The notes beneath the pieces were generated by a model. The model was not told where the DNA came from, did not search any database, and saw nothing but the letters and a program-made list of their open reading frames with translations. The position numbers and the translations under genes are program-made. Source: Mobula hypostoma (Eukaryota). From it: a stretch of DNA of 64,000 nt. Each line of letters opens with the position of its first letter. Positions within the stretch are counted from its first letter, which is position 1. Location: assembly GCF_963921235.1 (NCBI RefSeq), contig NC_086108.1:58220001-58284000 (forward strand), in the 5' to 3' direction. Positions 1 to 64,000 of the stretch are shown here, piece by piece.

Positions 1-540
1 TCTCTGGCTAATTTGTATGCTACTTCTTTGGAATTGATACTATCCCTAATTTCTCTTGTCAGCCACGGGTGCACTACCTTCCTTGATTTATTCTTTTGCC
101 AAACTGGGATGAACAATTGTTGTAGTTCATCCATGCAACCTTTAAATGCCTGCCATTGCATATCCACCGTCAATCCTTGAAGTGTCATTTGCCAGTCTAT
201 CTTAGCTAATTCATGTCTCATACCTTCAAAGTTACCCCTCTTTAAGTTCAGAACCTTTGTTTCTGAATTAACTACGTCACTCTCCATGTTAATGAAGAAT
301 TCCACCATATTATGGTCACTCTTACCCAAGGGGCCTCTCACGACAAGATCGCTAATTAACCCTTCCTCATTGCTCAAAACCCAGTCCAGAATAGCCTGCT
401 CTCTAGTCGGTTCCTCGACATGTTGGTTCAAAAAACCATCCCGCATACATTCCAAGAAATCCTCTTCCTCAGCACCTTTACCAATTTGGTTCACCCAGTC
501 TACATGTAGATTGAAGTCACCCATTATAACTGCTGTTCCT
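1..540 (-). mobile_element. CR1-type LINE, 5'-truncated in the endonuclease domain, runs off window start
   Basis: Minus-strand translation TAVIMGDFNLHVDW...FLECMRDGFLNQHVEEPTREQAILD, typical of CR1 ORF2. Confidence 0.85.
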
Positions 541-2514
541 GAAGACAAATATAAAATTTGATTGGAAGGTGACACAAGCAGAGATGACAACTTTACAGTA
601 ATGGCTAGAGTTTCTGGGAGCAATATGGAAGGTGCAAGATAGATACATCCCGAAGTAGTAGTGGTATTCTAAAGGCAAGATAATACAACTGTAGCTAACA
701 AGAGAAGTCAAAGACAACATAAAAGCAAGAGAGTGCATAGAGCAAAAATTAGTGGGAAGTTAGAGGATCGGGAAGCTTTTAAAAACTAACAAAAAGGCAA
801 CTAAAAAAGCCAGTTTTTTTTTTAGGTATATAAAGAGTAAAAGAGGGATGAGAGTAGATATCGGACCGTTGGAAAATTTCACTGGAGAGGTAGTAATGGG
901 GGACAAGGAAATGACAGATGAACTAAATATGTCTTCACTGTGAAAGACACCAGCAGTATGCTAGAAGTTCAATAGCGTCAGAAGGCAGATGTAAGTGCAG
1001 TTGTTATTACTATGGAGAAGGTGCCTGAGAAGCTGAAAGGTCCAAAGGTAGATAAGTCACCTGGACCAGATAGACTACACCCCACGGTTCTGAAAGAAGT
1101 ACTGAAGAGATTGTGGAGGCATTAGTAATGATATTTCAAGTATCAATAGATTCTGGAATGGTTCTAGGGGACTGGAAAATTGCAAATGTCACCCCACTCT
1201 TCAAGGAGGGAGGGAGGCAGAAGAAAGGATATTACAGGCCATTTAGCCTGATCTCAGTGCATGGCAAGATGTTGGAGTCCATTATTAATGTTGAGGTTTT
1301 GGGGTACTTGGAAGCACATAATTTTTTTTTAAAGGCTTAAGTCAGCATGGCTTCCTTAAGGGAAAATCTTGCTTGACAAATCTGTTGGAATTCCTTAAAG
1401 AAATAACAAGCAGCATAGACAAAGGATAGAGGATTGGCTGATTGGCAGGAGGCAAAGAGTGGCAATAAAGGGAACCTTTTCTGGTTGGCTGCCAGTGACT
1501 AATGGTATTCCGCAGGGATCAGTGTTGGGACCGCTTCTTTTCATATTATACATCAATGATTTTGATGACGGAATTGATGGCTTTGTGGCCAAGTTTGAGG
1601 ATGAAAGGTGCAGGAGCAGGTAGTGTTGAGGAAACAGGGAGGGTGCCAAAGGCCTTAGACAGATTAGGAGAATGGGCAAAGAAATGGCAGATGGAATACA
1701 GTGTCAGGAAGTGTATGATCATGCACTTTGGCAGAAGAAATAAAAGCATAGACTATTTTCTAAACAGGGAGAGAGAACATACAAAAATCAGAGGTGCAAA
1801 GGGACTTGGGAGTCCTTGTGCAGGATCCTTTAAAGGTTAACTTACAAGTTGAGTCAGTGGTGAGGAAGGAAAGTGCAATGTTAGCACTCATTTCGTGAGG
1901 ACTAGAATATGAAAACAAGGATGTAATGCTGAGGCTTTATAAGACACTGGTGAGTATAATGAGCAGTTCTGGGCCCCTTATTTAAGAAAGGATTTGCTGA
2001 CATTGGAGAGGATCAGAGGAGATTCGTGAGAATTAGTCTGGGAATGCAAGGGTCATCGCATGAGAAGCATTTGATGGCTCTGGGCCTGTATTCACTGCAA
2101 TTTAGAAGAATGAGGGGAGATTTCATTGAAACCTATTAAATGTTGAAAGGCCTAGATAGAGTAGATGGAGAGGATGTTCCCTACGTGTGAGGGAGTCTAG
2201 GACTGGAGGGCACAGTCTCAGAACAGAGGATTGTCCATTTAGAACAGAAGTGAGGAGGAATATCTTTAGCCACAGGGTGGTGTATCTGTGGAATTTGTTG
2301 CCACAGGTGGCTGTGGAGGCCAGGTCATTGGGTGTATTTTAGACAGAGGTTAATAGGTTCTCGATTACTCAGTACATGGAAGGTTAAGGGAAGAAGGCAG
2401 GAGAAAGGGATTGAGAGGGAAAATGGATCAGCCATGATGAAATGGTGAAGCAGACTCAATGGGCTGCATGACCTAATGCTGCCTATGATCTAAGTCTTAT
2501 GGTCTTGTGTCTTA
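541..2514 (+). mobile_element. Degraded CR1-type LINE (RT region to 3' tail)
   Basis: Fragments DWKIANVTPLFK, GIPQGSVLGP, WAKKWQMEY with many stops; 3' end TCTTATGGTCTT repeat tail. Confidence 0.88.
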
Positions 2515-2516
2515 AA

Positions 2517-3340
2517 ACTACAGATGCAGAAATCTGAAAAAACTCAGCAAATCAGACTACATCTGTAGAAAAAGAAACAGCTAACTTTTCAGATCCAAGA
2601 ACCTCCATCAAAGCACGGAGACATTAGCCTAGGTATCTTGATAAAGTCAGATGTTAAGAAACATTTAAGCTCCTTCTTCTGTGTATTGTGTTGAAAATGC
2701 CAGTAAAATGTTGTATATTCTGGCCTACATATGTCTGACAGACCAGAATATACAAAGGAAAGAGAAGGAGGGATGAATGTCAAAAATGGCCAGTCAATAC
2801 AAACAGTTATGAAAAAGCCAGATATCCAGAGTTGAGTCTTGCAAGCTGCAATGAGCCCAGACAAAAGATGAGTTGTTCCTCAGGCTTGTATTGGGCCACA
2901 GATGGAGAGTTGAGTGGTGCTGGTTTGGTGAATTAAAACTATAGCCTCAGAGTCACTCCTGTGAACTGAATGCAGATACTCCACAAAGTGATCCCCAATT
3001 CGTGTTTTGTTTCTCTAATGCAGAGCAGGGCATGCTGTAACACTGTATGTAGCACATGAGACTAAGTGCAAGTGAATCACTGCTTCACCTGCAAGGACAT
3101 TTGGGATCCGTGGATGGCGGAAGGGAAGCAGTCTTAGGACAGGCGATACAACTCGTCCAGTTACACCTTAACTTGCCATCTGATAATGAGCAGTAGACTG
3201 AGACAGAAGAGCAGAGCAGGGAGTATCAAATAAGGAACCCCACTGAAATACCAAAAGGGAAGTCAAGTAAGAGTTTGGTAGTGAAATCTTACTGGGGTTG
3301 TCAGAAATTGCAAAGGTTGATAGACTAGAAGGTGGGGACT
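2517..3340 (-). mobile_element. Degraded Penelope-like element: GIY-YIG endonuclease remnant plus terminal repeat
   Basis: Minus strand near 2970-3110 reads QVKQ*FTCT...LLCIRETKHELGDHFVEYL, resembling Penelope LLYIGETKRRLGDRFVEHL. 2519-2612 resembles the terminal repeat at 28210-28390. Confidence 0.65.
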
Positions 3341-3359
3341 GAGCATCCCGTTCTTGCTT

Positions 3360-4200
3360 TGCAGTTCTTGCTAGCTTTCTTCCATAATCTGTTTATCTTT
3401 TTCTAAAAGTCATCTTTCGCTGATTTCTATAATTTTCCATAATCTTCATGGCTACCATTAATCTTTCCAACAATGGGTGATTTTATTTTCAATTTGATAT
3501 AATTCTTTCTTTAATTAATCATCACTTGATTTATTTTCTTTTAATCTTTTTCTCTCAAAAGAATACATCTTTGTTGAGACTCAAAACATCTCTCCTTAAA
3601 TATCTGCCACTACTTATGTACTGTCTTACCTATTAGTCAATTTTTCCAGTCTGCTTAGCCAACTCTGCCTTCATATATTTTAATTATCCTTATTTAAATG
3701 TAAGGCATCTGTACAGCCCAAGTTCATCACTATCAAATTGAAAATAAAATGCTATCCTGTTACACTCACTCTCTCTGAGGGTCCTTTACTATGAGATAAT
3801 TAATCCCTTCTCATTATTCAAACAAATCTATATCAGTCATTATATACCATTTGAAGAATTGTCTCAAAAACACTGCTTCTCAGTACTACTATTACCAATT
3901 TGATTTCTCCAATTATCATAAAGAGGAAGTTTCTAGCAATCCATTATTATCTGATTCACTCTCCGCTCTACTGTTAGGGAACCCAGAGACAGTAACATCA
4001 GTGACAACTTTCCCTTGCTCCTCATCTCTAATCAAACTGATCATTAAACTTGATATGCTTGCTCCTTACAATTCCACTGATTTATTACTAAAAGACCAAT
4101 CACACCATCTTTACCTTTTTGCTTATCCTTCCAAAAAGTAGCTAGAATATTTAATTTCCAGCCACATTTTTTGTATTATCAGGTCATAATGTATATATTT
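3360..4200 (-). mobile_element. Very old CR1 remnant
   Basis: Patchy similarity by eye to the CR1 ORF2 region at 1-540; no ORF. Confidence 0.45.
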
Positions 4201-5068
4201 ATTTCTATTTGTGTATTCAGTGTATTTGTCTTCTTGAGAATGTTGTGTGCATTCAGAAAAAAATTCCCAGTGTTCAATATATATTTACTGGTGCTTTCTA
4301 ATATTTCTACCTCTGCCACACTCTCAATCATAACAAGGCCAAGTGCTAAATAGAAGAACAACACTTTCATACTCCACTTGAGTAACCATGTTCTTTTCCA
4401 CCAATTCATCCAGGTTCTCTCCAACTTTGTTCAGCCTTTCCATTCCTTCCTCCCTTGTTATCAGGACTCATAACTGTTTCCCACCCAGTTTCATTTGCAC
4501 ATTACTCATCCACTTGGGTTTTTACTCTCTTAAAGGTATTCTACCACTTGCTCTCATACCCTTGTCTGTGTCTCATGAAATGAAACACAATCGTTCCACA
4601 CCAGTTATCACCAAGACACACATTTGTGTTGTTGACCCACGCCAATTTGGACAAGGCTCGCATTATTTTAATAGATTATTATGGTCATGGTTCTTCTTTC
4701 TATTTGAGACCCTAGCTGCCTGTATGATCACACCAGTACCTCTTCGTCATTATAATCAATCATTACAACTGTATCTTTTACTTCCACTTTAGTATGAGTA
4801 TGGAGGAGGTATCCTTAACCATAATATCAATATTGCTTCAGGATTCATACAACTTCTAATTCCCTCCAACTGTAGCACAGTGCCATGGTAAGTTTGCTTA
4901 GGTCATTCAAATCCTCTCAAAATGAATCCTAACATTGCACTTACCTTTGGAACTAATTGATTTGTACTTCATGTCCATAAACTACTGAGATCCCAGATTA
5001 TGCCATAGGTTTTTAAAACCTTTCTAACAAAAAAAAGGGTTCACAGGTAGCAGGTATATTAGACCTAC

Positions 5069-5176
5069 CTAGAAGGGACTCCAGTCAACAAGTTCTTACT
5101 CAAGTTCACACTAACAATGGGAGTTCCATTAGAAGCATCAAATACGTCATCTGGAACAACAGTGGCCTTTTGGTTA
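5069..5176 (-). CDS. LRRC40: LRRC40 internal coding exon (most 3' exon in window), 108 bp
   Basis: tttctgacccag|TAACCAAAAG...CCTTCTAG|gtagg. (C)NQKATVVPDDVFDASNGTPIVSVNLSKNLLTGVPS matches recalled [35 protein letters not shown]. Phase 2 in and out. Confidence 0.92.
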
Positions 5177-5724
5177 CTGGGTCAGAAAGAAGAATGATGT
5201 TTAGTTACTGAAAGGGTTTAAGTCAAACAATAAAAATAATAAAGTTACTTCTGGGAATAAATAAATCAATTCTATATACGTAATACATCATGCTTAGGTC
5301 CATAAATCTTTGGCTTAAGTAAAGGTGCTCTCATATAACAGTTAAACTGTTGAAATACATAAATAATTGACGTTTTCAAATATCAGAAAGGCTTCCTAAA
5401 AAAGATACAACATGCTTAAATTACCTGTAGCAATCTAGAGAGCACAGAATGAGCTTTGAGATCCCATATCTAGGAGGCCATATCTTATTTGTTTCAAGGA
5501 TCATCACTTGCAAAATTCACTACATTTTAAATATGTAAATTACAAGCTTATTCAGGAAAACACTGGTGGATTCATCTAAACCAGTAAGTTGGAAATGTTG
5601 CTCAGCTTTCTCTGACGTCTGTTTTAAATGATTATAAGGTACAACAAATATTTTCATATTTATTAAAATACGCATCAGAATTGAATGATTTTGATAAATT
5701 AAAGTTCCTGGAAACAACGCACAT

Positions 5725-7930
5725 CACTAATATCCTAGAGGGTGTGGTTGCTGGTACTGCATTGGGGGCAGGGGGTTAAACTAGAGTTGTAGAGGAATGG
5801 GAATCAGAGTGCCAGAATAGATAGTGGAGAGATTGTGGAGATAAGAGTGGGAGGGATTAAAGGAGGAGGGGTGGCATTACTAGTCAGGGAAAATGTTACC
5901 ACAGAAGACCCAACAAGAGAGTGTGCAAATTTTGATCTCCCGTTAGGGATTGAGACAGGGCAGGTGACCGAACTTTGTGAAGGGAAACACTTTGCATCTA
6001 GTAATCATTATGCCATTAGTTTCAATATAATTATGGAAAAGGATAGGTCTGATCCTTGGGTTGAGATTCTAACTTGGAGAAAAGCCATTTTTGATGGTAT
6101 CAGAAAGGGTCTGCAAGTGTGAATTCAGACAGGTTATTTTCTGGCAAAGGTGTACTTAGGAAGTGGGAGGCCTTCAAAATGAAATTTTGAGAATACAAAA
6201 TGTATATGTCTGTCAGAACAAGACAAGGATAGCAGGTTTAGGGAACCTTGGTTTGAGAGAGATATTTAGGCCCTGCTAAAGGATAAGAAAGGTTCAATGG
6301 AAGTATAGGCAGGTAGGAACAAATGAGGTACTTGAGGACAAGAAATGCAAGAGAACACTTCAGAAAGAAATCACGAAGACTAAAAGAAGGCATGAGTTGG
6401 CTCTAGCAGTCAAGGTAAATGAGAATATTAAGGGCTTCTGCAGATTACGAGGGACAAAATTGGTCCTCTGGAAGATCAGAATGGTAATCTATGTGTGAAA
6501 CCAAAAGAGATGAGGGAGATGTTAAATGCATTTTTTTTCCATCTGTATTTACTCAATACAGGACACAGAATCTACAGAAGTGAGGTAAAGCAGCAGCAAG
6601 GTCATGGACCCTGTACAGATTACAGGGGAGGTGGTGTTTGCTGTCTTGAGGCAAATTAGGGTGGATAAATCCCTAGGGCCTGACTGGACGTTCCCTCGGA
6701 GCCTGTGGGAGGCAAGTGCAGTAACAGGTGAGGTACTGAAAGATTGGAGGATAGCCAATATTGTTCCGCTGTTTAAGAAAGGGTCTAAAAATAAAACTGG
6801 AAATTATAGGCCAGTAAACCTCACATCAATAGTAGGAAAGTTACTGGAAGGTATTCTAAGGGACTGGATATATAAGTATTTGGTAGACAGACTGATTAGC
6901 AATAGTCAGCATGACTTTGTTTCACAGGTTGTGTTTGACAAATCTTATATAGTTTTTCGTGGAAGTTACCAGGAACCTTGATGATAGCAAGATGGGGATA
7001 TTGTCTACATGGGCTTCAGCAAGGCATTTGACAAGGTCCCGCATGGGAGGTTGGTCAAGAAGGTTCAGTCACTTTACATTCAAGATAAGGTAATATATTG
7101 AATTAGATATTGGCTTTTGGGAGAAGCCAGAGAGTGGTAGTAGATGGTTGTCTCTCTGACTGGAGGCCTGTAAGTAGTGGCGTGCCGCAAGGATTGGCGC
7201 CGGATCCGTTTTGTTTGTCATCTATATCGACGATCTGCATGATAATATAATCAACTGGTACAGCAAATTTGTGGATAACACCAAGATTGGGAGGTCTAAT
7301 GAACAGCAAGGAAGTCTATCAAAGCTTGCAGCGGGATCTGGACCAGCTGGAATATTGGGCTGAAAAATGGCTGATGGAATTTAATGCAGACAAGTGTAAG
7401 GTGTCGCACTTCGGTAAGGCCAAGTCTTAAACAGTGAACGGTAGGGCTCTGAGGAGTGTGGTAGAACAAAGGGATCTAGGAATACAGGTCTATAATCCAT
7501 TGAAAGTGGCATCTCATGTAGATAGGGTCATAAAGAAAGAGTTTGGCATATTGGCCTTCATAGATTGAGGTATTGAGTACAGGAGTTGGGATGTTATGTT
7601 GAAGTTATATAAGACGTTGGTGAGACCTATTTTGCAGTATTGTGTGCAGTTTTCTTCACTTCCTACAGGAAAGATGTAAATAAGATTAAAAGAGTACAGA
7701 AAAAAATGATAAGGATGTTGCTGGGACTGGAGAACCTGAGTTACAAGGAATGATTGAATAGGTTAAAATTTTATTCTCTAGAATGTAGGAAGATTCAGGG
7801 GAGATTTGATAGAGGCATTCAAAATTATGAGGGGTATGAATGGGTAAATGCAAGCAGGCTTTTCCCACTAACCTCTACAACTCGAAGTCATGGTTAAGGG
7901 TTAAAGGTGAAATGTTTAAGGGGAACATTG
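5725..7930 (+). mobile_element. Degraded CR1 LINE with internal deletions
   Basis: GGGVALLVREN, DWRIANIVPLFKKG...NYRPVNLTSIVGKLLE and C-terminal ORF2 fragments. Confidence 0.85.
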
Positions 7931-10900
7931 GAGAGATCAGAAGCTTGAGAGGATGTAATTGATTCAGGTTCGCTAACTGTTTACTAAAGGCAGCGACTCG
8001 CGGCAGTTATGGAGCTTTGAGCATTGATTAGCAAGAACAAATTAAAGTAAGGCAGGGACGAAAGGAGTGGTTATCGTTGGAGTAGACAGAGTTAGAATGG
8101 AGCTTTTGAGGCTTTAGCTCTTTGAGGTTTTAGTGAGGAGAGGCTTCTGTCAGAGAAGGCAAAAAAAAGCTGTAGGTAGAGTTTTTAATCCCTCCTCCCC
8201 TTCTTAACACTTGTTCAGTTAGAACAGTAAAGATGCCAGGCAGGATAATGGAATGCTCCTCTTGCAGGATGTGACAACTACACCTGCGAGAAGTGCACCT
8301 AGCTGCAGCTTCTAACGCTCCTTGCTCAGGAGATGAAGCTGGAACTGGATGAACTTCAGATTATTAGAGAGGCTGAGGGTGCGATAGATAGAACATAGAG
8401 AGAGGTAGTTACACTCAAGATACAGAACGCAGGAAACTGGGGGACAGTCAGGAAGGGGATGAGGTTAAACAGACAGTGCAAAGTACCCTGTGGCCATCCC
8501 CCTCAACAAAAGAAATATTACTTTGGATACTGTTGGGCAGGGATGACCTAGCAGAGGAAAGTCACAACGGTCGGGTCTCTGGCACAAGTCTGACTGTGAT
8601 TCAGAAAGGAAGGGAAGAGAAAAGGTAAGCTATGGCGATAGGGGATTCGTTAGTTAAGGAAACAGAACCTCTGTGAGCAAGAACGAGATTCCTGGTTTGC
8701 ATTTTCCTTCCCTGGTGCCAGGGTCTGGGACATCTCTGATCGAGTCTTCAGTATTCTTCAACGGGAGGGTGAACTAGCAGATGTCATGGTCCATGTAGGT
8801 ACCAATGACATGGGTAGGAAGAGTGATGAGGTTCTGCACAGGGAGTTCAGGGGTGTTAAGTTAGAGGGCAGGACCTCCAGGGTTGAGATTTCAGGATTGC
8901 TACCCATGTTGTCTGTTAGTGCGGCCAGAAACAGGAAGATTATAAAGTTTAACTCATGACTACAGAGTTGGTGTAGGAGGAAGGGCATAAGATTTTTGGA
9001 TCATTAGGGTCCCTTCCAGGGAAGGTGGAACATATACAGAAGAGTCATTTTGTATCTGAACTGGAAGGGGACTAATATCCTAGTGGGAATGTTTGTTAAT
9101 GCTGCAAGGTTGCGTTTAAACTAGAGTTGCAGGGGGATGGGAACCAGAATGCCAGAACAGTTTGTGGAGAGATTGTGTAGACAGATGTTGCTAAGACCTC
9201 AGACAAAGTCAGGAATCAAAAGATTGAGCATGCTGCATATATTTCAATGCACATAGTATCATAGGAAAGGTGGATGAGCTCAGGGCATGGATCAACACTT
9301 GGAATTATGATATTATAGCCATTAGTGAGACTTGGTTGCAGGAGGGACAGTACTGGCAGCTCAATATTCTGGGGTTCTGTTGTTTTAGATGTGACAGGGC
9401 GAGAGAGATTAAAAGAGGAGGGGTGGTATTACTAGTCAGGGAAAATGTCATGGCATTGTTCCGTCAGGCCAGACTGGAGAACTTATCCAGTGAAGCATTA
9501 TGGGAGAACTGAGAAATAAGACAGGTATGACCATATTAATGGTGATACATGACAGACCATCCAACAGTCTGAGGGATTTAGAGGAACAAATTTGTAAAGA
9601 GATCACAGACTGTTGCAAGAAACAGAATGTTGTTAGGTAGGTGATTTTAAACTTTCCACATGTTGCCTGGGAAACCCATACTGTAAAAGGACTAGATGGG
9701 ATAGATGTGTTCAGAAAAGTTTCCTTAATCAGTACGTAGAAATCCCAACAAGAGAGTGTGCGATACTTGATCTGCTATTAGGAAATGAAACAGGGCAGGT
9801 GACAGAAGATTGTGTAGGGGAACACTTTGCATATGGTGATCACAATGCACAATAAATAAATATGGAAAATGATAGGTCTGATCTGCGAATTGAGATTCTA
9901 AATTGCAGAAAGTCTAATTTTGATGGTATCAGAAATGATCTGGCAAGTGTAATTGGAACAGTCTGTTTTCTGGCAAAGATGCACTTGGTAAGTGGGAGGC
10001 CTTCAGAAGTGAAATATTGAAAATACAAACCTTGTATGTGCCTGTCAGAATAAAAGGTAAAGATAACAAGTATAGGGAACCTGGGTTTGCAAGAGATATT
10101 GAGGCTCCGATTAAGAAAACAAATGCAGGTACATAGCAAGTATAGGCAGGTAGCAACAAATGAGGTGCTTATGGAGTATAAGATATGCAAGAGAACACTT
10201 GAGAAAAAAATCAGGAGGGCTAAAAGGCAGCATGAAATTGCCCTAGCAAACAAGGTGAAGGGGATTCCAAGGGCTTCTACAAATATGTTAAGAGCAAAAG
10301 AATTGCAAGGAACAAAACTGGTCTTCTGGAAGATCAAAATGGTAATCCATATGTGGAGCCAAAAAAGATGGGGTGGATCTTCAATAATTTTTTTGCATCT
10401 GTATTTACTCAGGAGATGGACACAGTTTATAGAAGTGAGGCAAAGCAGCATCATGGGCCCTGTACAGATTACAGAGGAGGTGGTGTTTGCTGTTATGCGT
10501 CGACTCGGGGATCTAAAGCCCCAGGGCCTGACAAGGTGTTCTCTCGAACCTTACGGAAGGCAAATGCAGAAACTGCAAGTGCTGTAGCAGAGATATTTAA
10601 ATCATCCTTAGAGGCAGGGGAGTTACCAGAGGATTGGAGGATAGCCAAGGTTTTTCCATTGTATAAGAAAGGCTCTAAACATAAACCAGGAAATTATAGG
10701 CCGGTGAGTCTAACATCGGTTGTGGGAAAGTTATTGGAAGGTATTCTAAGAGACCAGATTTCTGAGTATTTGTATAGATAGACTGATTAAAGGATAATCA
10801 GGATGGCTTGGTGTGGGAAGGTCATGTCTAACCAATCTAATAAGAGTTTTTGAAGGAAGTTACTAGGAAAGTAAATGAAGGCACGGCAGTGAATGTTGTC

Positions 10901-13900
10901 TACATGTTGTCAAAGCATTTAACAAAATCCCACATGGGATGTTGGTCAAGAAAGTTCAGTCATTTGGCATTCAAGATGAGGTTATAAATTAAATTAGGCT
11001 TAGCTTTGTGGAAGAAACCAGAGAGTGGTAGCAGATGATTGCCCCTCTGACTGGAGGCCTGTGACTTGTGGAGTGCCACAGGAATCATAGAAACCATAGA
11101 AACTACAGCACAGAAACAGGCCTTTTGGCCCTTCTTGGCTGTGCCAAACCATTTTCTGCCTAGTCCCACTGGCCTGCACACGGACCATATCCCTCCATAC
11201 ACCTCCCATCCATGTATCTGTCCAATTTATTCTTAAATGTTACAAAAGAACCCGCATTTACCACCTCGTCTGGCAGCTCAATCCATACTCCCACCACTCT
11301 GTGTGAAGAAGCCCCCCCTAATGTTCCCTTTAAACTTTTCCCCCCTCACCCTTAACCCATGTCCTCTGGTTTTTTTCTCCCCTTGCCTCAGTGGAAAAAG
11401 CCTGCTTGCATTCACTCCAACTATACCCATCATAATTTTATATACCTCTATCAAATCTCCCCTCATTCTTCTACACTCCAGGGAATAAAGTCCTAACCTA
11501 TTCAACCTTTCTCTGTAACTGAGTTTCTCAAGTCCCGGCAACATCCTTGTAAACCTTCTCTGCACTCTTTCAACCTTATTTATATCCTTCCTGTAATTTG
11601 GTGACCAAAACTGAACACAATACTCCAGATTCGGCCTCACCAATGCCTTATACAACCTCATCATAACATTCCAGCTCTTATACTCAATACTTGGATTAAT
11701 AAAGGCCAATGTACCAAAAGCTCTCTTTACGACCCTATCTACCTGTGACGACACTTTTAGAGAATTTTGTATCTGTATTCCCAGATCCCTCTGTTCCACT
11801 GCACTCCTCAGTGTCTTACCATTAACCCTGTATGTTCTACGTTGGTTTGTCCTTCCAACGTGCAATACCTCACACGTCAGTATTAAACTCCATCTGCCAT
11901 TTTTCAGCCCATTTTTCCAGCTGGTCCAAGTCCCTCTGCAGGCTCTGAAAACCTTCCTCACTGTCTACTACACCTCCAATCTTTGTATCATCAGCAAACT
12001 TGCTGATCCAATTTACCACATTATCATCCAGATCATTGATATAGATGACAAATAACAATGGACCCAGCACTGATCCCTGTGGCACACCACTAGTCATAGG
12101 CCTCCACTCAGAGAAGCAATTCTCTACCACCACTCTCTGGCTTCTTCCATCAAGCCAATGTCTAATCCAATTTACCACCTCTCCATGTATACCTAGCGAC
12201 TGAATTTTCCTAACTAACCTCCCATGCGGGACCTTGTCAAAGGCGTTACTGAAGTCCATGTAGACAACATCCACTGCCTTCCCTTCATCCACTTTCCTGG
12301 TAACCTCCTCGAAAAACTCCAACAGATTGATCAAACATGACCTACCACGCATAAAGCCATGTTGACTCTCCCTAATAAGCCCCTGTCTATCCAAATGCTT
12401 GTAGATTCTGTCCCTTAGTACTCCCTCCAATAACTTACCTACTACTGACGTTAAACTCACCGGCCTATAATTTCCCGGATTACTTTTCGATCCTTTTTTA
12501 AACAACGGAACAACATGAGCCACTCTCCAATCCTCCGGCACTTCACCCATAGACAGCGACATTTTAAATATTTCTGCCAGGGCCCCTGCAATTTCAACAC
12601 TAGTCTCCTTCAAGGTCCGAGGGAACACTCTGTCAGGTCCCGGAGATTTATCCACCTTAATTTTCCTCAAGACAGCAAGCACCTCCTCCTTTTTAATCTG
12701 TACACTTTCCATGGTCTCACTACTTGATTCCCTCAATTCCATAGATTTCATGCCAATTTCCTTAGTAAATACAGACGCAAAAAACCTATTTAAGATCTCC
12801 CCCATTTCCTTTGGTTCCGCACAAAGCCGACCACTCTGATCTTCAGGAGGACCAATTTTATCCCTTACAATCCTTTTGCTCTTAATATACTTGTAAAAGC
12901 TCTTTGGATTATCCTTCACCTTGACTGCCAAGGCAACCTCATGTCTTCTTTTAGCCGTCCTGATTTCTTTCTTAAGTATTTTCTTGCATTTCTTATACTC
13001 CTCAAGCACCTGATTTACCCCCTGTTTCCTATACATTTCATACAACTCCCTCTTCTTCTTTATCAGAGTTGTAATATCCCTTGAGAACCAAGGTTCCTTA
13101 TTCCTATTCAATTTGCCTTTAATCCTGACAGGAACATACAAACTCTGCACTCTCAAAATTTCCCCTTTGAAGGCTTCCCACCTACCAATCACATCTTTGC
13201 CAGAGAACAACCTGTCCCAATCCACGTTTTTTAGATCCTTTCTCATTTCTTCAAATTTGGCCTTCTTCCAGTTCAGAACCTCAACCCTAGGACCAGATCT
13301 ATCCTTGTCCATGATCAAATTGAAATTAATAGTGTTATGATCACTGGAACCAAAGTGCTCCCCTACACAGACTTCCGTCACTTGCCCTAATTCGTTACCT
13401 AACAGGAGATCCAATATTGCATCCCCTCTAGTTGGTCCCTCTATATATTGATTTAGAAAACTTTCTTGAACACATCTTACAAACTCTAAACCATCTAGAC
13501 CCCTAACAGTATGGGAGTCCCAATCAATGTATGGAAAATTAAAATCCCCTACCACCAGTACTGGGTCTGTTGATCTCTACGTCAATGACATGGATGATAA
13601 CTGAATCAGCAAATTTGTGGACGACACCAAGACCGGTAGTGTAGTGGACAGTGAGAAAGGGTATCATGGCTTGCAGAGCAATCTGCATCAGCTGGAAAAT
13701 TGGGCAGATGGAACTTGATGCCAGACAATTGCACTTCAACAGGACCAACCAGGTGAACGGTACGGAACTGAGGAGTGTGGTAGAACAAAGGGATCTGGGC
13801 ACACGGGCCCATAATTCATTGAAAGTGGCGTCACAGGTAAATAGGGTTGTAAAGAAAGCTTTTGACATATTGGCCTTCATAAATCAATATATTGAGTACA

Positions 13901-14485
13901 GGAGATAAGATGTTATGTTCAAGTTGTATAAGACATTGGTGAGGCCTAATTTGGAGTATTGTATGTAGTTTTGGTCACCTACCTACAGAACAATGTACAT
14001 AAGATTGAAAGAGTACAGAGAAAACTCACAAAGATGTTGTCAGGTCTGGAGGACTGGAGTTATAAGAAAAGATTGAATAGGTTAGGACTTTATTCCTTAG
14101 AACGTAGAAGATTGAGACGAGATTTGACAGAGGTATACTAAATTATGAGGGGTATAGATAGGGTAAATGCAAGCAGGCTTTTTCCACTGAGGTTAAGTGA
14201 CAATACAACTGGAGGTCATGGATTAAGGGTGAAAGGTGAAAAGTTTAAGGGGAATATGAGGGGAAACTTCTTCACTCAGAGGGTCGTGAGAGTGTGGAAT
14301 GAGCTGCCAGCACAAGTGGTGCATGCGGGCTTGATTTCAATGTTTAATCAAAGTTTGGATAGGTACATGGATGGTAAGGGTACGGAGGGCTATGGCTCTG
14401 GTGCAGTTAATGGGAGTAGGCATTTAATAGTTTTGGCAAGGACTAGATGGAGCTGAAGGACCTGTTTCTGTGCTGTTCTTTTTAA
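7931..14485 (+). mobile_element. Degraded near full-length CR1 LINE (ORF1 remnant ~8230-9130, ORF2 from ~9230), split by a younger CR1
   Basis: ORF1 CxxC and GDS/HVGTND esterase-type motifs; ORF2 DIIAISETWL and NYRPVSLTSVVGK. RT motif GVPQ(E)S at 11070-11086 resumes as VLG at 13558. 3' UTR ends ~14485. Confidence 0.85.
11086..13556 (-). mobile_element. Young 5'-truncated CR1 LINE; ORF2 nearly intact (561 aa, frameshift at ~11875)
   Basis: ORFs 11870..13555 and 11278..11961 give contiguous EN-end/RT with QGSVLGP and KFADD. 3' tail TTTCTATGGTTTCTATG on the minus strand. Confidence 0.95.
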
Positions 14486-15085
14486 TGTTTATCTATATAT
14501 ATATATACATTGCTAATATATATCTATCATATATACATGGCTAATCTGAAGAACACAAGTGCAAAAAGACAGTGTTGCCCAAAATGTTACAAGGGTTAGC
14601 CGATTACACTGGGTTCAAATTACATAACTGTACAGTCATTTTCAGAATAACATTTGCAGGAAAAGTAGGACATAGTGGTTATATTCTTAATTATGAGTGG
14701 CATGCATTAAGAAGAGCAGATGTTCAATAAGGATAAAACTTATCTTCTCAAAAAGCCCGAAAGACAAGTACACCACCCAGACTGGTGAGGAATTCAGAGA
14801 TTGGAAAATTCACCAGCATAAAAAAATACACAAAAGATTCCTCCTGCATTAATTTTTTAATGTTAAAAGCTAGAATGAGATATTGTCTCAATGCTTTGCT
14901 TCTGTTAATATTTAGTGTCTAGGGCCCTGTGAAGGTTGCTACCTTAGAACTGAAGAATCCTTTTATCTAAAAACGTTCTAAATTTCTGGAATATGGCAAG
15001 ACCAACATTATTGGCTATCTCTAATTCCCCCTGAACTGAGTGGCTTGCTAAACCATGTTACAGGGCTTCCATGAGACAATGCAGA

Positions 15086-15475
15086 TGTAACACCCTGGGA
15101 AAGGTTTCACTGCTAATGTAATGGTCTTTCTGTAGAAGCACTGCTAATGTAATGTTTTTTTCTGTAGCAGCAGTGCTTGGGTTATGGTTGGAGATAACGG
15201 GGGCTTTGGAATGTGCGCCGTCTAATGAAAGGAGTGTTGCGTGATTGAGATCGAGGTGATCTGAGTCTTTTGTTCAGCAGAAGATGGAGAGAGGAGATGC
15301 CAGAAAGGAGAGGTCGTAGACACCAGAAAGGAGAGGACAGAGTGGGGATGACAGTCGACGAAGCCAAGGGAAATCGATGGAGGTCCAGCGGAAGGGAAAC
15401 CATGAGCTCCAACTTGTGCAATTTAGACTGTTTCATTAAAATGGGCCTTTTTCTTTTTGTTTTACTTTACTAACT
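15086..15475 (+). mobile_element. Possible partial solo LTR
   Basis: Starts TGTAACA; contains a ~31-bp tandem duplication (CACTGCTAATGTAATG...CTGTAG). No closing CA end or TSD seen. Confidence 0.35.
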
Positions 15476-15555
15476 ATACTATACTTTTTTATATATATAC
15501 GTATATATACACACACACATTCACACACATATTTTTTATATACACACACATATTC

Positions 15556-15591
<36 letters not shown>
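15476..15591. repeat. (TA)n/(CA)n compound microsatellite
   Basis: Directly visible. Confidence 0.95.
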
Positions 15592-15595
<4 letters not shown>

Positions 15596-17193
15596 GGCAT
15601 GCAAAAGTTTGGGCACCCCGATCAAAATTTCTGTTACTGTGAATAGCTAAGCGAGTAAAAGATGAACTGATTTCCAAAAGGCATACAGTTAAAGATGACA
15701 CATTTCTTTAATATTTTAAGAAAACTTTTTTTTATTTCCATCTTTTACAGTTTCAAAATAACAAAAAAGGAAAAGGGCCCGAAGCAAAAGTTTGGGCACT
15801 CTGCATGGCAGTACTTAGTAACACCCACTTTGGCAAGTATCACACCTTGTAAACGCTTTTTTGTAGCCAGCTAAGAGTATTTCAATTCTTGTTTGGGGGA
15901 TTTTCGCCTATTCTTCCCTGCAAAAGGCTTCTAATTCTGTGAGATTCTTGGGCTGTCTTGCATGCACTGCTCTTTTGAGGTCTATCCACAGATTCTCAAT
16001 GATGTTTAGGTCGGGGGACTGTGATGGCCATGGCAAAACCTTCAGCTTGCACCTCTTGAGGTAGTCCATTGTGGATTTTGAGTTGTGTTTAGGATCATTA
16101 TCCTATTGTAGAAGCCATCCTCTTTCCTCTTCGGCATTTTTGTTTTTTACAGACGGTGTGATGTTTGCTTCCAGAATTTGCTGGTATTTAATGAATTCAT
16201 TCTTCCCTCTACCAGTAAAACTCCCCATGCCACTGGCTGCAACACAAGCCCAAAGCATGATCGATCCACCCCCGTGCTTAACAGTTGGAGAGGTGCTCTT
16301 TTCATGAAATTCTGCACCCTTTTTTTTTCCTAAACATACCTTTGCTCATTGCAGCCAAAATTCAGCGTCAGGTTTGCAAAGGAACATCTAAGCGAGCCTG
16401 GTGCATTTTGGAAACAAGTCCTGTAGACTGATAAAGTTAAAATAGAACTACCTGGCCGCAGTGAGCAAAGGTACATTTGGGAAAAAAAAGGGTGCAGAAT
16501 TTCATGAAAAGAACACCTCTCCAACTGTTAAGCACGGGGGTGGATCGATCATGCTTTGGGCTTGTGTTGCAGCCAGTGGCACGGGGAACATCTCACTGGT
16601 AGAGGGAAGAATGAATTCAATTAAATACCAGCAAATTCTGGAAGCAAACATCACACCGTCTGTAAAAAAGCTGAAGAGGAAAAGAGGATGACTTCTACAA
16701 CAGGATAATGATCCTAAACACACCTCAAAATCCACAATGGACTACCTCAAGAGACGCAAGCTGAAGGTTTTGCCATGGCCTTCACAGTCCCCTGACAAGA
16801 ATCTGTTGGTAGTCCTCAAAAGAGCAGTGCATGCAAGACGGCCCAAGAATCTCACAGAATTAGAAGCTTTTTGCATGGAAGAATGGGGGAAAATCCCCCA
16901 AACAAGAATTGAAAGACTCTTAGCTGGCTACAAAAAGTGTTTACAAGCTGTGATACTTGCCTAAGGGGGTGTTACTAAGTACTGCCATGCAGGGTGCCCA
17001 AACTTTTGCTTTGAGCCCTTTTCCTTCCTTGTTATTTTGAAACTGTAAAAGATGGAAATAAAAAAGTTTTTTGCTTAAAATATTAAAGAAATGTGTCATC
17101 TTTAACTTTATGCCTTTTGGAAATCAGTTCATCTTTTACTTGCTTAGCTATTCACAGTAACAGAAATTTTGACTGGGGTGCCCAAACTTTTGC
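15592..17193. mobile_element. Fold-back Tc1-family element made of two inverted 3' halves
   Basis: Begins CAGTGGCATGCAAAAGTTTGGGCACCC and ends GGGTGCCCAAACTTTTGC. 15592-16357 is the reverse complement of 16453-17193. Both arms encode Tc1 DDE motifs (VKHGGGSIMLWAC, QQDNDPKH, WPSQSPD). Confidence 0.9.
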
Positions 17194-17609
17194 GCGCATG
17201 TGTGTGTGGGTGTGCATGTGCGTATATTTTTATATACCTGTGCCTAAGACCTTGGCACAGTACTGCAGTGATTTCATACATTGCATTCTACTGCTGGCAC
17301 AAAAAACCCCTCAAATTTCATGACATATGAGAGTGATGATAAACCCGATTCTGATACAAGTCTCTGTTGTGGACAGAGTAGGAAGGGATCAGAGAGAGGG
17401 GAATCGTGGTTGGAAAAAGGGGAAGGAAGGGGGAGGGAGTGGGAAGGACCAGAGAAACATTCTGTAGTGATTAATAAACCAATTGTTTGGAATCAAATGA
17501 CTTTTCCTGGTGTCTCAGGGCTGGGTGTGTCTGCACCCACACCACCCCAGCCCAAGGGACTCCTATTCTGCCACCTGCCCCACAGCCCTCCCATGTCACT
17601 TCACCCTCA

Positions 17610-18069
17610 CAAAAGTCTTAGGCACCCTAGCTATATACGAGGGGTGATTGATAAGGTAGAAGGAGTCAATTTTAGAAAACCTAGCACATTTATTTTTCAA
17701 CATCGTCAACATTTTTCAACTCATCAATTAATAACTCATCGGAGGTGATTGATAAGTTTGTGGCCTAAGGCAGAAGGAGATGAGTTATTAACTTCAAACT
17801 TTCTGCATAATCACTCAGAGTTGAACTGCATGTGCATGTAACGAGAGCCTTACACCACGAGCTTATCAATCACCCATCTGTGGACACCTTCTGGAGGTCC
17901 AAGATCCGTATGCTCCACGACCGCTGGACTAAGTGTGTAAATATTGGAGGGGCTATGTTGAAAAACAAAATGTGCTAGGTTTTCTAAGATTGACTCCTTC
18001 TACCTTAGTCCACAAACTTATCAATCACCTCTCCTATATGTGCTTAGCTAAGGCTTTTGCACAGTACTG
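17610..18069. mobile_element. Tiny Tc1-type MITE split by a mariner MITE
   Basis: CAAAAGTCTTAGGCAC at 17610 and ...AAGGCTTTTGCACAGTACTG+TA ending 18069. The same right end occurs at 17239-17265. Confidence 0.55.
17638..18034. mobile_element. Mariner-type MITE with TA target duplication
   Basis: TA|CGAGGGGTGATTGATAAG...CTTATCAATCACCTCTCC|TA. Inverted ends ~70-80 bp (GGTAGAAGGAGTCAAT...CTAGCACATTT) plus internal copies of the terminal motif. Confidence 0.75.
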
Positions 18070-18835
18070 TAAAAAACCTCACCATAACAAAGATATAACT
18101 TCCATTGAACAAAGTACATAGACCCTCTATTCCCTATTTATCTACAGTGATGCAAAACAATCCTGCAAAATTAGATCACTAAGTCTGAAACTGCACACCT
18201 TTCAAATACCATATACCTAAATAATTACATAGCAAATTCTGAATATTCTCATTGTAAAATTTCATGCTCATATGTTAAATTCCAAGCTACAGTGTAAACA
18301 ATTGAGCATAGAAGTGATACCTTTCAAGATAAAAAAGCTGAATAAACATCAAGGGAACAAGCTATTTTATGTCTACTACTGTGTAATTAGAAAGAATTAA
18401 TAGATAATCTAGTGGTTAAAGTTTTTCTAAGTAAATATTAGTAAAATTTCATATAAATGTCAAAATAATGATATTTCAATATGAAGCCAGAGACTGAAAA
18501 GTACTGCTGTTCAAATGAGGCTAGATGTACTTGTACACAAATTACTGACTTTTAACATCAAGTACAGCAGGTGATTAAAGAGGTAAACTGAAGTTTGACA
18601 TAAGTTGCAGGACAAATTTGAGTACAACAGTCGAGATATTGTGCTCCAGTTGTATAGGATACTGCAGGAGCAAATCAAAAGTACTGTTTACTGGCCTGGC
18701 CTCCCAACCCAAGGATATACTCTGATAGAGTGTTGAGAAGGTTGACCATTTTGATACCACTCAGGTCAGTCAATGTCAAAACATTTCAGTTCCCGGGCTC
18801 TGACAATCAAGTCTGCACTTTTGGGCCTGTCCAGA

Positions 18836-19370
18836 TTCAGAATCAAATTTATCATCACTGACAACAACAATGTGAAATCTGTTGTTTTGCAGCAACGGCA
18901 CAGTGCAAAGACATAAAATAGCTATAATTTACAAAAATGAATAAATAAAGCAAAAAAGGAACAAGATGATGGTGTTCATGGACCATCATCTTATTCCTTT
19001 TTTGCTTTATTTATTCATCCATCATTAAATCTGATGGTGGAAGGGAAGAAGTTGTTTGGAATCACTGAGTGTGGGTTTTCAGGTTCTTGTACCTCTGTGT
19101 AGTAATGAGAAGAGGGCATGCCTTGGATGTTGAGGATCCTTACAAATGGATGTCACCTTCTTAAGACACCACATCTTAAAGATGTCCTTGATGGTGGGGT
19201 GAGTTGTGCCTGTGATGGAACTGGATGAGTATACAACACTCTGCAGTTTTTTGCAATCCTGAGTCTTACAAACTCTGTACCAGACTATGATGCAACCAGT
19301 CAAAACGTTCATTTACAGAAATTTGAAGGAGTCCTTGGTGACCTACTGAATCTCCTCAAACTCTTAAAGT
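18836..19370 (-). mobile_element. Rex1/Babar-type LINE 3' fragment
   Basis: ORF 19079..19312 LTGCIIVWY...LQSVV...KDPQHPRHALFS; ...ATTCTGAA tail. Confidence 0.75.
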
Positions 19371-19399
19371 AGAATTCTGTTCGAATGTACAGGGGTTGA

Positions 19400-19885
19400 A
19401 ATTATAAAGCTTTGGTGAGATATTATTTGTGTAGTACAGTCTGGTTTGGCCTCCTTACCTAAAATGAAGATATATTCACTTTCAGGTCGGTGTGACGTTG
19501 TGGGATAAGGAAGGTATCCTGTGAAGAGTGTTTAAGTAGGACTACCCTAAGCTCGTTAAGAAGTGGTCTCATTGGTTCTGAGGGGGACTGATTGGGCAGA
19601 TGCTCGGAAGCCATTTTCTCTAGGTGGGAAATCTAGGATTAGTGAGCAGAGTCTTAGAATGGAAGGTCAGCAATTAAGAACTGAGAATAGGGGGGGAAAC
19701 ACCCTTACTCAATGTTGAAAGCTTTTGGAATTCTCTACAGCCTCAGGGATAGTCAAACCTGATCTTTTTGGATTAACAGTAAAAGGATATGGGTATTGCA
19801 CAGGTAAGTGAACTTGAGCCGCAATTTTACTGAATGCAAAGAAGGCTCAAAAGCCCATATTGCTTACTTCTGCTCTATTCCTTAC
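19400..19885 (+). mobile_element. Old CR1 3' fragment
   Basis: Degenerate similarity to the CR1 3' end (YKALVR...LWNSL). Confidence 0.5.
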
Positions 19886-20347
19886 AGCCTTAAAACTCAA
19901 TTTATCTTCAGAGACAATAGTCTTTTATCCCAACTTCAGGAGCAGATCTATATCAGGCATCTTTCTGTCCAAAGAAAGAAATATGTCCATTTCTCCCCCA
20001 AAAGTATTACCCGAAGGATTCTCAAGGCTGGAATAATGAAAGGGGACAGCTATAATGCTTCTTCCATTTCAAAACTGTATACAACAATTCAACTACAAAT
20101 ATTTAATTCTACATTATATCTGAATAGGAGCAATTGCACAGATTAACAGCCTTCAATAAAATTCCAAGTTAACAGTTCCAAGTTTGTATTGAGGATTTTG
20201 TATGAAGTATGATTTTAGCAGTATTATGATCGATTAAAGTTAGAATGAATTTATACTGAGAAGATGGGCATTATAGCAAAACACATAAGTATTACTTCAA
20301 CAGAGATTTCAATATTGCTAAATTTATTCTTCTTCCACATTACATAC

Positions 20348-20447
20348 CAGTATTCTAAAACCTTGCGTGATCCTAGGCTGTACACAGCAGACTTAGACTC
20401 ACTTGGAAATGTCATAGCTGTTGCTGGATCATTGTCACCCGGTTGTT
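20348..20447 (-). CDS. LRRC40: LRRC40 internal coding exon, 100 bp (linker between LRR blocks)
   Basis: ttttgtgttttttgacaag|AACAACCG...GAATACTG|gtatgt. (E)QPGDNDPATAMTFPSESKSAVYSLGSRKVLEY matches recalled [24 protein letters not shown]. Phase 1 in, phase 2 out. The acceptor is the less common AAG. Confidence 0.88.
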
Positions 20448-20699
20448 CTTGTCAAAAAACACAAAATAAGCATTATTTGAACCATGTACACAGATAAAAG
20501 GAATAGGTCTGCCACTCAGTGTCACACTTCTTTCATCTATATTCTGCCATTATTCTCTGGTCAAGTTGCTCATAGAATCAAAATGAAACTTCATTATGAA
20601 GAGTAAAATACTAGTTAGTTACATATAATTTCAAGTTATAGAATTCTTCTAGTAAATCTGTGATGCATTCCCTACAAGGTCATCATTTATTTCCTTAAG

Positions 20700-20848
20700 T
20701 TTCAGATCAGAACCCTGCATTGGGAAGTTTCTGATCGTCAACCACAAAACATTGACATTTCCTTTCCTTCCAGACTTACTGCTTGACCTGCTGAGATCCT
20801 CCATCAGATTGGTTGTTGCTCCAGATTCCCACATCTGTAGTCACTTGC
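20700..20848 (+). mobile_element. Degenerate Penelope terminal-repeat fragment
   Basis: CTGCTTGACCTGCTGAG...GTTGCTCCAGATTCC...CATCTG resembles 28311-28376. Confidence 0.5.
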
Positions 20849-22080
20849 TTAGACCATAAGATAAAGGAGCAGAATTAGGCCATTTGGCCCATCTAGTCTG
20901 CTCTGCCATTTAATCATGGCTGATCCAATTTTCCTCTCAGCCCCAATCTCCTGCCTTCTCCCCATATCCCTTCATGCCCTGACCAATCAAAGATCTATCA
21001 ACCTCTGCCTTAAATATAACCCAATGACTTGGCCACCTGTGGCAATGGATTCCACAGAGTCACCATTCTCTGGCTAAAGAAATTCTTAATCAACTCCATT
21101 CTAAATGAATATACCTCCATTCTCACCCTGTGTCCTCTGGTCTTAGTCTCCCCCACCATAAGTATCATGCTCTCCACATCCAACCTATCGAGGTCTTTCA
21201 ACATTTGACAGATTTCAATGAGATCCCCCCCCCCCCCAATCATTCTTCTGAATCCCAGTGAGTACAGGCCCAGAGCTATCAAATGCTCCTCATACGATAA
21301 GCCTTTCAATCTCAAAAGAAAGGACTATAATTTCCTTTCTTCTGGCCTATAATTTGCTTTCTTCTGCCTCTCTCACTTCTCGAAGAGTGGAATGACATTC
21401 GTAATTTTCCAGTCCTCCAGAACCATGCCAGAATCCATTGATTCGTGAAAGATCATTACTAATGGCTACACAATCTCTTCAGCCACCTCTTTCTGAACGC
21501 TGGGGTGTACACCATCTGGTCCAGGTGATGTATCTACCTTCAATTTCCCAAAAACTTTCTCCTTAGTCAGAGCAACTTTACTTACTAGTGCCCCCTGACA
21601 CACCTGAACTTCCGCCATACTGCTAGTGTACTCCACAGTGAAGACTGATGTAAAATACTGCTCTAAAGTTAGCAGTATTTCCCCCTCTTGGGATCCAGAC
21701 TGGCCTGATTTTCCCAATCTACCTGCATACTGAAATCCCCCACGACTATCATAACATTGCCCTTTTGACATGCATTTTCTATCTCCCATTGTAACTTGTA
21801 GACTATATCGTTGCTACTGTTTGGTGGTCTGTATATAACTCCCATCAGGGTCTTTTTACCCTTGCAGTTTCTCAGCTCTCTCCATGATGGTTCTACAGAT
21901 TCCTATCCTATGTCACCTCTTTCTAAGGATTTGATTCAATTTTTCACCAACAGAACTACCCCACCTCCTCTGCCTACTTGCATGTCCTTTAGACACAAGG
22001 TGAATCTTTAGACGTTAAACTCCCAGCTATAATCTTCTTTCAGCCACGATTCAGTGAGGCCCACAATGTCATAACCACCA
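20849..22080 (-). mobile_element. CR1 LINE with large internal deletions
   Basis: 3' tail at 20850; ORFs 21010..21315 and 21466..21789 are CR1 ORF2 pieces; EN motif LTESWL near 22040. Confidence 0.82.
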
Positions 22081-23290
22081 TATTTCCTTATTTTCTACCA
22101 TCTACTTTGTAATAAAGAACAATATTCCAATTGTAATTTTTCATAATTTTTGTATATATGTATAAGCATCTAACATATTTTGCATGTGAAAGGTTAAATC
22201 CCACTGCTCCTGAACTCCTGGTCTCCTTATAGAAAATATTTTGATTTATTCTCACTGAACTTCATCTGCTAGAGTTTTCTCCAATAACTAAACATTACCT
22301 CTTTACTGCTTTCTGGTTCCATCTAATACCATGTCATTAAGTACAATAGTAAGCTGCAAACAAGGATATATAGACTTTATTCCTTCATCCAGGTTGTTAA
22401 TAAATATGGTGGATATTTGTGGACCTCAGCATAGGGTGCTTTGGGAGAATTTGCCATATCCCATTAATCAGTGGTTCACCTGTAAGGATATATATATTTG
22501 TCCATGTGTTTCACTATCACGTGCTAGTTGGAGATGAACGTTGGAGGGTGTCTGGAGATATTTTGTTTGAATATGCAGTTCAATTCAAAAGAGGAATATA
22601 TAGCAACACTCTTAAATTATGTCACAGGCAACGGAAATGTAGGCACACCTCTAAATGCAAAATGTGCATCCTGTGTGATGACCTCCAATGTACCCAGAAG
22701 ATTATCCAGAGCAACACAAACTAATAGCTGCTCAGTTAATTAAACTGCAGCTGACATTAGTCGTTCTTGGAAATTTACCAAAATAATAAACCTATGCATG
22801 AAATTTAATTTTTTCTGTTGTCTCTGAACCTTCAAGTTATTTTCTTCTCACATATGGCAACCTTATCATCTATTTGTTGGGCAAAGAATCTGGAATACTT
22901 TCACTTGTGACTGGTATAAGGAGTTCAAAGTAACACCCCTTGGATCTTCCCACTCTGGAAAAACACTAATCATCTGCTAAACACATTTTCATGTAAGTAT
23001 TAGGAACTTATCAAATAAAGGATAAATTGCAAACCCTCACCATAAAACTTATTGTTTTACGTGATTGATTTTTCTGAGGATATTTCTATTGTCATACCTT
23101 TTGTGAAGACCACAATGAAACCTGCTTACAATCAAAAGAGCTAAAAAATGAATTATTCCACAAAATTAAAGCCACTTAAACATACAGAAGTCCCTGGTGC
23201 CATCTCAGGAAAATGTATTCATTTTCAATAAAATCACACTGGTATATTACAAAGATAGCTACTTGAGTAAAAAATAAGTTGATTTTGTAC

Positions 23291-23336
23291 CTTCGATTCT
23301 ACTCCTCAAGTATTTGAGAAGTTCTTGTGTTCCTCT
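23291..23336 (-). CDS. LRRC40: LRRC40 internal coding exon, 46 bp
   Basis: ttatttacag|AGAGGAACA...ATCGAAG|gtac. RGTQELLKYLRSRIE matches recalled KGTQEVLKYLRSKIK. Phase 0 in, phase 1 out. Confidence 0.92.
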
Positions 23337-23859
23337 CTGTAAATAAAGTACATTTTTTAAACAAAAGCCGGCGAAGAAACATCCTAATTTCTCTTTAACA
23401 AATGCCAACTAAACTTGGAGGAAGTTAGTGAGTAATATGAACCATAACTAGAAAATATATCAAAATACCAAGGGCTGCATGCAAGTGGAATGACTGCAAA
23501 CTAACTACTATGCTGAGGAAGAGACCACGATGACAGGAATATATTTTTTAAATTGTGGACTCCGCAAACCTCATGGCTCCAAAATATGTACTACGCACAG
23601 AATGTTAGAGGTACCTGCACTGACTGGAGGATCATCATGTGTATTAAGTCAATAAACTAATTAGCATGACCGAATATTACTTATTTTTAATATATATTTT
23701 AAAGGTACTTATTGATCCATTGCAACAGCATGAGCAGTAGCCGAGGAACAATCAGTAATAAGATTTTCAGCTTTATTAAAAGCAAAGTAGTTTTCTTTTT
23801 CAAAACAAAACATGATAATTTTCTTTGTTGTTGGTCTTTGAACTTTTTAAAATCAACCG

Positions 23860-24066
23860 CAATTGAGGCCTGTTACCGGACCTGCCTCTCGGTTTTGTTG
23901 CACTACCTTACTTTCCCTTTTCTATTTTCTGTTTAGACTTATAATTTAAATTTTTAATATTTACTATTGATTTGTACTCCAGGGAGCACGAAGAGCAGAA
24001 TCAAATATTGCTGTCATGATTGTACACTCTACTATCAATTGTTTGGCGACAATAAAGTATAAAGTA
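23860..24066 (+). mobile_element. Rex1-type LINE 3' UTR fragment
   Basis: Ends AATAAAGTATAAAGTA repeat tail. Confidence 0.5.
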
Positions 24067-24146
24067 CAAAACCTCAGCAATACTTTATCACCATTAGATA
24101 CTTTGACAAAGTTTTTTCTGGAAATGATCAGTCAAGTAGGGGTATA

Positions 24147-25774
24147 CACTAGTGCCAGAAAGTTTGGGAACCCTGTAGAATTTCCTCTATTGCAGCATAA
24201 ATATGACCTAAAATGTGATCAGATCTTCATGTAAGTTCTGAAACTAGATAAAGACAACCCAATTAAATAAACACAAAAGACCATTATACTTGTTCATTTA
24301 TTTAGAGAGAAAAATAATCTATTATTACATGTATTTGTTGGAAAAAGTATGTGAACCTTTGCTTCCAGTAACTGGTGTGACCCACTTGTACAGCAATAAC
24401 TTCAATCAAGCATTTCTGGTAACTGTTAATCAGTCCTTCACATTGACCTGGAGGAATTTTATGCCATTCCTCCTTACAAAACTGCTTCAACTCCGGGATG
24501 TTGGTGGGCTTCCTTGCATGAACTGCTTCCTTCAGGTCTTTCCACAACATTTCTATAGGATTAAGGTCAGGATTTTGACTGCCATTCCAAAACACAACTT
24601 CTCTTCTTTTTAACCCATTCTGTTGTTGATTTACTCTTGTCTTCTGGATCATTGTCTTGTTGCATTATCCAAATTCTATTAAGCTTCAGATAACAGATTG
24701 CTAACCCTGACATTCTCCTGTAACATGTCTTGATACAATTTTGAATTCATTGTTCTCTCAACGATTGCAAGCTGTTCAAGCCCCAAGGCAGCAAAGCAGC
24801 TCCAAACCATGATGCTCCTTGCACCACGCTTCACAGTAGGGATGAGGTTTTGATTTTGGTGTTGGTGTGCAGTGGCCTTTTTCCTCCTAACATAGCAATG
24901 TGGATTTCTGCCAAAAAGTTCAACTTTTGTCTCATCTGTCTATTGAAAGTTGTCCCAGAACCATTGTAGAACATCCAGGTGGTCTTTTGGAAACTTGAGA
25001 TGAGCAGCAATGCTTTTTTTTTAAAAAAAGAGCAGCGGTTTCCTCCGTGTATCATTCCACGAGCACCATTCTTGTTCAGTGTTTTTTTTATATAGTGGCT
25101 AGATGAACAGAGACTTTAGCAAGTTCTGGAGATTTCCGCAGGTCTTTTGCTGTTAGGCTTGGGTTCTTTTTCACCTCCTTCAGCATTGCATGTTGTGCTC
25201 TTGGTGTGATCTTTGCAGGATGCCCACTCCTAGGGAGAGTAGCAACAGTACTAAGTTTCCTCCATTTGTAGACAATTTCTCTTACTGTGCACTGATGAAC
25301 ACCCAGGTCTTCTGAAATGCTTTTGTAGCCTTTTCCAGCTACGTGCATCTCTACAAATCTTCGTCTAAACTCCTCTAAAAGTTGTTTTGATCGAGGTATA
25401 GTGCACATAAACAGATCTTCATTGAGAAGAGCAGTCTCTGTCAGTAACCTGACTTTGTGAATCTTTTTTTATAGGGTGGGGCACCTCTACAACCCACACC
25501 TCCAATCTCATCTCATGGACTGGAACACCTGACTCCAAATAGCTTCTGTAGAAGGCATTACCTGGAGGTTCATATACTTTTCCCAACAAATACATCTAAT
25601 ATTGGATCATTTTTCTCAATAAATATATGAACAAGTATAAAGTTTTTGTGTTATTTACTTGAGTTCTCTTTAGTTAGTTTTAGGACTTAGATGAAGCTCT
25701 GATCACATTTTAGGTCATATTTGTGCAGAAATAGAGAAAATCTGACAGAGTTCACAAACTTTCTAGCACCATTG
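24147..25774 (-). mobile_element. Full-length Tc1-like DNA transposon, transposase disrupted
   Basis: TA|CACTAGTGCCAGAAAGTTTG ... CAAACTTTCTAGCACCATTG|TA with ~200-bp TIRs. Transposase pieces GKGYKSIS, LPRSGHPAKIT, NPDLNPIEMLW. Confidence 0.92.
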
Positions 25775-26681
25775 TATGTGTTTATTGGTTTGTTCCATTG
25801 TGGGCATATCGCTGCAAACTTAAGTTATGCCCAAGATTACTAGTGAATAGCTATTAAGTATTTTGTTATCCATATTGTGGAATCCATGAAGGAAAAGATG
25901 ACTGGCCTGAAATAAACAACAAAATATGATCAAAATACGTGTAGGCTGAGACCTCCAGCTCCTCATGCCTGCTTTACCTTCACTGATTACAGCTCAGTGT
26001 TCAACACCATCATGCCCTCAGTACTAATCAACAACTCCAAAATAGGTCTCTATACCTCCCTCTGCAACTGGATATTTGACTTCCCCATTAAAAGACCACA
26101 GTAAGTGCAGAATGGAAATAACATCTTTCCCTTGCTGACGATCAACACTAGTGCACCTTAAGGATGCATGCTTAGCCCACTGCTCTACTCTCTACACCCA
26201 CAAATGTGTGGCCGGACACAGTTCAAATGCAATCATTAAATATGACATGAGACGACTATTGGCAGAATTTCAGATGATGATAAGGTGGTGAACAGGAGTG
26301 AGATAAATCAACTGACTAAGTGGTGTTGCATGCAAGACCAAGAAATTAATTGTGGACTTTAGGAAGGGGAAATCGAGGAAACACACATCAGTCCTCAATG
26401 AGCGATCAGCAGTGGAAAGGGTGAGGAGTTTTAAGTTCCTGGGTGTCAACATCTCTGAGGATCAATCCTGGGCCCAACATATCCAGGCAGTTACAAAGAA
26501 GGCACGACAGCCGTTATATTTTATTAGGAGTTTGAGGAGACTGGACATGACACCAAAGACTCTCACAAATTTCTACAGATCTACCACGGAGAGCATTCTA
26601 ACTGGTGCATTTTGGTACGGAGGGTTGACTGCACAGGATTGGAAAAAGCTGCAGAAAGTAACAAACTGAACCAGCTCCAGT

Positions 26682-27580
26682 CACAATCAAGAGAAAGTCT
26701 GCAGATAGTCATAGTCATACTTTATTAATCCCGGGGGAAATTGGTTTTCATTACAGTTGCTCCATAAATAATAAATAGTAATAGAACCATAAATAGTTAC
26801 ATAGTAATATGTAAATTATGCCAGTAAATTATGAAATAAGTCCAGGACCAGCCTATTGGCTCAGGGTGTCTGACCCTCCAAGGGAGGAGTTGTAAAGTTT
26901 GATGGCCGCAGGCAGGAATGACTTCCTATGACGCTCAGTGCTGCATCTCGGTGGAATGAGTCTCTGGCTGAATGTACTCCTGTGCCCACCCAGTACATTA
27001 TGTAGTGGATGGGAGACATTGACCAAGATGGCATGTAGCTTAGACAGCATCCTCTTTTCAGACACCACCATGAGAGAGTCCAATTCCATCCCCACAACAT
27101 CACTGGCCTTACGAATGAGTTTGTTGATTCTGTTGGTGTCTGCTACCCTCAGCCTGCTGCCCCAGCACACAACAGCAAACATGATAGCACTGGCCACCAC
27201 AGCCTCATAGAACATCCTCAGCATCGTCCGGCAGTTGCTAAAGGACCTCAGTCTCCTCAGGAAATAGAGACGGCTCTGACCCTTCTTGTAGACAGCCTCA
27301 GTGTTCTTTGACCAGTCCAGTTTATTGTCAATTCGTATCCCCAGGTATTTGTAATCCTGCACCATGTCCACACTGACCCCCTGGATGGAAACAGGGGTCA
27401 CCGGTACCTTAGCTCTCAGGTCCTGCAACACACACAAAATGCTGGAGGAACTCAGCAGGCCAGACAGCATCCATGGAAATGAGTACAGTTGACGTTTCGG
27501 CCCAAATTGGCAACTGTACTCTTTTCCATAGATGCTGCCAGGCCTGCTGAGTTTCTCCAACATCTTGTGTGTGTTGCTTG
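26682..27580. mobile_element. Palindromic Penelope-terminal-repeat derivative, itself split by a Rex1
   Basis: Start CACAATCAAGAGAAAGTCTGCAGA (26682-26705); inverted arms 27425-27491 and 27511-27577; TGAACCAGC occurs at 26667-26675 and 27579-27587. Confidence 0.7.
26706..27421 (-). mobile_element. Young 5'-truncated Rex1/Babar LINE
   Basis: Open frame YKYLGIRIDNKLDWS...RLYFLRRLRSF...SHPLH...AAIKLYN; AATAAA followed by (TATGAC)n tail. Confidence 0.88.
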
Positions 27581-28209
27581 AACCAGCCTCATAATGGGCA
27601 CTAGCGATCACAGCATCAAGGATAACTTCAAAAACGATGCCTCAAAAAGGCAGCATCCATCATTAAGGACCTCATCATCCAAGACATGTCCTCTTCTCAT
27701 GCTACTATCAAGGAGATGGTACAGGAGCCTGAAGACACACACTCAATGTTTCAGGAACAACTTCTTCCCCTCTGCCATCAGATTTTTGAATGGACAATGA
27801 ATCTATGTCCATTACCTCAATATTTTGTTTTTCTTTTTTTTGCTTTCTTCTTGCACTGGCATTATTTAATTTTTAAAAATATATTGCTTACTGTAATTTG
27901 TAGCTTTTTCATTATTATATATTGCGACATTCTGCTATAAAGCAACTAATTTCACAATTTATGGCAGTGATAGTAAACCTGATTCTGATTTGGAAAATAA
28001 CATCAGATCTTTTACCTCAGCACTATGCTTAGCCCACATCGCTTGAAAACAATACTATTTAAAAATTAATGTCTTGAATACATAGCAATGAGCCTCCACA
28101 AAACTCTTGGATAGCAAATTCAAAAGATTAACTAACCTCTGGGTGAAGAAACTCCTTTTCATTAATTTTGAGGCTATGATCCCTACATCTCAACAAACTA
28201 CCCAGGGTA

Positions 28210-28390
28210 GTCCTCCCCCTCCCACTTTCAAATCTCTTACTAGCTCTTCCTTCAGTTAGTCCTGACGAAGAGTCTCGGCCTGAAATGTCGACTGTACCTC
28301 TTCCTAGAGATGCTGCCTGGCCTGCTGCGTTCACCAGCAACTTTGATGTGTGTTGCTTGAATTTCCAGCATCTGCAGAATTCCTCGTGTG
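28210..28390 (+). mobile_element. Penelope-like terminal repeat insertion with 11-bp TSD
   Basis: TACCCAGGGTA at 28199-28209 and 28391-28401; internal CTGACGAAG...GAAATGTCGAC and GATGCTGCCTGGCCTGCTG motifs. Confidence 0.8.
28258..28293 (+). ncRNA. Minimal type-I hammerhead ribozyme motif (partly decayed)
   Basis: Helix I AGUC/GACU, core CUGACGA, helix II GAGUCUCGGCCU, GAAA, UGUC cleavage context (cut predicted after 28289). Confidence 0.7.
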
Positions 28391-30345
28391 TACCCAGGGT
28401 AAAAACAACTCCTTACCATCCAGCCAAGGAATTTGTATGTTTAAATGAAATCATCTTCCTTTCTTCTACATAGGTAAGAAGATCAGTCCCGAACTTAACA
28501 TTTCGGGTCTCACTAGGGCTCTATTGCATATAATTGCAGAATGACATCTTAGGCATTCAAATCACATTGCAATAAGGCATGAACATACCGTTTTCCTTCT
28601 AAACAGTTTGTTAGTTTTCAGTGGACCAGGACAACCAGGTCCTTTTGAATCCCAGAACATTTGATCCTTTATCATTAAAAAAAGACTATTTTTTCCGTCA
28701 AAGTAGATAATCACATTTTTCCACATTATATCCATCTGTCATATCTTTCTTAGTCACATAGCCTATCTATATCTTTCTGAAGTCTCCACATCATTTTCAG
28801 TCTAGACTGCCATTTGGTTAGTGTCTTCAGCAAACTTGAATGTCACTTTGTCCCCTGATTAAAATTACTGATGTTGATTCTCAACATTTGGAGCTATTGT
28901 ACCAACCCCATGCATCAGTAACACTGATCACTGTCTGAATATGACCATTTTAGCACTTTGCTTTCTGTCCATTAACCAATTTTATTAATAATCCCCAACA
29001 TGGAACTTTATCAAAATGTTATCTGAAAGTTCTAGGAAATCACAATTGGTTTACCCATATCATATCTGCTGGTTATAAATGCAAAAACATTCAAAATACT
29101 TGCTACCATGATTATTCTCTCAAATTCACACTAACTATATCCAATCCTGTTATTGCTTTCTAAGTACGACAACAGTCATAGAAAACTACAGCATAAAAAC
29201 AGGACCTTTGGCCCATCTAGTCTGTGCTGAATCATTTAAACTGCCTAGTTTCATTGACCTGCACCTGGACTATAGCCCTCCCATCCATGTACCTTTCTAA
29301 ACAAATATTGATATATTTTTCTTTAGTAGTACAGGTAGGTTCTGATAATTTGTCCACTACAAACAAGCTACTGTTCCTTTTTTATCCCTTTTTCCTTCTT
29401 TAAATCATAAGATTTGCTACATTCCAATTGCTGAGAATTACTCTGGAATTTATGTAATCAGGGTTACCCACCTTCTCCATAGGCAGCATAATCAAAAATC
29501 CTAGTATGCTGGTGATTGGGCCTGTGGATCAATTGCATTTCAGTTCCATTAATTAAGAGTAGTTATTATTATTTATAATTTCTCTGTTTTTAGATATGTA
29601 TTTTTTTTTAGATATGTAATCCTCCATGATTTCTGGGAGGTTTTTCCTCAACTTTCAGGAAGACAGCACAAGGTATTTGTTTAACTTCTCTGCTGTTTCC
29701 TCATTTCCTGGTATAATTTTTCCTTTCTCAGTCTATAAAGGATCGCATGTTAATTTTAACTGTTTGCATATCAGCAGAGGTTTTTAAAATCCTATTTTTA
29801 AAATGTTGCTCAATACCTAACTTCACATTCAACTTTCCCTTTTCCCACCATTGCACAAATCATCTGCTGAAGTCTGAAATTTTCAGGCATATAGTTTATA
29901 TCCCATTAGACTCTCATCCTGTAGTTAAGCCCCTATCTCTGATCTAATATTATGATTTGTCTTGCTAGTCATAGCTGAACAACCTTTCCTGTCTTTTTTA
30001 AAACTTAAAGGAATACATGTTAGTTATTAATAACATATTAACTTTTGTTAACGTTGCCATCACTGATTTATTATCACAGCTTTCAGGATGATTTCACAAT
30101 CTATGAGAAGTAACCCTCTCAGCTCACTTTCATGGTTTGCTTTATTCAGATTAAAGATCATGGTTGCAGGATGAACTAAATCACTTTCAGTGTTTATATA
30201 AACTTTGCTGTCAAAATGATCACCACTCGTTAAAGCACCATTTAACTACTAAATCATTAAAAAAAACCTTTCTTGTAAGGTTAAAAGCAACCTGCTGCTG
30301 TTGAATCTAATTATTAAAAAAAAACACATGGTAAAGTATACTCAC

Positions 30346-30436
30346 ATTAGTAATGTCTCTGCGAATAGAGCGCAGTGGATTGCCCTCAAGCAACAGAGAT
30401 TTCAACTTCGGGAGATTTCCCAGCTTATACGGCAAG
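30346..30436 (-). CDS. LRRC40: LRRC40 internal coding exon, 91 bp
   Basis: ttgacttgcag|CTTGCCG...ACTAAT|gtgag. (S)LPYKLGNLPKLKSLLLEGNPLRSIRRDITN matches recalled [29 protein letters not shown]. Phase 2 in, phase 0 out. Confidence 0.94.
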
Positions 30437-31769
30437 CTGCAAGTCAAAGAGCATTTCATGAATGAACAAGAGGTATTCCAGCAAATGTTACATCCTAACT
30501 CTTCATGGGATTTTTATATAACTGTAAATAAATAGATCACATTTGCTTATTCAGTAACCACAATTATAGTCATGGAGGATAAAAAATTTTATTTTTCATA
30601 CACAATGGAAAATGTGTGAAGAAGAAAATGCTGTTAATAGAATGTAGCTTTGACATTAATAGGTAAAATTAGTATAAATGTAAAATAAGTATTCAACTTC
30701 ATTCTTCAGATTACTGTGCTAGAAGATAAAAGACTAAAAATAATAAATAATGTTCCATGGACTCTTCTAAAGATAGGGTGTCAATTAGTTAATGGTTCAT
30801 TATCAATTAATCACTATGGACACAAGCAATTATTGTGATAAAAAAATTGAAATGCTGACAGCATGATGCTCCCAGCCTCAAAAGGAAGTCAGTATTGGCT
30901 TCCATAGGTCATGATGTACTGCTGGGTTTTGGAATCTCAGATCAATCCAAAGGTGTTGGGCTCCCCTCTTCCCATAATTTCAGTCTTGGTTCTTCTTGGT
31001 GAAAGTACTCACACCATGCTGATAGTAGGGAGTTCCAGGATTTAAATCCAGACACAAAGGACCAGTGGTATATTTCCAAGTTCGGAAGGTATGTGCCTCG
31101 GAGAGGAACCCGCAAGTGGGGGGTTACCTTCTATCTTTGACCTTGTAAAGGAGGCAATAGGTTTTGGATCTACAACTGGGACTGTCCAAATGAGTAACTG
31201 CAGAATACACTGTAGCCACTATGAGCTGCAGTAGGATGGAATGAATGCTTAGCTGATGGATGGAGTGCTAATCAAAAGTTTGATGTCATCAAGCTACCAG
31301 AGAATTATTGGGACTGCACTTATCCAAGCAAGTGGGACAGTATTCCAACACGCTCCTGATTTATTTTTATGGATGGTAGAAAATCTTTTGGGTGGTGGTA
31401 GATAAATCTCTTGTCACAGATTCCTCTAGATCATCTCTTGCCATTATGTTATTTATATGTCCATAAATTAAATTTCTGGCTTAAATACAGAAATGGTGCA
31501 GCACGCTGAGTGTCATACTATGGATTCCTAACTATATAACCTGATAATTCACTTGGCATTATACAGGCATTATAGAGATGTGTTAGTGACAGCACTGCTT
31601 TGTTACAAACCCCTGCTCATCCTACTGCTTTGCCAGGAACCTGTCATGAATCACTGCCCTCCACTACTGTTGCTGTACAATAGATCACCCAGGCTATGTT
31701 GAGAAAACAATACAGCCACTCAGCACTGGGTGAGAATCTCTGGGCTCTACTCTTCCAACACCATGAACG

Positions 31770-32744
31770 TAGGCGACACAAAGGTTGGTGGTGGTGTAGA
31801 TAGTGTAGAGGATTGTCAAAGATTGCAGAGAGACATTGACAGGATGCAGAAGTGGGCTGAGAAGTGGCAGATGGAGTTCAACCTGGAGAAGTGTGTGATA
31901 GTACACTTTGGAAGGACAAACTCTAAGGCAGCGTACAAAGTAAGTGGCAGGATACTTGGTAGTGTGGAGGAGCAGAGGGATCTGGGGGTACATGTCCAAA
32001 GATCCTTGAAAGTTACCTCACAGGTAGATAGGGTAGTTAAGAAAGCTTATGGGGTGTTAGATTTCATAAGTCGAGGGCTAGAGTTTAAGAGTTGCAAGGT
32101 AATGATGCAGCTCTATAAAACTCTGGTTAGGCCACACTTGGAGTACTGTGTCCAGTTCCGGTCACCTCACTATAGGAAGGATGTGGAAGCTTTGCAAAGG
32201 GTACAGAAGAGATTTACCAGGATGCTGCCTGGTTTAGAGAGTATGGATTATGATCAGAGATTAAGGGAGCTAGGGCTTTACTCTTTGGAGAGGAAATGAT
32301 TCCAGGATTGAATGGGTTGTCATATGAAGAGGGTTTGATGGCTCTGAGCCTGTATTCACTAGAATTCAGAAGAATGAGGAGGGACCTCACTGAAACCTAT
32401 CAAATAGTGGAAAGACTTGATAAGAGTGGATGTGGAGAGGATGTTTCCTATAGTGGGAGAGTCTAAGACTAGAGTATGCAGCCTCAGAATAGAGGGGCAT
32501 CCTTTTAGAACGGAGATGAGAAAGATCTTCTTTAGCCGGAGAGTGGTGAATTTGTGGAATTCTTTGCCACAAGCAGCTGTGCAGGCCAAGTCTTTTTGTA
32601 TATTTAAGGCAGAGGTTGATAGAATTTTGATTGGTCAGGGCATGAAGGGATATGGGACTGAGAGGAAAACTGGATCAACCATAATGAAATGGCGGAGAAG
32701 ACTCGATGGGCCAAATAGCCTAATTCTGCTCCTATATCTTATGG
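31770..32744 (+). mobile_element. CR1 LINE 3' region, composite of two subfamilies joined at ~32297
   Basis: ORF 31730..32299 (DTKVGG...YKTLVRPHLEYCVQF) and ORF 32417..32758. Confidence 0.85.
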
Positions 32745-34180
32745 AATCATCCTTGTGAACCTCCTCTGAACCCTCTCCAATGCCAGCACATCTTCCTTAG
32801 ATGAGGATCTCTCCCTCTCCCAGTATAGAGTGCCCTCCTGCTTCAAAACATCCACCATTGTTCCCGTACCTTAAAAGACCAAGGTGACATGTCTGAATGA
32901 CTGGCGTCCTGTCACACTCACCTCAATAATAAGCAAATGCTTTGAGAGGCTGGTCAAGGATTACATCTGCAGTATGCTGCCACCCACACTTGACCCCTAC
33001 AATTCGTCTACCGACACCAATCAACAGATGACGCAATAGCGTCCTTTCACATCTGCAGAAGGAGGATGCTTATGTGAGAATGCTGTTCTTGGACTACAGT
33101 TCAGCATTCAACACCATAATTCTATCCAGTCTCGACAAGAAGCTCAGAGACCTCGGCCTTCACTCTGCCTTCTGTAGCTGGATCCTGGACTTCCCAAGAA
33201 CTTTCTACAGGGATACAACTGAGAGCACCCTGACTGGCTGCATTACTGACTGGTATGGAAACTGTACTTCCCTCAATCGCAGGACTCTGCAGAGAATGGT
33301 GCAGACAGTCCAGCGCATCTGTACATGTGAACTTCCCACTATTCAGGACATTTACAGAGACAGGTATGTAAAAAGGGTCCGAATGATCATTGGGGACCTG
33401 AGTCACCCCAACCACAAACTGCTCCAGCTGCTAGCATCCGGGAAATGGTACTGCAGCATAAAAGCCAGGACCAGCAGGCTCCGGGACAGCTTCTTCCATC
33501 AGGCCATCAGACTGATTAATTCATGCTGACACAACTGTATTTCTATGTTATATTGACTGTCCTGTTGTACATACTATTTGTTATAAATTACTATAAATTG
33601 CACATTGCACATTTAGACGGAGACGGAACGTAAAGATTTTTGCTCCTCATGTATATGAAGGATGTAAGTAATAAAGTCAATTCAATTACACCACCATTCA
33701 CAATACTCAAGGAGAGGCCTCATCAGTGCCTTATAAAGCCTCAGCATCACGTCCCTGCTCTTGGATTCTATACCTCTTAAAATGAATGCTAACATTGCCT
33801 TTGCCTTCCTCACCACTGACTCAACCTGCAAGTTAATCTTTAGGGTGTTCTGCACAAGGACTCCCAAGTCACTTTGCATCTCAGATTTTTTGATTTTCTC
33901 CCCATTTAGAAAATAGTCTGCACATTTATTTCTACTACTAAAGTGCATGGCCATGCATTTTCCAACATTGTATTTCATTTGCCACTTTCTTCCCATTCTC
34001 CTACCCATTTCCTCAACACTACTTGCCAATCTTTGTATCATATGCAAACTTGGCAACAAAGCCATCTATTCCATCATCAAAATCACTGCTATACAGCATA
34101 AAAAGCGGTCCTGCCACTGACCCCTGCGGAACACCACTAGTCACTGGCAGCCAACCAGAAAAGAATCCTTTTATTCCCAC
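32745..34180 (-). mobile_element. CR1 fragment split by a Rex1 insertion
   Basis: 32745-32805 and 33690-34180 are colinear CR1 RT/C-terminal sequence (ORF 33682..34065). Confidence 0.75.
32808..33686 (+). mobile_element. Internally deleted Rex1/Babar LINE
   Basis: [52 protein letters not shown] tail. Confidence 0.85.
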
Positions 34181-34344
34181 AGACAGAAGGGATTAGTTTA
34201 TTTAGACATTTAGTTAATAGTTTAATTAGTTCAACTCAGCATCATGGGCTGAAGGGTTCTGTATTATGTGCACTGCTCCACAGTCTATGTCAGTAATGGT
34301 CACAGGGCCAAAAAAAAAAGAAAACGAGAGGTTGATGGTAGCTT

Positions 34345-35838
34345 CCATCTTTTCCACCTCTCGCTACTACAGTCTGTAATCCCCACCTGCCCCAAGTCAG
34401 CCACAATAATACCCATACCAAAGAAAAGTACAGTGAACTGCCTTAATGACTATCGCCCAGTTGCTCTAACTCCTATCATCATCAAATGTTTTGAGAGACT
34501 CATACTGTCTTATATTAAGTCTGCCATACCTGCTGACCTTGATAAATACCCGTTTGCGTATCATGCAAACAGATCGACAGAGAATGCAGTCATCACAGCT
34601 CTCCACACAGCCCTTACAAACCTGGATCAGGATAACACCTATGTAAGAATGCTGTTTGTGGACTACAGCTCAGCTTTTAATACAGTCATCCCCTACAAAC
34701 TGGTGCAGAAATTGAGCAACCTGGGCCTTGGCAGTTCACTGTGCTCACGGATACTGGATTTTCTGAGTAACAGACCCCAAAGTGTCAGGATGGGAGAACA
34801 CACATCATCTACTCTCATCCTGAACACCGGTACACCACAGGGGTGTGTTCTAAGCCCCATCCTCTATTCTCTTTTCACCCATGATTGCTCTACCATTCAC
34901 TCCACCAACACCATTGTCAAATTTGCTGACGATACCACCCTAATAGGTATCATATCAGACTGTGATGAGACAGCCTATAGGGAGGAGGTACAGCATTTGA
35001 CAGAATGGTGTTGTCATAATAACTGGACTTGAACATCACAAAAACCAAGGAGCTGATAGTAGACTTCAGGAAATCAAAGCGCGTCGAGCACTCTGCTCTG
35101 CACATATACGGGAAAGAGGGGGAGAGAGTAGAGAGTTTCAAGTTCCTCGGTGTCCACATCTCAGCTGACCTTACCTGGGCTGTCCATATCTCTTATCAAG
35201 TGGGAAGGCCCAACAGAGGCTCTACTTCCTAAGGAAGCTAAAGCACGCTCTCTTCCCTCATCACCTGCTGATCAACTTCTATCGGACAACTATAGAGAGC
35301 CTCCTGATGTATTGCTGTGCAGTGTGGTTTGCCAGCTGCACAGAACAGAACAGGAAGGACTTGCAGCGGGTGGTGAGGGTAGCAGAGCGGGTTATTGGCA
35401 CAACATTACCTTCCCTCAGAGACATTTATACTGGCAGACTTCAAAAGAAGGCTACTGGTATTTCAAAGGATCCCACTCATCCTGGACATCACCTGTTTTC
35501 CCCTCTACCTTCTGGGAAGAGATACAGAGCATTAAGGATGAAAACTAAGAGACTCCTCAACAGCTTCTACCCACAAGCAGTGAAATGTATAACACCCCCT
35601 TCCCTTCTCCTGACCCCCTCCTAAGACGGCAGCAGCTAAATACATCACACTTCCAGGAATGGCAGGTGTGCAATAGTCCTACCCCCCCCATCCATATATT
35701 ATTAATTTTGGACTGCACTCCTGAGGTTTTAGAGTTTATTTTATGTATATATTCTTTGTCATGCTGCAAAACGTTGAGCTGCTAAACTGTGTTTCATTGC
35801 TCCACAACAATGACAATAAAGATATTCTTCTTCTTCTA
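34345..35838 (+). mobile_element. Rex1/Babar LINE, 5'-truncated, RT largely intact
   Basis: [47 protein letters not shown] tail. Confidence 0.9.
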
Positions 35839-36439
35839 TAGAAGTCAATAAGACTGCCCAGATCCTGCAGTCTGTCACCATCAGTTTGCAACAATGGATA
35901 TCATCATTGCACCTGCCATGTTGCGGACCGAATCCCACATCTTGGTGCTAAACAGCTGAACTGTTTGCCCCAGCATACCTCTCATTGACGATCATGGGCA
36001 GCCTCTCCTCACCGAGTCATGGGTAATTCTTGTGCTTGGATTGCTAGTGGAGTGAGGGGCTCACACCAGGTCTCCAGCACAGCAACTCACAGTTGTGTTT
36101 AACTGAGAGTGTTGAAGCTGGAGAATTGAGAACACTATAACATAGACTATAAGACATTCCTTTGTACCAGACTACAGATTTTACATTTATCTCACTAGTA
36201 TCTTTACATCATGTATTCAGTTAATTTTATGTGATAAACCACGATAGTAGTTAAGTTAGTGTTAGTCCTCCAAATTTCAACACAGACAGGGTTACCTTCA
36301 AACCCAAATGCCAAGGAAGACAATACAGAGTATTAATTTATTACATCCCATAACTTCATTCCTCTCCGTACCACTTTGAACCATTCCATTGGATAGAATC
36401 CAGATTAATCCACACTTCAATGCTATCAGTGAAATATTT

Positions 36440-36622
36440 GCTCCAACAAAATCCTACCTTGGCGCCTCACCATGGTGTAGGAGTGACACAGGCCGAACAT
36501 CAGCGAAGTATGGCAGAGATTCATTCTCTGGCAGGTCTAACCTAGCCGTGAAGGTGATGTTCCACCGGGATACTACTAGACTAGATCTAGTAGTAGGATG
36601 ATGGCTAGCTAAGTCAAGGAGG
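36440..36622 (+). ncRNA. HDV-like self-cleaving ribozyme at RTE 5' end
   Basis: P1 (G)CUCCAAC/GUAGGAG(U), P2 CCUUGGC/GUCAAGG, P3 GCC/GGU, 7-nt L3 UCACCAU, P1.1 CA/UG, P4 CUAGCCGU/AUGGCUAG, J4/2 CUAA. Confidence 0.72.
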
Positions 36623-37304
36623 TAAGCATGCCTTTGCTACTTTGTAGGTTATGCCACTTCAGGCAAAGGCTGCACCCAACGAGGACGCCGGCAGCAGGGC
36701 GTCTGATGGTGTCTGTGGCAGGTGAATCCAAAAGGGTCAGTGGTACAGCCACCTTGGTGGCACGCGGAGGAACCGGAGTGTTGGTCAACGGATGGCATCA
36801 CTAGGCTAGTTAGTTGTCACTGCGGGGAACTTCCTTATCCGCTAAGTCTGTTACACTCCTGTGTACCACTGAGCAACAGATTTGGAAGCCCAGAGAGACT
36901 GTATGGTGGGGGCATGACACCGTCTGTTTTATTACTGTGCAAGGCATGTTGGAGTAGAGTTTCTGGATGGTGTGGAAAGCCCTGTGGCGATGGAGCTCAT
37001 GTGACGGCAGCAGGCTTGAGGAGCTGGAAGCTGCTAGCATGAACTCTGCACATAGGCAGCTCACATAAGATGGTCGCTACCTTGTTGAGTTTTCTGAGCA
37101 ACAACAGGGTTGAGGCAGCTATACGAGTGTCCAGGCAGCCCTTTTTAGGGAAAGTACTGCCCGCCCTGGAAGGGGAAGCCCCTAGAAAAGGTGGGGTAAA
37201 GAAAGCTTGCTCAGATTTCACCTGGCTGGCTCACCGCGGCCAGCGGGTCTTCACCACTGCAGTAAGAAGTTTAAGAAGATGAAACTGATTGTTGCCACAT
37301 GGAA

Positions 37305-37851
37305 TGTGTGCAGTTTTGGTCCCCTAATCTGAGGAAAGACATTCTTGCCATAGAGGGAGTACAAAGAAGGTCCACCAGATTGATTTCTGGGATGGCAGGA
37401 CTTTCATATGATGAAAGACTGGATCGACTAGACTTATACTCGTTGGAATTTAGAAGATTGAGGGGGGATCTCATCGAAACATATAAAATCCTAAAGGGAT
37501 TGGACAGGCTAGATGCAGGAAGATTGTTCCGGATGTTGGGGAAGTCCAGAACGAGGAGACACAGATTGAGGATAAAGGGGAAGCCTTTTAGGACTGAGAT
37601 TAGGAAAAACTTCTTCACACAGAGAGTGGTGAATCTGTGGAATTCTCTGCCACAGGAAACAGTTGAGGCCAGTTCATTGGCTATATTTAAGAGGGAGTTA
37701 GATATGGCCCTTGTGGCTAAAGGGATCAGGGGGTATGGAGGGAAGGCTGGTACAGGGTTCTGAGTTGGATGATCAGCCATGATCATACTGAATGGCAGTG
37801 CAGCTCAAAGGGCCGAATGGCCTACTCCTGCACCTATTTTCTATGTTTCTA
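37305..37851 (+). mobile_element. Young CR1 3' fragment inserted in the RTE ORF
   Basis: ORF 37299..37763; TTTCTATGTTTCTA tail; interrupts RTE ATWNV|MLDND. Confidence 0.92.
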
Positions 37852-40800
37852 ATGCTGGATAACGACTCAAGACCGGAAAGGAGAACTGCTTTGATAGCTA
37901 AGGAATTGGCAAGATACAACATTGATATTGCTGTGCACCAAGAGACAAGGATTGAAGGACAAGGCCAGATCCAAGAAAATACTCATACTCTCTTTTGGAT
38001 TGGGAAAACCAACGAAAGGAGAGATGCAGGTGTGGCCTTTGCTATTTCCAACAAGATTCCTAGCAAATTGCCAACACTTCCGATAGGGATATCTGAAAGG
38101 ATCATACGTGTTTCCATCGGAAAGGATCGTTTCCTGAGTTTGATCAATGTGTAAGCACCAACCATGGCATATTCCGACAAAGACAAGGAGTCCTTCTATT
38201 AGGAACTGGCTGAAATAACTGATAATGTCCCTAGGGCAGACAAGTTGCTCATCTTGGGAGATTTCAATGCCAGGGTAGGCAAGAATCACAGTACCTATGA
38301 AGGTGTCATTGGCAAATTTGGTAAAGGCAAAAATAACGCCAATGGTGAACTTACGCTAAACTTTTGCACTCAGAGGGAATTGTGTGTTTCTTTCGTCAAC
38401 CCGAGAAGAACTACTTCACCTGGATGCCCCCAAGGTCAAGGCATCTCCACTTGCTTGACTACGTTGCGACTCGCAGAGCAGATATGCCAGAGTTCTATCG
38501 ACAAAAGCAATGCATGGAGCAGAGTGCTCATCTGATCATTACATGGTACCAACACAACTTACTTAAACTGCTGCTGCCAAGGCGAAAAACACCCAGTGAA
38601 GCACCCAAGAAATTGGATGTCAACAAGTTGGCCAGTGAGGAACATCAGAGGAGACTTGTCACAGCATTGACATTATCTCTCCAAGAAGACAAAGACCCTC
38701 TCAATGACCCAACCAATATTGAAGAATACTGGAAGCAGCTCAAGAAAACCCCATTCATTCAACTGCTTGGCCACCCTTAGAGAAAAACTCCTGACTGGTT
38801 TCAAGAACAAAACGATTCAATTCAAGAACTGTTGGAGATGAAACAAAGGCTTTATATGTGTCACTTGAAAGAGAACTCTGAAAGAAGCAAAGCAGCATTT
38901 AAGGCCGTGAAAGCCAAAGTTCAAAGGGAGATCAGGGCTATAAAGAACAACTGATGGAATAAGAAAGCAGAAGAATTGCAAGCAATGTCAGACAGGAATG
39001 ACTACCATGGGCTCTTCTCAGGACTGAAAGCTATCTATGGTCCAAGAAGCAATACAGTGGCTCCAGTAAAAACTGCAGATGGGAACAAGCTATGTACTGA
39101 CAGGAAAGACATCACTGAGCGCTCCTGTAACCTTCTAAACCAACAAGGTGCAGCTGACCGCAATGCATGTGAAAAGCTCACAACTAGACCGGTAAGAAAA
39201 GAGCTATGTGGACTCATCACTATGACAGAACTTAACAAGGCTTTAAAAGATACCAGAAGCGGTAAAGCACCCGGGCAAGATGGCATTCCATCAGATGTAC
39301 TGAAGCAAGGTGGTCCTGCTCTGAAGACTGAACTGTTGAACTTATATAATGCTTGTTGGCAGAGTCAATGTCTCCCTCAGGACTTCAAAGATGCGCTGAC
39401 AGTCACCATCTACAAGAAGAAAGGCGACCGTAGTGTTTGTGGAAACCACCGAGGAATCTCCCTTCTGTCCACAGCTGGCAAGTTTATGGCGAAGATACTG
39501 CTCAGCTGGCTCAAGATCGTCTCAGAAGACGTGCTTCCTGAAAGCCAACGTGGCTTTAGGGCTGGAAGAGCAACCACTGACATGATTTTTACTTTGAGGC
39601 AACTGCAGGAGAAGGCAGTAGAACAGCAGCAAACATTGTACATTGTCTTTGTTGATTTCTCACAAGCATTTGATACGGCGGACAGAGAAACACTCTGGGA
39701 AGTGCTCAAAACTTATGACTGTCCAGATAGGCTGGTTACGATGATCAAACTGTTTTATGAGAACATGTCTGGCAAAGTATCTATCGGAGGAGACGTCAGC
39801 GAAGCCTTCACCATCAACCACGGGGTAAAACAGGGATGCGCTCTTGCTCCAACTTTGTTCACACCATATCTTGCTGCAGTTTTGGAAATAACAGACCATA
39901 ATTTGGACAAAGGTGGGTACATAGGACTCGCTCAGATGGAAAATTGTTCAACCTGTCAAGACTCAAAGCCTCAACCAAATCAAGACAGATATGTGTCAGA
40001 GAACTTCTGTATGCAGACCACTCAGCCCTGGTTGCTACTGATGTTAATGTGATTCAAGAAATTGTAGACCGCTTCTCGCTTGCTGCCACTCTTTTTGGCC
40101 AACAATCAATGTCTCCAAAACCGAACTTCTGTACTAGCCTCCTCCTCTGGGTAGTCCCAGTGAGACCCAACCACCAGTCCTATCGGTCAATGGGATAGTG
40201 CTGAAATGTTCTGAATCTTTCACATACTTAGGAAGCGCTGTGACCAACACCAACTCATCAGATCTAGAAGTTGAGAGGAGAATTCAATCAGCTACAAAAG
40301 TCTTTGGTGCTTTGCAGAAGCGACTTTGGTCTCACCACGGTATTAAAATGGCAACCAAGGTCAAAGTGTATAACACAGCTGTTTTACCATCTCTGCTTTA
40401 TTCAACTGAAACGATGATATTGTATCAGAAGCACATCAAGAAATTGACCAAGACACAACACAAGCATTTATGCCAAATATTACACATCAAGTGGCAAGAG
40501 AGGGTACCAGATGTGGAGGTGCTCAAACGTGCTGGGACAGTCAGCGTAGAATCGCTCATCACAGCTTCTCAGCTGCGTTGGACTGGTCACGTCACAAGAA
40601 TGAGCGATGATCGTTTACCTGAAGCTGTTTTCTCTGGCGAGCTACACGAAGGAAAGAGGAAGCATGGTGGTCAGAAGCTGCACTACAAAGACATGCTCAA
40701 GCACCAGATGAAGAACACTGACATGAATGTCAACCCCTGGGAGAAAGATGCTCTGGACAGAAGAAGTTGGCACTGCGTTGTCAAGAAGTCAATCCCAGCT

Positions 40801-41178
40801 ATCGAGGAGAAAAGGCAGAAGAAATATGAAGCAGGTCATGAACGCAGACATTCAGCGCTAGACCAGTCAAATTACAAATGCAACCAATGTGGGAGACAGT
40901 GTCGATCCAATGCTGGTCTTGTGGCCCATAAATGTGCCTGCAGAGACTAAACTCTCAGCACAGTCAACATCGAAATCGATGGACAGCCGAAGAAGAAGAT
41001 TTGCTCAAGTCCAGCAATCCTTTCTGGAAAACTACACAACAGCTCAGAGTTGTGAGTAACCAGTAACAGCCTACATGCTGTTTAGTAGCATGGCAATTTT
41101 ACTGTATACAGTTCATTCTAAACAATGCAGAAGTGCACTAATTACAAGCATTTGTATTATTTCAGATGAACTATACTA

Positions 41179-41433
<255 letters not shown>

Positions 41434-41680
41434 TTAAAAGAATATCAAATACAAGGTAGTGATTTACATTTCTTTTCAATTGTTTCAGATTTTATTTTTA
41501 ACCACCTTTTAAAATGTCATTCGTACATGAGAGCAGCAGGCAATGTACAAATCATAAACTTCTGCTCCTGAAAATATTACATTCCATTTCTTAGATTGTA
41601 TTTTTCAAATATAAAAATACAGATGCCATTAATAGGAATTAAAGGCCGCAAACACAGGAAATAAAATAGGTAATTCTAAG

Positions 41681-41965
41681 TTATTTGTTTATTTATTTAG
41701 AGAACAGCCCCTTCTAGCCTAACGAACTCCACCACCCAGCAACCCACCTATTTAACCCTAGTCTAATCACAAGACAATGTACAATGACCAATTAAACTGC
41801 TAACCAGTATGTCTTTGGACTATGGGAGGAAACAGGAGCACTTGAAAGAAACTCATGCACTCATGAGAAGGAAGTACAAACTTCTTATAGAGGACGCAGG
41901 AATTGAACTCCGACGCCCCGAGCTGCAGTAGTGTTGCGCTAACTGCTACACTACCGTGGCACCCC
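41681..41965 (-). mobile_element. tRNA-derived V-SINE (HE1-like)
   Basis: Minus strand: A-box-like GGTAGTGTAGCAG, B-box GGAGTTCAATTCC, V-domain GTGCTCCTGTTTCCTCCCATAGTCCAAAGAC, (AAAT)n tail. Confidence 0.8.
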
Positions 41966-42254
41966 TACAAGCAAGCAGTTAGGTAACATTTACAGATTCA
42001 CTCAAAATCTTCAACTGCTCTTCAAATGGTTTCTAGAGAGATGAATATTGTAATAGTGCAAATGTATTTCTATTTTGTTATATTTAAAATACAGTAGCAA
42101 TTATAACAGAGGTCAAAGCTCAGTTTTGATGCTTTGAAACAGATTGGGAAACTACATCTAAAGGAGTATAAGTTAACGACTCCAATACGCAAAAGCAATA
42201 TTGAGATAATTTAAAAGATGTATTAAAAATGGAAACCTTTTCTTGGTATTATCA

Positions 42255-42422
<168 letters not shown>

Positions 42423-42992
42423 TTATTTAAGTAAGTTTATCAAGTGGTTCGTTTAACACTACAGCCATAGGGTTCATACATCATTTGGAAAGATAATGCA
42501 ACCAGAAGCTTCCAAGTTGATTTCATCATCTTCCATTCTCATACTACATCTTTTTCTAGCAATCTCTAGGCATTACAGGATACAGACAATAAATACATGT
42601 CTAAGGAGCCATTCAATGCTTCAGTTCAACTAGGAATTTCTGAACAATTCCTATTGTTTTCTATCCTTTCTTGAAAACATTTTGGAAGTAAAAAAGTTTA
42701 ATGTTAAATGAAAAAGCAATTGGTTTTAGAAGAGTAGCTTGAAGTCAAATGGATTAATGCTTCATGTATTCAGTTCTGCTATTTAACTGGACAGTGTAAC
42801 AAGATATCTATTGCTAGGGGCACTGCTGCCTCTTCACAGCTCCAGTGACATGTGTTTAATCCTGGCATCTAATGCCATCTATGTGGAATGTGCACAGTCA
42901 TAACATTATACAGCAAAGAACAGGGCTATTTGGTTTCCCATGCCCACCTTATTGCCATGTATACCAATCCCATAGGAGCATATGTAATTGAA

Positions 42993-44257
42993 TAGAAACA
43001 TAGAAACATAGAAAATAGGTGCAGGAGTAGGCCATTCGGCCCTTTGAGCCTGCACCACCATTTATTATGATCATGGCTGATCATCCAACTCAGAACCCCG
43101 CCCCAGCCTTCCCTCCATACCCCCTGACCCCCGTAGCCACAAGGGCCATATCTAACTCCCTCTTAAATATAGCCAATGAACTGGCCTCAACTGTTTCCTG
43201 TGGCAGAGAACTCCACAGATTCACCACTCTCTGTGTGAAGAAGTTTTTCCTAATCTCGGTCCTAAAAGGCTTCCCCTCTATCCTCAAACTGTGGCCCCTC
43301 GTTCTGGACTTCCCCAACATCGGGAACAATCTTCCTGCATCTAGCCTGTCCAATCCCTTTAGGATCTTATACGTTTCAATCAGATCCCCCCTCAATCTTC
43401 TAAATTCCAATGAGTACAAGCCCAGTTCATCCAGTCTTTCTTCATATGAAAGTCCTGCCATCCCAGGAATCAATCTGGTGAACCTTCTTTGTACTCCCTC
43501 TAAGGCAAGGATATCTTTCCTCAGATTAGGGGACCAAAACTGCACACAATACTCCAGGTGTGGTCTCACCAAGGCCTTGTACAACTGCAGTAGTACCTCC
43601 CTGCTCCTGTACTCGAATCCTCTCGCTATAAATGCCAGCATACCATTCGCCTTTTTCACCGCCTGCTGTACCTGCATGCCCACTTTCAATGACTGGTGTA
43701 TAATGACACCCAGGTCTCGTTGCACCTCCCCTTTTCCTAATCGGCCACCATTCAGATAATAATCTGTTTTCCTATTTTTGCCACCAAAGTGGATAACTTC
43801 ACATTTATCCACATTAAATTGCATCTGCCATGAATTTGCCCACTCACCCAACCTATCCAAGTCACCCTGCATCCTCTTAGCATCCTCCTCACTGCTAACA
43901 CTGCCACCCAGCTTCGTGTCATCCGCAAACTTGGAGATGCTGCATTTAATTCCCTCATCCAAGTCATTAATATATATTGTAAACAACTGGGGTCCCAGCA
44001 CTGAGCCTTGCGGTACCCCACTAGTCACCGCCTGCCATTCTGAAAAGGTCCCGTTTATTCCCACTCTTTGCTTCCTGTCTGCTAACCAATTCTCCACCCA
44101 CACCAATACCTTACCCCCAATACAGTGTGCTTTAAGTTTGCACACTAATCTCCTGTGTGGGACCTCGTCAAAAGCCTTTTGAAAATCCAAATATACCACA
44201 TCCACTGGTTCTCGCCTATCCACTCTACTAGTTACATCCTCAAAAAATTCTATGAGA
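42993..44257 (-). mobile_element. Young 5'-truncated CR1 with open RT/C-terminal frame, inserted into an older CR1 3' end (~42895-44790)
   Basis: ORF 43090..44340 (QGSVLGP, KFADD); (TTTCTATG)n tail; GAATA at 42990-42994 and 44256-44260. Confidence 0.93.
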
Positions 44258-47059
44258 ATAAGTCTATATCCTTCAAGGCTTTGCCTATTTAAGAATCTGT
44301 TTAAGTGCTTTCTAAATGTAGTGAATGTATACAATTCCACACCTCTTCTGGCAGTGAGTTCCAGACAGCAATCACACTGTCTATAAAAAAAACACTCCCC
44401 ATATAGCTCCTTTGTAACCCCATCTACTAATTTTAAAATATCCTTCCCAGCATTTTAAACAAATGTCCCCTTTTCTAACATGGAAAAAGATCCTCACTAC
44501 CTACTATACCTATACCTCAATCAGGTCACCTCTCAGCCTCCATTGCAGGGAAAACAAGCCTATCCTACAAGTCTCTCCCATAATTAAGGGCCTCCGTTCC
44601 AGGCAGCAGCCTGGTAAATCTCCTCTACTCTCTCTCCAGCACCATTACATCCTACCTATAGAGTGGAGACCAGAGTTGTACATGATACTCCAAGTGCTGC
44701 CTAACCAATGTATTGTAGTTGCTTGACATCACAAATGTTATATTCTATGCCCCAGCTTATAAAGGCAAATATGTTAAATGTGTTTTCTAATGTTACAAGG
44801 AGAGTTTAAACTAGATTGGTGGGTAGGTGGGATCCAAAGCAGCAGTGAGGTAGAGGGGATACTGGAAGTTGATGCAAAATTCAATGACAAGTTCAGATAA
44901 GGCAGCAGCATGCTGGAGTGATGAAGGACTATTGGATTAAACTGCCTTTATTTCATTGCAATATATCTGACAGGCAAAGCCAGTAAACTCAGAGCATTAC
45001 TATGTAGGAGTGGTATATCATAGGCTTTACAGAAACATGGCTAAGGGAGAGACAAGACCGACAACTTAAATAACTAACTCTCAGTCAATTGGATTGGAGG
45101 AACAAATTTGCAGGGCAACTGCAAGAATAATGGGGTTGGCACAGTAAGGGATTTTTAACTTTGTTAATATAGACTGGGACTACCACAGTGCTATAAGGGC
45201 ACATATAGGAGAGACAGAGATCAGTGATTCCCAAACTTTTTTGGGTTACAGTCCCCTTGCCTCCCAGACCATATCCCCAGCATCCCCTCTCGCTCTCTGG
45301 CCAATACATAAAACTAAACAGAATTCTGATTTACGATGCAGAGAAAGAAAATAGGGGCTGCAAATTCAAAGCAATGACAAATAATTGCAAAAATTATTCA
45401 AATCTACTTAAAGTTACAAATAATATTACTTCTTCATTTAATTACAGCAAAAACAATTTTCATCAACAACTTTAGACAGCATACATTTGTAGTCCTACTA
45501 TTCACTTCTTCATGGCTTTTTCATCTTTCAATAAGATGGATGGCTTTGGTGCAGTGATAGGTGCTTCTGAACATCAGGCCAAATGTCACTCAGGAGGAGT
45601 ATCAGATCCCTACGTTCAGTAATTTGCAGTCTGTTTTGTTGCTTCGAAAGAAGTTGGGGGACTGCACTGAAACCGTGCTCCACTAAATATGATGAAAGGT
45701 AATAAAGAACATCTTTCCCATTTTCCACAGTACAGGATAGCATTCAGATATTTCTTTCTGCAACCAAGCCTTGGTTGATTTTTTGAACCTTGGCTTCAGC
45801 TCTAAGTTTTTTAGTAGCAAGATCAGTTCTTCCTCCATCCTTCTTGTTAATTCCTCATTTAAAGTGTTCAGGAATGGATTTATTACCCATTTTGGAATTT
45901 GGATTGAGAGAAGATCCCAAAATCTCTGACATGTCTTTCTGCAGCTCACCCAGGTGGTCACAGTGGACTTGAAGATCGTCATTTGGTATTCTTTCTCTCA
46001 CAAATCAGAGAGGTTCGCGTATTGGAGAAGGTCGCTAAGGCCGATGTTGCACTGAAATAAGGTTAACTTGGACAGAAATGTGGAGATGACTGATTTAACT
46101 TTGATAAGATTCAGATCATTTCCTTGCAATTGAAGACTGATTTCACTAAACATAGCTTATTTTTCAAAATTATTCACAATGTCATACCCAATATTCCTGG
46201 GTTTGTTACTGAGTGAGACATCCTAATTTTCAAAGAATTTTATCACAGTTTCAAAAAAAAAACACATAAAAGTGGCTCAGGTAGAGTCCTTTTGAGAGCC
46301 ATCTGATTTCTGTGTACAACAGCAAGCTTTCAAACTATTCACCATTCCTAACACAAGGCTCCCGAAATAGATGAGAATTGAGAACGTGGAATTTGATTTT
46401 ATTTATCGCTGGGATAACAATATCTGCTAACTTATGTAAGACCGTACTCAGAACCTCCCCTACTGCTTGAATCAGTTCTTCTCCGATTCAATGAAGCTTT
46501 CCAGATTTAGCAATGCACAATGAAATGTTGTATGAAGCATGCAAACCAACACTTTTGTTGTGAAGTGCTGACAAACATGTTTTGAAGTGTTTTCCATTTC
46601 TGAAAATTTTCATGAAGCGACTTAAAATAAGCCAAGTTCTTGTTTGCTTTATCAGAGTGTATTCTCTTCAAATGTTCGAGGAGCCTGGGTATTACATTGC
46701 CTCCTTTGAGATAACTCTTTCACAGAATAGGCATATTGGTTGCGGTTGATTGCTTGGCGCTGGTATAAATCCATATTTCCAAAACTCCACACTATTCTGT
46801 CTACACTTCTTTCTTGTTGGTCTGCTTCTGACACTTTTCTTATGGACTAATGACTACGGTCAGTTGCCTTTTAAGTCCAACCTCAAATCCTGAGAATAAT
46901 AAAAGGGGAAAGTTATGACATCATCATAGCTCAGGCAAAACCTGACTCTCTGCCTGAAGGTACATAAAGTGGGGCAGCAATATTCGGTTGGGCCTTGGCT
47001 ATAGCAACCTGGTCAAGCCCATTAGAAAGGGCAGCTTCTGAACTTTACACATTGAACAC

Positions 47060-47287
47060 CATAGAAACATAGAAAATAGGTGCAGGAGTAGGCCATTCGG
47101 CCCTTCGAGCCTGCACCGCCATTTATTATGATCATGGCTGATCATCCAACTCAGAACCCCGCCCCAGCCTTCCCTCCATACCCCCTGACCCCTGTAGCCA
47201 CAAGGGCCATATCTAACTCCCTCTTAAACATAGCCAATGAACTGGCCTCAACAGTTTCCTGTGGCAGAGAATTCCACAGATTCACCA
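47060..47287 (-). mobile_element. Short young CR1 3' end, same subfamily as 37305 and 42993 copies
   Basis: Near-identical to 43000-43226. Confidence 0.9.
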
Positions 47288-47354
47288 TACCCTAATTCAC
47301 AGAAATTGTGTCAATGCATGATATGGGAATCATATTATCACTGTTTTGTTTTAA

Positions 47355-47570
47355 AAACGCAGAGAGTGGTGAGTGCGTGGAATGGGCTGCCAGCAGTGGT
47401 GGTGGATGCGGAACAATAGGGTCTTTTAAGAGACTCCTAGATATGTACATGGAGCTTAGAATAATTGAGGGCTATGGATAAGCCTAGGAAGTTCTAAGGT
47501 AAGGACATGTTTGGCACAGCTTTGAGGGCCGAAAGACCTGTATTGTGCTGTAGGTTTTCTATGTTTCTAA
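47355..47570 (+). mobile_element. Short CR1 3' end
   Basis: TQRVVSAWNGLP; TTTTCTATGTTTCTA tail. Confidence 0.8.
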
Positions 47571-48119
47571 TTTCTTCAGTCCAGATTTCTCATGATATGC
47601 CAAATACAGAAGTGTCACTTTGCTTTGCAACAACTACAACGCTGTTCAAGCAAAGTCTAAGAGAATGGTGAGTTAGCTAGAGATGAGGTGATTACCTGAT
47701 CAATGTAATCAATTATGAGCCACAGAGAATCAAATACTCATTTCATATATTAAGCCTGTAATTCTTCTGCGGCTCCCTTTGCTACTAAGTGCCTGCCATC
47801 ACCCCCTTTATTATTGCCCCCCCCTTAGAAACTGCCACTATCCCCACAAGGTGCTATATTGCCCACTTTGGGAACTACTGATTATAGACAGACAGGGAGG
47901 CAGGCATGGATAGATATAGAGATAGCCCAAACAGGTTTGATAACACTTGGGAAATACTCTTGGAAAACAACAAGTGACTGAGTTGCCATGGGGGGGGGGG
48001 GGGGGAAGCATTTTGGGACCAGTGTTTGTGACCAGGACCAGTTAGTTTAAAATTAGTTACAGAAAGTGATGCATCACAAGCTAAAGTTTTGAACTGGGGC
48101 AAGGCAAATTTTGTCGGTA

Positions 48120-49706
48120 CAGGTTTCCCCCGCCATCCGAAGGTAGAGTGTTCCTATGAAATAGTTCGTAAGCCAGACTGTCGTAAAGCGAAGAAACAAT
48201 TACCATTCATTTATACGGGAAAATTTTGTGAGCGTTTGCAGACCCAAAAATAACCTGCCAAATCATGCCAAATAACACATAAAATCTAAAATAACAGTAA
48301 CATATAGTAAAAGCAGGAATGATATGATAAATACACAGCCTATATAAAGTAGAAATACTTTTCCACAATCATTGCTGAACTGTTCTCTGTAGCAAAAATC
48401 TGACCCAAGCTCTGTTGGCAAAAACACTCTCTCAAGTAACCTTTAAGCTATGAAGCTGCCAAATCATACCAAATAACACGTAAAAATACACAGCCGATAT
48501 AAAGCAGAAATAATGTATGTACAGTGTAGTATCACTTACAGGAATCGGGAAGACAGTTTGCCCAGCACACTGATGATGGTGTGTTAGGCTGAGTCGTCGG
48601 AGTTTGGGTGGTGCAGTGGCACCCACCCTCCGGGCCGTTGACAGATACCGATCCGCGAAGGATGCAGGGGTACAGTGGTAGCTGGGAGGCACCCAGCACA
48701 CCTTTAAGGAAAAAGCTAAAATAAACATTCTAATTAATTAGGTGCCCCCCAGCACGTAATTGTCGGCCCAGATCAGAGGCGACGCAATCATTTTTCTTTA
48801 AAATGTGCTGGGTGCCTCCCGGCTACCACTGCATTCTCCGCATATCGGTATCTGTCCAGGGCCCGGGGGTTGGGGTGGTGGGACACTGGAGTGTCATCTC
48901 ATCGTTGTCTGTTTCCATTAGGGCAGGCAGCTCATCTTCTCCTATGACTGCCCGCCTCGATGTCAAAGGTCGAGGTTCGTCGTCTGCTGTGGCTGATGTG
49001 GAAGGCCTGCTTGACTGCCGAGCCTCGTGCATTTTTCTATCGTACAGTTCTTTGTAAGCACTCAAACCGTCCTGCAAATATGCCCTAAACCGACGTACCC
49101 TTTCAAAATTAAAGTCCCACTTTATCATTGCAGTGAAAATCTCACACAGGTGCTTCACGTTCAGTTTCTGGATGACTTCACTTTCGCTACTGAATTCGGT
49201 TTCGATTGTTATCCTTTCCTCTTCCAATTGCATCAGCTCTTCATCTATCAGTTCTTGGTCATGGGATACCAAAACCTCTTCAACATCATCTTCGTCAGCT
49301 TCCACAAGCCAAACTCACTTTGTCCTTACTTCGTTCACCACGATTGAAATGCTTAATTACGTCTAGTTTTACACTAAGTGTAACACCCTTACGAGCTCTT
49401 TCAGGCTTTTCTGATACCTCAGAACTCATCTTGCAAACGGCTGCTCACAGGCACGTGATTAAGCAATGCCGGCGAGAATGCCGTTCCAAATCCCGGGGAG
49501 AGCAGCTGCTCGGGGCGCGCGCTGCCTTTTATTGGGCACTGCTTTTTTATCACGCGCTGTTCTTTTTCACGCGCTGCTTTTTCAGCGTGCTGCCTTTCTT
49601 CGTAACAGTGAAAACACCTTCTGTTAGCAAAAACAGGTAACTAATGTAGGTCTTTCATAACAGTGAGGTTTCGTAAAGCGAACGTTCGAAAAGCAGGGGA
49701 CACCTG
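48120..49706 (-). mobile_element. Internally deleted Tigger/pogo DNA transposon with TA TSD
   Basis: TA|CAGGTTTCCCCCGC ... GCAGGGGACACCTG|TA. N-terminal HTH start MSSEVSEKPERARKGVTLSVKLDVIKHFNRGER (ATG 49429) and acidic C-terminus (ORF 48823..49305); no DDE core. Confidence 0.82.
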
Positions 49707-50113
49707 TAATAGATAGGAACTTACAAAAGTTGATTAGAGTAGGTTGCTTGTGGGCAAAAGAATATCCAGCAAGTGGGAAGCTTTTAAAAGTGAGGCAGCT
49801 TGAGCTCAAATTCCACATGTATCAGTTCAAGTGAAGTGCAATGCTGACAGGAGTAGGTAACCCCGAATGATGAGAAAACTTGAGGATCTGGTCAGGAAAA
49901 AGGAGGCGTGGATCACGTACAGGCAGCTGGAATCAAGTGAATCCCTGAAGGATCTTAAGAGGATAATCAGAAGGGCAAAACGGAACATGAAATAACATTG
50001 GCAGAGAAGATAAAGGAGAATACAGAAGGGAGTTTTCAAGTACATAAAAGGGGAAAAAAAAAGAGTAACTTGGGAGAGAACAGGGCTTCTTAAATCACCA
50101 AGATGAACATCCA

Positions 50114-53100
50114 CAGTGTGCTAGAAAGCATGTGGAAGCTGTAGAATTTTCTCTATTTCTGCATAAATATGACCTAAAATGTGATCAGATCTTTACACAA
50201 GTTCTACAACTAGATAAAGACCCAATTAAATAAATAACACAAAAAAAATTCTACTTGTTCATTTATTTATTGAAAAAATTATATAATTTTATGTTTTATT
50301 GGAAAAAGTATGTAAACCTCTGGCATAATGCCTTCTACAAATGCTATTTGGAATCCGGTGTTCCAAGCAATGAGATGAGATTGGAGGTGTGGGTTGTAGA
50401 GGTGCCCTGCCCTATAAAAAAAACACACAAAGTCAGGTTACTGACAGAGCCTGCTCTTCTCAAGATCTGTTTGTGTGCACCATGCCACGATCAAAACAAC
50501 TTTCAGAGGACCTTAGAAGAAGAATTGTAGAGAAGCATGAAGCTGGAAAAGTCTACAAAAGCATTTCTAAAGATCCGAGTGTTCAACAGTCCACAGTAAA
50601 AGAAATTGTCTACAAATGGAGGAAACTCAGTATTGTTGCTACTCTCCCTAGGAGTGGGCATCCTGCAACGACCTATAGACATCTCTAAAACTTGCTAAAC
50701 TCTCTGTTCATGTGTCCGATATAAGAAAAATACTGAACAAGAATGGTGTTCACGGAAGGACACCACAGAGGAAACCACTGCTCTTAAAAAAAACATTGCT
50801 GCACATTTCATGTTTGCAGAAGACAAACTGGATATTCTACAATGCTTCTGGGACAATGTTCTGTGGACAGATGAGACAAAAATTGAACTTTTTGGCAGAA
50901 ATCCACATTGTTATGTTTGGAGGAAAAAGGCCACTGCACACCAACACCAAAACCTCATCCCAACTGTGAAGCGTGGTGGAAGGAGCATCATGGGTTGGGC
51001 TACTGTGCTGCCTCAGGGCCTCGACAGCTTGCAATCATTGAGAGAACAATGAATTCAAAATTGCATCAAGACACCTTACAGGAAAATGACAGGATACCAG
51101 TCTGTCACCTGAAGCTTAACAGAAGTTGGATAATGCAACAAGACAATGATGTGAAAAACAAGAGTAAATCCACACAGAATGGTTTAACAAAAAAGAAAGT
51201 TTGTGTTTTGGAATGGCAGAATCAAAATCCTGACCTTAATCCTATAGAAATTTTGTGGAAAGACCTGAAGGAAGCAGTTCATGCAAGGAAGCCCACCAAC
51301 ATCTCAGAGTTGAAGCAGTTTTGTAAGGAGGAATGCCCTAAAATTCCTCCAAGTCAATGTATAGGACTGATCCTGTACATCCCCTTGTACAGCGATAACT
51401 TCAATCAAACAGCTAATGGAAATGTTTGATTGAAGTTATTGCTGTATAAGGAGGTCATACCAGTTATTGAAAGCAAAGGTTCACGTATTTTTCCCAACCA
51501 TTACATGTATTATTGGATCATTTTTCCCTACAAATAAATGAACAAGTAAATAACAAGTTTTTTGTGTTATTTATTTACAAACCCCATTTCCAGAAAAGTT
51601 GGGATATTTTCCAAAATGCAATAAAAACAAAAATCTGTGATATGTTAATTCACGAGAACCTTCATTTAACTGACAAAAGTACAAAGAAAAGATTTTCAAT
51701 AGTTTTACTGACCAACTTAATTGTATTTTGTAAACATATACAAATTTAGAATTTGATGGCTGCAACACACAACAAAAGTTGGGACAGAGGCATGTTTACC
51801 ATTGTGTTACATCACCTTTCCTTTTAATAACACTTTTTAATCGTTTTCGAACTGAGGATACTAATTGTAGTAGATTTGCAATTGGTAATTTTGTCCATTC
51901 TTGCTTGATATAAGACTTCAGCTGCTCAACAGTCCGTTGTCTGATTCTCCTCTTCATGATGTGCCATACATTTTCAATAGATCTGGACTGGCAGCAGGCC
52001 AGTCAAGCACACGCACTCTGTGTCTACAAAGCCACGCTGTTGTAGCCCGTGCAGAATGTGGTCTGGCATTGTCCTGCTGAAATAAGCATGGACGTCCCGG
52101 GAAGAGACGTTGCCTTGAAGGCAACATATGTCAAAATCCTAATATACGCCTCAGAGTCAATGGTACCTTCACATACATGCAACTCACCCATGCCGTGGGC
52201 ACTGATGCACCCCCATACCATCACAGATGCTGGCTTTTGCACCTTTCGCTGATAACAATCTGGATGGTCGTTTTCATCTTTGAGACGGAGAGTTGGACGC
52301 CCGTTATTTTCTGAACACTAGCTGAACTGTGGACTCATCTGACCACAGCACACGGTTCCACAGTCTTTCGGTCCATCTGAAATGAGCTCGGGCTCAGAGA
52401 ACTCGCTGGTGTTTCTGCATAGAGTTGATGTATTGCTTCCTCCTTGCGTAATACAGTTTCAAGTTGCATTTCTGGATGCAGCGACGGACTGTGTTGAGTG
52501 ACAATAGTTTTCCGAAGTACTCCCGAGCCCAGGCGGCTATAATTGTCATAGTAGCATGACGGTTTCTTAGGCAGTGCTGCCTGAGGGCTCGAAGATCACG
52601 CGCATTCAACAGTGGTTTCCGACCTTGCCCTTTACGCACCGAGATGTCTCTGAATTCCCTGAATCCTTTCACAATATTATGTACTGTAGATGTTGAAGGA
52701 CCTAAATTCTCTGCAATCTTGCATTGAGAAATGTTCCTTTTACACTGACTAACAATTCTCTTACGAATTTTGGCACAGAGGGGTGAGCCACGACCCATCC
52801 TTGCTTGCAAAGACTGAGCGTTTGATGGACGCTACTTTTCCACCCAGTCATGATACCTCACCTGCTACCAATTAGCCTGCTTAATGTGGAGTCTTCCAAA
52901 CCGGTGTTACTCGAATATTCTGTGCACTTTTCAATCTTATTTTAACTCTGTCCCAACTTTTGTTGAGTGTGTTGCAGCCATCAAATTCTAAATTTGTGTA
53001 TATTTACAAAATACAATTAAGTTAGTCAGTAAAACTATTGAAAATCTTTTCTTTGTACTTTTGTCAGTTAAATAAAGGTTCACGTGAATTATCACAGATT

Positions 53101-53254
53101 TTTGTTTTTATTGCATTTTGGAAAATATCCCAACTTTTCTGGAAATGGGGTTTGTAATTGGGTTTTTTATCTAGTTTTAGGACTCGTGAAGATCTGATAC
53201 ATTTTAGGTCATATTTATGCAGAAATAGAGAAAATTCTACAGGGTTCACAAACT
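50114..53254 (+). mobile_element. Tc1-like transposon, same family as 24147-25774, with a second Tc1 in its right TIR
   Basis: CAGTGTGCTAGAAAG start; MPRSKQLSEDLRRRIV, VLWTDETKIELFG, QQDND, NPDLNPIEILW; right TIR resumes at 53157. Confidence 0.9.
51578..53154 (-). mobile_element. Tc1-like transposon with near-identical ~210-bp TIRs and TA TSD; transposase internally deleted
   Basis: TA|CAAACCCCATTTCCAGAAAAGTTGGGA ... TCCCAACTTTTCTGGAAATGGGGTTTG|TA. ORFs 52394..52810 (GQGRKPLL) and 52024..52242 (SVMVWGCIS). Confidence 0.93.
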
Positions 53255-54173
53255 ATGTGTAGAACTGCAGGAGATGGGAGACCTCAAAGAATATTTACTC
53301 TTCCAGCTTCCCCTTCCGAAGTCCACAATCAACTCCTTGGTCCTGCTGACAATAGGTGCAAGGTTGTTGTTGCAACACCACTCAAACAGCTGATCTATCT
53401 CACTCCTGTATCGTTGTTTTCTTGAGATTTTACCAACAACAGCGGTGTCATCAGTGAATTTATAAATTGGTGTTTGATTTGAGTTTAGCCACATAGTCAT
53501 GGGTGTACAGAAAGAACACGAGTGGGCTAAGCATGCATCTTTGAGATGTGTCTGTGTTGATGGTCAGAGAGGAGGAGATGCACTGACTATAGTCTACTAA
53601 TAAAGAAGTCAGGGATCCAGTTGCAGATTGTAGGTACAGAGGCCCAGGTTTAGAAGTTTAATAACTAATACTGAGGGGATGATGGCACTGAACATCAAGT
53701 TGTAATTGATAATCAGCAGCCTGATGTATGTTTTGCTTTTATCCAAGTGCTTCAAGGTAGAGTACAGAGTCAGTGAGATTGCATCTGCTGTAACCTTGTT
53801 GACGCTGTAGGTGAATTGTAGCAGGTCCAGGTTTTTGCTGAAGCAGGTGTTAATTCTAACAATAACAAAACACTCAAAGCACTTCATTATGGTAGATGCA
53901 AGTGCAACAGGTCAACAGTCATTGAGGCAGTTTACTCTGCTCCTCTAGAGCACTGATATGACTGATGCCCTTTCGAAGCAGGCGGGAACCTCCCACTGCA
54001 GTATTGAGAGGTTGAGGATGTCCTTGATCGGGGGGGGGGGGGGACTTCCGGGTCATCAAGGGAATGGCGGCGTAAGGAAAAGGTCTCTCGACAAAAAAGA
54101 AGGTAAACTGCCCCAAAATCGAATTTAGACAAATACTTAATATTGCATAACTATATTAATAAAAAGGGCAAGG

Positions 54174-55160
54174 ATGATGTCTAGGAACAAGAATAAAAAG
54201 TCCGCTTCGAAGGCTGATAAACATAAAGAGATGCAGCAAGGCGACGGGCCTAGCTCTCCCACGGCAAGCCAGGACGGAGATAATGAGGGGGAATCGGTGA
54301 CTTTGTCTTTGATTCTCGGAGAGATTCGCGAGTTCCGACAAGATAACAGCAAACAGCTGGAAGATATTAAAGGAGAAATAGTAAAAACTAACTCGCGGAT
54401 AGATGAAGCCGAAGCGAGGATTGTTGGAATTGAAGAGAAGCTACAAAACGCAGAGGAAGTGATAGCAGAAATGCTGGAGCTACAAGACCAACTCCAGTGG
54501 AAACTAATAGATCAAGAAGGCCGCTCGAGAAGGGAAAATGTGAGGATCTACGGAGTTCCCGAAGGAACCGAAGGTAAACCCGGATTGATGATTCCCTTCA
54601 TAGAGAAGCTGCTTAGAGAGAACCTTGATATACCGGCCGCAAAAGACCTACAGATAGAAAGGGCTCACCGCGCGTTGGCACCACAGCCTCCGGCAGGCGC
54701 CCAGCCCAGATCGATTCTGATCAGATTTCTCAGTTACAGAACGAAGGAAGAGGTGCTTAAAAGAGCATGGCAAAAGAAAGGTTTCATGTGGAACAACTGC
54801 AAAATCAGTTTAGACCACGACTACGCACCGGGGATTCTTGCCAGACGGAAGGAATATACGGAAACAAGGAGAGTCCTGAAGGAAAACAACATCAGATTCC
54901 AGACCCTGTATCCAGCTCGGCTGAGAGTCTTTTACGACGAAGGGACAAAAACTTACGCTACGGTGGAGGAGGCAACGTCGGACCTGGCGGACCAGGGACT
55001 ACCTATTAAAGTTATCACCCAACCGGAGTCGCTACTGGAGAGGATTCGGCTGAAGTCGTGGCAGTTAGTGGGGCGAGGACAGTCCACTCGAACCAGAGTG
55101 TCAAACTACAAGGAAAAGCTGCAAATATTCAGACGCGAATGTACAGAGAATACAGATTAA
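54174..55160 (+). CDS. L1-type ORF1p (coiled coil, RRM, CTD), 328 aa, intact
   Basis: EGRSRRENVRIYGVPEG, IERAHR, PRSILIRFL, YPARLRV motifs of L1 ORF1 proteins. Confidence 0.9.
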   Translation: MMSRNKNKKSASKADKHKEMQQGDGPSSPTASQDGDNEGESVTLSLILGEIREFRQDNSKQLEDIKGEIVKTNSRIDEAEARIVGIEEKLQNAEEVIAEMLELQDQLQWKLIDQEGRSRRENVRIYGVPEGTEGKPGLMIPFIEKLLRENLDIPAAKDLQIERAHRALAPQPPAGAQPRSILIRFLSYRTKEEVLKRAWQKKGFMWNNCKISLDHDYAPGILARRKEYTETRRVLKENNIRFQTLYPARLRVFYDEGTKTYATVEEATSDLADQGLPIKVITQPESLLERIRLKSWQLVGRGQSTRTRVSNYKEKLQIFRRECTENTD

Positions 55161-55520
55161 TTAAGAGAAATGACTGAAAAGAGTAAATCGGACTTAAAAG
55201 TGAAATGAAAACTGGTAACTGAAAATAAACTAGGCGGAATAACTTGAATGATAGCAATATGGTCGAGACATAAATAGGAGAAAATTCTCTATGATTATTC
55301 AAACTGCTGAGGGCCCTCTAACACAGGGTGAAGATAGAGGTTATCCCTCTGAACTGAGGCGGGTCGGTGCTCAGGCCTCACTGGGAAGTCGGGGAAAATT
55401 TTCAAATGTTATACGTTCAGAAATGTCTAGGGTGTGGTTATATGTCTTGGTTTACTGTTGAGAAGGGATTGCTTACTGTTTGGTTAGAAAAGGAGAGTGC
55501 TTTTTTTCTACTAGAGAAAA

Positions 55521-56300
55521 ATGCAAACTGAATTGGTAAAAATAATTTCCTATAATGTTAATGGGGTTTTGAATCCAATTAAAAGAAATAAGATTATGTC
55601 TAAATTGAAAAAAGAGAGGGCACAAATAGCTTTCCTCCAGGAAACACATATGAACCAATCTGAACATGGAAAATTAAAAAGAATGGGCTTTAAGCATGTA
55701 TTTTATTCATCATATAAATTGAGTCACAAAAGAGGGGTAGCTACTTTAATATCAAGTACTCTTAATTATGAACATATTTCAGAGACTAGAGACAAAGAAG
55801 GACGGTTTGTAAAAATCACAGGAAGAATAGAAGGTACAGAAATAACATTGCTGCATGTTTATGCTCCTCCAGATAGTGAATGGTCATTTTATAGATACAT
55901 TTTTGACCTAATGATCAGTTCTCGAGGGGTAGTAATTTGTGGAGGGGATTTTAATATTAGATTAAATCCTATATTAGATTCTTCAAGAATAGTTACTCAG
56001 AATAAACCTCTGACTCGGAAAGTGAATTCATTGATGGAGGAGTTGGGAATTATAGATGTCTGGAGGGAATTACACCCTACTAGTAAAGATTATACATATT
56101 ACTCTTTCCCTCATTCAGCCTATTCAAGGATAGACTATTTCTTTATCTTAAATACAGATAGACTCAGGATAAAAAACTGTAATATTGCAACAATTGATCT
56201 GTCGGATCATAGCCCAGTCTCTATGTCTCTAATCCTGGAAAGGAAAATGAGGAAAACACTATGGAGGCTAAACTCACATATTTTATCAAATCTGCAATAA
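55521..56300 (+). CDS. L1 ORF2 truncated after the APE endonuclease domain (259 aa)
   Basis: ISYNVNG, LQETH, VYAP, GGDFN, SRIDYF, SDHSP, WRLN; then jumps to the last ORF2 codons in another frame. Confidence 0.85.
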   Translation: MQTELVKIISYNVNGVLNPIKRNKIMSKLKKERAQIAFLQETHMNQSEHGKLKRMGFKHVFYSSYKLSHKRGVATLISSTLNYEHISETRDKEGRFVKITGRIEGTEITLLHVYAPPDSEWSFYRYIFDLMISSRGVVICGGDFNIRLNPILDSSRIVTQNKPLTRKVNSLMEELGIIDVWRELHPTSKDYTYYSFPHSAYSRIDYFFILNTDRLRIKNCNIATIDLSDHSPVSMSLILERKMRKTLWRLNSHILSNLQ

Positions 56301-57619
56301 ATGGATTGAATATATAACCCCAATGCGAGCAGACTTTAGATGACTCTCCTAATGATTTATATTGCTCTTCTCATCAACACAGTAATATTGCTAACGTAAG
56401 CACCCCTAGTCTAAATGTTTGTTGTTTTTTTTTGGAAAATAGAGAATTAACACAAGTAAAGGGAAAGATTTGGGAAAGGGATAAAAAAAAAAGAAAAAAT
56501 TAAGTAAATAAGTACATAGGGATTGGATAATTATGTCTGCGGGCAGGAACAAGCACGAACAAATTGGGATATAAACACCTACAATGGTTGGTATATAGGC
56601 TTGTATGCAACATTTTGGACCAGTGGAAATGGTCCAGAAGGGTTGTATGGAAACTATTATTACCATTTTTCTTAACAACTAATTTCATTACTTAGCCTAA
56701 TAGGTTAGATTTATCACAGTACATAATTATCTATTTAAATGTTTATTTTCCTTTTATATCATCTCAATGTCTACTTAAGAATGTATAAATAATTGTGGTT
56801 TTGTACATATAAAAAATGGAAAAGGTTATATGTGTGAAAAAAGTACATGATAATTATGAATTCCTTATCCAAATAAAAATAAAATTAAAAAAAAAGAGGA
56901 TGTCCTTGATCATTCCCGCCAGTTGGTTGGCACAGGTATGCCATCGGGGATTGATGCTTTGCAAGGGTTCACCCTCTTGAAAGACGTTCTACGTCCACCT
57001 CCGACTCAGATATGACAGTGTTGCTAGATGCTGCAGAAATTTGCACAGGTATCGTTTTGTTCTCCCTTTTAAAGTTCTCCCTTATAATGTTCAGTTCTAG
57101 CTTGTAGGAAGTAATGGCCTGCAAACTCCCTTTAACATCTCTCACTTTGCTCAGAATTGCCTTTTCACTTTCACGATAGACATGGACTTCTTGTAGCATT
57201 CTAGATCAATGGTCTTGAACACCAGAGATAAGATACTCAGCAGACTGTGAACTCCTGGTTCCTCCATGGCTTCTGATTTGAGTGTATTGAAGGCACACAT
57301 TCATCCACACAGGCCTTGATGAAGTTGGTGATGACTCAGGCATATTCATTTAGATCCAAATTCCAATTCAAAGAGTTCTGTAAGTGCTCTTCCACCTCAC
57401 TTGACCAAACCTTCACAATTCTCACACTGATGCCGCAGTCTTCAGGCTCTGTCTATATGAAGTTAGCTGAAGTACAGACTGCTGATCAAACCTGCCAATA
57501 TACAGGCATGGAATGGCACAGTAGGCATTCTTGATCATGGTGTAACAGTGATCAAGTGTGTTGACTACTCAGATTCCACAAGTGATAACTTGGTGGTAGT
57601 AATTACGAAAACAAACTGT

Positions 57620-57990
57620 ATAACAAAAGATGTGTAGCTGGATGTCTTAAAATGTATGAAGGTAGATTAATCTCCAGGGCCTGGATATATCAAAAAGCAC
57701 TGTGAAAAACTGGAAATTGCAGAAAACAGCTGAGAGACATGCATCATTTTAGCAACTATGAAGTGTCCAAAGACTAGAGGGTAGCTAACATTCTGCCTTT
57801 ATTTAAGAAAGGCTGCAAAGAAAAACTTAGAAACTATAGACAAGTAAGCCTAGCATGTGTGGTAGACAAGTTACTGGAGGGGATTATGAAGGATAAGATG
57901 CAAATATATTTGGAAAGGAAGGGCTTGATTAGGGAATAGTCAGCGCAACTGTGTAAGTGTGTGGGAGGTTATGCCCCATAAACTTTAGGG
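57620..57990 (+). mobile_element. Old CR1 fragment
   Basis: ANILPLFKKG...NYRQVSLACVVDKLLEGI. Confidence 0.65.
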
Positions 57991-58357
57991 CTTTTCGAAG
58001 AAGCAACAAGGTCTATGACAGCAGTGGGTGTAGAGTTACTACCACTCAAAGGGTGATAATAGAGCATGCTAGCAGTGATCAGAGGGGACTGAACAGAAAA
58101 TTACATTCATTAGCAAGTTTGGAAAGCAAGCAGTCTAATAGTCTGTGAAAGGGAGTCTAGCACTACTTTGCTCTGTTAAAAGATAAAGAGGTGGAGATAT
58201 GGAGGGATTAAAAAAGGAGACAGAAAATGAAAGTGAGGGAGGGACAAAATAGGGAATGCCCAAGCTCTACAGACAAGGAGTTGATTCATTGACATAAAGT
58301 GGCCTCAGTTTGATTCATCACCTGCTTGTGGCCACGAGCACTTTTACCTCTACTTTC

Positions 58358-58750
58358 AGAATGAGAATCAGGTTTAGCATCACTGGCATATGTCATGAAA
58401 TTTGTTGTTATGCGACAGCAGTACATTGCGATTCATAGTAATAAAAACAAAATTACAGAAGTATACAAATGTTTAAAAAGTTAAATTAAACAGTGCAAAA
58501 AGAGGGAAAAAAAAGTAGTAAAATAGCGTTCATGGGTTCCATGACCTTTCAGAAATCTAATGACAGAGGGGAAGAAGTCATTCCTGAATCGTTGAGTGCG
58601 TGCCTTCAGACTCCTATACCTACTCCATGAGAAAAGGGAATATTCAGGGTCTTTCTGCAGCTTATTTTGATCCTGAGCATTGCCCCACCCCCAGACCAGA
58701 CAGGAATGTAGCAGTTAGAATGCTCTCCATGGTACATCTGTAGAAATTCA
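58358..58750 (-). mobile_element. Rex1 3' fragment
   Basis: Tail TCAGAATGAGAATCAGGTTT, same family as 18836-19370. Confidence 0.6.
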
Positions 58751-59045
58751 CTCCCTTTCAAAGCAATCTGCTTGCACAGTTCACTGCTAGCGGTATACCA
58801 TTATTGGTGACAACTACATGTAAAGCCACAATGACAACAGAATTACTTTGCAATTAATACAGAAGATATTCTGCTGTAAGAATCTTGTCACAGAATTTGC
58901 GATGCTACTGTCCTATTAATATTACTATTTATATTTATCTGTTTGCTAGCACATATCACAATATCAAATCATTGAAATGTAGCTGTTCTATGGAGACCTA
59001 ATGTAGGAAATTATATTTTTGCATCAATCTTATTTTCCAACTTAC

Positions 59046-59169
59046 TTCTCATTTTGCTGATGTCTGGCGGTATGCTCTTCATTTTGTTAGAAGCCAGATT
59101 CAATCTCAGTAGACCTGCCAGCTCACCGAGCGCACTTGGAATTGTGGAAAGTCGATTATTAGATATATC
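59046..59169 (-). CDS. LRRC40: LRRC40 internal coding exon (most 5' exon in window), 124 bp
   Basis: Minus strand tattttaacag|GATATA...ATGAGAA|gtaag. Translates DISNNRLSTIPSALGELAGLLRLNLASNKMKSIPPDISKMR, matching recalled human LRRC40 [42 protein letters not shown]. Ends in phase 1. Confidence 0.93.
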
Positions 59170-59790
59170 CTGTTAAAATAGATTGTTTAATCAGTGCTCC
59201 AGTAACCAGCAAACAGCAGACTTCCAAATACCATTCTGAGGATGAGGAGAGGAGAAAATCCTTAAAAATAATTTGTATGAAAATCCAGATAATGTGCAAG
59301 CATCTTTGCTGTTATTTCAGAGATAGTAATAATTTACTTATTATTTTTTAAATTGCTTATTCATTTGATATCTACATACTGACAGCTTTAAATAATTTTA
59401 TAATAGGTCTTTTATTATTTGCAAATTAGCAATATAAACAATTATGAGCAAAAATTGAATCAAGAAGAGAGAGCAAGAGATATCACTGAAAATACCAAAA
59501 AGAGATGAGGATAGTGCTTGTAGCTTTACTTAATAGTATCTTGGCCTAGAAACACCCAGGGAAAAAGAGTAATGAGGGAGATTTCATTTGGTAAAAATAT
59601 CTAGAGTTCATTCACCTTATCTAAAATCTACTTACACAAAAAACTGTGGGGGGGGGGCGTCACATGATGACGTAGGATTGAGACATGTAAATCTAGCTCT
59701 CCCGTAAAAAATCAGCAAAGTACCGTTTAAACAAAGTAAATAAATACTTTCCAAAAACTACTTATAAACTTCGTAAGACTACTCTACGAT

Positions 59791-60864
59791 ATGCCTCGTA
59801 AGCCGCAACAGAAGAAGTCTGTTGTTGTGAAGTCGCCGCGAGATGGGAAGAAAAACGGGCCTACTGCAGCGATGGAGCCTCGGATTCAGGTTGGATCTCC
59901 TTCAGAGGAGACACATTTTATCTCTGGTGTAAAAGAACAGGAAGCAATGGCAGCGGTAGCGGTCTCTCGGAAAAAGATGCTGGAATTGCGCATGTGCAAA
60001 TCGACACAATTTAAACTACAAGAACCGACGGCCACTGCAACTGAAAGTGACTCAGAGCCAGAATTGGATATCGCAGAGAATACAGATGAAGAAGAGGAGG
60101 AAGAACTGGAAGAGATTGGAAGTAAAGAAGACGATGGAGACATAGGAGAGGCTTTATTGCAGTTAACGGCTGAATTAAGAAAATTAAGTACAGGGCTTAG
60201 AGACGTGAAGATGTGCTATGATAAAGCTATGAAAAGACAGGATAAAATGGATAAGAAACTTCAGAAGATGGAAAGAACAATTGAGCATATTAACGATAGA
60301 GTGGAAAAAACAGAAAATAATGTGCTTGTCTGGAACACGGAAAGAAATCGACTCTTGGAGAAAGTGGACGTGTTGGAAAATTTTAGTAGACGTAATAACA
60401 TTAAAATTGTTGGTCTTAAAGAAGGTATAGAGGGAGATAATCCAATAGAATTTTTTCAAAGATGGATCCCGAAAACCTTGCAAATGAAAGAGGAAGACCG
60501 ATCAATTGAAATTGAGCGGGTACATAGAGCTCTGAGACCAAAACCACAAGATGACCAATATCCACGATCAATTTTAATCAAATTCTTAAGATTTCAAGAC
60601 AAAGAAAGGATTCTACAGGCGGCTGCCCAAGCTGCCAAGAAGAGAAAAGGGCCACTAATGATAGAAGGGAAGAAAATTTTTTTCTACCCTGACATAAGTT
60701 ATGAACTTTTGAAAAGAAGGAAGAAGTTTAATCCAGTGAAAAAAGCCCTATGGGATCACGGTTATCAATTTATATTGCGTTATCCTGCAACCTTGAAGAT
60801 TTTCTTGCCTGGTGGAGAAAAAAGATTTTTTGACCATTACCGGAAAGCGGAGGAGTTTCTGTGA
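59791..60864 (+). CDS. L1-type ORF1p, 357 aa, intact
   Basis: LENFSRRNNIKIVGLKEG, IEIERVHR, PRSILIKFL, YPDIS, YPATLKI motifs. Confidence 0.9.
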   Translation: MPRKPQQKKSVVVKSPRDGKKNGPTAAMEPRIQVGSPSEETHFISGVKEQEAMAAVAVSRKKMLELRMCKSTQFKLQEPTATATESDSEPELDIAENTDEEEEEELEEIGSKEDDGDIGEALLQLTAELRKLSTGLRDVKMCYDKAMKRQDKMDKKLQKMERTIEHINDRVEKTENNVLVWNTERNRLLEKVDVLENFSRRNNIKIVGLKEGIEGDNPIEFFQRWIPKTLQMKEEDRSIEIERVHRALRPKPQDDQYPRSILIKFLRFQDKERILQAAAQAAKKRKGPLMIEGKKIFFYPDISYELLKRRKKFNPVKKALWDHGYQFILRYPATLKIFLPGGEKRFFDHYRKAEEFL

Positions 60865-61054
60865 GATTCTTTGAATATTCACCAGATACAAGAACAAACT
60901 TAGGGGAGCGAGATGGATTGAAGATGAAGACTGGATCAAGGATTAGGCCTGTTGAATTTTTAGGTGGATGAATATATAAATATATTATTAATTATATGAG
61001 GGAGGGAAAGAAAGGTTAAAATTTGAGGTATATTAGCTGGGAATAATAACATTA

Positions 61055-61057
<3 letters not shown>

Positions 61058-61099
<42 letters not shown>
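61058..61099. repeat. (TA)n microsatellite inside the ORF1-only L1
   Basis: Directly visible. Confidence 0.95.
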
Positions 61100-61104
<5 letters not shown>

Positions 61105-61949
61105 TTGTTACGGGGAGCTGGAAGAAACACTGTCCAATCACTACGTTATTCATGTGTGCAAGCGTGGCAATAGCCACGACCTGCACAATGGAGGGGGGTA
61201 GTGTTGTGTATCTTTTCATTCACAACATTAGTGGGGGGGTTTTTCTGCTTTTTTTTTCTTTTTTTGTATCTTATCTATCTTTATTTTTTCTTTTTGCCTG
61301 GATGATTGGGAGGGAAACACATAGCAACATGGTGAAGTTCAAAGAGATTCCCCATGGAACTATGAGAGTTGAGAAGCTAAGTAATGTTTTAGATTTTAAG
61401 AGATAAATATGTAACATTTTTGAATATTTGCAGCACTTTATAGCTCCGATGATGAAGATCTGGGTTCCTTGGGGGAAAGTAACAAATATATATTAAATTT
61501 ATTTTTATCCCATGGAGCATGTGCAAACCTTCCAATATTCAGGCGGTTCTTTTTCTTTTCTTTTTAGATAGGAGTATATATCGGGGGGGGGAGGGTTAAG
61601 GAGGGGGGAGGGTTAAGGGGAGGGGGGAGGGTAGATTTTTTTTATATTTTCTTTCTCATGTATCACTTGAAAACCCAATAAAAATTATATTTTAAAAACT
61701 GTAACAGGAAACAAGGGCAAAAAAAACAAAAAAAGCTTCATTATTTTGACAATGGAAAGTGCAATCACACACGGGATCGCTCTCTATTAACAAAGTAACA
61801 ACACAAAATGACTTTCATCTGAGTGTGGCACTATATGCTGCACAATACATTGTTTGGAACACAGTTCAAGTTAATCAATCAAATTATCAGCACCTTTCAA
61901 ACAAGAAAATAGAAATATTAAATACAAAAAAATGCAGTGATCACTCAAG

Positions 61950-64000
61950 CATATGAGAACATAAGAAATAGGAGCAGGAGTAGGTCATCCGGCCCATCAA
62001 GCCTGCCCCGCCATTCAAAAAGAGCATGGTTGATCTGTCTGTAAACTCAGCTCCATCTACCTGCCTTTTCCCCATAACCCTTAATTCTCCTACTATGTAA
62101 AAATCTACCTAAATGTATCTTAAATACAATTAGTGAAGAAGCCTCAACTGCTTCCCTGGGCAGAGAATTCCACAGATTCACCACTCTCTGGGAAAAACAG
62201 TTTCTCCTCATCTCTGCCCTAAATCTTCTCCCCTGAATCTTGAGGCAATGTCCCCTAGTTCTAGTCTCACCTACCAGTGGAAACAACTTTCCTACTTCTA
62301 TCTTATCTATCCCTTTCAAAATTTTGTATGTTTCTATAAGATCCCCTCTCATTCTTCTAAATTCCAGAGAATATAGTCCCAGGCGACTCAATCTCTCCTC
62401 ATTGGCTAACCCCTTCATCTCTGGATTCAACCTGGTGAACCTCCTCTGCACTGCCTCCAAAGCCAGTATATCCTTCCTCAAGTATGGAGACCAGAACTGC
62501 ACACAGTACTCCAGGTGCAGTCCCACCAGTACCTTGTATAGTTGCAGCATGACCTCCTTGCTCTTGAATTCAATCCCTCTAGCAATGAAGGCCAACATTC
62601 CGTTTGCCTTCTTAATAAACTGTTGTACCTGCAAGCCAATATTTTGCGATTCATGCACAAGCACTCCCAAGTCCCTCTGCACAACAGCATGCTGCAATCT
62701 TTCACCATTTAAATAATAATCTGCTTTTCTATTATTCCTTCCAAAGTGGATGATCTCACATTTACCAACGTTGTATTCCATCTGCCAGACCTTGGCCCAC
62801 TCACTTCACCTATCTATATCCCTCTGCAAACTCTCCACATCCTCTGTACAATTTGCTTTTCCACTCAGTTTAGTGTCATCAGCAAATTTTGCTATGCTAC
62901 ACTCAGTCCCTTCTTCCAAATCATCAATGTAAATGGTAAACAGCTGCGGGCCCAGCACCGACCCCTGCAGCCCCCCACAGCCCCCCACTCACCACTGACT
63001 GCCAACCAGAGAAACATTCATTTATACCAACTCTCTGCCTTCTATTGGTTAACCAATCCACTACCCATGACAATACACTTCCTCCGACTCCATGCACCTG
63101 TATCTTATTTATAAGTCTCTTGTGCAGCACCTTATCAAATGCTTTCTGGAAATCCAACTTTATGACAGCAACTGCACTTATTATGTCCTCAAAGAACTCC
63201 AGTAAGTTTGTCAAACAGGACCTGCCCTTTCTGAATCCATGTTGCGCTTGTCTAATGGAACCACCCCTTTCTAAATGTTTTGCTATTTCTTCCTTAATGA
63301 CAGCTTCAAGCATTTTCCCGACTACAGATGTTAAGCTAACTGGCCTGTAGTTGCCCTTCTTTTGCCTACATTCTTTTTAAAAAAGTGGCGTGACATTTGC
63401 TGTCTTCCATTCCACCGGGATCTGCCCAGAGTCTAGAGAATTTTGGTAAATAATTACCAATGCATCTACTATAACCTCTGCCAATTCCCTCAGCACCCTG
63501 GGATGCATCCCATCAGGACTAGGGGACTTATCTACCTTCAGGCCCTCTAGTTTGCTCATCACTATCTCTTTAGTGACAGTGATTTTATCCGGGTCTTCAT
63601 CTCCCATTTCATCCGTAACATCATTCTTTGGCATATTAGACGTGTCCTCCACCATGAAGACTGACACAAAATAGTCGTTCAATGCCTCAGCCACTTCCTT
63701 ATCACCCAATATCAATTTCCCCTTATCTTCCAAGGGACCTACATTGACTTTAGCCACCCTCTTCCACTTTATATATTTATAAAAACTTTTGCTGTTTTCA
63801 TACTTTGTGCTAATTTACTTTCATACTCTATCTTCCCTTCCCTTATTTCTTGTTTAGTTGTTCTTTGTTGCTTTTTAAAGTTTTCCCAATCCTCCAGTCT
63901 CCCACCACTCTTTGCAACTTTGTACACGAGCTTTTAATTTGATACTATTTATTTCCTTAGTTATCTAAGGCTGGCTCTCCACACACTTACTGTCCTTACT
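61950..64000 (-). mobile_element. CR1 LINE, frameshifted ORF2, runs off window end
   Basis: ORFs 62047..62781, 62806..62988, 62924..63313, 63377..63757; TTCTTATGTTCT tail. Confidence 0.92.

Follow-up and report, generated by a model that had tools for sequence, protein, structure and literature searches.

What sets the 5' end of the LINE found at 36441-40998 of the window (the 64-kb stretch of DNA analysed here, in whose coordinates all positions are given), and how do the short, two-ended copies of its family come about? We consider it quite probable that the first 180 bases of the element hold a predicted HDV-like ribozyme, decayed in this copy, which likely frees the element's RNA just before C36441, and that the miniatures arise by jumps at a predicted helix. 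What is directly observed (the fold, a sharply defined 5' end, one EN-RT ORF and the TSDs) is described below before the mechanism that it suggests.

The window copy is a full-length element on the forward strand, as are all its features listed here, in good agreement with the initial annotation of a near full-length RTE LINE. It starts at C36441, carries a single EN-RT ORF (37279-40950), ends with a (GAA)n tail (40989-40998) and is flanked by a TSD, ATTTGCTC, at 36436-36443, with a second copy at 40999-41006; the last three bases of the 5' TSD are common to the start of P1 (microhomology). In this copy the ORF is broken by stops, frameshifts and a later insertion of 537 bp (37313-37849), which is the 3' end of another LINE, presumably a CR1/HER1-like one, which would suggest a shark or ray; it falls inside the endonuclease domain and is not found in the seven other long copies. 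The majority sequence of the eight long copies has 1,089 open codons, and the ORF matches the RVT_1 domain; protein relatives are ~1,050 aa long with PF03372 and PF00078, the closest being 60-79% identical. The 5' UTR is 838 nt and the 3' UTR 38 nt long. A single EN-RT ORF, a short 3' UTR, a microsatellite tail and a TSD mark the RTE clade; the family has the short 3' UTR and the microsatellite tail as well as TSDs of 7-15 bp, and we take the element to be of RTE type from its anatomy (one EN-RT ORF, the UTRs and the (GAA)n tail) rather than from an RT tree, no labelled RTE reference being among the protein relatives returned for the ORF. Leucine-rich-repeat exons on the minus strand flank the element (near 30405, 41176-41433 (41403) and 42332), and the element is intronic and antisense to this gene, which we take to resemble LRRC40. 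The family was sampled from the 3.5-Gb source genome as the window copy plus 48 others chosen by 5'-end similarity, a choice that favours 5'-complete copies; copies differ from the family majority by ~3-5%.

The first 180 bases contain the helices of an HDV-type ribozyme in the nested double-pseudoknot order P1, P2, P3, P1.1, P4. The 5' strand of P1 (36441-36447) begins with the element's first base, the predicted +1, and pairs with 36477-36483 so that G36483 faces C36441; A36445 makes the one A-A mismatch, which is private to this copy. After the 9-nt J1/2 (36448-36456), the 5' strand of P2 (36457-36463) pairs with 36613-36619, and 95.9% of the cells of this helix are paired across copies; 36453-36455 can extend P2 with 36620-36622, which takes the P2 3' side to 36613-36622. 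P3 (36464-36466 with 36474-36476) closes a 7-nt L3, the whole spanning 36464-36476; within it, A36472 stands where the family has G (the equivalent of G25) and U36476 where the family has C. The two P1.1 pairs, C36468-G36485 and A36469-U36484, bring together C36468-A36469 and the UG at 36484-36485. J4/2 is CUAA (36609-36612), with C36609 at the catalytic-cytosine position. On each of these elements, and on the perfect 10-bp hairpin at 36571-36580/36586-36595, the initial annotation agrees with the sequence letter for letter.

It differs in P4. The annotated pairing (36542-36549/36601-36608) is complementary in the window copy, yet when 36486-36608 is folded its probability is 0.00 in the majority sequence and 0.05-0.06 in the window copy. 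The same folds give a nearer register, 36489-36494/36603-36608, a probability of 0.96-1.00 in the majority sequence and of 0.86-0.93 for the four pairs that survive in the window copy, where T36490A masks it. P1, P1.1 and P4 stack in HDV-type ribozymes, and P4 must stack there (PMC13635239); the nearer register begins 3 nt past P1.1. We therefore favour, as a folding model, 36489-36494/36603-36608 as the closing helix of a P4 domain (36489-36608) with a predicted three-way junction, whose arms would be a long one at 36495-36562 and a hairpin at 36566-36601. With P4 in this corrected register the nested order is complete. An HDV-type descriptor, composed after the motif had been seen, matches the majority sequence and, in relaxed form, the window copy, with no match in 20,000 dinucleotide shuffles of each. 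The relaxed descriptor has a single match on both strands of the window, against 0.15 per shuffled window. A scan against Rfam gave no HDV-family match for the window copy or for five better-kept copies, for which the 120-nt P4 domain may account. Note that in a fold that disallows pseudoknots the true P1 has a probability of 0.01, and a decoy register using 36452-36457 one of 0.3-0.4. P1 and P2 are separated by a 9-nt spacer that the decoy register does away with, and leaving out such a spacer gave no activity in PMC4908430. Two UCCU-like and two AGGA-like blocks (36442-36445, 36452-36455, 36479-36482 and 36618-36621) allow decoy pairings that rival P1 and may slow folding or serve as a switch.

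The position of the 5' end is well defined. Conservation across the 49 copies starts at 36441, and 36440 is as variable as flanking sequence (T19, A17, C7 and G6 of 49), with nothing shared upstream: full-length copies thus have the preferred 5' end that the initial annotation proposed to look for. Its register, which had been left ambiguous between G36440 and C36441, is settled in favour of C36441, G36440 being unconserved. The TSD from which the motif was said to start is present; its last three bases are also the ones that open P1, which places the start of the motif within the TSD and not behind it. To offset the bias towards 5'-complete copies, 16 copies were picked by their endonuclease domain regardless of the 5' end: 13 end within 10 nt of 36441, and three are cut inside the UTR. 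A TSD could be called in 25 of 45 copies, 12 of them starting at, or compatible with, +1 (L155, where a 1-nt insertion shifts the register, was scored as such by eye) and 13 clipped by 1-14 nt; none has extra element sequence upstream. In contigs of four public DNA sequencing runs, one of which may be the assembly's own source, 36441 is the site of 8, 4, 9 and 10 loose ends, and coverage climbs there from 7-29 to 470-1,590.

The base at +1 is C in 22 of 49 copies, the remainder being mostly clipped ends, and the C36441-G36483 pair departs from the rule of a G (purine) at +1. G1 is called invariant in HDV-like ribozymes (PMC8495972), and in HDV a G1:U37 wobble is called required (PMC1874588); a U:A pair in P1.1 is described as compatible with fast cleavage (PMC13635239). 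The rule would be saved if the true +1 were the preceding base, a purine belonging to the flank, with an 8-bp P1 ending at U36484: the G36440 of the window copy could wobble with U36484 and so restore G1-U. We consider this very unlikely, as 36440 is G in merely 6 of 49 copies, the TSD abuts C36441 without microhomology in eight (L133, L136, L138, L140, L147, L163, L167 and L344) and P1.1 would be left with A-G and C-A mismatches. The composition of 36440 and the TSD positions led us to dismiss the 8-bp register and to keep C36441 as +1.

The majority sequence of the 49 copies keeps P1, P1.1, P2 and P3 fully paired, which bears out the expectation that a consensus would retain the fold. P1 has 7 of 7 pairs in the majority and 6 of 7 in the window copy, whose A-A mismatch occurs in no other copy (T in 38 of 49). 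The two P1.1 pairs are kept in 48 (C-G) and 47 (A-U) of 49 copies, the J4/2 bases C36609 and A36612 in 48 and 46, and the bases of the L3 reverse wobble in 48 (U) and 37 (G; A in the window copy). A36472 and U36476 had been put down to CpG decay, and rightly: the majority has G (37 of 49) and C (35 of 49), and the decayed states recur in 12 and 11 of 49 copies. All core pairs and bases are intact in three copies (L136, L140 and L141). The window copy was suspected of being weak, and it is even more damaged than supposed, with four core changes: the P1 A-A mismatch, L3 G to A, P3 G-C to G-U and a P4 pair broken by T36490A. In R2 ribozymes P1 mismatches are reported to coincide with lost cleavage, and in a wasp R2 ribozyme the same L3 G-to-A change abolished it (PMC3774820). 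Judged by its sequence, then, the predicted ribozyme of the window copy is probably weak or inactive. Within the family we found no covariation signal (double changes occur in four pairs, where shuffles have 6.9, among 49 copies that lie ~4-5% from the majority), as expected since the copies decay from one burst. Three C96 copies with an altered P3 have identical flanks and are duplicates, with no compensating change.

The initial annotation's inference that this RTE family uses a 5' HDV-like ribozyme is supported by the pairing kept in the majority and by the sharp 5' end. By analogy with the HDV family, the ribozyme would cut the LINE RNA immediately before C36441, with C36609 as general acid together with a Mg2+ ion and in the setting of a C1-G pair and a CA/UG P1.1; the cut would leave an uncapped RNA with a 5'-OH, and the folded head would resist decay. 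As modelled, the region would work like an HDV-like 5' processing ribozyme, one that fails the G1 rule and an Rfam match. Could an internal promoter instead set the end at 36441, the fold being a relic or a stabilising cap, or promoter and ribozyme sharing the same bases? The C at +1 that violates the G1 rule would suit such a promoter, and L1Tc is described as an element whose promoter and ribozyme occupy the same sequence (PMC3383444). Moreover, the window copy and L133 have 56 substitutions in common (A36472, U36476 and A36490 among them) but separate TSDs, and both start at +1; should a single lineage have been copied with these changes already in place, its exact 5' end was made despite a damaged core. 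Yet a promoter alone has no need of five interlocking helices with the catalytic C and A (0 of 20,000 shuffles), A36472 and U36476 recur by CpG decay anyway, and the pair of window copy and L133, 4.4 Mb apart on the same contig, may reflect gene conversion. We regard the promoter as an unlikely source of the end and proceed with the ribozyme.

Ribozymes were reportedly found at the 5' ends of RTE elements by Ruminski in 2011, a study cited in PMC3774820, PMC5786205 and PMC6765202, and a ribozyme at this place is expected; what is new is a predicted ribozyme with C1-G and CA/UG, together with the copy-by-copy spread of junctions described below. Our search of the open-access literature found no publication that describes a comparable C1 ribozyme, a ribozyme in an RTE element of a vertebrate or pairing between the ends of an RTE RNA; C1 or CA/UG ribozymes may already have been published elsewhere. 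If the C1-G ribozyme is active, the HDV consensus now in use would have to be broadened, and members of this kind would be escaping searches that require G1 and CC/GG.

Distant relatives were sought among metagenome sequences, where 80 RTE-like loci match the query protein at 33-55% identity in their best segments; 71 of them have sufficient upstream DNA. Upstream of these ORFs, HDV-like cores number three in sense against none in antisense (eight against two under relaxed settings). Eight loci with credible cores (L043, L044, L045, L053, L057, L067, L068 and L069), which we list as candidate HDV-like ribozymes, have C-G at the position of the family's A-U pair in P1.1, pairing there being a requirement of the scan. 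These cores do not align with the sequence of the window element, and the J1/2 motif that the family has in common with Dong (see below) stands beside a core in none of the 80 loci. Two sister families in the same genome, C and D (L328-L361), with thousands of first-look candidates, have a different HDV-like head, which begins with G, likewise has CUAA as J4/2 and carries a hairpin within L3. An apparent second family with the J1/2 motif was rejected as an unrelated repeat, without P1 or P3 in the 17 copies inspected; it is presumably the antisense strand of another LINE. Likewise, 80 of 91 viral-contig matches to the motif pattern were examined and discarded, P3 with UG being present in 0 of 24 distinct contexts.

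We turn to the two-ended copies. Besides the window copy, which is full length, the sample holds 34 head-to-3'-end miniatures, seven long copies, one long copy with an inverted head (L349, the same as L149, in which the first ~350 nt have the opposite orientation to the rest) and six others. Of the parent, the miniatures retain the 5' end and the 3' end alone, and each has its own TSD. In 21 of 34 the head stops at element nt 508-511, and in three more at nt 517; the tail begins at nt 4026-4027 in 22 of 34. The 34 copies have 27 distinct junction strings (later insertions inflate three of these, and decay can raise the number further), the commonest occurring in four copies, and a single junction shared from a master copy was not seen among them. 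Read on the sense strand, the junction fillers are rich in A: 12 hand-picked ones hold 21 A, 11 T and 2 G, with 8 of the 11 T from one copy. One insertion, L138 (254-790), is head-only: it runs from C+1 to nt 517 and has a short A-rich tail and a 12-bp TSD. Rare non-CpG changes are shared most by the window copy and L133 and by L146/L168 (six each) and by L140/L152 (five), the next pair sharing three (L149, L171, L176 and L179 were set aside, as their short heads misalign). These top three pairs lie 1.5-4.4 Mb apart on one contig with different flanks, a closeness found in 5 of 1,176 pairs, and the sharing may reflect local re-insertion or gene conversion. As L168 is short and L146 full length, their six shared changes point, at the level of sequence, to full-length templates for short copies, unless gene conversion produced them.

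The junctions coincide with a predicted pairing between the two ends of the RNA. Of 384 windows assessed for pairing with the last 70 nt, nt 503-537 is best (z -4.0), and the predicted helix has ~19 pairs between nt 507-526 and nt 4007-4027. Its 5'-UTR strand (36946-36965) holds the junction hot spot at 36947-36950, and its 3' strand (40941-40961) spans the stop codon and ends where the miniatures resume (40960-40961). The main junction cluster thus sits at the base of the helix and the nt 517 cluster opposite its internal loop. At nt 503-537, 4 of 1,000 shuffles have as low an energy, and 24 of 100 do as well somewhere; an ungapped-helix test misses the helix of this family, 25 of 40 shuffles being as good. 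Since the energy is unexceptional and the ungapped test negative, the argument for the helix rests on its position. Relative to the start of the ORF, it lies at about -330, and families C and D have perfect helices with other letters at -341 (13 bp) and -367 (10 bp); 0 of 40 shuffles are as good in family C and 6 of 40 in family D, and the heads of both end at the helix. An advance prediction of the family D junctions (nt 292-330) failed, with 11 of 30 heads ending at nt 495-505, at a different helix. Of 21 distant elements, 16 have a usable 3' end; only seven of these beat the ORF controls, and in five at most 1 of 40 shuffles is as good.

Extrapolating from these copies, the 5' UTR would, ~510 nt downstream of the cut, pair with the 3' end across the ORF; the reverse transcriptase would stall at the base of the helix after ~30 nt of tail and often jump onto the head, yielding ribozyme-headed miniatures again and again. 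The in-register clusters are consistent with an enzyme that skips over the helix on a single RNA, and it is likely that the miniatures arise anew during reverse transcription. Could they instead go back to a single deleted master element, to a few such masters or to deletions at the level of DNA, the helix being a coincidence? Sister family C does look master-like (26 of 30 copies short, with five junction strings), L140 and L152 share their junction along with their five rare changes, and the helix energy is unremarkable by itself. We nevertheless hold this origin to be improbable: it sits poorly with 27 strings in 34 copies, with untemplated fillers, with two clusters in helix register and with the six rare non-CpG changes that short L168 shares with full-length L146.

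Harder to set aside is a second proposal, which retains the ribozyme and alters only the jump step. Here a discrete head RNA of ~510-520 nt, with a ribozyme-made 5' end and a trimmed, often oligo-adenylated 3' end, would be the acceptor of an end-to-end jump, and the helix would be its tether. The head-only insertion L138, with its A-rich tail, and the A-rich fillers are what such an RNA would leave behind, as are the family D heads ending at nt 499-505 that are joined to a SINE (tRNA-like as judged by eye) with a family D tail. Seven such fusions of a ~500-nt family D head to the SINE, with variable A-rich junctions, are seen in L384, L391, L394, L395, L396, L402 and L409. Against it, there is a single head-only copy, and the nt 517 junctions face nt 4015 in helix register, as an intramolecular jump would give. 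We think the head RNA possible but somewhat doubtful. A further reading is that the RTE RNA works as a closed loop. An HDV-like ribozyme cleaving with a pyrimidine at +1 would cap a head of ~510 nt, pairing would hold this head to the 3' end close to where reverse transcription starts, and tail-to-head jumps of the enzyme would be routine; we put this forward tentatively, as a proposal nearly evenly balanced between true and false.

Were the closed loop true, every retrotransposition burst would make miniatures directly and repeatedly. This would explain why RTE is among the few clades that make two-ended elements, and it would provide a design rule for RTE-based gene-writing templates. Why few LINE clades yield two-ended non-autonomous elements is stated as not known (PMC5786205); the junctions of this family are a natural experiment that maps onto the predicted 5'-3' helix and makes the clade question testable. 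RTE elements already serve as gene-insertion tools (PMC13708176), and in such use tail-to-head jumps would delete the payload.

How does the family compare with known systems? With the closest HDV-like system it shares the nested double pseudoknot, a 7-bp P1 starting from the element's first base, a 7-nt L3, the C and A of J4/2 and variable microhomology at the 5' junction. It differs in the C1-G pair at the predicted cleavage site, the CA/UG P1.1, the 120-nt P4 domain with a three-way junction and the vertebrate-type host. Dong encodes another endonuclease class and, unlike the family, starts with G. The ribozyme of this R4-clade silkmoth element is reported as active, and a Dong primer, 18 nt of which were compared, resembles the family around 36448-36458: a 7-nt P1 is followed by an identical 11-nt stretch, AAAATCCTACC (PMC3774820). 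This identity, noticed post hoc, crosses clades and may go back either to shared ancestry of the 5' module or to a motif that serves a function; a search of the open-access literature for the J1/2 motif gave a relevant match only in PMC3774820. The U:A pair in P1.1 has counterparts in the fast-cleaving HDV ribozymes of C. briggsae and Ackermannviridae, the fast cleavage being theirs; their second P1.1 pair is non-canonical (C:U and U:U), unlike the C-G of the family (PMC13635239). Finally, the miniatures resemble the bipartite LINEs RTESINE, WALLSI3, Bov-A and NARTc (PMC5786205) and the R2 SIDEs (PMC3414825) in keeping only two ends with a ribozyme head, and a template jump is one proposed origin of bipartite non-autonomous LINEs (PMC5786205, PMC3414825). 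In these two sources the known elements are described as families that descend from a founding deletion; in the family studied here, by contrast, junctions are individual to most copies and cluster at the predicted 5'-3' helix.
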